Positions 1 to 64,000 of a DNA stretch of 64,000 nucleotides are shown here, one piece after another. The stretch spans positions 68,818 to 132,817 of the forward strand of contig CAVSHP010000024.1 of NCBI GenBank assembly GCA_963727635.1, written 5' to 3'. This DNA comes from an uncultured Gammaproteobacteria bacterium (GTDB lineage Bacteria; Pseudomonadota; Gammaproteobacteria; Xanthomonadales; SZUA-36). Position 1 is the first letter of the stretch. Each line of letters starts with the position of its first letter. Under the pieces are notes generated by a model. That model was given only the letters and a program-made list of their open reading frames with translations. It ran no database searches and was not told the DNA's origin. The translations under genes and the position numbers were made by a program.

Positions 1-1448
<1,448 letters not shown>

Positions 1449-1659
1449 GTTGTTTCCTTCAGAAAGTCAATCGGTGTTTATTGTGTATTTGGATAATATA
1501 CCAATTGTTCGATTTGCAAGATCTGTTCGCGTGATTTTCACTACGCGGGTCCGGGGACAGGCGCCTGGATTTGCAAGCGGGGTAGAACCTGCAGAATGTA
1601 TCCAAGCAGTTGTTAATGGATTAGTATGGATCAATCACATCGATTTGCGGGGTAATGAC

Positions 1660-1839
1660 ATGCCTTTCTGGAAGCGGGTCCTGATTTTGCTGGTAGCGGT
1701 GATGGTTGTCAGTTTTATTGCTGGTCTTATCTGGCATGCAGTGTTTAATGTTTACCTGCCGAGCTATATCTCCGGCATCGTTGGCGGACTTTCAGCGGTA
1801 TTTATCTGGGACCTGTTGAAAAAGTCACAATCGGATTAG
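1660..1839 (+). CDS. Hypothetical small membrane protein (59 aa)
   Basis: ATG-initiated sub-ORF of track ORF 1447..1839 (MPFWKRVLILLVAVMVVSF...). It has two hydrophobic helices. No homology recognised. Confidence 0.3.
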   Translation: MPFWKRVLILLVAVMVVSFIAGLIWHAVFNVYLPSYISGIVGGLSAVFIWDLLKKSQSD

Positions 1840-1913
1840 GGACGGGTTTCGTCCGCTTTGGCAACAGACAAACCTCCCGCGCCTTTTCATGCGAATGCCA
1901 AAGGGATACGGGT

Positions 1914-2858
1914 ATGACCGGAAAGCGGCTTTTTATTCACTCTGTTTTTCTGTGCCTGCTGCCAATCCTGGTTGCCTGGTTTGGAATTTCGGTAACGGGT
2001 GCGCTCTTGCTGGTTATCACCGCGCTCGCTTGGCGCTGGATGATTACCCTGAGCGGCATCATCTTCCCCGAGAAAACACCCGAGCTGGAACTTGAAACCA
2101 TTGCCGCCAGCCATTTTGTCGAAAAAGTCCGCTGGTGCATGGATCGTCTCGGTATCGACTACACGGAACGTCAGTGGGTTGGAGTTCTGGGGGTCTTTTC
2201 CATGGGCCGCTCGGTTCCGGAACTCAAGATCCGCACCGGACTGGTACGCTCAAAGATCGGTAATTCACCCGAAATTCTACGTTATCTGTGGGGCGCCTAC
2301 GCGGTTGGCCTGGGTGACAGGGCACGCTTCCTGGAACCGACTGAAGAGCGTCTGGCCATGGAGCAAAGACTCGACCGCTACGGCAGGGATCTGCAGGTCT
2401 GGGTCTATTATCATATTCTCGATGACCGGAAGTTGACGCAGCACGCATGGGGCTGCAACAGTTCTTCGATAGCCGCCTGGCAACGCTACCTCGTCATCGC
2501 CGTGTTTCCCGTTTTGCGCGTTCTGTTGCGCAAGGCATTCAGCATCACCGATGCCCATTACGCCAAAGCTGTAAAACACATCGAGGCCATCTTGGCGGAA
2601 ACCGACGCATTGCTCGGCGACGGCAGGGTTTCCATTCTTGGCGATGATTCGATCAACTATGTCGATATCACGTTTGCGTCATTTTCCGCTTTGTGGCTGC
2701 AACCGCCGGAATTCGGACGTGACAAGGCTGATGCCGTGCGGGTCGAGCGGCAGCGGGCGCCCGCGGCGATGCGGGCGGACATTGAACGCTGGATTGAAAC
2801 CTATCCGCGCGCGAGCGGGTTTGTCAGCGCGCTTTACCAGTCGGAACGCGTGCGCTGA
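1914..2858 (+). CDS. Membrane-anchored glutathione S-transferase-like protein
   Basis: 314-aa ORF. Two N-terminal TM helices are followed by a thioredoxin-like GST N-domain (ASHFVEKVRWCMDRLGIDYTE) and a GST C-domain-like segment (ILGDDSINYVDITFASFSALW). Confidence 0.55.
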   Translation: MTGKRLFIHSVFLCLLPILVAWFGISVTGALLLVITALAWRWMITLSGIIFPEKTPELELETIAASHFVEKVRWCMDRLGIDYTERQWVGVLGVFSMGRSVPELKIRTGLVRSKIGNSPEILRYLWGAYAVGLGDRARFLEPTEERLAMEQRLDRYGRDLQVWVYYHILDDRKLTQHAWGCNSSSIAAWQRYLVIAVFPVLRVLLRKAFSITDAHYAKAVKHIEAILAETDALLGDGRVSILGDDSINYVDITFASFSALWLQPPEFGRDKADAVRVERQRAPAAMRADIERWIETYPRASGFVSALYQSERVR

Positions 2859-2870
2859 TCAAAACTTTCG

Positions 2871-3506
2871 TCAGGTACTTGCCCTGACAGCGGCTATACA
2901 CTGCGCGGCGCGTTCCTCGATGGCGTCCCAGCGTCCTGCGGCGATGTCCGCGGGCACGAACAGGGGCGTCACAAATCCGGCGGCATACGCGCCAGCCGCG
3001 ATCCACGCCCCGGCGTTGTGCTGATCTACCCCATTGGTGGGCACGATCTTCAACCACGGCATCGGCCCGAGCACGGCGCGTACCCAGTCGGGACCACCAT
3101 TGGGGCTTGGGAAAAGCTTGCAAAGCTGGGCGCCGGCGCGGTGCGCGCGTAACATTTCCGTCGGCGTATGGGTGCCGGGCATGCAGGCCACACCGAGCTC
3201 GTTCGCTGCCTCAATGACCACTTCGTCGACGACGGGTGAAACGAGAAAACGGGCGCCGGCTTCCACAGACTGCCGGGCTTCATCAGCATTCATGACCGTA
3301 CCGGTGCCAACCACCAGGCCTTCGCGTCGGGAAAAATCCTGCACCAGATCAAAGACGCCCGGAATGGTCAGTGTGAATTCGATGATGCGGAATCCGCCAC
3401 GTATGGCAGCCTCCATCGCTTGCGCAGCTTTTTCCTGATCATTGGTGCGTAATATCGCGCTGGCTTTGTCGCGGCCGAATTGTTCGACGAAGACTTCTGG
3501 GGTCAC
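2871..3506 (-). CDS. eda: 2-dehydro-3-deoxyphosphogluconate (KDPG) / 4-hydroxy-2-oxoglutarate aldolase
   Basis: 211-aa ORF with the typical Eda sequence: EFTLTIPGV...VVGTGTVMN...FLVSPVVDEVV...PGTHTPTEM...KLFPS. Confidence 0.9.
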   Translation of the reverse strand: MTPEVFVEQFGRDKASAILRTNDQEKAAQAMEAAIRGGFRIIEFTLTIPGVFDLVQDFSRREGLVVGTGTVMNADEARQSVEAGARFLVSPVVDEVVIEAANELGVACMPGTHTPTEMLRAHRAGAQLCKLFPSPNGGPDWVRAVLGPMPWLKIVPTNGVDQHNAGAWIAAGAYAAGFVTPLFVPADIAAGRWDAIEERAAQCIAAVRAST

Positions 3507-3657
3507 GGAATCTGCTCCTGCTGATGGCTGCTCGAAGAACGGATGGTAACCGTAAAGGGCGGTTTTTTACAGCGAAGACAGGCGCAAAACCGCGAAGATT
3601 TTTCGGTTGTCTCCCGCTGCTGTCTTACCTAATCTGGTGAGGAGGGGAAGTTGGAAC

Positions 3658-3744
3658 GTGTGGTTTTTACCAGGACACGGCACAAGTACATCCCTGTAGC
3701 CTCGGACTCGGCTTCCTGCCTCGTACGGTCCTGGTAATAACCAC
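3658..3744. repeat. Palindromic repeat element, copy A (conserved core CTCGGACTCGGCTTCCTGCCTCGTACGGTCCTG flanked by 17-bp inverted arms); possible outer extension 3644..3767
   Basis: The same core recurs at 5041..5073 and, reverse-complemented, at 5177..5205. Arms GTGGTTTTTACCAGGAC / GTCCTGGTAATAACCAC are near-perfect inverted repeats. Confidence 0.7.
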
Positions 3745-3913
3745 CCACCCCAGCTTCAACTGACCCCCGTGCCAACCCGTTAGAAACCATTGACCCATGA
3801 TTTAACACGCAGATAAGGAGCCAATGTCCGATTGTGGTCACCATTTTTGACATGTCGCGTCCCGGCAACTCTCCGGTTTAGCGTTTCGCCTTTACTGTAG
3901 GGTTGGGACTACA

Positions 3914-4708
3914 TTAGTTTTGTCCATCCAGGAACAACAACGCCTCGGTCAGGTATGTTGCATCCGGAAGTCGGTGTGCCATGCCTGGCACGATGATGAG
4001 CCTTGTATGTTCGGCCCCGGCTTCGATGTAGCGCTTTTGTATGCGCCGGGTTTGCATGCGATTGAAGTCCCTCGTCCCTGACAGGAACACAAACCTGTTC
4101 TTGAGCACACGGTCGACATTTGGCGTGTTCTTTTCCTTCCAGAAATAAACCCCGCAGATGTAGAGCGCGCCTGAATATACTTCCGGATACTGGCTCGCCA
4201 GCAGGCTGGCCACCTTGCCGCCACCGGAAAAGCCGGATACGTAGATGCGCCCGGTATTAAAGACGTACTGTTGCGCCAGCGCCTGGACCGCGAGGTTTGC
4301 CATTACCATCCGGCGAATCGTCCGTATCTCGTTGCCCACATCGTTGGCGGAGATATAGATCAGGTTTTGCTGGTCCATGACTTCACGCCAGCGGGGGTCG
4401 ATTTCCCCCGTGTCCATCGGGCTGACGTAAACCAGCACGCCGGGTTTTTCTGTCGAGTCGGTTTTCGGCAGATAAACCTGCCAACTGATGGTCTTGTCAG
4501 GCGGTAGTATCTGCCTGTATTGGTCTGCCATCTGTTCACCGAGAAGAAGGTCGGGTGTTGTCTGTAATTTCAGGTCATGGGCGGTGGGCGGGGCTTCGGC
4601 GATTGCTTCTCCGGCCGGCATAAATACAAAGCACATACAGATGATTGCCCGGATAAATCCAGCCCGGCTTTGAATCCGCAATTCATCGGTAGTGCTTTTC
4701 AACATCAA
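3914..4708 (-). CDS. Secreted alpha/beta-hydrolase (esterase/depolymerase-like)
   Basis: 264-aa ORF with an N-terminal hydrophobic signal and GFSGGG nucleophile-elbow motif (GxSxG), plus a downstream His. Exact family not resolved. Confidence 0.6.
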   Translation of the reverse strand: MMLKSTTDELRIQSRAGFIRAIICMCFVFMPAGEAIAEAPPTAHDLKLQTTPDLLLGEQMADQYRQILPPDKTISWQVYLPKTDSTEKPGVLVYVSPMDTGEIDPRWREVMDQQNLIYISANDVGNEIRTIRRMVMANLAVQALAQQYVFNTGRIYVSGFSGGGKVASLLASQYPEVYSGALYICGVYFWKEKNTPNVDRVLKNRFVFLSGTRDFNRMQTRRIQKRYIEAGAEHTRLIIVPGMAHRLPDATYLTEALLFLDGQN

Positions 4709-4986
4709 GGATTTGTACCTCCGTTCTTTCCAATTCTATGCCAATTGAAACCACGGATACCTCTCGCTTCATCCAGTGAAGCCGGGTATTGATCGATTTA
4801 TGTATTCAATCCCAGTGCTGCCCACTTGATCGAAATTCCCCATGCTCAAGTAAAGTAAAGGCTCCAAACCAGTTTGCTTGGTGTGAACCACACTTGGACC
4901 TTGTTTCGATTTCAGCGTGGGCGCCAGGGCCATGTAGCATCTTACTTCAGGACTTTTTTGCCGGTTTCTATTGATCAGTGTGGAAG

Positions 4987-5096
4987 CCTAGGGGGTGTGG
5001 TGTCTTGTTTCAGGACACGCTCAAGCACATCCTGTGTCGCTCGGACTCGGCTTCCTGCCTCGTACGGTCCTGAAACAAGACACCACACCCCCTAGG
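4987..5096. repeat. Palindromic repeat element, copy B (perfect 30-bp inverted arms around the conserved core)
   Basis: CCTAGGGGGTGTGGTGTCTTGTTTCAGGAC (4987..5016) is the exact reverse complement of 5067..5096. The core is shared with copies A and C. Confidence 0.8.
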
Positions 5097-5153
5097 CTTT
5101 GTGCGAACGCATAGGTCAATGGTTTCTGACAGGTTTGCACGGCGTATGACGGA

Positions 5154-5260
5154 CTCTGGGGTGGGTAGTTGATTCCAGGACCGTACGAGGCAGGAAGCCG
5201 AGTATCGAGGCCCCAGGGAAGGCTTGCGCCGAGTCCTGGAACCAACTACCCACCCCAGAG
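5154..5260. repeat. Palindromic repeat element, copy C (inverted orientation; 28-bp arms, 1 mismatch)
   Basis: Arms CTCTGGGGTGGGTAGTTGATTCCAGGAC / GTCCTGGAACCAACTACCCACCCCAGAG. The core is reverse-complemented relative to A and B. Confidence 0.8.
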
Positions 5261-5449
5261 TCCCCCACCGGCAGACTAAGTGGGACAGCAGTGATTCGAA
5301 CCCGATCTGAAGGAACCCTGCAATTCCGTTTTGACGGGGTATGAGGCAGTTATCAATGCCACATAAAAAATCGTCATGAAAGGCATCAGCCAAAGAAAGG
5401 CGCCTGTGTACGCGCCTTTTCAATATCAAAACCGGGTAGGTCGGGAATC

Positions 5450-6160
5450 TCAGTTTTTACCCTTTATTTTGTCCCAAAGCCCCTTGGCCTTTTTTTCGAT
5501 CACCTTATTCAGGCCCTCCTTTGCCGCTGACTTGATGACGGCGGTAACCAGTTTGCCAGTGATTTCCTTTGCAACGACATCGGCGGTTACACCACCCTGT
5601 GTGCTGCCAATACCGGTAATTTTGACCGTCGGCAAATCGATTTCCATGACCTCGCCGGGTTTGAGTGCCGTACTGGCTTTGACATGTCCGCCACTGAACA
5701 CGAAACTTTCGATGACCATTTTTGTTTGTTCTCCCGGGGCGCCGGAAGCACTGTCAGATGGACCGCTGTCGATATTGTTCAACAGGGTCTGCATATTGCT
5801 CCCACCGTTCGCGTTTCCTTCAAGAACTACCTTGGGGTTTTCGACCTTGATGGACTCTATTACCAGCACATCCTGGCTCATTGAAGCCAGGTCAAGATCA
5901 ACCCCGATACCCGCCAACTCGAAAAGGTTTGCACGCGACCAGCCTTCCGGGTTTGCTACGGTCAGGCCGGCAATCACTGCCTTACCCGCTTTCAGGTCAA
6001 TCGAAACACCGGAAACACTGACCTTTGTTTTCAGTACATCCGAGCCGACATTTTCAATCGTGTCGGCGACGATGCCATCCAGGTTTGCGGCAACTCTCCA
6101 TACCAGGATGGCAAGCACCAGTACAACGATACCCAAAATGATCAATATGTTTTTTTTCAT
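5450..6160 (-). CDS. Hypothetical membrane-anchored periplasmic protein
   Basis: 236-aa ORF. An N-terminal TM helix (ILIILGIVVLVLAILVW) is followed by a Gly/Val/Ser-rich beta-type domain. No confident family call. Confidence 0.5.
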   Translation of the reverse strand: MKKNILIILGIVVLVLAILVWRVAANLDGIVADTIENVGSDVLKTKVSVSGVSIDLKAGKAVIAGLTVANPEGWSRANLFELAGIGVDLDLASMSQDVLVIESIKVENPKVVLEGNANGGSNMQTLLNNIDSGPSDSASGAPGEQTKMVIESFVFSGGHVKASTALKPGEVMEIDLPTVKITGIGSTQGGVTADVVAKEITGKLVTAVIKSAAKEGLNKVIEKKAKGLWDKIKGKN

Positions 6161-6385
6161 GATCTCAAGGAACTCCGGATTTTCAGAATTGAAAACGAAT
6201 ATTTTAATCCATCCGGATTTCGGCGGGTAACACCATAGGTCCTGGCTTTACCGGCAAGTGTGTGTTGATTCGCGCTGGATCGTGCGAATCTATGCCAGAT
6301 TTCCACGACCAAAAATGTTCCGGCGGGCAGGGATTTATAGCCTCAAAGCATAGTAAAATCGGGGCAACAAAGAAGGGACTCCATC

Positions 6386-7699
6386 ATGAATCGAACCGTT
6401 GCGGTTTTTATGTTGACGTATGCCGCTTTCAATTCAGGAAACGCCGATTCCGACTATTACGACAGCGTGGATAAATCTTCTCCACAGGCGATGCGCGTTT
6501 CACTTCACGAGATCATCGACGATCACACCCGTTTCCCATATACATCAGACGCAACGGACACGTGGGATGTCCTCGAGATGGCTGATGAAGACCAGGATAA
6601 TCCTGACAACATCATTACCATCTACCACAACACATCGTTTGTGAAATTACATGGTGGCAATAACTTCTATGACCGTGAACATGCCTGGCCCAAATCATAT
6701 GGATTTCCCGACAACGGACCCGCACTAAATTACCCGTACACCGATATGCACCACCTGTTTCTGTCTGACATCGATTACAACTTTAACCGCTCGAATAAAC
6801 CCTATGACAACTGTGGGGCAGGTTGCATTGAGTTTGTGACACAGGACAACAATGGCAGGGGCGGTGTTGGCGGAGCGTATCCGGGCGACTCCAACTGGAC
6901 TGATGGGGCTTACACCGAAGGGGCATGGGAGACCTGGGCGGGACGCCGTGGAGATGTGGCCCGAGCCCTGATGTACATGGATGTGCGCTATGAAGGCGGC
7001 ACACATGGTATTACCGGTAGTCCAGAACCCGACCTCATACTGACCGATGACCGGAGCCTGATGGATAAATCGAACACGGGTGAGAACGAGGCAGTCGGAT
7101 ACATGGGTTTGTTGTCTGTGTTGCTGCAATGGCACCGCGAAGACCCCGTCGACCTCGTTGAAATGAGACACCATGAGACGGTCGCTGCCTTCCAGGGTAA
7201 CCGGAACCCTTTTATAGACCATCCCGAGTGGGTGGCGTGTGTGTTTGAAAATGACTGCCCGAAATTCCACATCAACGCCGGCTTGAATGATGCCTGGTAC
7301 AATCCTGCAACCAGCGGCCAGGGTTTTTTTATCACGGTTTTCCCGAACCTTGGCGTCGTCTCACTTGCCTGGTTTACTTATGACACGTCACTTCCGGCAG
7401 AGGGTGCACAAGCGAATCTGGGTGACCCGGGTCATCGCTGGATAACGGCCATTGGGCCGATTACCGGGAACCAGGTAGTTATGAATATTGAGATAACTTC
7501 TGGCGGTCTTTTCGATACACAAAGTGAAGTTCAGCGCACCGAACCGGAAGGTTCGGATGGAACCATCACACTGACCTTTGAGAATTGTAATTCAGCCATC
7601 GTTGAATATGACATTACATCAATCAGGCGACAGGGCAGCGTACCGATCCGACGTGTTGCCAACGACAATATCGCCTTGTGCGAGACTATGGGCGATTGA
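6386..7699 (+). CDS. Extracellular endonuclease I family nuclease (EndA/Vvn-like) with ~170-aa C-terminal extension
   Basis: Motifs REHAWPKSYGF and GNRNPFIDHPEW are characteristic of periplasmic/extracellular Endonuclease I (established family motifs). Stop codon TGA at 7697..7699. Confidence 0.75.
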   Translation: MNRTVAVFMLTYAAFNSGNADSDYYDSVDKSSPQAMRVSLHEIIDDHTRFPYTSDATDTWDVLEMADEDQDNPDNIITIYHNTSFVKLHGGNNFYDREHAWPKSYGFPDNGPALNYPYTDMHHLFLSDIDYNFNRSNKPYDNCGAGCIEFVTQDNNGRGGVGGAYPGDSNWTDGAYTEGAWETWAGRRGDVARALMYMDVRYEGGTHGITGSPEPDLILTDDRSLMDKSNTGENEAVGYMGLLSVLLQWHREDPVDLVEMRHHETVAAFQGNRNPFIDHPEWVACVFENDCPKFHINAGLNDAWYNPATSGQGFFITVFPNLGVVSLAWFTYDTSLPAEGAQANLGDPGHRWITAIGPITGNQVVMNIEITSGGLFDTQSEVQRTEPEGSDGTITLTFENCNSAIVEYDITSIRRQGSVPIRRVANDNIALCETMGD

Positions 7700-7716
7700 A
7701 CATCCGGACTAAGTTT

Positions 7717-8547
7717 ATGAAATTGATTGCCTCATTGCTCGTGTTGATCGTCACCCTGTCCGCATACGGAGACGCCCGTGCCGACAACCTGGATCCGCGT
7801 TTGCTGCAATCCCTTGGCGACGTGAAGTACCACGAGTTGAAATCGACAAAGCTGGGACGCTCGTTGCACATCTTTGTCGACCTGCCTGAGGGCTACCACG
7901 AGTCGGACCAGGCCTACCCGACGATTTACCTGCTCGATGGCGGGGATACATTTCCACTGATGGCCGCGCAACATCACTACCTGCGTTTTGGCAATGAAAC
8001 CCCGGCGGCCATACTGGTCGGCATATCCTACGGCGCCGATACGTTCAAAGAGGGCAACTGGCGTCTGACGGACTATACCGCGCCAGCGCAAGACTTCAAA
8101 TTCTGGGGCGGCGCGGTGGTCTTCCAGTCCGTATTGGAGGATGAACTCCTGCCGTTGATCGAAGCCACCTACCGGTCCGATCCGTCACGCAGGATATTGT
8201 TCGGGCACTCGATCGGCGGACAGTTTGTGCTTTTCAATGCGCTGACAAAACCCGAACTATTTTTTGGCCACATTGCCAGCAATCCGGCGTTACAACACAA
8301 TTTGGCCTTCTTCCTGGAGTGGCATGGCGATGCGGAGATAAAGGTGCCGGTCAGCAGGCTATTCGTGGCCAGCAGCGAGTTTGACGACCCGGAAATACGC
8401 AGGTCCACGCTGGAGTGGATCAGTCACTGGCAGCCGGTAACTCCAAAACCGTGGATTCTCGAGACACGCACACTCGCAGGCCAGACCCATTTATCCTCGA
8501 CGCCCGAAGCATTCCGGCTGGGTCTGGCCTGGTTGTTTGCCGAATAG
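7717..8547 (+). CDS. Esterase family alpha/beta hydrolase (enterochelin-esterase-like)
   Basis: ATG at 7717 (MKLIASLLVLIV signal) lies within track ORF 7678..8547. FGHSIGG nucleophile motif. Putative esterase family fold. Confidence 0.7.
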   Translation: MKLIASLLVLIVTLSAYGDARADNLDPRLLQSLGDVKYHELKSTKLGRSLHIFVDLPEGYHESDQAYPTIYLLDGGDTFPLMAAQHHYLRFGNETPAAILVGISYGADTFKEGNWRLTDYTAPAQDFKFWGGAVVFQSVLEDELLPLIEATYRSDPSRRILFGHSIGGQFVLFNALTKPELFFGHIASNPALQHNLAFFLEWHGDAEIKVPVSRLFVASSEFDDPEIRRSTLEWISHWQPVTPKPWILETRTLAGQTHLSSTPEAFRLGLAWLFAE

Positions 8548-8556
8548 AAGGGTCGT

Positions 8557-9732
8557 TTAGTCGAGACCCTTGTCGTCCTGATCGACCGTTGCCGGTTCTT
8601 CGGGGGCCTGGCCCAACTCTTCAATTGTCACCGTGCCCGTTTTATTCTCGGCCCGCTTTTGATTGAGTTCATTCAGATGCTGGATCATCTCCGGGGTATA
8701 ACGGCTTGTGCTCATAGACTTGGATGTCAGTGATGCAGAACTGTTACCGGCTACGGCGCCATCCAGGGCGGCGCTGTTGTTGGCGAGACTGCCGCCCAGG
8801 TTACGGGTGGTGCCATACAGATCGGTGATGGTCCAGTCTTCGATATCCGCATCAATCCGGGTCGCTTTCTGCAAATCGTCGTGTTCATCACCTTCGAGGT
8901 AGGTCAACAGGTGTGCGGTCAGGTCGGTATCAAAGTCCGGGAAATACTTTGCATTGCGTTGATAAAAACCCGATACCCGGAACACACGTTTGTTTTTGCT
9001 TTCAGTGCCGCGGTTTGAATTGACGAATTCCAGGGCATTTTCAATCAGGTCGTTATAGACATGTTTTCCGGTATAGGCATTTTTGCGAATATTCGGTCCG
9101 CCGATGACGCCCTGGTACAAGCCGTATATGACCAATGGGTTATTGTCATAATTCTGCCACAGAATATTGAACTGGATGTCATCCAGGCTGAGTGGAACAC
9201 CCGCAATGACCAGCGTTTTCTTTGCCAGGATGGAATCCTGTCCCATCAGCAGGTCTTCGAGTTCAGGCTTGGGATAAACCCTGACGATTTCATCGAGTAT
9301 GGTGACGTTGTACAGGTTCAGCCAGTAGGCCAGTTGTTCATCGCGGGAAAATTTCTGGAGCGGCACGACCGATGGAATATTTTCCAGCCTGGTACGGATT
9401 CTGTGCAGTGTCTGCTGGTTATCCGGGTTGTTTTCAAATACTTCGTAATAGAACCGGTTACCCTCATTTATCGTTGCACGGTTTACCTTGATCTTCATGC
9501 GGGTACCCGTCTGGGAGTGGATAGGGTCGGCTTTCTTACGGTCGGACCTGCCCGTGTTCAGCACCACGGTGTCGAGCAGGGAGTCGAGATCCCGGTAATC
9601 AATGGTCAGCTTGGAATCGGCATCGAAGCGCTGGAAAGGATCCGGCACGGTGGTGTCGAGACTGTTTGCCAGCGCATTGAGTGAAAATATTCCACAGACA
9701 AGAAATAAAACTAATAAATTATGCTTTTTCAT
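8557..9732 (-). CDS. DUF547 domain secreted protein
   Basis: Internal start MKKHNLLVLFLV (signal peptide). AYWLNLYNVTIL resembles the DUF547 signature (AFWINaYN). Confidence 0.6.
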   Translation of the reverse strand: MKKHNLLVLFLVCGIFSLNALANSLDTTVPDPFQRFDADSKLTIDYRDLDSLLDTVVLNTGRSDRKKADPIHSQTGTRMKIKVNRATINEGNRFYYEVFENNPDNQQTLHRIRTRLENIPSVVPLQKFSRDEQLAYWLNLYNVTILDEIVRVYPKPELEDLLMGQDSILAKKTLVIAGVPLSLDDIQFNILWQNYDNNPLVIYGLYQGVIGGPNIRKNAYTGKHVYNDLIENALEFVNSNRGTESKNKRVFRVSGFYQRNAKYFPDFDTDLTAHLLTYLEGDEHDDLQKATRIDADIEDWTITDLYGTTRNLGGSLANNSAALDGAVAGNSSASLTSKSMSTSRYTPEMIQHLNELNQKRAENKTGTVTIEELGQAPEEPATVDQDDKGLD

Positions 9733-9936
9733 GATTGCCCCATGACTCCAGTTCATTTGACATCAATCTGACCTTGCGATGAGTTTAATTTATTTCCCAA
9801 CTGTACGTATGTGCAGGAAGACACAAGTGTTTTTAAGCCGGGGCACAAATATTTACGCGAAAATACAGAACGATACGTATGGGACGCCTCGATAAAAGCC
9901 GGCCATTCAGCTAGCCCGGGTGAGCGTTGCCGGGGT

Positions 9937-10356
9937 TCAGGTCCGGCTAAATTTGAAGGCAAACAAGGGCAAAACCAGTATCCAAATCAGGAACACCAGC
10001 CACACCCTGCCACTGAACAGGTCATAGTCAGCGAACAGTCGGCTCCATGGATGGCCCGCGACAAAGTGGCCGAAGCCAAATTCAAATGCAACGGTCATAA
10101 TGAGCCAGATGGTACCGATCAGCCAGGCCTGACGGACGGACTCAATCGGCCAGAAACGATGCAGCCAGAAAACCAGGACACCCGTAAACACGATGCCGGT
10201 CAGTGTGGATATCTGGTGCGCCGCGAGACCGGAAACCATCTTGCCGTAGGTGCTTTCGCGGAGTATTCCATTGGCGACGGCTACCAACGCCAATAGCAGC
10301 CAGAACAACATATATCGGATGAGCATAACCTGATCCTTGACGGTGTTTCTAAACAA
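9937..10356 (-). CDS. Hypothetical polytopic membrane protein
   Basis: 139-aa ORF with about four hydrophobic helices. Alternative starts are at 10326 and 10311. No homology recognised. Confidence 0.45.
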   Translation of the reverse strand: MFRNTVKDQVMLIRYMLFWLLLALVAVANGILRESTYGKMVSGLAAHQISTLTGIVFTGVLVFWLHRFWPIESVRQAWLIGTIWLIMTVAFEFGFGHFVAGHPWSRLFADYDLFSGRVWLVFLIWILVLPLFAFKFSRT

Positions 10357-10576
10357 ATGGGGCCTGATGCGCTAGCGCCCACCTTGAATGATATTTGATT
10401 TTAAGGCTGGTAACGACATTCATTGACCACCGCGATGTCGCCGCTGGGAACAACAAATGCCAGGCCCAGGGACACGCGCAATTTAAGGACAGGTCAAGTG
10501 CTCGTACTTTATACTTCACCAGGATGCAGAATGCCGACCGAAGCGATAAAAACACACCCGCAACAAGGGGACAATT

Positions 10577-11404
10577 TTGAAAAAACTGTTTGAAAGATTT
10601 GCCGGAAAGGGTCGGGAAAACCGGCTTTATGAGCGGCCACGGACAATCTCCTCCGTTGATCAGTGCAATTTTTACCACAGCACCGATATCCCCGGTGTCG
10701 GTCTTGTCGAAGGTCAGTGGGACCTGCGTGAAGGCTTCGAAGATTACCTCGGTGGTTATGATTTCACGGGCAAAAGGGTGCTTGAAATTGGCCCCGCCAC
10801 CGGATTCCTGACGTTTGAGATCGAAAAATCTGCACGCGAAGTGGTGGCGGTTGAGTTGCCGATGGACCGCGATTTCTGGAACGCGGTGCCGTATGAAAGT
10901 CTCGGTCTTGGCCGTGGCCGGGAACAGGGCTGGACAGGGGTCGAAAAGCAGTTCCACGAACACATTGGCCGCATACGTAATGGATTCTGGTTTTGCCATG
11001 AAAGGTTTGGTTCAAACGCCCGTATCTATCACGGCTCAGCAGAAAACCTGCCTGCCTCGCTGGGCGATTTCGATGTGGTCCTGCTGGCCTCGATACTGCT
11101 TCATTCACGCTCACCGGTCGCAATTCTCGAGAGTTGTGCGCGTCTCGTGACGGGCAGCGTGATCATCACCGAGATCCACGACCCGGCGCTTGGTGAAGGA
11201 CCGGTATGTTCACTGGTGCCGACGGCCGGTAACAAGGCCTGGGATACCTGGTGGCGATTTACGCCGCGCTTCTTCACCCAGTATCTCGAAGTGCTTGGTT
11301 TTACCGAGCACAAGGTCACGTTTCACCAGCAACTGGCGGACAAGACCCCGTTGAACATGTTCACGGTCATTTCTTCGCGACCGGTGAAATCCGGAGTGGA
11401 TTGA
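10577..11404 (+). CDS. Class I SAM-dependent methyltransferase
   Basis: VLEIGPATGF glycine-rich SAM-binding motif I. Apparent TTG start. Confidence 0.65.
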   Translation: MKKLFERFAGKGRENRLYERPRTISSVDQCNFYHSTDIPGVGLVEGQWDLREGFEDYLGGYDFTGKRVLEIGPATGFLTFEIEKSAREVVAVELPMDRDFWNAVPYESLGLGRGREQGWTGVEKQFHEHIGRIRNGFWFCHERFGSNARIYHGSAENLPASLGDFDVVLLASILLHSRSPVAILESCARLVTGSVIITEIHDPALGEGPVCSLVPTAGNKAWDTWWRFTPRFFTQYLEVLGFTEHKVTFHQQLADKTPLNMFTVISSRPVKSGVD

Positions 11405-11564
11405 GCTTCATTGGATGTGTGACAGGACACTGTTTGTAAATTTAATTACGGAATGACCTTTTTAAAAAGAAATTGCAACTATGCAGCGAGAGCGTAATTT
11501 TGCCTGATCCGTGAATTCCCGTGTCCGGTCTTCTGCTGCATGAAGCTTTGTGCGAAACTGGGGT

Positions 11565-12446
11565 ATGGAAAATTTTTCATCTTTCTGGAGCTTTCAACTT
11601 TTCCGGATCGGTGACGCTGAATATACGGTCGGGCAGTTCATTTTATTGGTCTTGCTGCTCATTTTCGGCTATGCCCTGAGCAAATTTCTTGAAAACCTGT
11701 TCAGCAAGCGCCTGTCTAAAACCCAGCTTCGGCCGCACGTCATCCAGACACTGCAACGTATATTTTTCTATATTTTGATCATTGGCCTCGTGCTGTCCGC
11801 ACTGAGTCTGTTGCGTGTCCCACTGGCGTCATTTGCGTTCCTGACCGGTGCGGTGGCGATCGGAATAGGTTTTGGTGCACAGAATATTCTCAATAATTTC
11901 ATCAGTGGCTGGATCCTGATGGCCGAACAGCCCGTGCGGATAGGTGATTTCATTGAAATAGATGAACATATCGGAACCGTAGAGCGTATCGGCAACCGCT
12001 CGACACGTATCCGTCGCACCGACGGTGTTCACTTGCTGGTACCCAACAGCCAGATGCTGGAACGGGTGGTGGTCAACTGGACACTGGTCGACAAGAATAT
12101 CCGTACGCTTATCCGTATTGGTGTCGCCTATGGCTCGAATCCGCAACGCGTGGCCGAACTTTTTGAACAGGTCGTTCGTTCTGAACCGGGCGTGCTGGAA
12201 GAGCCGGCTGCACGCGTCTACTTCGAAGATTTTGGTGACAATGCACTGATATTCGATGCTATTTTCTGGAGTATGGTCGGTGGCGAGCGCGAGTTGCGGC
12301 AGATACGCAGCAATATCCGTTTTAAGATTTCCGATCTGTTTGCCGCAGAAAATATCACTATTGCGTTCCCGCAACGCGATGTGCATATCGACAGCCTCAG
12401 CCCGCTGCAAATTGAGATGGTTGAAAAGAAAACAGAGTCGGATTAA
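11565..12446 (+). CDS. Mechanosensitive ion channel, MscS family
   Basis: ATG (MENFSSFW) lies inside track ORF 11550..12446. TM helices are followed by the conserved MscS beta-domain (GAQNILNNFISGWILMAEQPVRIGDFIEI...GTVERIGNRSTRIRRTDGVHLLVPNS). Confidence 0.85.
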   Translation: MENFSSFWSFQLFRIGDAEYTVGQFILLVLLLIFGYALSKFLENLFSKRLSKTQLRPHVIQTLQRIFFYILIIGLVLSALSLLRVPLASFAFLTGAVAIGIGFGAQNILNNFISGWILMAEQPVRIGDFIEIDEHIGTVERIGNRSTRIRRTDGVHLLVPNSQMLERVVVNWTLVDKNIRTLIRIGVAYGSNPQRVAELFEQVVRSEPGVLEEPAARVYFEDFGDNALIFDAIFWSMVGGERELRQIRSNIRFKISDLFAAENITIAFPQRDVHIDSLSPLQIEMVEKKTESD

Positions 12447-12500
12447 CCCCAATAATTCATCCGGGTTCCGTTTCCATGCCTCGTGTGCCGGCGATGCTGA

Positions 12501-13283
12501 TCAGCGCGTCTTGTTTAGTTCGATTCCGGAAAGCCGGCCGCAGATTTCAATGAACTGGTCCTGTCTGTCTGTGTCGTTGGCCGCCGGGTCGGGCGCCCGC
12601 TGGCGCATGTGGTGGAAGTACTTGCCACTCACCCGTGCCGCCTCGTCATCCGAGACCGCCAGCCAGGCCTGGGTACGATAACCTTCGTCGAGGTCATCCG
12701 GCGCTTGCGGGCCGCCCATCCGGGTCGGCACCCAGCCCGGGTCAACCGCATTGGAGAAAACTCCGGGCCAATAGCGCGCGACCGCGAAGGCCAGCAGCAG
12801 GTCATGCAGCTTGGAATCCGAATAGGCCGCCGAGCTATTCCAGGCGCGCTGCTTCCACTCGATATCCACAAGCTCTGCGGTGGCGCCCCGGTGCATGCCG
12901 GAACTCAGGTAGACAAGGCGCTGCGGGCGTTCAATGAGCGCCGTGAGGATATACGGCGCCAATGCATTGACCGCAAACATATAGGGTAATCCGTCCCCGG
13001 TTTCGACGCGGCGCTTCTGGCTGTCGACATAAACACCGGCATTGTGGATGACGGCGTCGAAGCGACCGAGATTGTTGACCTGTTCGGCCACGCTGCGTGC
13101 CCCGGCGATGGTCGACAGGTCTCCCGTCACCACGGTCTCCGCGGTTGGAACACTGTGCAACGCATCGGCGGCACGGTCCTGATTTCGTGCGTGCAGTACC
13201 ACCAGGTGACCCTGGGACACCAGCAATTCCGCCGCCATCAGGCCCAGGCCAGTGGTCGAACCGGTGATAAATACGCGTGACAT
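12501..13283 (-). CDS. SDR family NAD(P)-dependent oxidoreductase
   Basis: Internal ATG giving MSRVFITGSTTGLGLMAAELL (TGxxxGxG Rossmann motif) and NAG motif (IHNAGV). Confidence 0.8.
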   Translation of the reverse strand: MSRVFITGSTTGLGLMAAELLVSQGHLVVLHARNQDRAADALHSVPTAETVVTGDLSTIAGARSVAEQVNNLGRFDAVIHNAGVYVDSQKRRVETGDGLPYMFAVNALAPYILTALIERPQRLVYLSSGMHRGATAELVDIEWKQRAWNSSAAYSDSKLHDLLLAFAVARYWPGVFSNAVDPGWVPTRMGGPQAPDDLDEGYRTQAWLAVSDDEAARVSGKYFHHMRQRAPDPAANDTDRQDQFIEICGRLSGIELNKTR

Positions 13284-13355
13284 CAAAGAACGCTCCTCTA
13301 CTTTTTTAATCATGGCTACAATCTATAAACCCGTGTTCTGATCGCGGCTAGCAAT

Positions 13356-14357
<1,002 letters not shown>

Positions 14358-14621
14358 TCATGAATGTTTCTTGATGATGGTAGCTTACCCCTGACATGCA
14401 GGACATGAAATGCAGGACACGCATATAACGGTCCAGTCGAATTCTCGCCAGACCGTTCGATTTCGCGGATCCTGGTTGTCATTCGCAATATGGCTGGATG
14501 GTATTCGACGCAGCGCCATCACACTGCGCGGGTGATAGACGTCAACTGTTCGGAGTAAGTCAGTCGTGGCGACCTGGCCACACGGTCAGGTAATTGGCAG
14601 GTCAGGCCGCCCGTTGGGGCC

Positions 14622-15176
14622 CTAGTTCAGTACCACAATCTCCACGCGCCGGTTCAGGGCGCGGCCTTCGGCCGTGTCATTCGGCGCTGCGGGTGCGTCC
14701 TCACCATATGAAATGGTTGCCATACGCTCGAGCGCCACGCCCTGTGTATGCAGTTGACGCCGGACGGACTCAGCGCGCTGCAAACCGAGTTGCTGGTTGT
14801 ACTGCGCCGGCCCGGTTGAGTCGGTGTGACCCTGGATTTCCAGGTACACGTTCTGGTTTTCGGCTTTAAGATCGCCGGCCAGCTTGGTCAGCCGCGCTTG
14901 CGCAGCGTCGGACAGGGCTGATTTGTCCGTATCGAAAGTAATTTCATTATCGGTAAACACAACCGTGTAGAGGAACTTGCCCTGGGCAAGCACGCCTGCA
15001 TCGGTCGCACGTTGCAGCGCCTGGCGGCTGGTTGCGGTCAGTTCGTTGATTCTTTCGTTCTGCTCATCCAGTCGTGTCTCCAGCCTGGCCACACTTTCGT
15101 CCACATAACCCTTGGTGGCACAGCCCGACACCGAGACAATTACGGCCGCCAGCAACATTACCCTGTTCAAATACAT
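14622..15176 (-). CDS. OmpA-family lipoprotein (peptidoglycan-associated)
   Basis: Internal start MYLNRVMLLAAVIVSVSGC (lipobox). C-terminal OmpA-like domain (GHTDSTGPAQYNQQLGLQRAESV...NRRVEIVVL). Confidence 0.85.
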   Translation of the reverse strand: MYLNRVMLLAAVIVSVSGCATKGYVDESVARLETRLDEQNERINELTATSRQALQRATDAGVLAQGKFLYTVVFTDNEITFDTDKSALSDAAQARLTKLAGDLKAENQNVYLEIQGHTDSTGPAQYNQQLGLQRAESVRRQLHTQGVALERMATISYGEDAPAAPNDTAEGRALNRRVEIVVLN

Positions 15177-15489
15177 AGTCTTTTCCTTTGCAAGTTTCGA
15201 GTGCTGAGAGATTTTTGCCCACCCCACATTGTCCACTCGCAAAGAAGAAGGAGTCTTGTCAATTTGATTAAAATTACTTAAACCGTGATCGCTCACGCAC
15301 GATTGAAGCGGGGTAATTAGATCAATGCGGAAGTTGGTTCAGACATCATGACGATTGAACGCATCAACTTTTGCCAGGGTGGGATCACCCTGATGAATGA
15401 GAAAATTCGATTTTCATCGACAGCAGTTTCCGGCCGCCTGGGAGGTAACACAGGCTTCCGGGGAGTGCGGGTAAGAGTGTGGTCAAAGG

Positions 15490-15525
15490 GCTGCCGGTTC
15501 CAACCAGTAGCCCTTTTTATTCATG
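15490..15525 (+). terminator. Rho-independent terminator-like hairpin on + strand (AAAGGGCT...AGCCCTTTTTATT), convergent with the csrA-like gene
   Basis: A GC stem (AGGGCT/AGCCCT) is followed by TTTTTATT. No + strand CDS ends here. Confidence 0.4.
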
Positions 15526-15754
15526 CGACGACGCGGCGTCGCGGGTCGACCAGCGTCCCTTCATGTTTCTTGACGCGTTGGCAAATCTCTCCCCTTTGTT
15601 TTTGAATACGTTGGAACAACGCTTCGCGGTGTATCTGCATGTCAGACAGTTCTGTGCTGTTAACCTGGTTTGTTATCACTTCTGTTACATGAACGGTGAC
15701 ATAATCCCCCAGGACAAGCGGTGTGTCTTTTGCTTCCGGTTTATTGATTATCAT
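15521..15754 (-). CDS. Divergent CsrA/RsmA-like RNA-binding protein (77 aa)
   Basis: Sub-ORF preceded by AGGAAG ribosome-binding site. MIINKPEAKDTPLVLGDYVTVHVTEVITNQVNSTELSDMQIHREALFQRIQKQ aligns with E. coli CsrA [55 protein letters not shown] (GD.VTV, NQV, HRE...QRIQ conserved). Confidence 0.5.
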   Translation of the reverse strand: MIINKPEAKDTPLVLGDYVTVHVTEVITNQVNSTELSDMQIHREALFQRIQKQRGEICQRVKKHEGTLVDPRRRVVA

Positions 15755-16142
15755 AATAAGTATCTTCCTCTTAATGGCATTATTAAGTGAGTCCGATCCT
15801 TGAACCCTGCCCCTTACATCTTGACTTTTTTGGCCTCGAGGGCGCATTAACGTGTCAATGCATCCCACGGCGACCGGCACAAATAAGCCAGATCAACATA
15901 GTTAATACAAGAAACAGGCCAATTAATTAGTTCCGATTCTAAATATTCAATTAAAACAGTGATATTTGGTTTTTTTGTAAAAAAGATCAGTTGCCGAATT
16001 GTTCACGGCTGACCGGATAAGTCAGAAAAACTGACGAAAATTGTCAGCTGGCAATGCTTTTTCAGAGGAGCGCAAGAAATTATGTGAATATTTTAGCTTA
16101 ATGGAGACCGGTGCAATTCAGCCCGGCTGCCCGGAATATTGC

Positions 16143-16832
16143 TTACCGAGAAAATATCACCAGGCAATTGAGCCGTGCTTGATCCTGTAGCAAAACGTCA
16201 AATTGTCCCAGCCCGGCCTGCTTGCCAATTGCCTCGAATGTCGACAGGGAAACGGGGAAATCGCGGGCGTGCACGTGATCGAAAAGGATTTTCTTTTCGG
16301 CATCGTGAAGTTCGGCGTAGCGTTTCCCGGCGTGATTGATCCAACGCTTGAGGTAGTGGTCGCGGGGCTCGGACTCGGCGCTGAATACATCGACCAGGGC
16401 GAAAAAACCATCCTTGCTTAACAGCTTGCAGCCGGCTTCCAGGGTGCGTTGCTTGTCCAGCGGGTCTGCCAGGTGATGCAGTGAAAAACTGGCGAGGATG
16501 ATATCGAAGGATTCGCCGATTTGCGCCATCGTTGCCAACAGGTCACCTTTTACCAAACGTCCCGGCACACGTAATTCTCCAAGACGCCGCGCAGCCAGGG
16601 CGAGCGCGACATCGGATTCGTCAATGCCCACGTAACGCTGCACGGGTACATTCGCCAGCAATGACAGGATTGGCGTCATGTCACCGCAACCCAGGTCGAG
16701 TAAGGAGACAGGGTGATCAAATCTTGCCAGTATCTCTGCCTGCAACCGGTTGAAAAAGGCATGGTGATCCATGTAGTCATGGATCAGCAGTTTTTCGTAG
16801 ATCTGCCACTCTTCAAATAATTGGTCGCCCAC
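16143..16832 (-). CDS. Class I SAM-dependent methyltransferase
   Basis: LLDLGCGDMTP motif I and DIILASFSLHHL. 229 aa. Confidence 0.75.
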   Translation of the reverse strand: MGDQLFEEWQIYEKLLIHDYMDHHAFFNRLQAEILARFDHPVSLLDLGCGDMTPILSLLANVPVQRYVGIDESDVALALAARRLGELRVPGRLVKGDLLATMAQIGESFDIILASFSLHHLADPLDKQRTLEAGCKLLSKDGFFALVDVFSAESEPRDHYLKRWINHAGKRYAELHDAEKKILFDHVHARDFPVSLSTFEAIGKQAGLGQFDVLLQDQARLNCLVIFSR

Positions 16833-16926
16833 CGTTTCCGCCTGTTTTCAAAAGAACCAAGTTTACCGCTGTGTGAGAAAGGAATGGGATACATTTATTT
16901 AAATTGAGGAATAAAGGTGTCTGGCT

Positions 16927-17120
16927 CAGTGCTGTCCCACTTAATCTGAATTTGCCATGCTCAAGTAAAAACCCCATTCAAATTTGCCGGATGTTGACCG
17001 CAATTTGACCTCGTTTTGATTTCAGCATGGGCGCCAAGGCCATGCAGTACCTTACTTCAGGACACCACAAGTCGCATATGTGGCCCCAGTGTCCCCACCA
17101 GATTAAGTGAGACAGCAGTG
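16927..17120. mobile_element. MITE (194 bp) bearing the TIRs of the IS4-family element at 36666..37940
   Basis: Ends CAGTGCTGTCCCACTTAA (16927..16944) and TTAAGTGAGACAGCAGTG (17103..17120), compared with the IS TIR CACTGCTGTCCCACTTAA. No coding capacity. The interior is related to 4814..4960. Confidence 0.75.
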
Positions 17121-17133
17121 TATCCGGCTCCTT

Positions 17134-18195
17134 TTATTCCTTCGCTTTAATGTGACTTATCATTGCCAACGGCTCGCCTTCACTCACCGGTGGTGTGCCG
17201 ACAACATAGTTCACTATCCCCGCGAAGGGTGCGCGCACTTCTGCGACCCTGTTGCCAAAGGCGTCGACGAGTTGACCCAGTAAGCCGTTTTCAGCAACCG
17301 CGTAACCATCGCGGACCGAAGCCTGGAATATGCCGGTAGCGGGACTCTTGATCACCTCGTAGCCGGTCAGCCAGACCACGCCTTCATTCTCTTCGGGTAT
17401 GCCCTTGATCATGCCAAGATGACGCATCAGGTTGGTAATGCCACGTTCCGCCAATCCGACCCAATACTGATCATTGGAGCCGAGTTGGCCGGTTTCGGTG
17501 GTGATTGCCGGAATTCCACGCGCCAGCGCTGTCTGGTCGGTGTACAGGGAAGCATCTTTTGGCAACAGCGGACCCTCGTCAATTACGATATGGTCCAGCC
17601 CGAACGCCAGCGCCATGCCGCGACAGGCGGCATCCAGTTCCGGATTGCCGATAACCGGCATGTAGACATAGGGACGCAGGGCCTCGTTGCCGTCGCCGGC
17701 GTGCAGATCAACAAGAAAATCTGCACGTTCGATCACTTGCCGCGTGATGCTGTCTGCGATGCGTTCGCTTAAAGTCCCATCCTTCTTGCCGGGAAATACG
17801 CGGTTGAGATTCTTGCCATCGACAGGGCTGGTATAGATCGTGCGTGCGTAAAACGAAGGTGGGTTGGCGATATGCACCAGAATCAGCGTACCAGAGAGAT
17901 CCTGAGTGCGAACCGATTTGCGCAGTCGTTGCAGTGCGGTGATGCCCGGGTATTCGTATCCATGGACACCGGCGATGAGGGCCAGTACCGGACCCGGGTT
18001 CTGGCCGCGGATAACCGACACCGGGATTCGCGTACCCGCGTCATTCAGGGGTTCAATATCAAGATAGCCCGAAACGGACTTCCCGGGGCCGGCCTTGATT
18101 GTACCCACGGTGAATACGTCCTGCCCGGCTGCCTCTACAGGTGTATTCAGAAAAACAACGATCAATATCAGTGGCAATACATATTGGCAAAACAT
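17134..18195 (-). CDS. Succinylglutamate desuccinylase/aspartoacylase-family (M14-like) zinc hydrolase, secreted
   Basis: Signal peptide, then LIAGVHGYEYPG (His-x-x-Glu zinc ligands) and DLHAGD motif typical of the AstE/AspA family. Confidence 0.65.
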   Translation of the reverse strand: MFCQYVLPLILIVVFLNTPVEAAGQDVFTVGTIKAGPGKSVSGYLDIEPLNDAGTRIPVSVIRGQNPGPVLALIAGVHGYEYPGITALQRLRKSVRTQDLSGTLILVHIANPPSFYARTIYTSPVDGKNLNRVFPGKKDGTLSERIADSITRQVIERADFLVDLHAGDGNEALRPYVYMPVIGNPELDAACRGMALAFGLDHIVIDEGPLLPKDASLYTDQTALARGIPAITTETGQLGSNDQYWVGLAERGITNLMRHLGMIKGIPEENEGVVWLTGYEVIKSPATGIFQASVRDGYAVAENGLLGQLVDAFGNRVAEVRAPFAGIVNYVVGTPPVSEGEPLAMISHIKAKE

Positions 18196-18430
18196 GGTTT
18201 AATCTCCAGTGCCGGGGTCAGGGCGGGCTGACCCATACGCGTAGAAACTCAAGAGTGGAAATCCGGGTGCATTTGGATTTGGTTCAATTCCCTTGAATTA
18301 CTCCATATGGAAACGGTGCGCAAGAGTTAACTTTTAGAACGTAGTAATACTCATTATCATGCTCTATACTGAAAATATATAGAATTCACGAACATATAAA
18401 GCTGTAGCGTGAATTTGAGGAGACAGGGAA

Positions 18431-18679
18431 ATGCTCGCCTACGTTGTATTGTTTTTGGTTACATTGATCATTTCAGCATTTACGATCTGGATGTGGCGAT
18501 TGGTGTCCGGTTGGAAAGTTTTCAAGCGAAACCTGGTCACCAAAGCGATAACCTCAGACAGAACAAAGCTCAAAACCAGGCAGGGCTTCACGTCTTTATT
18601 CGGAGTATCCCCCCAGCGCGCAAAATTCACTGTGCGCCGCAACTCAAATCGCGCCATCAAGGCTCCCTGGGGTTGGTAG
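18431..18679 (+). CDS. Hypothetical small single-pass membrane protein
   Basis: GAGGAG ribosome-binding site 8 nt upstream of ATG. One TM helix followed by a basic tail. No homology. Could be spurious. Confidence 0.25.
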   Translation: MLAYVVLFLVTLIISAFTIWMWRLVSGWKVFKRNLVTKAITSDRTKLKTRQGFTSLFGVSPQRAKFTVRRNSNRAIKAPWGW

Positions 18680-18914
18680 GTTTGGCTTGAGTTTTTTACC
18701 CCTGCTGTTCGAGTCTTAAAACACGCCAGATTGATCTCCTCCGTTGTACGCGATCCCCGCCATTTTAATCGACCCACGACAATCTCGCGACCGTGCGGTC
18801 CAATACTCCAGCCGCGGTGTATTCCATGCGGCAAGACAGCAAGCCGCTACACTACTTTAAGCACATGGCTGTTCATATCGGCTCACTGCTAATATGGCTT
18901 TCAACAATGGAGGT

Positions 18915-19538
18915 ATGACAATGACGAGTTACAAACTGACCTATTTCGATTTCGCTGGCGGACGTGGCGAACCCATTCGCATCGCTTTGCACGCGGCGGG
19001 GATCGACTTCGAGGACAAGCGGCTGACGTTTCCCGAGTTCAGCAAGATACGGCAGGGAACACCTTTCAATGCCTTGCCCGTTTTCGAGATCGATGGCGTG
19101 CCGGTAAGCCAGTCCAATGCCATCGGCCGTTATGTTGGCAAGCTGGCGGGTCTGTACCCGGATGACGATCTGCAGGCGCTTTACTGTGACGAAACGCTGG
19201 ACGCGGTCGAGGATGTCAGTCAGTACATCGGTCGAACGCTTGGTCTTGAAGGGGAGGAACTCCGGCTGGCGCGTGAAAAGCTGGTAGATGGCTGGCTGAC
19301 GACAATTATAAAGGGCCTTGGTGTGTTGCTGAAGCGGGGAGGCGGTCAGTACTTCGTCGACAACCGCCTGTCGATTGCCGATCTCAAAGTACTCATGTTG
19401 ACGCGCTGGCTGCGCTCGGGCGCGCTTGATCATGTGCCCAAAGACCTGGTTGATCGCATCGCGCCAAACCTGGTTGAACACCAGGTGCGTATCGACGCCG
19501 AACCGCAAGTCATCGCCTACTACGCGAGCCGCGCCTGA
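18915..19538 (+). CDS. Glutathione S-transferase
   Basis: YKLTYFDFAGGRGEPIRIALHAAGIDFED...PVFEIDGVPVSQSNAIGRYV is a classic GST N-domain with a GST C-domain. Alternative ATG at 18921. Confidence 0.85.
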   Translation: MTMTSYKLTYFDFAGGRGEPIRIALHAAGIDFEDKRLTFPEFSKIRQGTPFNALPVFEIDGVPVSQSNAIGRYVGKLAGLYPDDDLQALYCDETLDAVEDVSQYIGRTLGLEGEELRLAREKLVDGWLTTIIKGLGVLLKRGGGQYFVDNRLSIADLKVLMLTRWLRSGALDHVPKDLVDRIAPNLVEHQVRIDAEPQVIAYYASRA

Positions 19539-19580
19539 GGCTGTCAGAGCACCACTCTTTTTGATGGCTTAAATTAAATC

Positions 19581-20051
19581 CTAAGGGTTGGTCTTGGTAA
19601 TTTTTTTCTGGGTCTCGAGATAAGTGCCAAGAGCAGCCGCTCCGTACCATGGGAGCACATCAATATCGAAAACTCCGGCGGCAATGGCGGGGTCGGTTTT
19701 TAGCAGGGCCAGGGCCTCTTTGCTGGAAGGGGTGGTCAATATAAACAGACCGCGGTAGTTCAGATCGTTTTTGCCGAACGGACCGGCGACGATCAATTTA
19801 CCTTCGGCGGCCAGCCTGGAAATGTTGTCCAGGTGTCCGCGCATGAGTTTTTGTTTTTCCTGTTCGTCGGTGATGACCACGGATCCCTTTTTAAGGATGA
19901 CAAAAGAGTAGGACTTCATTCCATAGTCGTCGGCGCCGAGCGAATTCGCCAGTTCCTGGTCAAAACCGGGCTCCTGTCCATGGGCCATGCTCACAACAAA
20001 CATCAGGCTTAGCCAAAGCAGGTTATGCCAGTTAGTCTTTTTTTGTTTCAT
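19581..20051 (-). CDS. Hypothetical secreted protein (YciI-like alpha+beta barrel domain, tentative)
   Basis: Signal peptide MKQKKTNWHNLLWLSLMFVVSMAHG. The C-terminal ~100 aa resemble the YciI-like fold (GPFGKND...TTPSSKEALALLKTDP). Confidence 0.45.
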   Translation of the reverse strand: MKQKKTNWHNLLWLSLMFVVSMAHGQEPGFDQELANSLGADDYGMKSYSFVILKKGSVVITDEQEKQKLMRGHLDNISRLAAEGKLIVAGPFGKNDLNYRGLFILTTPSSKEALALLKTDPAIAAGVFDIDVLPWYGAAALGTYLETQKKITKTNP

Positions 20052-20078
20052 GGGTCACCTCAAATAAACACAATGCAG

Positions 20079-20252
20079 AAAAAGCCAGGACGGTCGCATC
20101 TCATCCATATCTTACAAGAATCGCCACCATTCACTTACCCACCCGCACATTAAAAAGTCAGAAAAGTCAGGAAACAGGAAAAGTCAGGACAGCCACGTCT
20201 CATCCTTATCTTACAAGAATCAACACCATTTGCTGACACACCCGCGCATAAA
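20079..20252. repeat. Tandem direct repeat (2 x ~75 bp, ~80% identical) with interspersed AAAAGTCAGGA(A/C) short repeats, in a divergent intergenic region
   Basis: 20079..20152 AAAAGCCAGGACGGTCGCATCTCATCCATATCTTACAAGAATCGCCACCATTCACTTACCCACCCGCACAT, compared with 20178..20252 AAAAGTCAGGACAGCCACGTCTCATCCTTATCTTACAAGAATCAACACCATTTGCTGACACACCCGCGCAT. Confidence 0.7.
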
Positions 20253-20445
20253 TCTTCCTGCATGCCAAAACCCGGATACCGCCATGTTTCAATCGAAGAC
20301 ACTTCTTGTTGCGATAGCGGAATCTAGTCCGCTGACTCATCGTCGGACGAAAGCATCGCGGTCGATTTGGCCTGGTGTGTGCGAGTGGGCTAGAATAAAT
20401 AGTGACAAGACCCGTCGAGAGACACTTTAACAACAGGAGGAAGTC

Positions 20446-20878
20446 ATGAGTCTCTTTGGAAACCTTTTTTCCAGCAAGCCGGATTATCCGGCAATCGATC
20501 CCTTCCAGCACCGCAGCCTCGAGAATCGCGGAGGTCAAAGACCAGCTCGGTGAACTCGCCGGGCAGGTCAAGGGCCCCCTCGAAGTCGTTCCCGCCAAGC
20601 ATGCCGCCTACGTATTCATCGGCAAGCCGCCGAAAAATTTCGGTCTGGCCTGGATTCATGACGGCAAGATCAGCGGTCTGAACACGCTGGTGGAGGAACA
20701 CGGCCTGAAGCCATTGGAGGTGGATAAGCTGGTAGGCCAGCTACGCGAAGCTTACCAGCGCAACGCGGACGTCAGCCGGTTCTGTACGACCGTGCAGGAT
20801 CGGGACGTGGTGGTCACGCCCTCGGCCAGGCTGGAACAGGAAGTGCACGAAATTATCGAAAAGGTAGTGCATCACTGA
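20446..20878 (+). CDS. Hypothetical protein, apparently frameshifted near the 5' end
   Basis: Strong ribosome-binding site AGGAGGAAGTC, then ATG at 20446 (MSLFGNLFSSKPDYPAIDPFQHRSL...), hitting a stop at 20551. The long ORF (to 20878) is in the +1 frame from 20456. Confidence 0.35.
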
Positions 20879-21086
20879 CCAAAGCCGGGCGCACCCATTC
20901 CCGGCGTCATGAAATGGATTTACCGGGGCCTTGAAAAAGGGAGGCTTGGGCGTGTTCACCAATATGGGTGTCCAGGCGATATTGAAGGCCAGACTCAATA
21001 ACGCTGTCTGGGTAAATAGCATTTATTCGTCCTATACTCCTTGCAGGCCCGCAGGTACTTGGCCGAACCAGGGAGAGACGCCATTT

Positions 21087-22876
21087 ATGAAGCTTCAATT
21101 TCCTTCTGCCAGGGCCGTCCTCGCATGGGTGTTGCTTGTAGCCACTCCACTGTATGCACAGCCAGGAAGTGAACCATCGGTAATGGCGGACCGCGTGCTG
21201 CTCAATGGCAACATCCTGACGGTGGATGCCAAAGACTCCGTCGCCCAAGCGCTGGCCATCCGGGATGGAAAAATCATCGCGGTCGGAAGCAACGAAGACA
21301 TAGCTGCCCTGGTCGGGCCGGATACCGATCAGATTGATCTTGACGGCCTGACGGTTACACCGGGATTGATGGACGCGCATGCGCATTTCTCCGTGGGTGG
21401 GCTGGAGTGGGCTAACAATATCAACCTGGGTTATCCCGGGGTTAAAAACATCCGTGACATCCAGGTGCTGGTGCAGGAGCGGCTTCCGTCAAGCGGGCAG
21501 GGCGGCTGGATCATTGGCAACGGTTGGGACGAGGGCAAGCTGGAAGAGCATCGCTATGTCTACGCTTCCGACCTGGACCCGGTGTCCGGCGAGCGGCCGG
21601 TCATGGCTGGTGCACACCATGGGCCATTACGCCACGGCCAATAGCGCGGCACTGGCAAATCGCCGGCATCAGCCGTGATACGCCGGACCCGCCTGGCGGC
21701 CTGATAGACCGCGATGCCGAAGGCAATCCCACCGGGGTATTGAAAGAGTCGGCCCAGACCCTGGTGTGGCAACACGTACCCGCGGCCACAGCGGCACAGA
21801 TGCACGACGCGATTGTCAGCATGTCGCAGGCGTTCAACAGCGAATGCATGACCGGCGCAAAGGACCCCGGCATCGGCTACAACATGATTTATGACCTGGA
21901 AAAGGCCATGCAAGTCTGGAATATCTACCAGGCCGTGCTGGCGGAAGGCCGGCTCAACGTGCGGATTTTTGCCCTGTGGCTCAGTCCCGACACCCTGGTG
22001 GAGGCGAAGAACCTGGTGCAACGCATCGGCTCCTTCACCCGGCCCTATGAAACCACCGGCAACGACCGGCTGATTTCCGGTGGCATCAAGCTGGTCGCCG
22101 ATGGCAGTGGCGGCGCCCGCACCGCCTGGTTGTGGAGCGACTGGAACAAGGACCGTACCGGCGTCGACGAAGGCAACCGTGGCTTTCCCGCCATTGACTC
22201 GCAGGTGCTGCAGGATTTGATCCGCTACTACCACGACCAGGGTTTGCATGTGGGCGTGCACGCCATCGGCGACCGGGCCATCGACTGGACCGTGGCCTCC
22301 ATCGCACTGGCGATGATCTACAACCCAAAGCACGGCCTGCGCCATTCCATCATCCACATCAATATCCCCACCGAACTGGCCATGGATACCATGGCGGCCC
22401 TCCAGAGCCGCTTCGATGCCGCCTATCCCGAACCCTCACCCAACTTCACCTGGTGGATCGGCGATACCTATGCCGGCAACTTCGGTGAGAAACGCAGTCA
22501 GCATCTGAACCCTTTCCACACCTTCCTGGAAAAGCACATCCTCTGGGCCAGCGGTTCGGACTTCAACGTCACCCCTTTCCCGGCGCGCTATGGCATCTGG
22601 GCTTCTATGGTGCGTCGGCCGATGCTGGGCGTTTACGGCTTTGACGTGTTCGGGCAGTCCGAAGCGGTGGATGTGCGCACCGCCCTGCGCTCTTTCACAC
22701 TGTGGCCCGCCCACCAGATGTTCCTGGAGAAAAAGACAGGTTCCCTGGAAGTGGGCAAGTACGCCGATATCGCCGTCTGGAATGTAGATCCCTACACCGC
22801 GAAACCCGGGGCCATCAAGGATATGCAGTGCCAGATGACCCTGCTGGAGGGGGATATCGTCTACCGCAGGGATTGA
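21087..22876 (+). CDS. Amidohydrolase 3 family metal-dependent hydrolase, secreted; interrupted by two +1 frameshifts (~21603 and ~21655)
   Basis: Signal peptide MKLQFPSARAVLAWVLLVATPLYAQ, then PGLMDAHAHF. The middle segment WLVHTMGHYATANSAALAN lies in the third frame. The rest (GISRDTPDPPGG...ADGSGGARTAW...HAIGD...) is in the second frame. Confidence 0.8.
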
Positions 22877-22921
22877 AGAAAATTCATGGGTGTCCGAACT
22901 GACTTTCGCCAAACCTCCAGG

Positions 22922-23782
22922 TCAAAATGGCTGTGATGCCGAAACTGCGCGTATAAACAGGGTGTATTGATGACCATCGGTCAGGCCAGGTTCTGTTAAG
23001 AAATAGGAATCAAATGGGACCGCTGTCGCATAAACCGAATTTCCGGGTCCAAAGGATCGTTCTCCACAAACGATTTTGCTGCTTTCCTGAATACATTGCC
23101 AGGCCGAGCCCTGATCGTATCTTAAATATATGCTTGCCGAGTTTTGCAGGGTGAATCGACCTTCCGAGAGACTCAGGATTTCCGCACCCATCGTTTTGAA
23201 ATCCGGGTCCCAGGGCGCCCCGGGAGTCAACCGTGAATGGATATTGCCTGTATAAATCAAAATAGACTGGTCTGGTTGCTGTGATGCTATAGCCAGTATA
23301 TTTCTGGCCATTTCCGTGTCCCGATTATGTCCATTAAAGCCAAAGGGTATGTCAAAGCAAAAAACAGAGACTAAAGGCAGGTCTCTCAGTGACACAAGAA
23401 GGTTCACCATGGCGACGCTACCGCGGCCGGAATGGTATTCCGCATCCGTAAAAAACTTTGTCCCTTTTAAAATTTTCACATCACCGGTTTTCATGAATTG
23501 ATCAATTTGCGGTTGGATTTCCATCGGAAACTCCAGGCCAACCAACAAGGGTTTTTTCTCAGCAAGTTTAGTGATTACCTGAAGCCCGAGACCCGGAAGT
23601 TCATTTGTTCCGTGGACTTCACCCAGTAAGACCAGGCGCTTACCGTCAATGGCGGAAAATAGCTGAGGCGGCAGACTGCCCGGGATATTGACCGCATGCT
23701 TTTCAATGTATTCAGAAGATGTCGCAGCTTGCGCAACTGGATTTGCGACAATAACCATCAGGGTCAGGATAGAGGTTCGCAT
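22922..23782 (-). CDS. Hypothetical secreted protein (possibly ChaN/Tiki-like fold; tentative)
   Basis: Signal peptide. LVLLGEVHGTNE resembles the ChaN-family motif. No firm assignment. Confidence 0.45.
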   Translation of the reverse strand: MRTSILTLMVIVANPVAQAATSSEYIEKHAVNIPGSLPPQLFSAIDGKRLVLLGEVHGTNELPGLGLQVITKLAEKKPLLVGLEFPMEIQPQIDQFMKTGDVKILKGTKFFTDAEYHSGRGSVAMVNLLVSLRDLPLVSVFCFDIPFGFNGHNRDTEMARNILAIASQQPDQSILIYTGNIHSRLTPGAPWDPDFKTMGAEILSLSEGRFTLQNSASIYLRYDQGSAWQCIQESSKIVCGERSFGPGNSVYATAVPFDSYFLTEPGLTDGHQYTLFIRAVSASQPF

Positions 23783-23932
23783 GGATGCTTCTCTGTATGT
23801 ATACCTCGAATACTCTATTTGGATTTACCCTGGATGCCAAATGAAAATCTTGAAAATAATTAAAGGGTCAGAGTCAAGCGCGGGAGTGAACCGGGCAATC
23901 AGGTTTAATCGCTGCTCCCGACATATGCGACT

Positions 23933-25621
23933 TCATTTTAAAAAATGATAATCACCCAAGTGAAACCATTTGCGCGAAAAGATAAACCCGGTCACCGGTT
24001 CCGGTGACAGACTGGTGACTTCTTCACTCATGTTCTTTCTGTAGAAGGCGGTGACGGTGGCATTTTGCCAGACCGTCTTTCGCATCTTTTTCCGCATTTT
24101 CGCGACGTATTCATCCTGAAGATCACGTTTGGCATCGATAGCCTTGATGCTTTTATCCCGTTTTACGGCGCAAATGGCTTGAACGATATAATCAGTCGCC
24201 ACTTCCATATAAGACATTTGCGAACTGTGACCGGTGCCCGTGTTCGGGCCGTTCACCTTAAAATAGTTGGGGTAACCTGAAACGGTAATGCCCTTGTAAG
24301 AGACGGCCTCTTTTTCCCATTCGCTGTTGAGGTTCCGACCCCCCAGGCCATAGACCTGGAACGTCAGCGCCTTTTTCATATTCGAATAGGCAAAATATCC
24401 CGTGGCGTAGATGATGATGTCCAGGGCGATTTCCTTGCCATCCCTGGTATTAATGCCCTGGGGCGTAATGCATTCAATCCCGCTGATATTCACATCGACA
24501 TTCTCACGGGACAGCGTGGGAAGGTAGGTATTTGTCGGGATAACCCGCCGGCAGCCCAATTCGTAATCGGGCATCATATGCTGACGTAACCTGTCATCTT
24601 TAATATATTTTTCGAGATGCTTTTTCAGCCTTCTCCTGTAATAGCTTTTCATGAGCCGACTGATCATCGCGGTCCCCGGGTAGCGGCGAAACGCAATAAA
24701 CCTGATGTCATAAAAAATAAAAATGAGCAAACGGATGAGGTGCCTGATGCCCGGCAGCGTTCGAATGAAACGCCCTGCAGCACTGTAATGCGAGTCTGAA
24801 CGTGGAAGAATCCACTGCGCCTTGCCCATGAACAGGGTTAATCTGGAAACCTTGGCGGCAATGGCGGGGACGATCTGAGCCCCTGAACAACCCGAACCGA
24901 TCACAGCGACACGTTTTCCTTCATAGGGGACAGAGTGATCCCAGTGTCCGGCGTGGAATATCGGCCCTTTGAAGGTTTCCGCACCTTTAATATCGGGAAT
25001 ATGCGGGTTTGCCAGCACACCACTGGTGTCGATAACGAAGCGGGCCGTATAACGCTCGCCCGAGCCGGTCTCGAGATGCCACAAACAAGCGCTCTCGTCA
25101 TAGCTCAGCCTGGTGACCGTCTGTTTCGTTTTTGCCTGTTTTCTCAAGCCGTATTTATCGATGATATGGTTCGTGTATTCGAGCAATTCGCTTTGCGGGG
25201 AAAAAGTTTTCTTGAACGGGTAGGCAATAAAGGAGATGGAGTAGAGGCTGGTTGGAATATCCACTTCGGCTCCGGGGTACGAGTTGACCTGCCAGGTTCC
25301 GCCCAACTCAGCGCTTCTTTCCAACAAGACAAAGTCATTACAATGATTTTTCTGCAAACGGATCGCCGCCAGCAAGCCTGAAAAGCCTGTGCCGATGATC
25401 ACGGTCTCAAAATATTGGGCATTCGTTTGTGGCTCACCGCCCGGTGCTGTTTCTTTTGTTGGTGATGGCGCTGATGCGCTAATGTTCAAATTGTTTTGAG
25501 CTTTCAATTGGTGTTTTATCCTAGAGGTGAAATTACTAATTCCTTTGCCTCGGCCCGGCATAACCAGCGTGGCGAGGCATAGGCAGGCGCAATTCACCAT
25601 GCTCCCCTGCTTGCAAAACAC
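23933..25621 (-). CDS. Flavin-containing (Baeyer-Villiger-type) monooxygenase
   Basis: FAD motif VIIGTGFSGLLAAIRL and second dinucleotide motif GKRVAVIGSGCSGAQIV. Exact start uncertain. Confidence 0.8.
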   Translation of the reverse strand: MFCKQGSMVNCACLCLATLVMPGRGKGISNFTSRIKHQLKAQNNLNISASAPSPTKETAPGGEPQTNAQYFETVIIGTGFSGLLAAIRLQKNHCNDFVLLERSAELGGTWQVNSYPGAEVDIPTSLYSISFIAYPFKKTFSPQSELLEYTNHIIDKYGLRKQAKTKQTVTRLSYDESACLWHLETGSGERYTARFVIDTSGVLANPHIPDIKGAETFKGPIFHAGHWDHSVPYEGKRVAVIGSGCSGAQIVPAIAAKVSRLTLFMGKAQWILPRSDSHYSAAGRFIRTLPGIRHLIRLLIFIFYDIRFIAFRRYPGTAMISRLMKSYYRRRLKKHLEKYIKDDRLRQHMMPDYELGCRRVIPTNTYLPTLSRENVDVNISGIECITPQGINTRDGKEIALDIIIYATGYFAYSNMKKALTFQVYGLGGRNLNSEWEKEAVSYKGITVSGYPNYFKVNGPNTGTGHSSQMSYMEVATDYIVQAICAVKRDKSIKAIDAKRDLQDEYVAKMRKKMRKTVWQNATVTAFYRKNMSEEVTSLSPEPVTGFIFSRKWFHLGDYHFLK

Positions 25622-25939
25622 TATAGCAATGAATTCTTAAGCCAAGATTAAGGTCATGTAATAAAGCTGTGACAAATGCTTCTAGGGGCTTCTTTGAGTC
25701 TCTGCAATGGCACGCCGGTGGTTGTAAATTCAGGTGTTAAATTCAAGGGTCAGTTGTCCCATACACATCTTATACAGGCAGAAGAATTGAGTTTGAGGCG
25801 CTTAAGAGGGCCAGTTTGGGTGACAATCTGGCTGAAGACGTGATATGAATAGCCGTTCGTGCTCTGGAGTGTCTGCCAATATAGTGTTTGAAACACCTAA
25901 ACTCTGATTGCATTGATACGTCCAAGGTAGAGCAATGTT

Positions 25940-27199
25940 TTGAACCTCAATACACGCGTCCTTTTCTCTGTTGTTGGCAAGCCGTTTTTCCGCCGACTGG
26001 TATTACCGCTTGGCCTGTTTTTAGTCGTCGTGTCGTCGCTTGACCCGAGTATCGATTGGGGCGCCCTAAGAGAGCAATTTGCCGCATGCGATCCGTGGCA
26101 AGTCTCGCTTATATTCACCCTGCTGATTTTATTCTGGAACATTATCGCCGGCCGGGCTCTTTGGCCTGTATGGCACAATCCAACGATTACATTTTTAGTG
26201 CGACAGCCCTTAAGTCGCTGGTATTGGGTTTGGCATTTGCTACCCTCATTGTGGGTAGCTTTCCTGCCCGTTGCTGGTATCTGGTGGTTGGCACCGCACT
26301 ATGCGCCGCCGGTTGTACACTATTTGGGCTTCGTTGGACTCTCATGGACCATTCTTATTGGCGCATCGTTTCAAAGGGCTGCCTCGGTGAAATTCATCGC
26401 TATTGGCACCGCTGCAATGGCGGCACTGATATTCGGCTACGCTCATGAGCCCGGAGTCGCTTACTTGGCAATGATGATCACAATTTTGTTACTTCCATTG
26501 AGTATCAGTGGAATACGAGATCAGCTTGTTCAATCAAGAAAAATCAGCCCAGGGCATCTCGCGAGCAAATGGCCGGTAATCTCAATCGTGCGGCGCGACT
26601 TGCTTTGCTTGTGGCGATTGGAGCGGAATAGTTTTTTTGGCCTGGTTTTAACGGCAGTGGCCGTCTCACTGATGATGTTGGCTCTGCGGGTGAATGGGCA
26701 GGTGACCGGTCACGTTGCTTTCATCTTTTCATGTGGATTCTTATCGTTTGCCGTTACACCGGTCTTTGAGGTGCTTACACGCTTGAAAACAAGACTGGGT
26801 CCGGAACTGATGCGTCAACGATGGCCAGTAAATCATGGCGATCGCGTTGTCGCATTACTTTGCATCATGGTTGTGCTGACGGGCCCGACCATCATAGTCC
26901 TGGCCGTGCTGGGTTCAACGATGGGCTTGGCTTACGGGCTCCTGTTTATGCTGTTTGCCACGAACACCATCATTGGCCTGACGGCGTTCTTTTCCCACAC
27001 ACTGGTGGTGGCCACTCCAATGACGGGTTGGAGCCTGTGGTTGCTATTTATACATGCGATACTTGCATCGACACTATCACCGTGGGTTTATGGTATGAGC
27101 GCTATAGTCATTTTGCCTGTTGGTATATCAATCATGCTGAAGGGACTCAATATGTTCACTCACCAGACGGAGCTTGGAAAGCTTGACCAGTTTGCTTGA
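25940..27199 (+). CDS. Polytopic membrane protein (putative permease partner of the downstream ABC ATPase)
   Basis: 419 aa with about 10-12 TM helices. TTG start. The 3' end overlaps the start of the ATPase gene. No family recognised. Confidence 0.5.
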   Translation: MNLNTRVLFSVVGKPFFRRLVLPLGLFLVVVSSLDPSIDWGALREQFAACDPWQVSLIFTLLILFWNIIAGRALWPVWHNPTITFLVRQPLSRWYWVWHLLPSLWVAFLPVAGIWWLAPHYAPPVVHYLGFVGLSWTILIGASFQRAASVKFIAIGTAAMAALIFGYAHEPGVAYLAMMITILLLPLSISGIRDQLVQSRKISPGHLASKWPVISIVRRDLLCLWRLERNSFFGLVLTAVAVSLMMLALRVNGQVTGHVAFIFSCGFLSFAVTPVFEVLTRLKTRLGPELMRQRWPVNHGDRVVALLCIMVVLTGPTIIVLAVLGSTMGLAYGLLFMLFATNTIIGLTAFFSHTLVVATPMTGWSLWLLFIHAILASTLSPWVYGMSAIVILPVGISIMLKGLNMFTHQTELGKLDQFA

Positions 27200-27815
27200 A
27201 GTTCGGGACCTGGTGGTTACTTTTGGCGGGGCATTTTCAGTCGGGCCATTGAATCTCGCTGTAAATAGCGGTGTCATCCATCTAAAAGGCCCTAATGGTG
27301 GCGGAAAGACGACCTTATTACGTGCGATGGGAGGTGAGTTACAGCCTTCAGGGGGTAGTGTTTGCGTGCAAGGGCAAGATGTTCATTCCGTGACACAGGC
27401 ACGTCGTCATGTGGCCTTAGTCACGTCAACTCCAGAGCTACCCGCTTTCCTGACAGTAAGCGAAGCTTGCGAGTTTTCGGCATCGCTTAGAGGTGCTCCA
27501 AAATGGGATGGCAAACCATATTGTGAAGCACTGGAACTGGACCCAACTTTGCCTCTCGGGCATGCAAGCGCCGGACAGCGCCGTAAAGCGGAGCTCGTTT
27601 GTGCTCTCGCCGGTGATCCATCGGTACTCTTGCTTGATGAGACTCTCGCTCACCTCGATGAGCACGGTGCAGTTCAACTCAGTCAGTGGATAGACGATTG
27701 GTCCTTATCAAGGGTTATCGTTCTTGCGCACCACGGTAGTCCGCCGGTTATGGTCAACAAAACGCTGGACGTGCCTCGTAATGGCTGTCAATGGATTCGG
27801 CTGTCCACAACGTAA
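27174..27815 (+). CDS. ABC transporter ATP-binding protein (short, CcmA-like)
   Basis: Walker A GPNGGGKTTLLRAMGG, signature ASAGQRRK, Walker B LLLDE. Confidence 0.8.
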   Translation: MESLTSLLEVRDLVVTFGGAFSVGPLNLAVNSGVIHLKGPNGGGKTTLLRAMGGELQPSGGSVCVQGQDVHSVTQARRHVALVTSTPELPAFLTVSEACEFSASLRGAPKWDGKPYCEALELDPTLPLGHASAGQRRKAELVCALAGDPSVLLLDETLAHLDEHGAVQLSQWIDDWSLSRVIVLAHHGSPPVMVNKTLDVPRNGCQWIRLSTT

Positions 27816-28098
27816 TGCAAATATTCGCACCAAACTAAATTGTAGAGCCAGTTACCTGATGAGTATCTGAGACAGATCGAGCAAGTGCAGAAAGTTTGAT
27901 GAAACTGGACTGCCGTGGAGTTGGTGCGATCTTCGATACCCTGGAGTTAGACCGCCGGTGGGGCTGGCGCCGTGTTAAAAACACCCGGGTGTTTGTAGGG
28001 TAAGGATTAAATGTGGCTGTCTTGGCTTTTTTCTTCATTTGGAAACTTGGGAATTAAAATGGCAAAATAGCCATGTCAATTACCTATTAACAGGAACC

Positions 28099-29613
28099 AT
28101 GATGAACAAAACCACCAACCTTGTTTTCAAGCTGGTCACTGCCAGTACTATTTCCCTGGCGCTGCTTTCGGCCTGTGGCAAGTCACCAGACCAGTCAGCC
28201 ACCCCTGCACCGGCAGAAACAAAGGCAGTTTCCCAGCCCGAGGTTGCCACTGCCCCGGCGGATGGACTGAGCATTGAGCAATTCAAGGCGCTTGCTGAGG
28301 AAGGCTTCATCTACGGACTTCCCTTGGTAATGAACTACGCGATCATGTACGAGTATGCGGTCGACTCAAAATCGAGTCAGTTCAAAGCACCCTTTAACCA
28401 GATCAAAAACATCCCGAGGGTGTACACCTACAAGGACACAGCGGTAGTCACCGCCAACAGCGATACACCGTATTCTTTCGTGTGGATGGATCTGCGTGCC
28501 GAACCCATGGTTATCTCGGTACCGGAGGCACCCAAGGACCGGTATATTTCGGTGATGCTGGCTGATGCCCACACCTACAACTACGGCTATATGGGTAGCC
28601 GTGCCACCCACGGCAAGGCCGGCAATTATATGGTCGTTGGTCCCGATTGGGAGGGGGATAAGCCCGCCGGCATTGACGGTGTATTCCATTCGCTAACGCC
28701 ATTTAGCCTTGCAGCATTCCGCACCCAACTGATAGATGCTGAAGACATGCCGAACGTGGTGAAAATACAGGACCAGTACAAAGCCCAGCCATTATCTGCA
28801 TTCTTGGGCCAGCCGTCCCCTGCGCCTGCGCCGAAAATTGACTTCTTGCCCGCCACAACAGCTGGTATTGAAGCGAATTTCTGGAACTATTTTGGTGCTG
28901 CGCTTAAATACATCCCTGTGGCCGACGAAGACAGAGACATCCGCGACAGGTTGGCTAAGATTGGTATTGGTGCCGGTAAGACCTTCGATATAAAGTCCCT
29001 GTCACCTGAGCGCCAAAAAGCCATGGTCGAGGCGATGAAAGCGGGCGACGCCAAGATCGATACTTATTTAGCTTCCGGCATGACCGACGTCAACGGCTGG
29101 CAACTCGGCTCGTTACCCGGTGACCGGGCACATTACAACGGCAATTGGGTTATGCGTGCTGGCACTGCCAAGGCAGGAATCTATGGCAACGATGCAGCCG
29201 AAGCCGTGTACCCACTGGGTCGTGTAGATGTCGACGGCAACATCCTCGATACCAGCAAACACAACTATACCCTCACCTTCGCAGCTGACGAAATGCCGCC
29301 GGTAAACGCATTCTGGTCAGTGACTATGTACTACGGTAAATCGCAATTAATGGTTGAAAACCCGATCAATCGATACCTGGTCAACTCAGCTATGGTACCC
29401 GATATGGTAAAGAATGCAGACGGCTCCGTGACCATCTACATCCAAAAGGACTCACCAGGAAAGACCAAGGAATCCAACTGGTTGCCAGCACCGAATGACA
29501 CAGCCTACATGGTCATGCGCCTGTACTGGCCGAAGCCGGCCACCGAGGCGATGTCAATCCTTCCTGTGGGCAAAGGCACCTGGAAGCCACCTGGTTTCGT
29601 GGTAGCCGACTAG
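28099..29613 (+). CDS. DUF1254/DUF1214 domain lipoprotein
   Basis: ATG at 28099 (MMNKTTNL...LALLSAC lipobox). GLPLVMNYAIMYEY (DUF1254-like) and FWSVTMYYG (DUF1214-like). Confidence 0.75.
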   Translation: MMNKTTNLVFKLVTASTISLALLSACGKSPDQSATPAPAETKAVSQPEVATAPADGLSIEQFKALAEEGFIYGLPLVMNYAIMYEYAVDSKSSQFKAPFNQIKNIPRVYTYKDTAVVTANSDTPYSFVWMDLRAEPMVISVPEAPKDRYISVMLADAHTYNYGYMGSRATHGKAGNYMVVGPDWEGDKPAGIDGVFHSLTPFSLAAFRTQLIDAEDMPNVVKIQDQYKAQPLSAFLGQPSPAPAPKIDFLPATTAGIEANFWNYFGAALKYIPVADEDRDIRDRLAKIGIGAGKTFDIKSLSPERQKAMVEAMKAGDAKIDTYLASGMTDVNGWQLGSLPGDRAHYNGNWVMRAGTAKAGIYGNDAAEAVYPLGRVDVDGNILDTSKHNYTLTFAADEMPPVNAFWSVTMYYGKSQLMVENPINRYLVNSAMVPDMVKNADGSVTIYIQKDSPGKTKESNWLPAPNDTAYMVMRLYWPKPATEAMSILPVGKGTWKPPGFVVAD

Positions 29614-29655
29614 CCATGCAGCTTTCCAAAGCGGGCAGAAAACGAAAGTAATCGC

Positions 29656-29682
29656 AATGTATGCAGGGGGTGCTATCAGCAC
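29656..29682 (+). terminator. Rho-independent terminator
   Basis: GGGGGTGCTATCAGCACCCCC hairpin followed by TTTTT, 40 bp after the stop at 29613. Confidence 0.75.
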
Positions 29683-29822
29683 CCCCTTTTTCGTCAGAAA
29701 TTTCAAAGGTAAAAAATGAAACGAATAATTTTTCTTGACTCAGCTTCCGAAATAAAAACCGGGGCCTGGGCCCCGGTTCTGGAGCCTGCAGCGAGGCTCC
29801 CTGGTTTGTGACCCGGTATCCG

Positions 29823-30257
29823 TCAGCAGTTGGCATGCCGTTTTGCATGGGCTTCAAGCGCCAGCCTTGCGATCATTGTGAAGCCGACGAACGGCAGTGC
29901 AATGACGTAGCCCAGGGCGATGAACGGTGAGGCAAAGAAGAGGCCCACGTTCCTGGCAAACAGCCCGGCTTTTCTGAGCTTGTTACCCGCCACCGGGTGT
30001 TTCCTTGCATAGGCTTCATGGGCCAGTTTTGCAAAGTGGTAGAGACCGATGAACGGCAGCGCGATGACGTAAGCCAGTGCAACCAGGGGGGCTGTGATCA
30101 GCATCGCGATGCTGCTGAGCAGCGTGTGTTGTTTGCCATCATTGGCGGCTTTCAGGTTGGTGTTGACCTGGTGGCTTTTGTCAGAGAGGACGCGTTCGAA
30201 ACCGTGACCGAAGACTGCGTTTTCTTCAATGACCAGTACGTTTGATTTGGTGTTCAT
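29823..30257 (-). CDS. Hypothetical membrane protein with internal tandem duplication
   Basis: Two ~33-aa repeats: APLVALAYVIALPFIGLYHFAKLAHEAYARKH and ASPFIALGYVIALPFVGFTMIARLALEAHAKRH. A downstream hairpin CCGGGGCCTGGGCCCCGG (29758..29783) looks like its terminator. Confidence 0.5.
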   Translation of the reverse strand: MNTKSNVLVIEENAVFGHGFERVLSDKSHQVNTNLKAANDGKQHTLLSSIAMLITAPLVALAYVIALPFIGLYHFAKLAHEAYARKHPVAGNKLRKAGLFARNVGLFFASPFIALGYVIALPFVGFTMIARLALEAHAKRHANC

Positions 30258-30654
30258 GATGTGCTCCTTCTCTGAATGTGTGTTTGTCTCACTATAGGTA
30301 GATGCAAGTTGCGTGCCATAGAAGGGCGGGCCGTGTAAAAAGAAATTAATTGCAACAAATACAGAGAGTTAAAATTTTTATCGGTCAGGTAGAAAGGGGC
30401 AATCGATGTGATTTATGCGTCCGAAGTACATTTTGTTTATACCAAAAACTCTCTTGCTCAATAAAATAGCCATAAAATACAGACGGATAGATGCGATCCC
30501 GGTATGTATGGGTTTTATATACACCGGTATCCCTGATCTTTCGGAACCCGAATGCAATATTCGGGGCCGGGGGCTAAAGGAAAAACTATCTCAGCGGTCG
30601 GGTCTGATAAGCACTGGAAAGCAGTTGTTTGAAATGCTGAAAGGTTGTTCCCAC

Positions 30655-31227
30655 CTAAGCGACATCTTGCGGATCGACATTCCAACGTTCACATAACTTC
30701 GCAACTATTCCCTCGTAATACTCGCCAGACTTCTCACTCGCACTGGCTGGAATTATGGCTTTGTATTCCTGTTGCAGACGTGCTTGCTCTTCCGGTGACA
30801 GGATTTGGTCTGCCATGTTGAAGAGGATGTTGTTTTCCTTTTGGATGTGCTGGGTCAACAGCTCAGCATAAGCCAGTGTGAACCTCAGCACTGTTTGGAG
30901 CGCCGAATTATCACCGTTGATCGCCGCTTCGAGGTTTTTGTCAATTTGTCGCACATAGGTGCGGCCCAATTCATGCTCGTTCAACATCACGGCAATTGGG
31001 CCTCCTCTACGCGGCATGCCAGCAGCTTCCAGTGCCGGAAATAGAAGACCTTCCTCCTTTGCGTGGTGCCAGGCATCGGCATAATTTTGGATAAAATCAA
31101 GGCCCGCGCGGAAGGTATCAGAGTCGAGCCTGTCAACATTTGCAGCAGCTTTACAAGCTGAAACGAGGCAGGCAATCATGGCAAGAATATTTTCGTGTTC
31201 GGATCGCAGAGCTGTTGTTGCTGTCAT
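30655..31227 (-). CDS. Hemerythrin-like (HHE cation-binding) domain protein
   Basis: Internal start MTATTALRSEHENILAM. H...HxxxE spacing typical of hemerythrin-like domains. Confidence 0.65.
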   Translation of the reverse strand: MTATTALRSEHENILAMIACLVSACKAAANVDRLDSDTFRAGLDFIQNYADAWHHAKEEGLLFPALEAAGMPRRGGPIAVMLNEHELGRTYVRQIDKNLEAAINGDNSALQTVLRFTLAYAELLTQHIQKENNILFNMADQILSPEEQARLQQEYKAIIPASASEKSGEYYEGIVAKLCERWNVDPQDVA

Positions 31228-31361
31228 TCTGATTCTCCTTAAATGCTCGCTTGGCATTGTGCAGCTATTTATAGCTTACCATTGCAGACATTGCATCCTC
31301 TTATGGTCGTTTGCTGCTACGGATTAATACAATCCAGCTATCCGCTAATTGGTTAAAATAT

Positions 31362-31386
31362 GGGCCCGGCCCCGTTGCCGGGCCCT
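31362..31386 (-). terminator. Putative terminator hairpin downstream of the SPFH gene
   Basis: GGGCCCGGCCCCGTTGCCGGGCCC. Only a weak T-tract on the minus strand. Confidence 0.4.
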
Positions 31387-31424
31387 CTTACGTTTTGCAG
31401 TCGATCAGGATCATACGCATCGGA

Positions 31425-32576
31425 CTAATCTGAACGCACGTTGATCTTGACCATGTCCTGCAGTACACCATCCAGACCGCCGAAGACGGTGAGCTTGTCC
31501 ACCTTCTCGGTGATCTTTTCCAGTGACTCCAGCTCCTTCAGACGCAGCAGCACCGGGTTCTCCTCCATCAGGCGGGCGGTGTTCAGCAGAGAACGTGTCG
31601 CTGCAGTCTCTTCACGGCGCTTGATGATGTTGGCCTGTGCCGCCTTTTCGGCCTGCACGACCTGGTTGAGGATGTCCTTCATGTCACCCGGCAGGATGAC
31701 ATCCTTCACACCCACACTCTTCACCACGACACCGTATTCCGCCACCTTGTCACGGACGGTCTCATAGACCACGCGGTCCAGTTCGCCCTTTTCACCCAGC
31801 AGGGTGTCCAGGGTGCGGGTACCGATGGAGGCACGCAGTGCAAACTGCAGCTCCCGGTACAGGGTGCCGGTGATATCCACCAGCGCCTTTACCGCAGTCA
31901 CCGGATCGGTGATCTGGTACTGGGCAGCGAGGTTGGCACGCAGGCTGACCTTGTCCATGGTCAGGATCTCCTGGCCGCTCACCTCCATTGCCTGCAGGCG
32001 GGTGTCCACCTGCTCTACCTTGATGGTGCGGTTGTACTGCCAGAAGGCGTACAGGCCCGGCTCCAGGGTCTTGACCAGTTCGCCGTCGACGAACAGCATA
32101 CCCACTGACTTATCCGCCACTTCTACCGGATAAACGGCAGAACGTGCGGCGTCGGCCAGTTCGCCGGCTCGCGCAAAGGCCATCAGACGAGCCAGGGCAC
32201 GCGGGATCTCGAAGTCAGAAGCAATATCCTGTACCTTGACGCGTACTTCGACCGGACCCTTCCAGTAGAGTTGACGAGTGGCCGGTGCCAGTACGGACGC
32301 CAGCTTGTCGTTCTTGTAAACAAGACCGACTTCGTACTCACCCAGTTCTACCAGCTGGAAGTACTCTTCGCACAGCGCAGGCTGATACTTGATCAGCACG
32401 TCTTCACAGTAGTGTGTGAAGGCCGGTTCAGTGATGTTGTAAACATTGACCTTTACACGGCCCAGCAGATCGAAAATCCAGTACACACCAGGCTCCAGGA
32501 CCTTCACGATGGAACGATCCTGCAGGTACAGACCACGCTCGTGCTTGGCAATTACATAACGCTTGATACCAAACAT
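31425..32576 (-). CDS. SPFH/band-7 (slipin/flotillin-like) domain protein
   Basis: 383 aa, with an extended coiled-coil C-terminus (AEKAAQANIIKRREETAATRSLLNTARLMEEN). Confidence 0.8.
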   Translation of the reverse strand: MFGIKRYVIAKHERGLYLQDRSIVKVLEPGVYWIFDLLGRVKVNVYNITEPAFTHYCEDVLIKYQPALCEEYFQLVELGEYEVGLVYKNDKLASVLAPATRQLYWKGPVEVRVKVQDIASDFEIPRALARLMAFARAGELADAARSAVYPVEVADKSVGMLFVDGELVKTLEPGLYAFWQYNRTIKVEQVDTRLQAMEVSGQEILTMDKVSLRANLAAQYQITDPVTAVKALVDITGTLYRELQFALRASIGTRTLDTLLGEKGELDRVVYETVRDKVAEYGVVVKSVGVKDVILPGDMKDILNQVVQAEKAAQANIIKRREETAATRSLLNTARLMEENPVLLRLKELESLEKITEKVDKLTVFGGLDGVLQDMVKINVRSD

Positions 32577-33004
32577 GTTTTTTCTCCTTCAAACCTGCCT
32601 CAACTTCGCTTGTGATGTTTTGAGTCCAGGTTTATGTATTTTTAATTTAAAGCTGGCGTGGCGCTTATCTGACTCGGTCCCTGCATTGCAGGGTGCCACT
32701 CCGACGCGTTACGTTTTCCTCATTACATTTCTCCTCATCTTCCGCTGTAAAAATTCATTATTCAGTGTTCGTTAAAAGAGTCACCCCCACGCGCAAGGCG
32801 CGGATGATTCCGGGACCGGTCTGTGTCCATGTGTCTGCCATGACCGGTGCGGGTGAATCAGACTTCGATCTACCTTATTCCGGTACCGGCATTCACATTT
32901 CTTCAAACCGGTTGCGCAAACATGCAAAGCACAATGCGCGCTGCGGTATTCACTCCTGTGACCTTACACATCCTGTGTTACCGCCGGGGTTTCTCCCGTA
33001 TTGT

Positions 33005-33061
33005 TGTGTGGATTCGAACCACAGGCTTTAGCCTTTACCAGTCGAGCAGCCTCCAAAGGGC
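33005..33061 (-). other. tRNA-like 3' fragment (T-arm TGTGG-TTCGAAT-CCACA plus acceptor-like tail, no CCA), immediately 3' of tRNA-Asn
   Basis: Reverse complement of 33005..33030 gives a canonical T-stem-loop. Only 62 nt separate it from the tRNA-Asn CCA end, which is too short for a full tRNA, and no anticodon arm can be folded. Confidence 0.35.
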
Positions 33062-33137
33062 TGGCGATAAGGGCAGGAGTCGAACCTGCTACATATCGAT
33101 TAACTGTCGATTGCTCTACCAATTGAGCTACCTTGCC
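33062..33137 (-). tRNA. tRNA-Asn (anticodon GTT)
   Basis: The reverse complement folds as GGCAAGG-TA-GCTCAATTGGTAGAGC-A-ATCGACAGTTAATCGAT-ATGTA-GCAGGTTCGACTCCTGC-CCTTATC-G-CCA. One C3:A70 mismatch in the acceptor stem. Confidence 0.8.
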
Positions 33138-33285
33138 GGTGTTGGTGCCTGCCCGTGTTTTGTACACACCTTGCGATCCTTTCGTAGCTTTGGTGCGCAG
33201 GCCAGGTATACAGAACCTGAACCGCTAAACACGACCACGCGTTGCCAACTCATTTGGTCAAATCGCCAGGACGATTCAACACATT

Positions 33286-33363
33286 TGGTACGCCACCCGG
33301 GATTCGAACCCGGAACCACTTGCTTCTGAAGCAAGCACCTCTGCCAAGTTGGGTTAGCGGCGC
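33286..33363 (-). tRNA. tRNA with anticodon CAG (nominally Leu) but class-I architecture (5-nt variable loop); atypical
   Basis: Reverse complement: GCGCCGC-TA-ACCCAACTTGGCAGAGGTG-CTTGC-TTCAGAA-GCAAG-TGGTT-CCGGGTTCGAATCCCGG-GTGGCGT-A-CCA. The T-loop, encoded CCA and U33 are all present. The anticodon-loop DNA is palindromic (TTCTGAA/TTCAGAA). Confidence 0.55.
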
Positions 33364-33790
33364 TTTAAATAAAACTTTTCTCAGGGCGAAAAAAAACCCT
33401 GACGGTCGAAACCAGCCAGGGTTTTCTCTTGGCTGGAAGACCTAACTCAGTCTTCCAGCCGGCATATGTTGGAAGACTAAGTCGCTATATTTTTGATGGG
33501 CGTATTGCGCCCCGCACTGTTAAGCGAATCCAGTGCATAAATAAAAGACAAACCGAGCACGAGCACATCGCGCCGCACGCGATGTGTCAGGGTTTGTTCA
33601 TTGTGTCTGTTGCGACTTTGCATTTAAAAAATCTCTAAACCATTTGTATTGGGCGGACGGATTATAGAATCGCGCGAGTTAATGTCAAGTGAAAATGACT
33701 CTCCAAATATGACACGGGTCATGGGCTCGGCACCCCCACCACGTTGATAGGGGGCCCTGCAGCCGGACGGAATAGTTGGTAACGACAGGA

Positions 33791-34591
33791 CTATAACTCG
33801 AATTTAAATGCGAGGTCCTCGGGGTACTCGCCCAATGCCACGAGTGACGTCGCCGCCCGCTGCAAGGTCGCCAGGGTCAGGCCCAAGGTACCCGGCCCGA
33901 AGCTCACCCGAGAAACCCCGAGTTGGGCGAGACGCGCGAGCGGGACAGCGCCCGGATGGCCGATCACAGAGATTCGGCCGTTCACCTGGGCCACGGCGCG
34001 TTTGACCTTGTCCTCGTCGTTCAGACCGAGAAAGAAGATCACGTCCGCACCGGCATGAAGGTAGGCGTTGGCGCGGGCGACGGCCTCTTCCCAATCACCA
34101 CCGCCGGCGAGCGTATCCACTCGGGCATTTATGACGATTGGGATGCCGCTTGCCTCGGCCCCGGCGCGGGCCGCAGCGACGCGCTCGGCGGCAGTCGCGA
34201 TGTCGTATTGTGGGGCCTTGGGAGCACCGATCGAGTCCTCGATATTGATGCCGACAATACCGGACTCCTCGATGAGGCGGCGAACGTTACGGGCCACGCC
34301 CGCGGTGTCCGGCGCATATCCCTTCTCGAAGTCGGCGGATACGGGCAGGTCGACGGCGCCGGCGATGATGCTCGCCGCATGAATCGCCTCGTCGACGGTG
34401 ATGCCTTCACCATCCGGAAGCCCGTGCGCGTTGGAAATAGAGTGGCTCGCGGTGGCCAGCGCGGTCACGCCAGGAGCCTCGGAAACGATCTTCGCGGTAA
34501 TGGCATCCCAGACGTTGACCACGATGAGAGGCGTACCGGGAACATGCAGCAAGTTCAGGAGTTCAGCCTTCTGAAGTTGAGTGGAGTTCAT
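33791..34591 (-). CDS. Isocitrate lyase/PEP mutase superfamily enzyme (carboxyvinyl-carboxyphosphonate phosphorylmutase / methylisocitrate-lyase-like)
   Basis: 266 aa: PLIVVNVWDAITAKIV...GVTALATASHSISNAHGLPDGEGITVDE...GINIEDS... GC content is visibly higher than in neighbouring DNA. Confidence 0.8.
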   Translation of the reverse strand: MNSTQLQKAELLNLLHVPGTPLIVVNVWDAITAKIVSEAPGVTALATASHSISNAHGLPDGEGITVDEAIHAASIIAGAVDLPVSADFEKGYAPDTAGVARNVRRLIEESGIVGINIEDSIGAPKAPQYDIATAAERVAAARAGAEASGIPIVINARVDTLAGGGDWEEAVARANAYLHAGADVIFFLGLNDEDKVKRAVAQVNGRISVIGHPGAVPLARLAQLGVSRVSFGPGTLGLTLATLQRAATSLVALGEYPEDLAFKFEL

Positions 34592-34698
34592 GAATTTGGT
34601 CTCCTTTGCAGGTCGGTCTTGGCGTATCCGAAAACCCGAATGTGGTGATGTAGAGAATCGCGTCTGCTTCTGTCATTCACTGTTATTACTCCACCATA

Positions 34699-34983
34699 CT
34701 ATAGCTGTGACTTGAAGTAGTTGAAGGAATGTTTGAAGGCATCGCGCACATTTTCCATCTCGGCGACCATGCTGTCCCACTTGTCTTCTCCTACCAACTG
34801 GATTTCCTCGAATTTTTTGACGGCAAGTTTGGACTGCTTGCTCAGCTTGCTCATCTCTTCCTTGTACCTGGCACGCGCATCGATCTTCGCATCCTTCGCC
34901 TTGGACTCAAGTTCACTCATCTTTGCATTCAGTTCGTCGAGTTGCTTCTTCATCTTTTCGATATATACGACTCTTTTTGACAT
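34699..34983 (-). CDS. Hypothetical coiled-coil protein (94 aa)
   Basis: Internal start MSKRVVYIEKMKKQLDELNAKMSELESKAK... with a Lys/Glu-rich heptad pattern. Upstream track ORF residues look non-coding. Confidence 0.4.
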   Translation of the reverse strand: MSKRVVYIEKMKKQLDELNAKMSELESKAKDAKIDARARYKEEMSKLSKQSKLAVKKFEEIQLVGEDKWDSMVAEMENVRDAFKHSFNYFKSQL

Positions 34984-35051
34984 GGTATTGGCTCCGGTGG
35001 TTGAAAATCGTCTGAGCCCGATTCGGCTCGCGTGATCATGTTTGTTTGATG

Positions 35052-35333
35052 TCATTGAATATGTATGGCAAGAATACACATGACATCGCTCAAGGGCTGT
35101 TCGTTGCCACACATAATCGGATGGACCGTTTCGTCGATGCTGCCGTGACACTTTTCTTTCGCCTCACGCTCGCAGAAGTGTCGCTCATCACTCCAGCGGG
35201 TTTCCGGATTCCGCGGGGTGCTGGTCACTCGCTCGGCTCCGTTGATCCCGCAACCGCCGCACAGCATCGACAGGCAAAACCACTGTGCTTTCAGCGCCAG
35301 CATAGCCAAGGGAGCGCAGTGGTTGCAGATCAA
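35052..35333 (-). CDS. Hypothetical Cys-rich small protein (9 Cys in 93 aa); could be spurious
   Basis: MICNHCAPLAM...CGGCG...CEREAKEKCHGS...MCGNE. Its start region coincides with a TIR-like sequence (35327..35346). Confidence 0.3.
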   Translation of the reverse strand: MICNHCAPLAMLALKAQWFCLSMLCGGCGINGAERVTSTPRNPETRWSDERHFCEREAKEKCHGSIDETVHPIMCGNEQPLSDVMCILAIHIQ

Positions 35334-35347
35334 GCGGGACAGCAGTG

Positions 35348-36007
35348 CTAGCGGCGTAATTTTTTGCCGGTAAGCATCGCTCTCACAAGATTTTCCTTGT
35401 GCAGGTAGCTTGAAACTATCACGCCAGAAATATGTATGAAGACCAGCAAAAGGGTCAGATTGGCTAACAGATCATGCAATTCTTCCCAAAACTCCTCCGC
35501 TTCTTCCTGACCGCCCACATCCTTATCTTCATCCTCGTCATCATCATCTGCATATGCAGCAGGAACCAGTATGCCTGTCGCCGCAATATCAGCCGTGGAT
35601 GAGCTTAGAGTTGCAAGGGGCCCGGCATTTTCCTCGATCGCATAGAGTTCAAGACCGGTGTAGACGGTGCCCAGCAAAAGTATCAGCATGAGGACGATTA
35701 CTATACCTCCTGCCGGGTTGTGACCCTCAAAGTGTTGAACCGGACCTTTGAAAAGACTTTTGAGGTACGCCCTGATCGCCGAAGGTGAATACACGAAATC
35801 ACTGAAACGCGCGTGTGCAGTACCGACAAACCCCCACACAATCCTGAATAGCACAACTGCACCCAGCAGGTAACCAGCCCAGACATGTGCAATAAGAAAA
35901 TCGTCATCGGTGAAGTAAGCGATAAAAAAGCAGGCAACCAGGGTCCAGTGTCCTATCCGTACCACCGGATCCCAAACACGGATTGTTGTTGATGGATTTT
36001 GATTCAT
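35348..36007 (-). CDS. Cytochrome b561/b-type (Ni/Fe-hydrogenase b-type cytochrome family) membrane protein with acidic loop insertion
   Basis: VRIGHWTLVACFFIAYFT... with His residues in TM helices 1, 2 and 4 in the family pattern. Unusual loop AYADDDDEDEDKDVGGQEEAEEF. Confidence 0.65.
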   Translation of the reverse strand: MNQNPSTTIRVWDPVVRIGHWTLVACFFIAYFTDDDFLIAHVWAGYLLGAVVLFRIVWGFVGTAHARFSDFVYSPSAIRAYLKSLFKGPVQHFEGHNPAGGIVIVLMLILLLGTVYTGLELYAIEENAGPLATLSSSTADIAATGILVPAAYADDDDEDEDKDVGGQEEAEEFWEELHDLLANLTLLLVFIHISGVIVSSYLHKENLVRAMLTGKKLRR

Positions 36008-36102
36008 TAAATGTGCTCCAGGTTAATCTGACGGGCTGCACTATTCACTACGGGTGTTGTTGATACAATACGTCATTTGACTGGTGGCAAAAGGTCTCCA
36101 CT

Positions 36103-36687
36103 ATGCAGACGCAGAAAAATTACCCTATGTCGAATGACGGGTTGGGGGCGCGTTTTGCGCTCGGAACGATTGCGCTGCTCGCGGCCATATTCATACTGAT
36201 CGCCTGGGACATGTTGCAGGACTATGCGGAGGGAACCGGTGGGTTTCATGTGCTGATCGAATCCACGGTGCTGATACTGGCACTCGGCGGTATCGGTTTG
36301 CTTTTGTCGCGGGTTTACCGGGAGCAGGCTTCCGCCAGAGAATTGCGGCGCGATCTGAGCGTGGTCAAGCAGGAGTCAAATCGTTGGCGCGAGGATAGTC
36401 GTATCCTGATTGAAGGACTGGGTTCAGCCGTTCAAAAGCAGTTTGTCCGCTGGGAACTGTCAGCAGCAGAATCTGAAATTGCGCTGTTATTACTAAAAGG
36501 TTTCAGTTTGAATGATGTCGCGGGGATGCGCGGGACAAGTGAAAGAACCGTGCGTGAGCAGGCACGAAACGTGTATCGCAAGGCGGGAATTTCAGGGCGA
36601 TCAGGTTTATCCGCATTTTTCCTGGAAGATCTGCTGCTGCCCCCGCAGGAAAAGGGGTCGGAGACACTGCTGTCCCACTTAAGTTGA
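36103..36687 (+). CDS. LuxR/GerE-family transcriptional regulator with N-terminal membrane domain; last 7 codons and stop supplied by the IS left TIR
   Basis: C-terminal helix-turn-helix LSAAESEIALLLLKGFSLNDVAGMRGTSERTVREQARNVYRKAGISGRSGLSAFFLEDLL. The ORF ends ...SETLLSHLS* inside GACACTGCTGTCCCACTTAAGTTGA. Confidence 0.7.
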   Translation: MQTQKNYPMSNDGLGARFALGTIALLAAIFILIAWDMLQDYAEGTGGFHVLIESTVLILALGGIGLLLSRVYREQASARELRRDLSVVKQESNRWREDSRILIEGLGSAVQKQFVRWELSAAESEIALLLLKGFSLNDVAGMRGTSERTVREQARNVYRKAGISGRSGLSAFFLEDLLLPPQEKGSETLLSHLS

Positions 36688-37940
36688 ATGAAAAAGGCCT
36701 GAAACTCGTTGTTTTTGTTACAATGTGTTTACCGCTAAACCATTGAAAACAAGAGGAGAATCAGGCCATGTCTTACAATAATAGCGTACTTTCCCAATTA
36801 CTGAAATTACTACCGAGACATGAATTTGAAAGACTGGCAAATCGTCATGACGGCAAGCGTCGCAGCGATGCCCTGTCACGCTGGTCGCAGTTTGTAGCAC
36901 TGACCATTGGCCAGCTGGGTGGCCGCCGATCGCTGCGCGACATCGAGTCAACGATCCACTCTCAAGGACGACATCGTTACCACCTGGGTAGCCAGAGCGA
37001 TCAGTCGTTCAGGCTTAAGCCGGGCCAACGAGCAGTTGGATTATCGGTTCTTTGAAGGCTTGTTCCAAAGCCTGTATCAGCGTTGTACACACAACCAGCG
37101 CAGCCATGGGTTCCGCTTCAAGAACAAGTTGTTCTCGTTGGATGCTTCACTGATCGATGTGTCGATGAAAGTGTTTCCATGGGCCAACTTTAATCGCAAG
37201 AAGTCAGCTTTCAAATTACACGTGGGCCTGGATCATGATGGACTGATACCGGCCTTTGCCAGTGTCACCCGGAGCAAGGTGTCGGATATGGCGCAAGCCC
37301 GGTTGCTGGCGCTACCACGCGGTAGCGTGGTGGTTTTCGATAAAGGTTATAACAGCTATGGCTGGCATAACAGTCTGACTGAAAAGGGTATTTTCTTTGT
37401 CACCCGTATTCGTGGTAACGCTCAATACCGTGTGCTCAAACGGCAACCGGTGAGCCAAGGCAGCGGTGTCAGCAGTGATCAGACCATCGAATATACCTCG
37501 CTGCGCAAGGACATCCAGGCGCTCAAGCCGATTCGTCGGGTCGGTTATCGCGACCAGCTAACTGGCAAGCACTATGTATTTATTACTAACCAGTTCAACT
37601 GGTCAGCCAGGACCATTGCCGATATCTACAAGCAGCGCTGGCAGGTTGAGCTGTTCTTCAAATGGATCAAACAGAACCTCAAAATCAAGGCATTCCTGGG
37701 CACCAGTGAGAATGCAGTGATGACGCAAATAATGGCTGCCTTGTGTGTGTACTTGTTGCTGGCCTACCTGAAATTCCAATCGAAGATCAGCAAATCGCTA
37801 CAGCAAATAATACGCCTGCTGCAACTGAATCTGTTTGCCAGGCGGTCCCTGCTTGAACTCTTAGAACCGCCTGATCAGGGTGGGCTACCACCGCCACAGT
37901 TAACATTCAGCATGGTGCGAAATTAAGTGGGACAGCAGTG
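36666..37940 (+). mobile_element. IS4-family insertion sequence (1275 bp) with perfect 18-bp terminal inverted repeats
   Basis: CACTGCTGTCCCACTTAA (36666..36683) and TTAAGTGGGACAGCAGTG (37923..37940). Encodes a DDE transposase. Confidence 0.8.
36768..37926 (+). pseudogene. IS4-family DDE transposase, split by a frameshift near 36950..37000 (N-terminal DUF4372-like segment 36768..37055; DDE core 36907..37926)
   Basis: N-part MSYNNSVLSQLLKLLPRHEFERLANRHDGKRRSDALSRWSQFVALTIGQL. C-part contains DKGY...YKQRWQVELFFKWIKQNLKIK, typical of IS4/IS5-superfamily transposases. Confidence 0.7.
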
Positions 37941-37986
37941 GGTCGGATACATTTATCGGGGATTAGGAAGGCGGACTATCAAAGCA

Positions 37987-38031
37987 TGGTGACCAGAGGT
38001 GGAATCGAACCACCGAAAAGAGGATTTTCAG
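37987..38031 (-). repeat. Partial copy (3' half, anticodon loop to CCA) of tRNA-Phe; distal att-like repeat P1 (3 mismatches)
   Basis: TGGTGACCAGAGGTGGAATCGAACCACCGAAAAGAGGATTTTCAG, compared with tRNA-Phe 44294..44338. Followed by conserved module E1 (38032..~38170). Confidence 0.75.
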
Positions 38032-38291
38032 AAGCAGCAATCAACTTTAAATTGGTATTAAATCAGTCGCTTGTGGTGTTTGTCCGATTGAACTGTGCCA
38101 GTAAACAGCAGTAAACGCCGGTGAATTTCAGGTGGTAGTACACAATTTCGACACAATGCAATAAAAGACTTCAATTATCCGAGTATCAGCATTTTGTCTT
38201 CAAGCGGCCATGCGTTGAGCAATTTTCTGATCATCTTCAATTACCGCAAACGGTCACTTTGAGACATTAACAGCAACGAATTACAGACAAT

Positions 38292-38325
38292 AAAAACCCG
38301 CCCAAGGCGGCGGGTTTTATCTTTT
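38292..38325. terminator. Bidirectional rho-independent terminator
   Basis: AAAAACCCGCCCAAGGCGGCGGGTTTTAT: GC-rich hairpin flanked by A-run and T-run. Sits just downstream of the minus-strand gene ending at 38345. Confidence 0.7.
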
Positions 38326-38344
38326 CAGGAGCTTATTTTCCGCA

Positions 38345-38986
38345 CTAACTGCGTCTGGCCGATGTGCGAAAATGGAGTCCGGCCAAAACCAGCAAGACCA
38401 GAATTGTCACAACGAGCCCGTGGCTTGACAATGTCGGAATGGGTGTAGAGGGAGCCGCAACCACTGGTCCAGTGGACGCGAGAAGAACTGTCCTGCCCCA
38501 GTAGAGATTAAAATGGTCGATGTCTGCTGGATTTAGTGTGAGACCCGACTGGCTTCTTGTGTAGGGGCTCGTCATGACGGAGTTAGCATCGTAAGGACCG
38601 CCATCGAAAGAAACGTTGAAGCCATCTCCCGCGAGAAATGAATAATCGTCAGATCTAACATCGCTATCTATGAAGACCCAGCCACTAATCGCGTTCCCAT
38701 CAATTGCACCAGCGGGTTTATCACCAGTCTGCTCAAAGGGCACCCATGTTGTTACCGGGTTCCCCGCGCCATCCATCGGTACTAAGTACAAGAAGTTTGT
38801 CAATGATACGGGTGGTGTATACCCGGAGAAATCACCAGTGACCGTAAAGTCGAAGTCTGTAGCGGTGGAAGTGGTTACTTCCAGTGTCAGTGCCGCATTT
38901 GCCTGCACTGCTAGTAATCCAGCAATGACTAACGTTGCGGAGGCAACTATTTTTCTTAGTGATTTTTGCACGCCGAGTTTCCCCAT
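38345..38986 (-). CDS. Secreted protein with IPTL-CTERM-type C-terminal sorting signal
   Basis: Internal start MGKLGVQKSLRKIVASATLVIAGLLAVQA (signal peptide). C-terminus ...STPIPTLSSHGLVVTILVLLVLAGLHFRTSARRS has the IPTL motif, a TM helix and a basic tail. Confidence 0.55.
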   Translation of the reverse strand: MGKLGVQKSLRKIVASATLVIAGLLAVQANAALTLEVTTSTATDFDFTVTGDFSGYTPPVSLTNFLYLVPMDGAGNPVTTWVPFEQTGDKPAGAIDGNAISGWVFIDSDVRSDDYSFLAGDGFNVSFDGGPYDANSVMTSPYTRSQSGLTLNPADIDHFNLYWGRTVLLASTGPVVAAPSTPIPTLSSHGLVVTILVLLVLAGLHFRTSARRS

Positions 38987-39375
38987 CAATTTGTTGAAGT
39001 GCAGGTAGACTAGCATGACAAGCGCAAGCTTCTCAAGAACTACCCGAATCCGCCCCGCCGATCGCCACAAAGCGCTTGTCGTTGAATTGCCAGGGCAGGG
39101 TGGTGAATGCTAACGGTGCCCGTTCCGGGACGGCTAGATCCACCCAATGCTTCAGCCGCTGTCTACTAACGAGTTGAGCCAGTTCTGATGTTGACCGGTT
39201 GCTGCTTTAAGTGATGGAAGAGAGTGGCTAGCCGATTCTGCATCGTAAGCTGCCATTCATGCGGTACATAAATTCGACATAAAACAAATATTTGGGGTCA
39301 GAGTAAAGTGCCAGACTAAATCAACAGGCATCGACGAATTGTTGAGGACAAATGGGGCGAGATACCAGGTAAAAA

Positions 39376-39420
39376 TGGTGGCCAGAGGTGGAATCGAACC
39401 ACCGACACGAGGGTTTTCAG
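39376..39420 (-). repeat. Partial tRNA-Phe 3'-half copy P2, followed by conserved module E2 (39421..~39560)
   Basis: TGGTGGCCAGAGGTGGAATCGAACCACCGACACGAGGGTTTTCAG (1 mismatch to 44294..44338). Confidence 0.8.
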
Positions 39421-39800
39421 AAGCAGCAATCAATTTTAAAATGTAATTAATTCTGTCGCTTGCGGTGTTTGTCTGAATAGACTGTGCCAGTTAATGCTAG
39501 TAAACGCCGGTAAAACACGGCTGGTGGAGCACAAATCTGACACAGCGGATTACACCGGAATCTGGGCAATCTAATAAGCTGCCGTTGAGTCAAAGAATCA
39601 TGGGTGTCTGGTTTCTGTGTGGTTTCTGGCACCAGGTTCCAGAAGGTCATTCAAGTCATCGCCGGATGTGCCTTCACTGTAAGGGTGGATCTTTGCATAA
39701 CAGGCCTTCTCTTAAGGTGAAAAGGGCAATGGCCTCATTCCGCATGAGCTAGAATTATGGTCACTGGTGATCTTAACGTGTCGAAAAATACGGGAATCCA

Positions 39801-40556
39801 ATGGGTGATATGTTTAGTCTCTTTGCAGAACCGACTACATGGGTTGCGTTGGCTACATTGACGGTTATGGAAGTCGTGTTGGGTATCGACAATCTTATAT
39901 TCATTTCGGTGTTATCCAACAAACTACCGGAACAACAACGGTCTAAGGCCCGTACGCTAGGAATTGCAGCTGCTCTTGTCTTAAGGCTGGGGTTGCTTGG
40001 CACAATTGCCATGATCGTCAAACTTAGGACACCGGTGTTTGAAGTTTTTGAGCTTTCATTGTCGTGGCGCGATTTAATCCTGATTGCGGGCGGTTTGTTC
40101 CTGGTCTGGAAGGCGACCACAGAAATTCATCACTCGGTCGATCCCGATCCCGGCCCAGATCGCCTGAATCCTACCGTGGCTGTGACCAGTATGGCCGCCG
40201 TAATAGGACAAATCCTGTTGCTTGATTTGATTTTCTCTCTTGACAGTATTATCACGGCAGTTGGGATGACTCCACACATTCCGATTATGGTCATTGCAGT
40301 CATTATCTCGGTTCTTACAATGCTGCTGGCCGCAAATCCGTTGGCGAATTTCGTTCATGCCAACCCCACTATCCTGATGTTAGCCCTAGCCTTTTTGCTG
40401 TTGATAGGCACGACACTTGTCGCTGACGGTTTCGGTGCCCCCGTGGCCAAAGGCTACATCTACGCGGCGATGGCCTTTTCGGCATTTGTCGAGGGTCTCA
40501 ACATGATGGCCCGGCGTGCGCGACAGCGTAGAATTGCGCAGTCCGCTGCTTCGTGA
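39801..40556 (+). CDS. TerC-family integral membrane protein
   Basis: [23 protein letters not shown] and a second [10 protein letters not shown] repeat, both characteristic of TerC. Confidence 0.85.
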
Positions 40557-40633
40557 GAAGTGAGAAATAGAGTGCGCGTTGAAGAAGCAGGAATTCGCAT
40601 GCTCGCCCAAACTCGATACAGAGAGCAAAACTG

Positions 40634-41887
40634 TTGATCTCGTTTACCGTGTTGGTCTGGATCGCCTTCCTTTTGCTGATTGCCGTTGTCGTTGCACTGG
40701 ATCTCGGCATTTTTCACCGGAAGGCTCACGTGGTCACCCTGCCCGAGGCCCTCGGCTGGACATCGGTGTGGGTCACGCTCGCGCTTGTGTTCAACATCGG
40801 TATCTACTACCTGTATGAGTTTAACCCGGCCGGTTGGGACATGGACACCGAAAATCTTTCGGGAGCGGAAGCCGCCATTCAGTATTTCACCGGTTATCTG
40901 GTGGAGAAATCGCTGTCAATTGACAATATCTTCGTTATCGCAATGGTTTTTGCACACTTTCAGGTGCCGCTCACGGAGCAACACAGGGTCCTGTTCTGGG
41001 GCATTTTCGGTGCCATCATATTGCGTGGCATCATGATTTTTGGCGGCGTTATAGTCATTGAGCAATTTGACTGGGTTGTCTACTTGCTTGGCGCGGTGTT
41101 GCTATTTTCGGCTGCGAAAATGCTCGTGATACGTCACGACAATATTGCGCTGGAAGAGAACTATGTGATTCGTCTGGTACGGCGATTATATCCTGTAACG
41201 ACCGTGTTTCATGGTAGTCGTTTCTTCGTACACATCAATGGCGTGCGCACCGCCACACCGTTATTTCTCGCGCTGATATTCGTTGAAACCAGTGACGTTA
41301 TGTTTGCAATCGATTCGATACCCGCTATTTTTGCGATCACGCGCGACCCATTTATTATATTTACATCCAACGTCTTTGCGATTCTCGGCTTGCGGTCCCT
41401 GTACTTCGTACTCGCGGGATTAATGGAAAAGTTCCGTTATCTGAAAGTGAGCTTGGTCTTTTTGCTCGCGTTCATCGGTGTCAAAATGATATTGATTCAC
41501 CACCACCCGATCTCAAACCTGGTATCTCTGGCCATTATTGGAGGCATCCTGGCGGTGGGTATCATCGCATCGGTGAAAACTGCACAGGATAGCGCCGCGC
41601 TACTATCCCCGCTGGCCAGCGAATTGGAACGTCTGGCCATTACGTCCTACAGGCAGGCTCGCAGGGCTGTCATTCTACTCCTGGGCTCATCAATCCTAAT
41701 AATAGGATTGGCGATGGTCGTTCTGCCAGGTCCTGCAATCATCGTCATTCCACTGGGTCTTTCAATTCTCGCGATTGAGTTCGCGTGGGCGCGACGCTGG
41801 CTGCATCAAATTAAGATCAAGATTGCACAAGGGCAGGAGATAGTTGGCAAAATTATTGGTCGTGGCGGTCGCGGAGGATCCAAGTAA
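40634..41887 (+). CDS. TerC-family integral membrane protein (Alx-like) with ~100-aa C-terminal extension
   Basis: YLVEKSLSIDNIFVIAMVF and IDSIPAIFAITRDPFIIFTSN TerC motifs. The extra C-terminal TM hairpin ends in RGGRGGSK. TTG start. Confidence 0.8.
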   Translation: MISFTVLVWIAFLLLIAVVVALDLGIFHRKAHVVTLPEALGWTSVWVTLALVFNIGIYYLYEFNPAGWDMDTENLSGAEAAIQYFTGYLVEKSLSIDNIFVIAMVFAHFQVPLTEQHRVLFWGIFGAIILRGIMIFGGVIVIEQFDWVVYLLGAVLLFSAAKMLVIRHDNIALEENYVIRLVRRLYPVTTVFHGSRFFVHINGVRTATPLFLALIFVETSDVMFAIDSIPAIFAITRDPFIIFTSNVFAILGLRSLYFVLAGLMEKFRYLKVSLVFLLAFIGVKMILIHHHPISNLVSLAIIGGILAVGIIASVKTAQDSAALLSPLASELERLAITSYRQARRAVILLLGSSILIIGLAMVVLPGPAIIVIPLGLSILAIEFAWARRWLHQIKIKIAQGQEIVGKIIGRGGRGGSK

Positions 41888-41992
41888 TTAAAGTTTAATA
41901 TTGAAACAAATGCAGGCTGCACTGACTGGTGTGAAAACTTTGCTTATTAGATGCTGGGTTGCGAGAGTGCCAAGAAAGCATCTTGAAAAGAA

Positions 41993-42037
41993 TGGTGGCC
42001 AGAGGTGGAATCGAACCACCGACACGAGGATTTTCAG
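41993..42037 (-). repeat. Partial tRNA-Phe 3'-half copy P3 (perfect 45/45), followed by conserved module E3 (42038..~42175)
   Basis: TGGTGGCCAGAGGTGGAATCGAACCACCGACACGAGGATTTTCAG, identical to 44294..44338. Confidence 0.85.
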
Positions 42038-42236
42038 AAGGCACGATCAATTTTCAAATGTAATTAAATCAGTCGCTTGCGGAGTTTGTCCAATAACAAG
42101 GTACTGGTAAACGCGAATAGACGCCGGTAAACAACAGGTGTTAGTACACAATATGGACGCACTAACGTCTTTGTTAAGCGGCGCCGTCACGCGACCGCTG
42201 GAGGCGCTTTCTGGCAGTACAAACTTAATAGCTTCG

Positions 42237-42554
42237 TTATGCCATTTTCTGCATATGGTGAAAATCTTCAATCATTTCCAACTCTTTGCTTTCATTCGAC
42301 TGCGCCCTATATAGTTCCCACCTGACTTGCAAATTAAGCCAGAAATCGGCAGATACCCCAAAAAACTTCGCTAGTCGTAGCGCTGTGCTCGGAGTAATCC
42401 CCCGCTTTTGATTGACCAATTCATTCACACGCTGATAAGGCACATGAATAGCATCAGCCAAGTCACGCTGACTAATATTCATGGGAACCAGGAATTCTTC
42501 TCGGAGCATCTCTCCAGGGTGAGTTGGTTGCCTGTTTGTTGGGATTCGAACCAT
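42237..42554 (-). CDS. higA: HigA-family antitoxin (XRE helix-turn-helix)
   Basis: HPGEMLREEFLVPMNISQRDLADAIHVPYQRVNELVNQKRGITPSTALRLAKFFGVSADFWLNLQ is a canonical HigA sequence. Confidence 0.85.
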   Translation of the reverse strand: MVRIPTNRQPTHPGEMLREEFLVPMNISQRDLADAIHVPYQRVNELVNQKRGITPSTALRLAKFFGVSADFWLNLQVRWELYRAQSNESKELEMIEDFHHMQKMA

Positions 42555-42563
42555 GATATGCCT

Positions 42564-42857
42564 CTAGTGATAATCAGCTACTTCTACGTTCATGGGACCC
42601 ACCTCGCCCCACACAAAACAAATTCGGTATTGTTCATTAATGCGAATGCTGTGTTCAGCTTTCCTACTACCTGAAAGTTTTTCAAGGCGATTACCCGGTG
42701 GAACCTTGAGTTCATCCAAATGCTGAACAGAGTCGATCAGATCCAGCTTTCTTGATGTAATTCGCCAAAGTGTTTGTGGACAGGCCTTTCGGGCAGCTTT
42801 CGAATTAACACCATTGAAAATATCTTCAGTAGCTTGATCTTTGAACGATACTATCAT
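42564..42857 (-). CDS. higB: HigB-family (RelE/ParE superfamily) toxin
   Basis: Internal start MIVSFKDQATEDIF...KLSGSRKAEHSIRINEQYRICFVWGEVGPMNVEVADYH. Sits upstream of higA in the canonical toxin-first order. Confidence 0.8.
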   Translation of the reverse strand: MIVSFKDQATEDIFNGVNSKAARKACPQTLWRITSRKLDLIDSVQHLDELKVPPGNRLEKLSGSRKAEHSIRINEQYRICFVWGEVGPMNVEVADYH

Positions 42858-42941
42858 AAGGGCATGATAGCACGGAATCCATGCTATTCTAGATTGCTGG
42901 GTATCTAGACAAGGAACCCGACGAGGTGGCGGAGGCTGCGC

Positions 42942-43250
42942 TTGATGCCATGTCCGCGGAAACACCCTTGCGCCGGGTACATGGTGGTGCCCAACGAGCT
43001 CGAAGCCGACATCCTGGCCGGCTTCGATGAACCGGCTGAAGAAGAAAGCGAAGGGCCGAAAGTTGTTTACACCGGTGAAGATGTGAAGGTGCAGCTGTTT
43101 GGAACGACGGCCATCGTCACATTCAGGCTGGTAGCCACGCCGGATGATGGTTCGGAACTGAAGAATTACTTCAACACGGGGACGTTTCTCAAGCGGCGAG
43201 GCGAGTGGCGGGCGGTCGCCTGGCAGGCGACCGTTATTCCTGGCACCTGA
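42942..43250 (+). pseudogene. 5'-truncated DUF4440/SnoaL-like gene fragment
   Basis: Only the C-terminal half of the fold is present (VKVQLFGTTAIVTFRLVATPDDGSE...LKRRGEWRAVAWQATVI). The ORF begins immediately at the higB start. Confidence 0.4.
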
Positions 43251-43475
43251 GCAAAAACCTGCCAGGCGTCAAATTGATGGATTGGCCGGCAGCGTCCGGC
43301 CAGCAGCGGACATGCCCAGGCCGTCCGCTTTCGCGCGTCACAAAATACCGATCGCCAGTCTGCCGCGTTGACAAAACTCAATCGCGGCGTCGTATTCACT
43401 CCGGTTGTCGAAAAAGCCCGTCCCAGGCGGGCCTGGCAAAGTCATTTGCGTTAGCCTCCGAAGTGAAGCTCGGCG

Positions 43476-43871
43476 TCAGTTATTGAGGCGAGCGGTACAC
43501 TCCGCAATGAATTCGTCCGCGCACACAACGTAATCTGCTTTGGAAATATCTACATTTTCCAAGAATCCAGTTGCTTCGTTGATTGTGATGCAAATGTTGA
43601 AGTTCTGGTGACCGGCAATGGCGAACTCTAGGTGACGTAGATCTCCATTAGGCCGTAAGTAGTCAGCTCTCGCAGCCCTACGTCCCTGTTCATTGACCAC
43701 CGAACAGGACTGAAGACTATCGAATAGCTCGAATACCTCGACCCAGTCCATGAATGCGCTCGCGGAACAAACCTCGGGGCACGAAGGCTTGTCCGCCATC
43801 GCCATGGGTGAAGTGATGACGAAACCGGCGAGCAGGGCAGTCCGTGCAATTGAATGTAAACCTTTTATCAT
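43476..43871 (-). CDS. Hypothetical secreted Cys-containing protein
   Basis: Internal start MIKGLHSIARTALLAGFVITSPMAMA (signal peptide). No homology recognised. Confidence 0.4.
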   Translation of the reverse strand: MIKGLHSIARTALLAGFVITSPMAMADKPSCPEVCSASAFMDWVEVFELFDSLQSCSVVNEQGRRAARADYLRPNGDLRHLEFAIAGHQNFNICITINEATGFLENVDISKADYVVCADEFIAECTARLNN

Positions 43872-44124
43872 TGAAGTCTCCTGGTTGATGGGGTTGAAAA
43901 AGCAAGCGGCACGAACGCACACCTTAAGCACGTGACCTTGGTTGGAATGCCGCACCCCTCCAATGAACTATAGGTGAAAAATAATTATTTGCCACCCGGG
44001 CAGAGAGTATTTGAAAAGTTCCGTCAAGCGGATCGAGTAGCGGAACAGCCATTTCGTGTATACGAAAAGCAAAAAATCAGCGAGTGCGGTTAAGTTGAGG
44101 TTGGTTGTAAGCCACTGAAAAGAA

Positions 44125-44141
44125 TGGTGGCCAGAGGTGGA
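44125..44141 (-). repeat. Short (17-nt) copy of the tRNA-Phe 3' end, P4
   Basis: TGGTGGCCAGAGGTGGA, then divergent palindrome-rich sequence up to the intact tRNA. Confidence 0.6.
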
Positions 44142-44293
44142 CAAATCTGACGGGATCAGATTTGGTCGCACGCAGTGCGCCCGCAGGGGCGCGCACAAGG
44201 AGGTGCGCGAACAATCTAACCACGCATTGGTTCGGTTCGCCCTGTTGCCGGGAAAGCAGTTGATTGAAATGCTGCGGGGAAATATAAGAAAAA

Positions 44294-44369
<76 letters not shown>

Positions 44370-44447
44370 ATTTTTCAAACGCGTCTCTGGAATCAGAGAG
44401 CGCGGTATTAAACCGTTTAGACGTTCTCAAGTCAAGAATTAAGAGCC

Positions 44448-44726
44448 TCATTTGTCGTCTTCGGGTACATATCCTGCGGGAATCTCTGAGCCCTCGCCAA
44501 AAAAGAACTTTTCCATTTCGCCTTCGAGAAACTTCCGATGCGCCGGTTCGAGCGGGCTCAGGCGGTGTTCGTTGATCAATATGGTCTGGTGTGAGAGCCA
44601 TTTTTGCCAGGCCTGCATGGAAATATTCTCATATATCCTTTTACCCAGTTCGCCCGGATAGGTCTGAAACGCCAGGCCCGGCAGTTCCTCGTTCAGCAGC
44701 AAGCATTTAACCATACGTTCTGTCAT
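44448..44726 (-). CDS. yggX: Fe(2+)-trafficking / oxidative-damage protection protein YggX
   Basis: Internal start [53 protein letters not shown]..., close to E. coli YggX ([33 protein letters not shown]). Confidence 0.9.
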
Positions 44727-45765
44727 TTTGTGTCCTTTTCCAGGTAGGTTTCCAGCAACTGTCTGACCGGCTGGGGCAGACCGAGTGCCGGCCATTCATG
44801 CTGGCTGAACCAGCGTTGATCGGATGTACATTCTACCCCGCCTGAAACCAGGTCTGCATGACCAATTAGCGGTTGGATGTTCATTTGCATGTGGGTCAGC
44901 TGGTGTTGCATGGCGGGCAGGGGTTTAAGTGATTGGGGTTTTACACCCAGGCGTTGCTGGACTGGCCGGCCATCATCATCCGACGGCAGTGACCATAAAC
45001 CACCCCAGATTCCTACGGGTGGACGCCGTTCGAGCAGTACCTTGCCATCATCGTCCGTGAGGATCAGCATCTGAAAGGATTTTTTGCCGATCTTCAAACC
45101 GGGACGCCGGAAGGGGAACTCATCGACCCTGCCAACCCCGAAGGCTTTGCAGGTCCCGTTGACGGGGCAACGGGTGCAGGACGGTTTTGTCCGCGTGCAC
45201 AGGGTTGCGCCGAGGTCCATGACGGCCTGGGTATAATCGGCGCCGCGTTTTGCCGGTAGCAGTTTTTCGGCGATATCTCCACAATTGCTTGTGAATGTTT
45301 GGCTTGCCCGGCCAGCCTTCAATCGCGAAGTGGCGGGCGAGCACCCGTTTGACGTTGCCGTCAAGGATCACGGCCGGATGATCCCAGGCCTGTGAATAGA
45401 TGGCATTGGCGGTGCTTTCGCCGATACCCGGCAGGGCGGCCAGTGCTTGCGGGTTTTCGGGCAGTTGGCCGGCATGTGTCCGCCACGCAGATTTTTGCGG
45501 TCTTCAGCAGGTTGCGGGCACGGGCGTAATAACCGAGCCCCGACCAGTAAGACAGCACCTCGTCATTGGAGACTGCGGCCAGGCTCTGGATATCCGGAAA
45601 GCGCTCGATAAAGCGTTCGAAGTAGGGGGTAACGGTCTTGACCTGGGTCTGCTGCAACATGATCTCGGCAATCCAGACACGGTACGCGCTGCGTGGATGC
45701 TGCCATGGCAGGTCCTTGCGGCCGTGCTTGTCCCACCAGCGAAGTAGTTGTCCCGCGAAATCCAA
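44723..45765 (-). CDS. mutY: A/G-specific adenine DNA glycosylase MutY, interrupted by at least two frameshifts (three frames: 45361..45765, 45120..45371, 44723..45364)
   Basis: N-part [39 protein letters not shown]. Middle [23 protein letters not shown]-part [26 protein letters not shown] (4Fe-4S Cys cluster) plus a NUDIX-like tail. Sits upstream of yggX as in Enterobacteria. Confidence 0.8.
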
Positions 45766-45773
45766 AACGCCTC

Positions 45774-46766
45774 TTAGTCCAGCGGCAGGATGGCGTTGAT
45801 AAAGGTGCCTGCATCAAAAGGCCGCAGGTCTTTTGCTGCCTCGCCGACACCGATGTAACGGATCGGGATACCCAGTTCACTGGCGATGGCAAACAGCATG
45901 CCGCCGCGGGCGGTGCCGTCCAGCTTGGTGATGGTGATGCCGGTGACGTTGACCGCTTCGTTGAAATGCCGCGCCTGGTTCAGGGCATTGGTGCCGGTGC
46001 CGGCATCTACCACCAGCATGACTTCATGCGGTGCGGTTTCATCAACCCGGCCGATGACGCGGCGAATTTTTTTCAGCTCTTCCATCAGGTTGGACTGCGT
46101 ATGCAGACGCCCGGCGGTATCCGCGATCAATACATCGATCTCACGGGCTTTTGCCGACTGCATGGCGTCAAAAATGACCGCTGCGGCATCGGCCCCGGTG
46201 CCCTGCGAAACCACCGGTACATCATTGCGCGCACCCCAGGATTTGAGTTGTTCGACGGCGGCGGCGCGGAAAGTGTCGCCCGCGGCCAGCATCACCGAAA
46301 GACCTTCTTCCTTGAAACGTTGCGCCAGTTTGCCGATGGTGGTGGTTTTGCCGGCGCCGTTGATGCCGACCATCAGGATGACAAACGGTTTGTGGCTGGT
46401 GTCCACCGCCAGCAATTGTTCACACGGCTCGATCAGTTCGTAAAGCTCCGCCTGCACCGCCGGTAATAGTGACTGCGGATCGCTGATCGCGCCATTGCGG
46501 ATGGCGGTGCGCAGGTTCTCCATGATACCCAGGCTGGCCTTGACACCGACATCGGCGGTCAGCAGGGTGGTTTCGAGCTCATCCAGCAGATCTTCATTGA
46601 TCTCGCTATGACCGCTGACCAGTGCTTTTAGGCGCTTGCCGATGGTGCTGCGGGAGTCTCCCAGCAGTTTTTCCAGCGGATCAACACCGGATTGCTCCAC
46701 CGGACGAAGCTGCACATCCTGTAGTTCGCCGGGCTTTTTGTTCTTTTTCCTGAAAATACGAAACAT
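45774..46766 (-). CDS. ftsY: Signal recognition particle receptor FtsY
   Basis: SRP GTPase NG domain: [27 protein letters not shown]. Confidence 0.9.
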
Positions 46767-46850
46767 GCGATTAGGATTAACCCCCGGCGATAAAAAGCGA
46801 TATGCTATCAGTGTGGTCGTAATAACAAGTCGAACAGAGGCTCTTTACAT

Positions 46851-47464
46851 ATGAGCAAATCTGGAAAAAACAATAGTGTCCGGATAATCGGCGGTAACTG
46901 GCGTGGCCGTCGTCTGCAGGTTGCCGACGTGCCGGGTCTGCGACCCAGCGGCGACCGTTGCCGTGAAACCCTGTTCAACTGGTTACAGCCCTGGATTCCC
47001 GCTGCGGATTGCGCCGACCTGTTCGCCGGCACCGGCGCACTTGGGCTTCGAAGCCGCATCACGTGGCGCCGCATCCGTTATGATGATAGAGAAACACCCG
47101 CGCGCGCAGGAAGTATTGCAGCAGAGCATCGAACAGCTCCAGGCCATACAGGTCAGGCTGCATTGCGGCGGCGCGATGTCGATGATCGAGGATTTCAAAG
47201 CCGACAGCTTCGATATCGTATTTGTGGATCCGCCATTTGACAGCAACCTTGCCGGCCTGGTGTTCGAAAGACTGGACAAAACTGCTTGCGTGCGCCGTGG
47301 CGGATTCGTGTACATCGAATCACCGGCGCAAAAAGGTGATTGCCCCGCTACCGGGATGGAGGGTGTGGCGTGATCAGGAGATTGGCGAGGTGCGCATGCA
47401 GCTTTTTCGCAGGCAGAGCCTTGAAGACGAAAGAATTCTGCCGGAGGGCGGGTCTGCTCAATGA
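46851..47464 (+). CDS. rsmD: 16S rRNA (guanine966-N2)-methyltransferase RsmD, with two +1 frameshifts (~47050, ~47345)
   Basis: Close to E. coli RsmD across three frames: IIGGNWRGRRLQVADVPGLRPSGDRCRETLFNWL; DIVFVDPPF; WRVWRDQEIGEV. Confidence 0.75.
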
Positions 47465-47502
47465 GAACGGGCGGATTCGCCTGTTTTCTGTCCCTGCATT
47501 AA

Positions 47503-47530
47503 GGCCGGCAATCACGCCGGCCTTTTTTTA
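47503..47530 (+). terminator. Rho-independent terminator after rsmD
   Basis: GGCCGGCAATCACGCCGGCC followed by TTTTTTTA. Confidence 0.8.
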
Positions 47531-47623
47531 TCCCCGCTTTGGGTTAATCCCGCGGCTTAACAGGGGTAGAATAGCTGACTCTTATAGTTCAGCAGGAAAA
47601 GCAGTTGGAAAAAATCCCCACGC

Positions 47624-50035
<2,412 letters not shown>

Positions 50036-50146
50036 TGCGTGTCAGTTGTTACGCACCGATTCGGCGCCAGGCATGACCGCTGCGCTATGCATAACGCAGC
50101 CCACGGGTAATATTCAAACGGTGCCCAGCACCATACGGAGTCAAGC

Positions 50147-51457
50147 ATGAACAGGATCATTTTGGTTTTTTTTGCATTCATGGCCATCCTGCCTTCAGCG
50201 CAGGCCGGCACCATCACGCCGGATGAAATCGAGCAGGCGGCAGCGGCGGTTCAGCCACAGGTGGTCGAGTGGCGTCGCTGGTTTCATCAGAACCCGGAGC
50301 TGAGCAACCGCGAATTCAACACCTCGAAACATGTCGCCGAGATTCTCCGCGGCATGGGTCTCGAGCCGAAAACCGGTATTGCACATACCGGTATCACCGC
50401 CATCATCAAAGGTGGCAAGCCGGGTCCACTGGTCGCGATCCGTACCGATATGGACGGTCTGCCGGTGACCGAGCAAACCGGACTGCCTTTTGCTTCGACC
50501 GTCCGCAGTGAATACAACGGCCAGGAGGTCGGCGTCATGCACGCCTGCGGTCACGATGCGCACATGGCGATGGTGTTGGGTGCGGCGAAAATACTCAATG
50601 ACATGAAGGCCGATCTTCCCGGCTCCGTGATGCTGATTTTCCAACCGGCCGAGGAAGGCCCGCCGCGGGTGAGGAAGGCGGTGCCTCGATGATGCTGGAT
50701 GAGGGTATTTTCAAAGATCGAATGCCGGCGGCGGTTTTTGGCATGCATGTCGGTATCAGTACGCCCGGTGGGCAGTTTTCGGTCAGACCCGGCCCGATGA
50801 TGGCCGCTTCGGATTTCTTCAAGATTGTCGTCAAGGGCAAGCGGAACCCATGGCGCACGGCCCTGGGATGGAGTCGACCCGGTGGTCATTGCGTCGCAGA
50901 TCGTGCTCGGTCTGCAGACCATCGCCAGCCGCCAGGTGGATGTCACGCTGGCGCCTTCCATCATCAGCGTCGGGCGTATCAGCGGCGGTATCCGTTACAA
51001 CGTCATTCCCGACGAGGTGACAATGGAAGGCACCATCCGCAGCTTCGATCCGGATATGCGGGAATACATCCACACGGCGATTGAACGCACCGCACGGCTG
51101 ATCGCCGAGAGCGCCGGTGCGGAAATCGACTTCGAAATCACCCAGGGTCCTCCGGCCTTGAAGAACGACGCCGACCTGACAGCTTTCGTGATGCCGGCGC
51201 TGGAACGTGCCTCCGGCCATCCGGTGCTGTCGGTCCAGCCACAGACCGTGGCCGAGGATTTTGCCGAGTACGCCAGGGTGGCGCCGGCGGTGTTCGTGTT
51301 CCTCGGTAACTGGCCCGAGGAACTCGATCCCAAGACCCAGCCGACCAACCACTCGCCGTTCTTCCAGATGTATGAACCCTACATGGAACGCGGTGTAAGC
51401 GCCTACGGCCAGATGGTGGTGGATTTTCTGAACGCGCAGGCGGCGGCTGAAAAGTAA
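50147..51457 (+). CDS. M20-family amidohydrolase (aminoacylase/hippurate-hydrolase-like), secreted; two frameshifts (~50660, ~50850)
   Basis: Signal peptide, HACGHDAHMAM, QPAEEG; the C-terminal dimerisation domain is in a different frame. Confidence 0.75.
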
Positions 51458-51462
51458 CTGTA

Positions 51463-52665
51463 ATGAGCGGTCCGCTGCACGGTACCCTGGTGCTGGATCT
51501 CTCACGGGTGCTGGCCGGTCCGTGGGCCAGCCAGACACTCGCCGACCTCGGTGCACGTGTCATCAAGGTCGAACGCCCGGGCCGGGGTGACGATACCCGT
51601 AGCTGGGGACCGCCCTACCTGGGTTCCGGTGAAAACAGGGAAAGCGCGTATTTCCTATCGGCCAACCGCGGCAAGGAGTCGATCGCCATCGATTTCAAGG
51701 ACCCGCGTGGTCAGGCCGTCATCCTGCAACTGGCCAGAAAAGCAGATATCCTGATCGAAAACTACAAGCCCGGCGGGCTCGAGGCCTATGGCCTGGATTA
51801 TGAATCCGTCAGCAAGGTCAACCCGGCCATCGTCTATTGCTCGATCAGCGGTTTTGGACAGACCGGACCCTATGCCAAAAAGCCCGGCTACGACTTCATG
51901 ATCCAGGCCATGAGCGGTCTGATGAGTGTCACCGGCACTGAAAAACCCACCAAGGTGGGTGTGGCCGTATCCGACCTGATCACCGGTCTGTATGCGGCAA
52001 CCGGCATTCTCGCCGCATATACGCGGGCACGCGAAACGGGGCAGGGCGAATGGCTCGATATTTCGTTGCTGGACTCCCAACTCGCTGCGTTGGCCAACCA
52101 GGGCATGAACTACCTGGTGACCGGTGAAAGCCCGGGACTGGCGGGTAACGCCCATCCGAATATCGTTCCCTACCAGGTGTTTGAAACCGCCGATGATCCG
52201 ATCGTGCTGGCGGTTGGCAACGATGGCCAGTTCGTATCACTGTGCGGGGCCATTGGTCATGATGAACTTGCGTTGGATAGCCGTTTTGCCAACAACGCCG
52301 CCCGTGTTCAAAACAGGACCGAGCTGGTTCCCCTCATCGCCGCCGTACTCCAGCATCACCCGGCGGTGTATTGGCTGAACCTGTTTGACGAGCACGGTAT
52401 TCCGGTGGCGCCGGTCAACACGATTGCTCAGGCGTTCGCCGACCCGCACGTGCTGGAACGGCAGACAGTCGTGTCATTGGAGCGTGCCGGCCTGGGTACC
52501 GTGCCCAGTGTGCGTTCACCCATGAACTTGCGGAATCACGTACCGGATGGGCGAAGGGCACCGCCCGCGCTGGGTGATTCAACCGGGACAGTGCTGCGCG
52601 AAATAGGTCTTGGTGAAGAAGAAATCAAAACGCTGCTCGAGGCGGGCGTCGCCTCGTCGGATTAA
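51463..52665 (+). CDS. CoA-transferase family III (CaiB/BaiF-type)
   Basis: GPLHGTLVLDLSRVLAGPWASQTLADLGARVIKVERPGRGDDTR. Intact 400 aa. Confidence 0.85.
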   Translation: MSGPLHGTLVLDLSRVLAGPWASQTLADLGARVIKVERPGRGDDTRSWGPPYLGSGENRESAYFLSANRGKESIAIDFKDPRGQAVILQLARKADILIENYKPGGLEAYGLDYESVSKVNPAIVYCSISGFGQTGPYAKKPGYDFMIQAMSGLMSVTGTEKPTKVGVAVSDLITGLYAATGILAAYTRARETGQGEWLDISLLDSQLAALANQGMNYLVTGESPGLAGNAHPNIVPYQVFETADDPIVLAVGNDGQFVSLCGAIGHDELALDSRFANNAARVQNRTELVPLIAAVLQHHPAVYWLNLFDEHGIPVAPVNTIAQAFADPHVLERQTVVSLERAGLGTVPSVRSPMNLRNHVPDGRRAPPALGDSTGTVLREIGLGEEEIKTLLEAGVASSD

Positions 52666-52685
52666 CGTTCACCAGTGCCTGTAGG

Positions 52686-52868
52686 TCAGTGACTTTCGCG
52701 CCACAACAGCCAGGCAATTGCCGCGGGTACGATTGTACCGCCCACGCTTGCCCATTGCGGAAGATTCCATCCACCCACGGTCACATCGACAGCGTAAATC
52801 AGTCTTAAAACGTGTGCGATGGCAACCAGGGTTAACAGCAGTATTGCGAGAATTGATCCAATTTTCAT
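52686..52868 (-). CDS. Hypothetical small two-helix membrane protein
   Basis: 60 aa, hydrophobic. No homology. Could be spurious. Confidence 0.3.
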   Translation of the reverse strand: MKIGSILAILLLTLVAIAHVLRLIYAVDVTVGGWNLPQWASVGGTIVPAAIAWLLWRESH

Positions 52869-53031
52869 CTTGCTGGCCTCTAAACGACTTTACGAACAGA
52901 TTCACTTATCATATATCAAGTCTATATCAATCAATTGGCCACAAAGTTTGTTGACCCCAACGTGCGGTGACCACGCGCAATCACCAGTATACGCCGGTGA
53001 ATTGCACAAAAACGTCCGGTTTGTTAGCCAA

Positions 53032-53057
53032 AAAAAAGCCCGGATGACACCGGGCTT
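53032..53057 (-). terminator. Rho-independent terminator downstream of the amidohydrolase pair
   Basis: GCCCGGATGACACCGGGC hairpin with an 8-nt T-run on the minus strand. Confidence 0.8.
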
Positions 53058-53078
53058 TGGTTTTCATACTGACCTGAA

Positions 53079-54328
53079 TCAGGGCTTGATATACGCCCTC
53101 GGCATATCCGGGTGTTGTGGCAGATAACGGTCCCTCAGCTTTGTCTGGCGTGACACCATCGGGATCAGCTTGCCATCGATGATGACGATTTCGGCGGCGC
53201 TGGTGACTTCCAGCGGGTCACCACTCCATAACACCACGTTGGCCGGCATGTCCGCTTTGATTTTGCCTTGCTGGTCGGCGACGCCGAATATTTTGGCCGG
53301 ATTGACCGTCAATGCAGCAATACCCTCTTCGTGCGGCAGACCGTAGGATACCGCGTTGCCCGCCATCTGCCGTTGCTTGCGGGCGTTGTGTGTCTCACCG
53401 CCGCTGATGGCGATGACAACACCGGCTGCCTCCAGCATTGCTGCATTGTTCAGACGCGACCCAGGCTGTCGAAATTGGAAGGCAGATTGTCGAGCGGATT
53501 GAGCAATACCGGTACCTTTGCCGCCGCCAGTTCACGCGCGACCATCCACGCTTCCCTGCCACCCGAAATGACCAGGTCGAAACCGTATTTCTCTGCGAAG
53601 CGGATGGTTTCGAGGATGTCGCTGGCGCGGTCGACATTGAAGACCACCTTGCCGCCGGTGACGTAGGAGGACAGGGTTCCGCGTCCGGCGCGTGTCAACA
53701 GCGCGGTCTCGGTCGATGTCGGCGGGCTGTCCGCTTCCTGCATCGCCTGGTGCAGCAACATCCACTGGGCGGCACGCGAACCGCCGCTCAAGCTGCTGGC
53801 GTCCCGGCCAACGTTGATAAACAGCACGGGACTGCCAAAAAAGCTTTGGTAGCCGCCGTCAAGACGGACCATCTGCCCCTGGCCGCCAAAGATCGAGCCC
53901 TCGGTGTCCGCACCCAGCAACGTAAAGGTAAAGCCCTCGATACGGGTGACCGGTATCACGCTGGAGTTGGGGTTATAGGCCGGTACGACATCAAACTCGG
54001 GGCGCATTTCATTCAGCGCCAGGCCGGAGTCGGTGGATTCCTCAACGGCCGGGATCTCGGTGATGCCAATGGCGGTAATCCCGGCAAAGAACCCCGGAGT
54101 CAGCGCTTTGCCTTCGGCGTCGAAGACAGCCACGTCATCCTTGGGTACCGGCAGATTTTTGCCGATGCGCTGGATCTTGCCCGCGGAGATGAAAACATCG
54201 GTGTTTTCCAGCATACCGTCCGCAGTCATGGTGTGTACGTTGGCACCACGGATCATGATGGCGTCGGCCTGTGCGGCAATGGAAAAGGTGGCCATGCAGC
54301 CGATCAAAAGTGTTTTAAAAGTTTTCAT
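53079..54328 (-). CDS. Periplasmic amidohydrolase-family metallohydrolase (paralog 2), one frameshift ~53445
   Basis: Signal peptide MKTFKTLLIGCMATFSIAAQA. The C-terminal part (MLEAAGVVIAISGGETHNARKQ...) is in another frame. Confidence 0.7.
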
Positions 54329-55693
54329 TGCAACACCTCCTGCAGTTGGCCCAGCTCAAAATCGGAAACCGGTTGCAGGTCCGGGTCTTCGCGGTCATAG
54401 ACCAGTGCGCCATCGATATAAACGTGGTCGGCCTTGGCATAGACACTGAAAGGGTTACCGTTCCAGAGGACGACATCGGCCATTTTCCCCGCTTCCAGTG
54501 AACCGGTGTACTTATCGACCCCCAGCGACTTGGCGGCATTTGAGGTGATCCAGGCAATGGCGTGTTCCGGCGTAATGTTCATACCCACCCGGTTACCGCT
54601 GGCCATGGCCTTGGCGGCCTCCTGGTTCAAACGCTGAATACCTTCGGCGTCATCCGAGTGCACGATGGCGCAGCTACCCTTGGGCCGGTCCACGATTGCG
54701 ATGTTTTCCTGGATACCGTCATAGGCTTCCATCTTGAAGCCCCACCAGTCCGCCCACAAAGCGCCGCAGACCCCTTTTTCAGCCAGTGTGTCGGCGATCT
54801 TGTAGGCTTCCACGCCGTGGTGAAAGGTGCCGACCTTGTAATGGAACTCATCCGCCATGTCGAGGATGGTTATCATCTCGTCGGCGCGGTAGCAGTGCAT
54901 GTGAACGATGATCTCGCCTTTGAGCACACCGGCCAGGGTTTCCAGTCTCAGGTCGCGCTTGGGTGGCTTTGCATCATCTTTGTTCTCGGCGACTTTCTTC
55001 TCGTAGGCCGCCCAGTCATCGATGTACTGCTGTGCTTCGATCCACTGCGCGCGGTAAACGGCCATGTTGCCCATGCGGGTTGACGGGCATCTGCTTGCGT
55101 TCGCCATAGACGCGTTTGGGGTTTTCACCACAGGCCATTTTCAGACCATAGGGGGCGCCGGGAAACTTCATGCCCTGGTAGCTGGTGCTATAGACATTCT
55201 TCAGGGTTACGCCACGGCCGCCGATCAGGTTACCCGAGCCCGGCAGGACCTGCAGCGTGGTGATACCACCAGCGAGTGCGCGGGAAAACCCCGGATCCTG
55301 CGGCCAGATACTGTGTTCGGCCCAGACATTCGCGGTCGTCGGACTGGTCATTTCGTTACCGTCAGAAAGTGCTTTGACATTGGGGCTCGCGTACACGCCG
55401 AGGTGGGAATGAACATCGATAATGCCGGGTGTGACCCAGCGGCCCTTGGCGTCGATGGTGGTCACACCGGCGGGCGCCTCACCCTTGCCGACAAAGACAA
55501 TTTTGCCATCTGACAACAACAGGCTGGCGTCATCCAGACGCTCGCCGGTACCGGTCAGGATGGTGGCGTGGGTAATCAGCGTGGGTTTCGACGGCAGCGG
55601 CGCGTAGGTCGACGGATAGTCTTCGGCCCACGCACTGCCCACCGGTAACGTCAGCAGCGCTGGCAGCAAGGCCAACAGGGTTCTATAGCGCAT
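54325..55693 (-). CDS. Periplasmic amidohydrolase-family metallohydrolase (paralog 1), one frameshift ~55090
   Basis: Signal peptide MRYRTLLALLPALLTLPVGSAWA. GIIDVHSHLG metal-binding motif. The C-part (HMHCYRADE...) is in another frame. Confidence 0.7.
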
Positions 55694-55845
55694 CAGGTTT
55701 CCTTCAAAAGAGGTGTAAAGACAGGCATGTTAACAAACGACAGGAAACTTGCCTACGTGTAAAACACGGAAGTCAGCGGTATGCAGGAGTTATCTCCCGT
55801 ATGTTGGTGTAAATGGACGGCGCTTGCCGGTATCATCCACACGCA

Positions 55846-56520
55846 ATGAACACAAGCACGCAACAGCAGGCAGTCGCGTTGCCCGATGACCTCACGGGGT
55901 GGATCGAGTCAAGCCTGGCGTCCGGGTCAAATGTCCTTGCGACCTCGAACCAGGGTATCGTGCTGTTGTTCGAAGGCGACGGTCGGAAGCTGGTGATAAA
56001 GTCAGCCATGGGGCGCGGCCCGCTGCGCAAGGCGCGGCAGGCGACACTTGAACGCGAGTATGCGGCTTACAAGCGATTAGAAGGTGTCGAGGGTGTACCG
56101 GCCTGTTACGGATTGCTCGAAGGCCGTTACCTGGTGATGGAATTTATCGACGGCATACGTTACCGCAAGGCCGAGTGGCAGGACCGTGATCAATGGTTTG
56201 CACAACTGCTCGAGGTGATCCGTGCTTTTCATGCCCGCGGCGTCAGCCACGGCGATCTGAAATCCAAGAACAACATGATCGTGGGCAAGGATCAGAAGCC
56301 CTACATCATCGATTTTGGAACCACGTTCATACACCGGGACGGCTTTCATCCGCTGAATAATTATCTCTTTGAGTACGGCAAACGCCTGGACATCAACGCC
56401 TGGGTCAAACACAAGTATCACGGCCGCTACAAGAACGCTTCCGCAGAGGACCAGGCTTTGCTCAACTATTCAAAACTCGAATGGGTGGTCCGGAAACTGC
56501 GTGGCCGGCCGATGCACTAG
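55846..56520 (+). CDS. Protein-kinase-like fold protein (lipopolysaccharide/Kdo-kinase-like family, tentative)
   Basis: Internal start MNTSTQQQ. A catalytic-loop-like HGDLKSKNNMIV and IDFG (DFG-like) are present. Confidence 0.55.
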   Translation: MNTSTQQQAVALPDDLTGWIESSLASGSNVLATSNQGIVLLFEGDGRKLVIKSAMGRGPLRKARQATLEREYAAYKRLEGVEGVPACYGLLEGRYLVMEFIDGIRYRKAEWQDRDQWFAQLLEVIRAFHARGVSHGDLKSKNNMIVGKDQKPYIIDFGTTFIHRDGFHPLNNYLFEYGKRLDINAWVKHKYHGRYKNASAEDQALLNYSKLEWVVRKLRGRPMH

Positions 56521-56874
56521 CTTTAAATTCTAGCAATCTTGTATGAATTTTGGTGGTTTCGTTTGAGTCCGCACGCTCAACAGGCCGGGTGGTATTCACT
56601 GCCCAGGCTTATCCGGGCCTGCGGGCTTCCCTCAGCCAGGATTTCGCCTGATCGGGATCGCGCTGGCGGTACATCCCTGTACCGTCAGCACTCGATTTTC
56701 ATCCTGAAAATCACCCCGGGCGAAATCCCTGTCTTCGGCGGATAAATGGGCAGTGAATACCACCCGGCCTGCTGAGCTCTTCAGCTGAAAGGTGTGCACC
56801 TTCGTAAGTTCAGCTATTTCCCGATGTTGCCTGGCCCAGGTGTATACAACGTTGCTGGAATTGACATCTTGCCC

Positions 56875-57888
56875 TTACGGTGTTTTCCCGGCAGCCCCGA
56901 GGTTATTGCGACAATGGCTGGCAAGGATTTCAAGACCCTGCGCGATACTGATCTTCGGGGTGTAGGCCAGGTCCCGTTTGGCGGCCGAAATGTCAAACCA
57001 GTGCGCGGTGGACAGGTGTACCGCCGACCAGCGTGTCAGTGGCGGGTCCGACTTGATGCCAAACAGCTTCCAGCCGTTCTCGATGAGTGTTCCGGCCGCG
57101 ATTGCAAGCCGCGGGGAAATGGGCTGGATATCGACCGTGACACCTGCGGCCTTCAGCAGGCCACCGATGATGTAGCCCTGCGTCACCGGTTCGTCGTTGG
57201 AAATGAAATAGGTCTTTCCGCCAACCCGTTGTGGGTCACTGCCAAGTTTATCCATGGCCAGCAAATGGGCGCTCGCGGCGTTGTCGATGTAGACGGAATC
57301 GATCAGCTTGTCCGGTCCGGGCAGTTTCAGCTTGCCGTGTTTGGCGCGTTGCAGAAGATTGGGTAACAGGTGGTTGTCGCCTGGCCCCCAGATCAGGTGT
57401 GGGCGCAGCGAAACCGTGTGCAGTTCCGGGCCATTGGCGGCCATGACCATCTGTTCGGACAGGGCCTTGGTCTGCGGATAGGGTGAACTGTAGGTTTCGG
57501 GGTAGGGCAGTGACTCATCCCCGCCCTCGATATCACCGTCGTCATGCACGACACTCGGCGAACTGGTGAACACCAGCCTGTGTATGCCATTGTGGTGGCA
57601 GGCATCTAAAACGCTTTCCGTACCTTTGACGTTTGCTGTGTAAAAATCGTCATAATTCACCGACAAGCCGGCCTTGGCCGCCGTGTGGATGACGGCATCG
57701 ACACCCTGCGCCGTCGCGTTCAGCATTTTGGTATCGTTGATGTCGCCGCACACGACCTGTACGCCCAGTGATTCAAGTCCGGGAGCCGCGCTGCGCTGGT
57801 ATGCAATTACCTCGTCCCCACGGGCAAGCAGTTGCCGGCAGATTGCACTGCCGAGAAACCCGCCACCGCCGGTTACCAGGACCCTCAT
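56875..57888 (-). CDS. oleD: OleD: NAD(P)H-dependent reductase of the 3-beta-hydroxysteroid dehydrogenase family
   Basis: MRVLVTGGGGFLGSAICRQL Rossmann motif and YPQTK (YxxxK). Last gene of a FabH-like / alpha/beta-hydrolase / AMP-ligase / reductase array. Confidence 0.8.
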   Translation of the reverse strand: MRVLVTGGGGFLGSAICRQLLARGDEVIAYQRSAAPGLESLGVQVVCGDINDTKMLNATAQGVDAVIHTAAKAGLSVNYDDFYTANVKGTESVLDACHHNGIHRLVFTSSPSVVHDDGDIEGGDESLPYPETYSSPYPQTKALSEQMVMAANGPELHTVSLRPHLIWGPGDNHLLPNLLQRAKHGKLKLPGPDKLIDSVYIDNAASAHLLAMDKLGSDPQRVGGKTYFISNDEPVTQGYIIGGLLKAAGVTVDIQPISPRLAIAAGTLIENGWKLFGIKSDPPLTRWSAVHLSTAHWFDISAAKRDLAYTPKISIAQGLEILASHCRNNLGAAGKTP

Positions 57889-59571
57889 GCGAGTTGTTGT
57901 GCCGCCCAGGCGGCGAGCTTTTCCCGTCCGATCTTGGCATTGTGGCGGATATCGACGGGAAAGGATTTATGAAACAGGATCTGCCTGACCGATCTTGAAA
58001 CCGCGTGGTTCTGGCCGATCTGAAGCAGATCCGTCGAAATGCGGTGGCGGCGTGCCGCATCCGGATTGTGTAGCGGTTCCACGCACAGCACAGGGGTCTG
58101 CCGACCGGCGTCGCCGATACCGACCAGTGCAGTGCGTGACACTTCGGGGTGCACATTGAATATGGCTTCCACCTGGTCAGCGTACAGACACTCGTGTTCA
58201 TTGACCACCCGTTGGGATTTACGCCCGCAATACCACAAACGGCCGGCGGGATCGAAATAACCCACGTCGCCCATGCGGTGCCAGGTATTGCCCGCCTGCA
58301 TCGGAGATTTTGGCAAGCCGGGTCTGTTCCGGTTTTTGCCAGTAGCTGTCGGTGGTTGTCGGCCCGTGTACGACGATTTCACCGCTGATGCCGATCGGCA
58401 GTTCCACGCTGTCGGCAAAATATTCCACTTCTCGGTCACTGACCGCGATGATCCTGACCTTGTTCGGCGCGACAGGCCGGCCGACGCAGGTGCCTTCACC
58501 CGCGGCGGTACGTTGTTCGACTTCGGCGTTGAGTTCGGTGCCGGAAACACTGGCCACCGGCAGGCACTCGGTCGCACCATACGGTGTGTGAATATCGGCC
58601 CCTGCGGGAAGTGCTTTTTGCAGGCGGCGGATGGTGGCCACCGGCATCGCAGCGCCGGCAGAGATGACCCGGCGCAGAGTCGGCAGATGGATATCGTTGG
58701 ATTCGGTATAACGTCCGAGGACATTGAGCAATGCCGGAGAGCCGAAAAGATTGCTGACCTCAAAGCGTTCGATCGCCTGTATCAACAGACGCGGGTCGGC
58801 CTTGGCCGGTCTGGTCGGGTCCATGTACGGGACAACCGTGGTCATGCCCAATGCAGGGTCAAACAGCGCGAAAGGCGGGAAGGTCGGCAGATCGACTTCA
58901 CCCGGTCGTATGTTGAAAGCCGATTGCAGCATCCCGACCTGGGCTGTGAAGTGCCGGTGGCGGTAAACCACACCCTTTGGAATACCGGTACTGCCCGAGG
59001 TGAACAGGATGGCCGCCATTTCGTCGGCGCCGGTGTCGGCCAGCACTGCCCCCGAAGATTTCTCGCCGAGCTTGCGCAACTGCCTGGTGCTGAGACCGCC
59101 CCAACCAAGTTTCGCACCCGAGGTCACCAGTTTTGCAGCGGGCGCCCAGCCCAGCACAACACGTGCAATCTGGGCCCGGGTGACACCGATGAAGGCCTCC
59201 GGACGGGCGTCCGCGAGGCAGGATTTGAGCGGCTTGATACCGATACCCGGATCGATCAGCACCGGTACGGCGCCGGCCTTGAACAGGGCAAAAAACATCG
59301 CAAAGAAATCGAGACCGGGTGTCAGCATCAACGCGCTGCGTACACCACGTCCGATACCGTATTCGATCAGTCCGCGCGCATACTCGTCCGAAAGCTGGTT
59401 CAAAGCCGAATAGCTTGCCGATTCGTACACCACGCGACCGCCGTGCTTGCCAACCGGATAGTGAATCGCGAAATTTTCGCCCTGAAGCCCTGCCTGGCGG
59501 ATCAGCGCCGATGCGATATTACAGCTGTCGGCCCGCTCAGCCTGCGTGCTCATTTTTGTCCAGGAAATCAC
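57885..59571 (-). CDS. oleC: OleC: AMP-dependent synthetase (beta-lactone synthetase), one frameshift ~58290
   Basis: AMP-binding motif LFTSGSTGIPKGVVY. The C-terminal ~130 aa (WHRMGDVGYFDPAGRLWYCGRKSQRV...) are in frame 57885..58763. Confidence 0.8.
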
Positions 59572-60500
59572 GCACGGCCTGGGTCAGCAAGGGGCCGCCA
59601 TCCTCAAAAATATAGTGACCGCAATCGGGGTACTCGAGCACCTCTGCGTGCGGGAATATGCGTTTCCACTGCCTGAGAAAATGCAGGTCAAACACAAAGT
59701 CCTTCTCGCCCCAGGCAATCAGGCAGGGTTTGCCGGCGAATTCCGGCAGACGTGATTCGGTCCTCTGTACGATACCGTAACCGGGGTCATCGGGCCCGAG
59801 CGGGATATCCTGCACGAAGCGCAGTGTCGCGATGCGGTTGTCCCAGGAGTCGTAGGGACCGGTATAGGCCTTGCGGATTTCAGCGCTGACCGGCTTTTTG
59901 AACGCGACACGTGCGGCCATGCCGGAAAACGCATTCATACCCTGTACCAGCAGTGCGCCGATTTTCGTGTTGCGCACCAGCCAAAGCGCGGCGGGCAATT
60001 TCTTTTCCGCGGGCAACGGGAAACGCCGCGGTGTTGCCAATGACCATGTTGCCAATCTGCGCGGGACGCTCGGTGGCCCAGCCAAAGCCGATCATGCCGC
60101 CCCAGTCGTGCACGACCAGGTGCACCGGTGTCGCGGGACCGATATGCTCCATCAGCGCGCCGAGGTCGGATATCCTTCTGGATAGTGTGTACGTGTAGTG
60201 GTCGTCGCCGGGTTTGTCGGACAGTCCGCAACCGATGTGGTCGGGCACGATACAGCGGTAACGGTCGCGCAGTGCGAGCACCAGGTTGCGGTAGTAAAAC
60301 GACCAGGTCGGATTGCCATGCACCATCAACACGACCGGGGCGTCGCGCGGACCTTCGTCGAGGTAGTGCATGCGCAGACCGGCAATATCGAGCCAATGTG
60401 ACTCGAACGGGTAAAGATTTCCGGGTGGCTGGTACACGTGGCGTCGCGCGCTCAGTGGGCCGTACCCGGATGGCCGTTTTTGATCATTGTCACCAGACAA
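59537..60500 (-). CDS. oleB: OleB: alpha/beta-hydrolase (haloalkane-dehalogenase-like beta-lactone decarboxylase), one frameshift ~60010
   Basis: VVLMVHGNPTWSFYYRNLV and VHDWGGMIGFGWA (nucleophile Asp). The C-terminal part (EYPDCGHYIFEDG) is in a second frame. Confidence 0.8.
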
Positions 60501-61506
60501 TTTCTGCCATCGAGCAATTCAGGCCGGAACCGATGCCCAGCAACGCGATGCGGTCACCGCGTTTGATCCTGCCGAGAGCGACGGCCTTCGCCAGCGCGAT
60601 GGGCACCGCCGCCGGGCCGATATTGCCGAGTTCGGGGTAAATGCGGTGGATTTTTTCCGGGTCGAGGCCCAGCAGCTTCATCAGCGAATCCGTGTGCGCC
60701 TTGCTGACCTGGTGGATGATGAACTGGTCCAGTTCCTCCACCACCCAGCCAAGCTTTTCACGGGCGGCGGCGAAGGTCTTGGTGGCGAGTTTCAGACCTT
60801 CTGTCAGCAGCGTCCGTGTATCGGTCACCATGCGGTCCATCTGGCCATAACAAAGCCTGTTGAACTGGGTGGCTGCGCGGGTCACGCTACCGAGGTAGGA
60901 GTGACCGCGGGGCGCCAGTTCACGCCGGCACATGACCATGGCGGCGGCGCCCGAGCCCAGTGTCAGGGAGGCAAATTCCGCGCGGAACTGTGCTTCCTCG
61001 ACTTCCGGTTGCAGCAGGCGTTCGATCGTCGCTTCGGTGATGGGGCGGCTGGATTCGCCATCGACGATCAGCGCGTATTCGATCTCGCCGCGCTCGATCA
61101 TACGGGCGGCGACGTCCATACCGTTCAAAAACGCCAGGCAGGCGTTGCCGATATCAAAATTCAGACAGCGTTCGTGCAGACCAAGATTGCCATGCACCAG
61201 GCAGGCGGTGGAAGGTTCCAGGTAGTCCCGACAGACCGAGGTATTGATCAATACGCCGATTCTATCTTTATCAATTCCGGCCTCAGCAATGGCCTGTTCC
61301 GCGGCCATCGTGGCAGCGTCGGACGGTTGCGTTTCGTCATTCCAGAAGCGGCGGGACTTGATTCCGGACAATTCTTCGATCAGTCCGTTACGCAGTCCAA
61401 GGCGTTGTGTAGCCGGCCGGAGCCGATTCCCGATTTCGGCAGAAGACATTTCAATAGGCGCATCGACGGCGGCAAGTGATTGAATAACAACGTTTTTAAA
61501 TTGCAT
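60490..61506 (-). CDS. oleA: OleA: FabH-like thiolase (condensing enzyme)
   Basis: 338 aa. Active-site Cys in FDIGNACLAFLNG; the C-terminal His/Asn region is conserved. Confidence 0.8.
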   Translation of the reverse strand: MQFKNVVIQSLAAVDAPIEMSSAEIGNRLRPATQRLGLRNGLIEELSGIKSRRFWNDETQPSDAATMAAEQAIAEAGIDKDRIGVLINTSVCRDYLEPSTACLVHGNLGLHERCLNFDIGNACLAFLNGMDVAARMIERGEIEYALIVDGESSRPITEATIERLLQPEVEEAQFRAEFASLTLGSGAAAMVMCRRELAPRGHSYLGSVTRAATQFNRLCYGQMDRMVTDTRTLLTEGLKLATKTFAAAREKLGWVVEELDQFIIHQVSKAHTDSLMKLLGLDPEKIHRIYPELGNIGPAAVPIALAKAVALGRIKRGDRIALLGIGSGLNCSMAEIVW

Positions 61507-61695
61507 GGGTGTCCGGGTCAGAAAACTTGTGGGCCGTGGATATGGGCGTGAATTTTAAGCAACAGACATTGTAGCTTAAGGTTGGAGTTGAGGCTACACA
61601 GTACCTGTTCGGGCAACTATGTATTAGACTGATTCCATTATTGATTCAGGGAGTGGCCAATACCGTTGTTTGGGTAACGCGGCGGTCAGGGTTGA

Positions 61696-62442
61696 GTGGA
61701 TAAAAATACAACAAAAACCAATGGGCCTGACTTGTTCGGCCCGGTACATCTTCCATTGCGCACGCTTGAAAAACCGCGCGGAGACGAGGTGCATCTGTGG
61801 CACCTGGACCTGGGGAAATTATCCAACCCGCTGAACTCGAGCGAATCCGCGGATTCTGCCGGGCTTTCGGTATTTCAACAGCGCACTACCCGGCGATTTT
61901 ACCTGCGTCTGATCCTGGGCGCATACCTTGGTCTGCCGGGCAAGGATGTGCATATCATCCGCAGGGTAAAAGGCCGGCCCGAACTTGACGCCAGCCTGTC
62001 GAGCGGCGAGCTGAATTTCAGCGTGGCCCGTAGCGATGGTTGCTACCTGATCGGCGTCAACAGTGGTGCGACCATCGGCGTCGATATGGAAATGGCCGCG
62101 CGCCAGCCGGGTAAACCTATGTCCCTGGCCAGGCGTTATTTCAGCGAACACGAAATTGCCGCGCTTGCGGGCTATGATTCGGAGAACTTGCGCCGGGCAT
62201 TCATGCATACCTGGGCCTGCAAGGAAGCGATCGTAAAAGCCAGTGGCATGGGTATCGCGAACCAGTTGTGCCGTTTCAGCGTGGATGTCAACCCCGACAA
62301 TCCGCCCTCCGTGCTGGCAATGCCGGATGACGATCACAGGGCTTGGAAACTCGCATTTGCGAAGCCGGTGCCCGACGCCATAGCGGTGGTTGCGGCACGT
62401 CAGCGGACGATACGACTGGTGGGATACCGTCTTTTACAGTGA
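61696..62442 (+). CDS. 4'-phosphopantetheinyl transferase (Sfp/EntD-type)
   Basis: GVDMEMAARQ (GxD.E) and WACKEAIVKASG (W/KEA) motifs. Confidence 0.8.
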   Translation: MDKNTTKTNGPDLFGPVHLPLRTLEKPRGDEVHLWHLDLGKLSNPLNSSESADSAGLSVFQQRTTRRFYLRLILGAYLGLPGKDVHIIRRVKGRPELDASLSSGELNFSVARSDGCYLIGVNSGATIGVDMEMAARQPGKPMSLARRYFSEHEIAALAGYDSENLRRAFMHTWACKEAIVKASGMGIANQLCRFSVDVNPDNPPSVLAMPDDDHRAWKLAFAKPVPDAIAVVAARQRTIRLVGYRLLQ

Positions 62443-62597
62443 CAGCCGGCGATTGACCGGCCGGTGCGGCGTGCAAAGACACGCCCATGGATGGACTGTC
62501 ATTGAATCCTGCGCAATAAACACAACAATCTGTCTCCTGCTGCGATAGAATTGCGCCTTTCTGCCTGGCGCATCACTCGATCTCTTCCTGCATCAAA

Positions 62598-64000
62598 ATG
62601 AAAAAAATCTTGTACTTGTTGCTGTTGATGGCGGTTGGCTGCACCACCCAGGTTCAGCCCGAACTGCGTAAGGCCGTTGACCAGAAAATAGCGGTCGAGC
62701 GTTCGGCTGAACTGGACTGTCAAACACCCACGAGTCCGTTTTGCGCAGTGCAATCACCATTGATCTACCTCGGCAGTATCGACACCCTCAACAAGCAACA
62801 GCATGCGGCACTTCTGGATATCGGTGAAAATTCCCTCAGGGCGCGCCTGCACCTGATCAGGGCGGCCCGGCACAGCATTCAATTCCAGAATTTCCTCTTC
62901 CGCAGGGACCAGACCGGCGGCCTGATCATGCACGAACTGGCGCAGGCTGCGAAGCGCGGGGTAAAGGTGCGGATACTGTTCGACCAGTTGTTTACGGTGT
63001 CAGAACTGGACTATCTCGCCGGCATGGCGGTGGAACACCGGAATTTCGAAGTACGCCTGTACAACCCACTGTTCAACAAGGCAAAAACTGACAAGTACAC
63101 AATGTTTGGCGGTGTGACCTGTTGTTTTAAAAAGACCAACCAGCGCATGCACAGCAAGTTGCTGGTGGTCGATGATGTCGTCGGCATGACGGGTGGTCGC
63201 AATATCGCCGACCGCTATTTCGATTTCGACACCGATTATGATTTCAAGGACCGTGAAGTGCTGGTCTATGGGCAGGTGGCGGCGGAAATGCGCAAATCAT
63301 TCGACCGCTTCTGGAAAAGCAAAATGACCGCGGAAATCGGTCATCTGCGTGATGTTGCACCGCTGATCGCGGATGACGAGTCCTTGTCGCTGGCGGATTT
63401 CAAAGTCAATGAAAGGCTGGAGCCGGTGCTCAGGGATGTCGGGAACAGGCAGTTGATGTACGCGTTGTTCGTGGATACGGCTCACCCCGTCGATGCGATC
63501 AAGTATGTCTATGACCTGCCGCACGGAGCCACGCCTACCGATGATTTTCAGCAAAATATCACCGACGGCTTGTATGCAGAACTGGCGGCGGCCAAAAATT
63601 CGGTGATCATCCAGTCACCCTACCTGGTCCTGTCAAAACGTTCGCGCAAGTTGTTCAAGACCCTGCGCAAGGAACACCCGCAGATCAAGCTTGTGTTTTC
63701 CACCAACAGCCTGGCCGCAACCGATGCGTTTTCGGCCTACGCGTTCACCTACAAGCACAAAAAGCAATATATCAAGACGCTGGGTTTTGACGTTTACGAG
63801 TTTCGTCCCTACGCGCTTGATGCGGCCAAATTTTTCCCGCGTATGCCGCTACTGATCAAGGAAAAGAAACAGGGCGTCAACAGTGGCAAAATACCCGCGG
63901 TCGGTCCCAACCCCACGCTGGAAATGCCCGGGCCGAGGACGGGACTGCACGCCAAGTCATTTGTCATCGATGACTACGTTTCGATGGTGGGGTCGCATAA
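62598..64000 (+). CDS. Phospholipase D / cardiolipin-synthase-family lipoprotein (two HKD motifs), 3'-truncated by window end; absent from ORF track
   Basis: ATG at 62598 (MKKILYLLLLMAVGC lipobox). HSKLLVVDDVVGMTGGRN and HAKSFVIDDYVSMVGS HKD motifs. The reading frame stays open to 64000. Confidence 0.8.
   Translation, partial: MKKILYLLLLMAVGCTTQVQPELRKAVDQKIAVERSAELDCQTPTSPFCAVQSPLIYLGSIDTLNKQQHAALLDIGENSLRARLHLIRAARHSIQFQNFLFRRDQTGGLIMHELAQAAKRGVKVRILFDQLFTVSELDYLAGMAVEHRNFEVRLYNPLFNKAKTDKYTMFGGVTCCFKKTNQRMHSKLLVVDDVVGMTGGRNIADRYFDFDTDYDFKDREVLVYGQVAAEMRKSFDRFWKSKMTAEIGHLRDVAPLIADDESLSLADFKVNERLEPVLRDVGNRQLMYALFVDTAHPVDAIKYVYDLPHGATPTDDFQQNITDGLYAELAAAKNSVIIQSPYLVLSKRSRKLFKTLRKEHPQIKLVFSTNSLAATDAFSAYAFTYKHKKQYIKTLGFDVYEFRPYALDAAKFFPRMPLLIKEKKQGVNSGKIPAVGPNPTLEMPGPRTGLHAKSFVIDDYVSMVGSH

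Follow-up and report, generated by a model that had tools for sequence, protein, structure and literature searches.

The window, by which we mean the whole 64-kb stretch of DNA analysed here, carries three hairpins of about 110 nt each, numbered copies 1 to 3 in Table 1. A preliminary description of this DNA had reported three palindromic copies with self-complementary, copy-specific arms, and this was borne out: the copies lie essentially where they had been placed, and their arms differ from copy to copy while being 80-100% complementary within each. The arms of different copies are mutually related and are of two types, A and B. Each of the three hairpins has a loop of 50-51 nt; the stem, of 23-33 bp with closing pairs CAGGAC/GUCCUG, is topped by a three-way junction with two small stem-loops. 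The shared 33-bp core of the preliminary description stands in a shortened form, in that the full 33-nt sequence CTCGGACTCGGCTTCCTGCCTCGTACGGTCCTG is exact in copies 1 and 2 only, while the 28-mer ACTCGGCTTCCTGCCTCGTACGGTCCTG is invariant and common to all three. A 19-mer, GGCTTCCTGCCTCGTACGG, occurs three times in the window and was absent from 100 shuffles, and the folding z-scores of the hairpins range from -4.6 to -12. No further close copy was found in the 64-kb window beyond these three. A more distant long hairpin is located at positions 56575-56777.

All three hairpins are nested within copies of a TIR-bounded element (4813-5293 and 3615-~3917) and are evidently internal parts of an IS4-type MITE, a small non-autonomous transposon of ~480 bp when complete. 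The notion of a free-standing ~110-bp repeat family was thus abandoned, all three window copies being inside the MITE and A and B forming one unit in metagenomes as well. The preliminary description had held that finding copies only within the MITE would speak against it, and this is in part what we see, because all three window hairpins (3/3) are nested in MITE copies. The complete element consists of a TIR, hairpin A, a spacer of ~50-65 nt, hairpin B, a tail and the second TIR, with A and B inverted relative to each other as mirror images about the MITE centre. The full copy, read on the minus strand, has the order TIR-L, hairpin A, spacer T, hairpin B, an orphan arm, tail and TIR-R, the orphan arm evidently being the remnant of one more hairpin; on either side of this copy lies a 9-bp TSD (ATTCAATCC at 4804-4812 and ATTCGAACC at 5294-5302). 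Its hairpin B has a perfect 33-bp stem and an apical junction with the stem-loops GGC-AGGAA-GCC and CAC-AGGAU-GUG. From the second, decayed MITE, hairpin B has been cleanly deleted, and its degenerate right end adjoins the stop codon of a hydrolase ORF. In an internally deleted derivative of 194 bp, the two TIRs and the tail are left, together with the beginning of the A arm, part of the loop and the right B arm. These elements, 194-481 bp in length, contain spurious ORFs only, in agreement with the earlier dismissal of the ORFs that run over the core.

Table 1. Features of the MITE copies and the related IS, in positions of the window. GA strand, the purine-rich strand of a hairpin.
Feature	Position	Strand	Remarks
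Second MITE, decayed	3615-3917 (end approximate)	+	Defined by alignment; TIR-L 3615-3636, hairpin A, spacer T, tail
Hairpin A, decayed MITE (copy 1)	3647-3757	-	GA strand = window minus; core on +; 30-nt arms, 80% complementary
Spacer T, decayed MITE	3767-3808	+	81% complementary to 5101-5142
Full MITE, 481 bp	4813-5293	-	TIRs matching IS 36665-37940
TIR-R, full MITE	4813-4832	+	CAGTGCTGCCCACTTGATCG
Orphan B-type arm	4919-4953	+	GGGCGCCAGGGCCATGTAGCATCTTACTTCAGGAC; homologue at 17032-17066 in the short MITE
Hairpin B, full MITE (copy 2)	4984-5099	-	GA strand = window minus, outward towards TIR-R; core on +; 33-nt arms, 100% complementary
Spacer T, between hairpins	5100-5150	-	Core CAGAAACCATTGACC, conserved in metagenome units too
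Hairpin A, full MITE (copy 3)	5151-5263	+	GA strand = window +, outward towards TIR-L; core on minus; 31-nt arms, 97% complementary
TIR-L, full MITE	5272-5293	-	CACTGCTGTCCCACTTAGTCTG as read on the minus strand
Internally deleted MITE derivative, 194 bp	16927-17120	-	TSD TGTCTGGCT/TATCCGGCT
IS4-family IS	36665-37940	+	TIRs identical in kind to those of the MITE; TSD GGTCGGAGA/GGTCGGATA

The window contains the TIR CACTGCTGTCCCACTTA six times (expectation ~0), and this TIR borders the full MITE, the 194-bp derivative and the IS; a TIR-like match at 34769, inside a coding region, was put down to chance. The MITE has IS4-type TIRs that are separate from the hairpin arms, and the earlier view that the arms are not TIRs recognised by a transposase is supported. 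The IS encodes a transposase matching Pfam DDE_Tnp_1 (2e-32) and the IS4 family of NCBIfam (236 bits), although its reading frame is interrupted. Since the MITE uses IS4-family TIRs, an IS4-type transposase presumably moves it, with the IS at 36665-37940 as a candidate source of that enzyme in trans. TSDs of 9 bp, some with 1-2 mismatches, flank the IS, two of the window MITEs and the metagenome copies L064 and L110, and in the metagenome copy L016 the duplication is ~7 nt with one mismatch. MITE derivatives lacking one or both hairpins have also been inserted with TSDs. The IS shares the TIRs of the MITE but has no such hairpins; the spacer core AAACCATTGA is present in its 5' leader as well.

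Matches to the 19-mer core were found in at least 120 metagenome stretches, and many of the matches listed sit at contig ends. The canonical metagenome unit consists of hairpin A, a ~65-nt spacer and the inverted hairpin B, and it is conserved in fixed order and orientation. Its genomic contexts are varied and include housekeeping genes, with no recurrent neighbouring protein among the matches listed. In a compact subfamily, hairpins A and B directly abut the two TIRs. The copies in L063 and L090, which share a genomic site, differ in both arms by a symmetric 2-nt indel, a change that fits copy replacement or gene conversion no less than selection. No copy was detected in a plasmid collection or in viral contigs, and the core was absent from five Lysobacterales/Gammaproteobacteria MAG loci matched through the neighbouring hydrolase gene. 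In searches with Rfam models, those of Csr/Rsm sRNAs included, tRNAs alone passed the gathering threshold, and relaxing it to E<=10 yielded nothing but chance miRNA-hairpin matches.

The metagenome copies bear on whether the hairpins could be independent mobile palindromes that inserted into the MITE, whether as REP/REPIN sequences moved by a RAYT, as IS200/IS605-type PATEs or as integron attC sites. The clean absence of hairpin B from the decayed MITE would fit such an origin, as would the ability of the loops in some copies to accept inserted modules. However, A, spacer and B always occur together in fixed order and orientation among the matches listed, and the missing hairpins look like deletions, those in L112 and L096 having left stem bases behind. 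Furthermore, no recurrent Y1/RAYT, TnpB or integrase gene lies near the copies listed, the loop is conserved and the stem variable, which is the opposite of REP and attC, and there is neither an array nor a GTTRRRY core site. REPIN, PATE or attC identity was rejected on this anatomy, and independent insertion is in our estimate a most improbable origin.

To characterize the constraint on the hairpins, we analyzed the pairing in 131 of them. Standard pairs made up 97.8% of the proposed pairs, against 76.9% in shuffles (none of 500 shuffles reached the observed value), a figure inflated for the outer helix, which was the criterion by which the hairpins were collected, and based on cells that are not independent events, since the copies are related. 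The four small helices, which played no part in selecting the sequences, were 97-99% paired. When the partners were slid, pairing fell to 33-41%. The covariation score was 0.556, compared with 0.165 in shuffles and ~0.07-0.10 with slid partners. The covariance check for compensatory pairs that the preliminary description had proposed gave double-sided changes in 28 of the 33 pairs, pairs of the small internal stems among them. Scored with a covariance model, the hairpins differed between strands: hairpin A of the full MITE reached 95.5 bits on the plus and 38.2 on the minus strand, hairpin B 110.8 on the minus and 42.2 on the plus strand, and hairpin A of the decayed MITE 85.8 bits on its minus strand.

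The mismatches in the arms are also strand-specific. The GA strand, which is purine-rich, runs 5' to 3' towards the nearer MITE end in both A and B. Read on this strand, the arms contain 198 G:T or T:G pairs (83 in A-type and 115 in B-type arms) and only 11 A:C or C:A pairs (9 and 2), counts which, the copies being related, do not equal numbers of independent events; the other mismatches are purine-purine (G:A, G:G). This excess of G:T over A:C on one strand points to selection on one folded strand, and the most economical reading of the sequences is that the stems are kept paired by selection on a single strand, most simply RNA. The structured-RNA pattern of the preliminary description is thus upheld, since strong stem covariation and a strand-specific mismatch spectrum are what a folded single strand predicts. 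Its other suggestion, hairpin-templated synthesis, fits poorly, because such copying would give perfect arms and the arms have many G:T, G:A and G:G mismatches on one strand only.

The same asymmetry argues against neutral palindromes, that is, against complementarity left by recent copying, gene conversion or intrastrand templated repair, with no selection on the structure. The copies are indeed many and related, the symmetric indel of L063 and L090 resembles copy replacement, and long palindromes are often cleanly deleted, as in the decayed MITE of copy 1, L112 and L096. However, under a neutral or templated process the arms should be perfect or else contain A:C as often as G:T, neither of which we see, and the small internal helices covary while the GGA loops stay fixed. 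We therefore regard a neutral origin as very unlikely.

A role of the folded strand at the DNA level deserves more weight. Cruciforms, or ssDNA hairpins formed by the strand with its 3' end at the nearer terminus, could act in transposition, replication or repair. The mirror-image arrangement of A and B about the MITE centre is compatible with this, and in the compact subfamily the hairpins abut the TIRs like sub-terminal transposon features. In addition, G:T and tandem G:A pairs are stable in DNA too, and DNA hairpins tolerate G:T and G:A, and no promoter was found (see below). However, IS4-family DDE transposases work on double-stranded ends, and we know of no role for sub-terminal ssDNA hairpins in their activity. 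The window IS has the same TIRs and no hairpins, MITE derivatives devoid of one or both hairpins were nevertheless inserted with TSDs, and the conserved A(N)GGA loops match the motif of an RNA-binding protein. A DNA-level role is, in our view, rather unlikely.

The loops suggest a reader for an RNA structure. On the GA strand, A(N)GGA is displayed in the loops of both small apical hairpins, as in GGC-AGGAA-GCC or CACA-UGGA-UGUG, and 22-26 nt separate the GGA triplets; exactly two GGA at fixed positions are present in 116 of the 130 standard loops. The motif ACA.?GGA was found 166 times on the GA strand and twice on the opposite strand, and the density of CA.?GGA.?G, 3.25 per 100 nt, equals that of E. 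coli CsrB and is ~35 times the window background. The modules inserted into some loops also have GGA hairpins, so that insert-bearing copies possess more than two motifs, and one insert contains GTTCAGGATGAAC, a 13-mer found in CsrB as well. The SELEX consensus of CsrA, RUACARGGAUGU, has an invariant ACA and an invariant GGA, the latter preferentially placed in a hairpin loop (PMC4347634). The paired A(N)GGA loops bear the signature of putative CsrA/RsmA sites.

Other readings of these sequences were considered and rejected. A kink-turn, with a C stem, CUU bulge and tandem GA, was dismissed for the second small hairpin because many copies have C in place of the key A on the non-bulged strand (GCGCCACA). 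An IHF site in the spacer (TATCAG..TTG) would have a spacing that departs from the consensus WATCAANNNNTTR. As for expression, neither a sigma-70-like promoter nor an intrinsic terminator was revealed by a scan of the elements and their surroundings (positions 3400-5500), and no T-run follows the hairpins. Weak -10-like hexamers (TATGAT/TATGCT) occur in the spacers of some copies and could have formed divergent promoters; none passes the window scan. The 64-kb window contains no canonical csrA, and a CsrA-like ORF at 15521-15751, which at 17 bits falls short of the Pfam cut-off (27), was set aside as evidence.

Taken together, we consider it probable that the hairpins are RNA structures borne by the MITE which display putative CsrA/Rsm-type sites. 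The GA strand of each hairpin would function as RNA, and each hairpin is proposed to be a rigid stalk on which two sites are offered together to a single CsrA-type dimer. Owing to the inversion of A relative to B, a transcript across the complete MITE would contain one module in the functional sense whichever its direction, and the MITE would distribute Csr-type sites, for binding or as decoys, over intergenic transcripts. The architecture of the element, the MITE around the hairpins, the abundance of the family, and the statistics on covariation, strand asymmetry and GGA motifs are observed directly; three elements of the scheme we infer, namely that the strand acts as RNA and not as ssDNA, that the element is transcribed and that CsrA is the reader. 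More tentatively, and with doubt prevailing, the MITE with its two mirror-image hairpins, each a two-site CsrA/Rsm platform, might be a transposon-dispersed post-transcriptional module: insertions in either orientation would add a Csr-responsive element or a CsrA decoy to the local transcript, and genome-wide copies may act as a distributed CsrA sponge, rewiring the Csr regulon in sediment Gammaproteobacteria.

An RNA could also act on the parent transposon. IS10, a member of the IS4 family, has an RNA-OUT that is directed outward near the end of the element, and MITE copies might similarly produce an outward antisense RNA that acts on the parent IS by repressing its transposase (multicopy inhibition). 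The MITE belongs to the same family, the GA sense of both hairpins is outward to the nearer end, and the spacer core is shared with the 5' leader of the IS. However, a blastn-short comparison of the hairpins with the IS gave only chance matches of 7-10 nt, the promoter scan was negative and the IS itself has no hairpin, which makes this mode of action very improbable.

The CsrA/Rsm reading gives the family an interest beyond the window. MITEs with conserved RNA structure are already known, and the reader of the structure is rarely clear. Here the signal is exceptionally clean: there are hundreds of natural variants, the covariation is strong, an 18-to-1 preponderance of G:T over A:C names the functional strand, and CsrA/Rsm is suggested as a candidate reader by the two A(N)GGA loops, whose arrangement is fixed. 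If the predicted binding is true, a mobile element would be spreading sites for a global translational regulator, a bacterial counterpart of the transposon-borne regulatory sites of eukaryotes, and the family would provide a ready-made natural library for the rules of CsrA recognition. If it is false, the family would still be a good test set for RNA-level versus DNA-level constraint on palindromic repeats.

Among known systems, integron attC sites differ in that the bases of our hairpins have no R''/R' core sites (RYYYAAC/GTTRRRY) and that the hairpins form inverted pairs in a TIR-bounded element with no array. REPINs are likewise intergenic hairpins of ~100 nt with many copies and arms that change together. 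However, their arms are conserved and recognised while the loop is free, whereas in the MITE hairpins the arms drift around a conserved loop; moreover, no RAYT was found near the copies listed, and our hairpins lie within a DDE-type MITE. With IS10 RNA-OUT, the hairpins share the IS4-family element and a stable stem-loop with an outward functional sense near its end, but they are not complementary to the leader of the transposase gene in the window IS, no pOUT-like promoter was found, and the IS is devoid of the hairpin.

A closer likeness is to the CsrB/CsrC/RsmX/Y/Z RNAs, in which short stem-loops with A(N)GGA in the loop likewise recur; some hairpins of CsrB are nearly identical in sequence to those of the MITE, for example GUUCAGGAUGAAC and GGNCAGGAAGCC-like ones. 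Unlike these sponges, whose stand-alone genes have a GacA/UvrY-dependent promoter of their own and a rho-independent terminator, the MITE has no dedicated gene (neither promoter nor terminator was found) and no Rfam match, only two sites are presented per long stalk, many copies are dispersed by a transposon, and the binding is a prediction. The family is best read as a variant of the structured-RNA MITEs already known, such as bcr1 and the Correia elements. In bcr1 of the Bacillus cereus group, compensatory substitutions preserve the fold of the RNA (PMC3184786). Like the window MITE, bcr1, the Neisseria Correia/NEMIS elements, ERIC, RUP and BOX are short repeats of intergenic regions that are non-autonomous and have target duplications. 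The bcr1-like RNA-structured MITEs are transcribed with neighbouring genes, whereas transcription of the window MITE is a prediction. In contrast to the bcr1 type, the structure of the window MITE arises not from its TIRs but from two inverted internal hairpins of ~110 nt, each with an apical pair of GGA-loop hairpins, and its parent IS belongs to the IS4 family.

The three palindromes of the preliminary description are present in the window (see the table below), each with a loop of 50-51 nt and a folding stability far above that of shuffled sequences (z-scores of -4.6 to -12). The 19-mer GGCTTCCTGCCTCGTACGG occurs in the window 3 times and in none of 100 shuffles. A 33-nt core had been claimed for all copies; copies 1 and 2 have it exactly, but copy 3 does not, and the stretch common to all three is the 28-mer ACTCGGCTTCCTGCCTCGTACGGTCCTG. 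The arms are indeed copy-specific yet self-complementary, differing among the copies and matching within each (80-100% complementary). Below, copies 1 and 3 are referred to as hairpin A and copy 2 as hairpin B.

Hairpins and TIR-bounded elements in the window
Feature	Position	Length	Arms or ends	Remarks
Hairpin copy 1	3647-3757		30-nt arms, 80% complementary	
Hairpin copy 2	4984-5099		33-nt arms, 100% complementary	
Hairpin copy 3	5151-5263		31-nt arms, 97% complementary	core on minus strand
Full MITE	4813-5293		TIR-bounded	holds copies 2 and 3
Internally deleted MITE derivative	16927-17120	194 bp	TIR-bounded	
Insertion sequence	36665-37940	1276 bp	TIR CACTGCTGTCCCACTTAA	9-bp TSD GGTCGGAGA/GGTCGGATA

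The hairpins form a large family: at least 120 metagenome stretches (L-numbers) were matched in a scan with the exact 19-mer. The match in L024 is due to chance. Many of the matches listed are situated at the ends of contigs, a position to be expected for a repeat with many copies. Downstream of the matches, we found a canonical unit consisting of hairpin A, a conserved spacer T of ~65 nt (..GTAGTGCATCTATCAGAAACCATTGACCTATG..GCAC) and hairpin B, with the loop oppositely oriented. Window positions 4984-5263 correspond to such a unit, and copy 1 to an A-T unit from which hairpin B has been cleanly deleted; where a hairpin is absent (copy 1, L112 and L096), the appearance is that of a deleted palindrome and not of an empty insertion site. 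Note that retrieval by the exact 19-mer overstates loop conservation in the A-type metagenome copies; the true loop diversity is visible in the B hairpins found beside A-type matches. No recurrent protein family was found beside the copies among the metagenome matches listed, the contexts being ordinary housekeeping genes, and the neighbours in the window are likewise ordinary (KDPG aldolase, alpha/beta hydrolase and a DUF748 protein).

Immediately outside hairpin A, in both copies 1 and 3, lies the sequence CACTGCTGTCCCACTTA(A/G)TCTG, found 6 times in the window versus ~0 expected. Inverted pairs of this sequence delimit three elements, namely, the full MITE, its deleted derivative and an insertion sequence (IS) with an ORF for an IS4-family DDE transposase (Pfam, 2e-32; NCBIfam, 236 bits). 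All three carry 9-bp target duplications (ATTCAATCC/ATTCGAACC, TGTCTGGCT/TATCCGGCT and GGTCGGAGA/GGTCGGATA); duplications of similar length flank the metagenome copies in L064 and L110, and that in L016 is ~7 nt long with one mismatch. In many metagenome units, this TIR recurs at a distance of 0-60 nt from the outer side of A and 70-110 nt from that of B, and in a compact subfamily, related TIR-like ends directly abut both hairpins. Copy 1 is located inside a decayed MITE copy (3615-~3917) with a left TIR and a degenerate right end. The 'repeat family' is thus an internal module of an IS4-type MITE, the hairpin arms not being the TIRs of the latter. The earlier view that the arms are not transposase-recognised TIRs thus holds, with separate TIRs outside the hairpins, but that of a free-standing repeat family does not, all three copies being nested in MITE copies.

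Several further traces of these elements were observed. The IS transposase is split, by a frameshift or as a pseudogene, its N-terminal part (from the ATG at ~36768) being in another frame than ORF 36907-37926; AAACCATTGA, which forms the core of the MITE spacer, is also present in the IS leader. The 194-bp derivative has inserted into a palindrome resembling a terminator (AATAAAGG...CCTTTTATT), which follows shortly downstream of ORF 17134-18195. At 35326-35347, a solitary right-end TIR (TCAAGCGGGACAGCAGTG) is left over from this IS/MITE family; it is without a partner, the candidate at 34769 being a chance match within a coding region. Finally, an orphan B-type arm (4919-4953, plus strand), lacking its partner arm in the full MITE and also found in the 194-bp derivative, suggests an ancestral MITE with a further or rearranged hairpin.

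Around the matches, 160 distinct hairpins were gathered with an inverted-repeat finder, and the 131 with standard-length loops were aligned. In the RNAalifold consensus, an outer helix of 23 bp is combined with a three-way junction bearing two small stem-loops. As the preliminary description had anticipated for a structured RNA, pairs change in a compensatory manner: 28 of the 33 pairs show double-sided changes, counted, like all figures here, as sequences rather than events, the copies being related, and the covariation score is 0.556 versus 0.165 in shuffles. Standard pairs make up 97.8% of cells versus 76.9% in shuffles (reached in 0 of 500), a figure inflated for the outer helix, which was the criterion for selecting hairpins; with slid partners, it falls to 33-41%. 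The four small helices, outside that criterion, are 97-99% paired, with compensatory changes among GGC/GCC, GAC/GUC and GCGACA/UGUCGC, and likewise among CAC/GUG, UAC/GUA, CCC/GGG and CAG/CUG.

Most telling are the mismatches in the arms, counted after orienting the hairpins by the purine-rich loop, independently of the arms. On the purine-rich (GA) strand, 83 non-Watson-Crick positions in A-type and 115 in B-type arms are G:T or T:G, versus 9 and 2, respectively, that are A:C or C:A; the remainder are G:A, A:G, G:G and A:A, with only 3 pyrimidine-pyrimidine mismatches. A double-stranded or neutral palindrome predicts equal G:T and A:C, and templated copying predicts perfect arms, so the 18-to-1 excess means that selection on the structure acts through one strand, the GA strand, which must fold. 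The evidence for which strand is functional is very clean. Hairpin-templated synthesis, proposed earlier, is thus at odds with the strand-specific G:T and purine-purine mismatches. Neutral palindromes maintained by gene conversion do not account for the strand asymmetry; still, copy replacement clearly occurs, since L063 and L090 have copies at one genomic site that differ by an indel of 2 nt placed symmetrically in the two arms. A role of the hairpins as single-stranded DNA in transposition would fit their mirror symmetry about the MITE centre and is compatible with G:T pairs; however, the IS with the same TIRs has no hairpins, derivatives without hairpins still have TSDs, and IS4-type enzymes act on duplex ends.

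In three related metagenome contigs (L063:3470-3960, L090:1750-2365 and L068:1920-2385), one and the same pair of genes flanks the MITE; its hairpin arms differ among them, with the matched 2-nt indel in both arms, and one copy has gained a loop insert, suggesting that copies at a fixed site were replaced or underwent gene conversion.

Since the asymmetry is the same in A and B although these are inverted, the functional strand of each runs 5' to 3' toward the nearer MITE end, i.e., plus for copy 3 and minus for copies 1 and 2. All three neighbouring genes are coded on the minus strand, so that transcription of these genes would yield copies 1 and 2 in the functional orientation. Antisense of the RNA-OUT type would fit both the IS4 family membership and this outward orientation, but the hairpins have no complementarity to the IS. 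REPIN, PATE and attC are excluded on anatomy.

Exactly two GGA are present on the GA strand in 116 of the 130 standard loops; they occupy fixed positions, 22-26 nt apart, in the loops at the tips of the two small hairpins, and GGA stays constant while the stems covary. It is preceded by A or AN in 327 of 331 cases, and ACA.?GGA occurs 166 times on the GA strand versus twice on the other. Typical hairpins are GGC-AGGAA-GCC, GAC-AGGA-GUC, CACA-UGGA-UGUG, UACA-GGGA-UGUA and CCCC-AGGGA-GGGG; in copies whose loops are enlarged, further modules of this kind have been gained (GUUCA-GGA-UGAAC, GCGCA-GGGA-UGCGC, CUGCA-GGGA-UGCAG and GCACA-UGGA-UGUGC). In RUACARGGAUGU, the SELEX consensus of CsrA, both ACA and GGA are invariant, and GGA is preferred in a hairpin loop (PMC4347634). 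At the sequence level, the paired A(N)GGA loops thus match the recognition signature of CsrA/RsmA. E. coli csrB, our positive control, has the 13-mer GTTCAGGATGAAC in common with a loop-insert module of the hairpin family, as well as hairpins such as GGUCAGGAAGGCC and CACCAGGAUGGUG, and CA.?GGA.?G reaches 3.25 per 100 nt in both CsrB and the hairpin loops versus 0.094 in the whole window. A CsrA dimer is known to span two sites separated by some 10-60 nt, and the GGA spacing of 22-26 nt fits one dimer per hairpin. The Rfam models did not match the hairpins, and no promoter or terminator consensus was found in or around the elements. No canonical csrA is present within the 64-kb window, only a small sub-threshold ORF (15521-15751, minus strand; MIINKPEAKDTPLVLGDYVTVHVTEVITNQV..IHREALFQRIQ) that weakly resembles CsrA (46 aa aligned by tblastn at 39% identity, E = 2.5e-4; 17 bits against Pfam CsrA, cut-off 27), which may be a divergent CsrA-like protein or a chance match.

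Two other palindromic structures were noticed. The very stable hairpin at 56575-56777 (31-bp arms, 97% complementary; 141-nt loop; -138 kcal/mol, z = -13.6) has arms resembling the A-type and, on the minus strand, an apex with GAUUUUC-AGGAU-GAAAAUC and GGUAC-AGGGAU-GUACC, the latter matching RUACARGGAUGU perfectly; this hairpin is only weakly hit by the covariance model (15 bits, E = 0.31) and may belong to the same design as a distant member. A second palindromic family at metagenome loci, bounded by TTATGTTCAGGATGAACGGTA / TACCGTTCATCCTGAACATAA, occurs free, in tandem (L091) or inserted into hairpin loops (sites in L091, L096, L057, L065 and L092; loops of L014, L015, L016, L025, L036 and L118); it is rich in GGA-loop hairpins and also has the CsrB 13-mer.

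We propose that an IS4-type transposase moves the MITE, as the common TIRs and TSDs suggest, and that each hairpin, if its GA sense is transcribed, would fold into a long stalk presenting a candidate two-site CsrA/Rsm platform. Since A and B have inverted orientations, transcripts reading through the element from either flank would include one of them in the functional sense. Possible consequences are Csr control or RNA stabilisation acting locally on the neighbouring gene and, collectively, titration of CsrA.

Correia and ERIC elements are transcribed MITE-like repeats with an RNA fold kept by compensatory changes. The same applies to bcr1 of Bacillus (PMC3184786). The likeness of the window MITE to bcr1-type repeats lies in this RNA-type fold with compensatory changes. 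A full-text search found no literature linking MITEs and CsrA. Three features are new here: an architecture in which two inverted hairpins lie inside the element, separate from its TIRs; evidence on the functional strand that is very clean; and the pairing of A(N)GGA loops.
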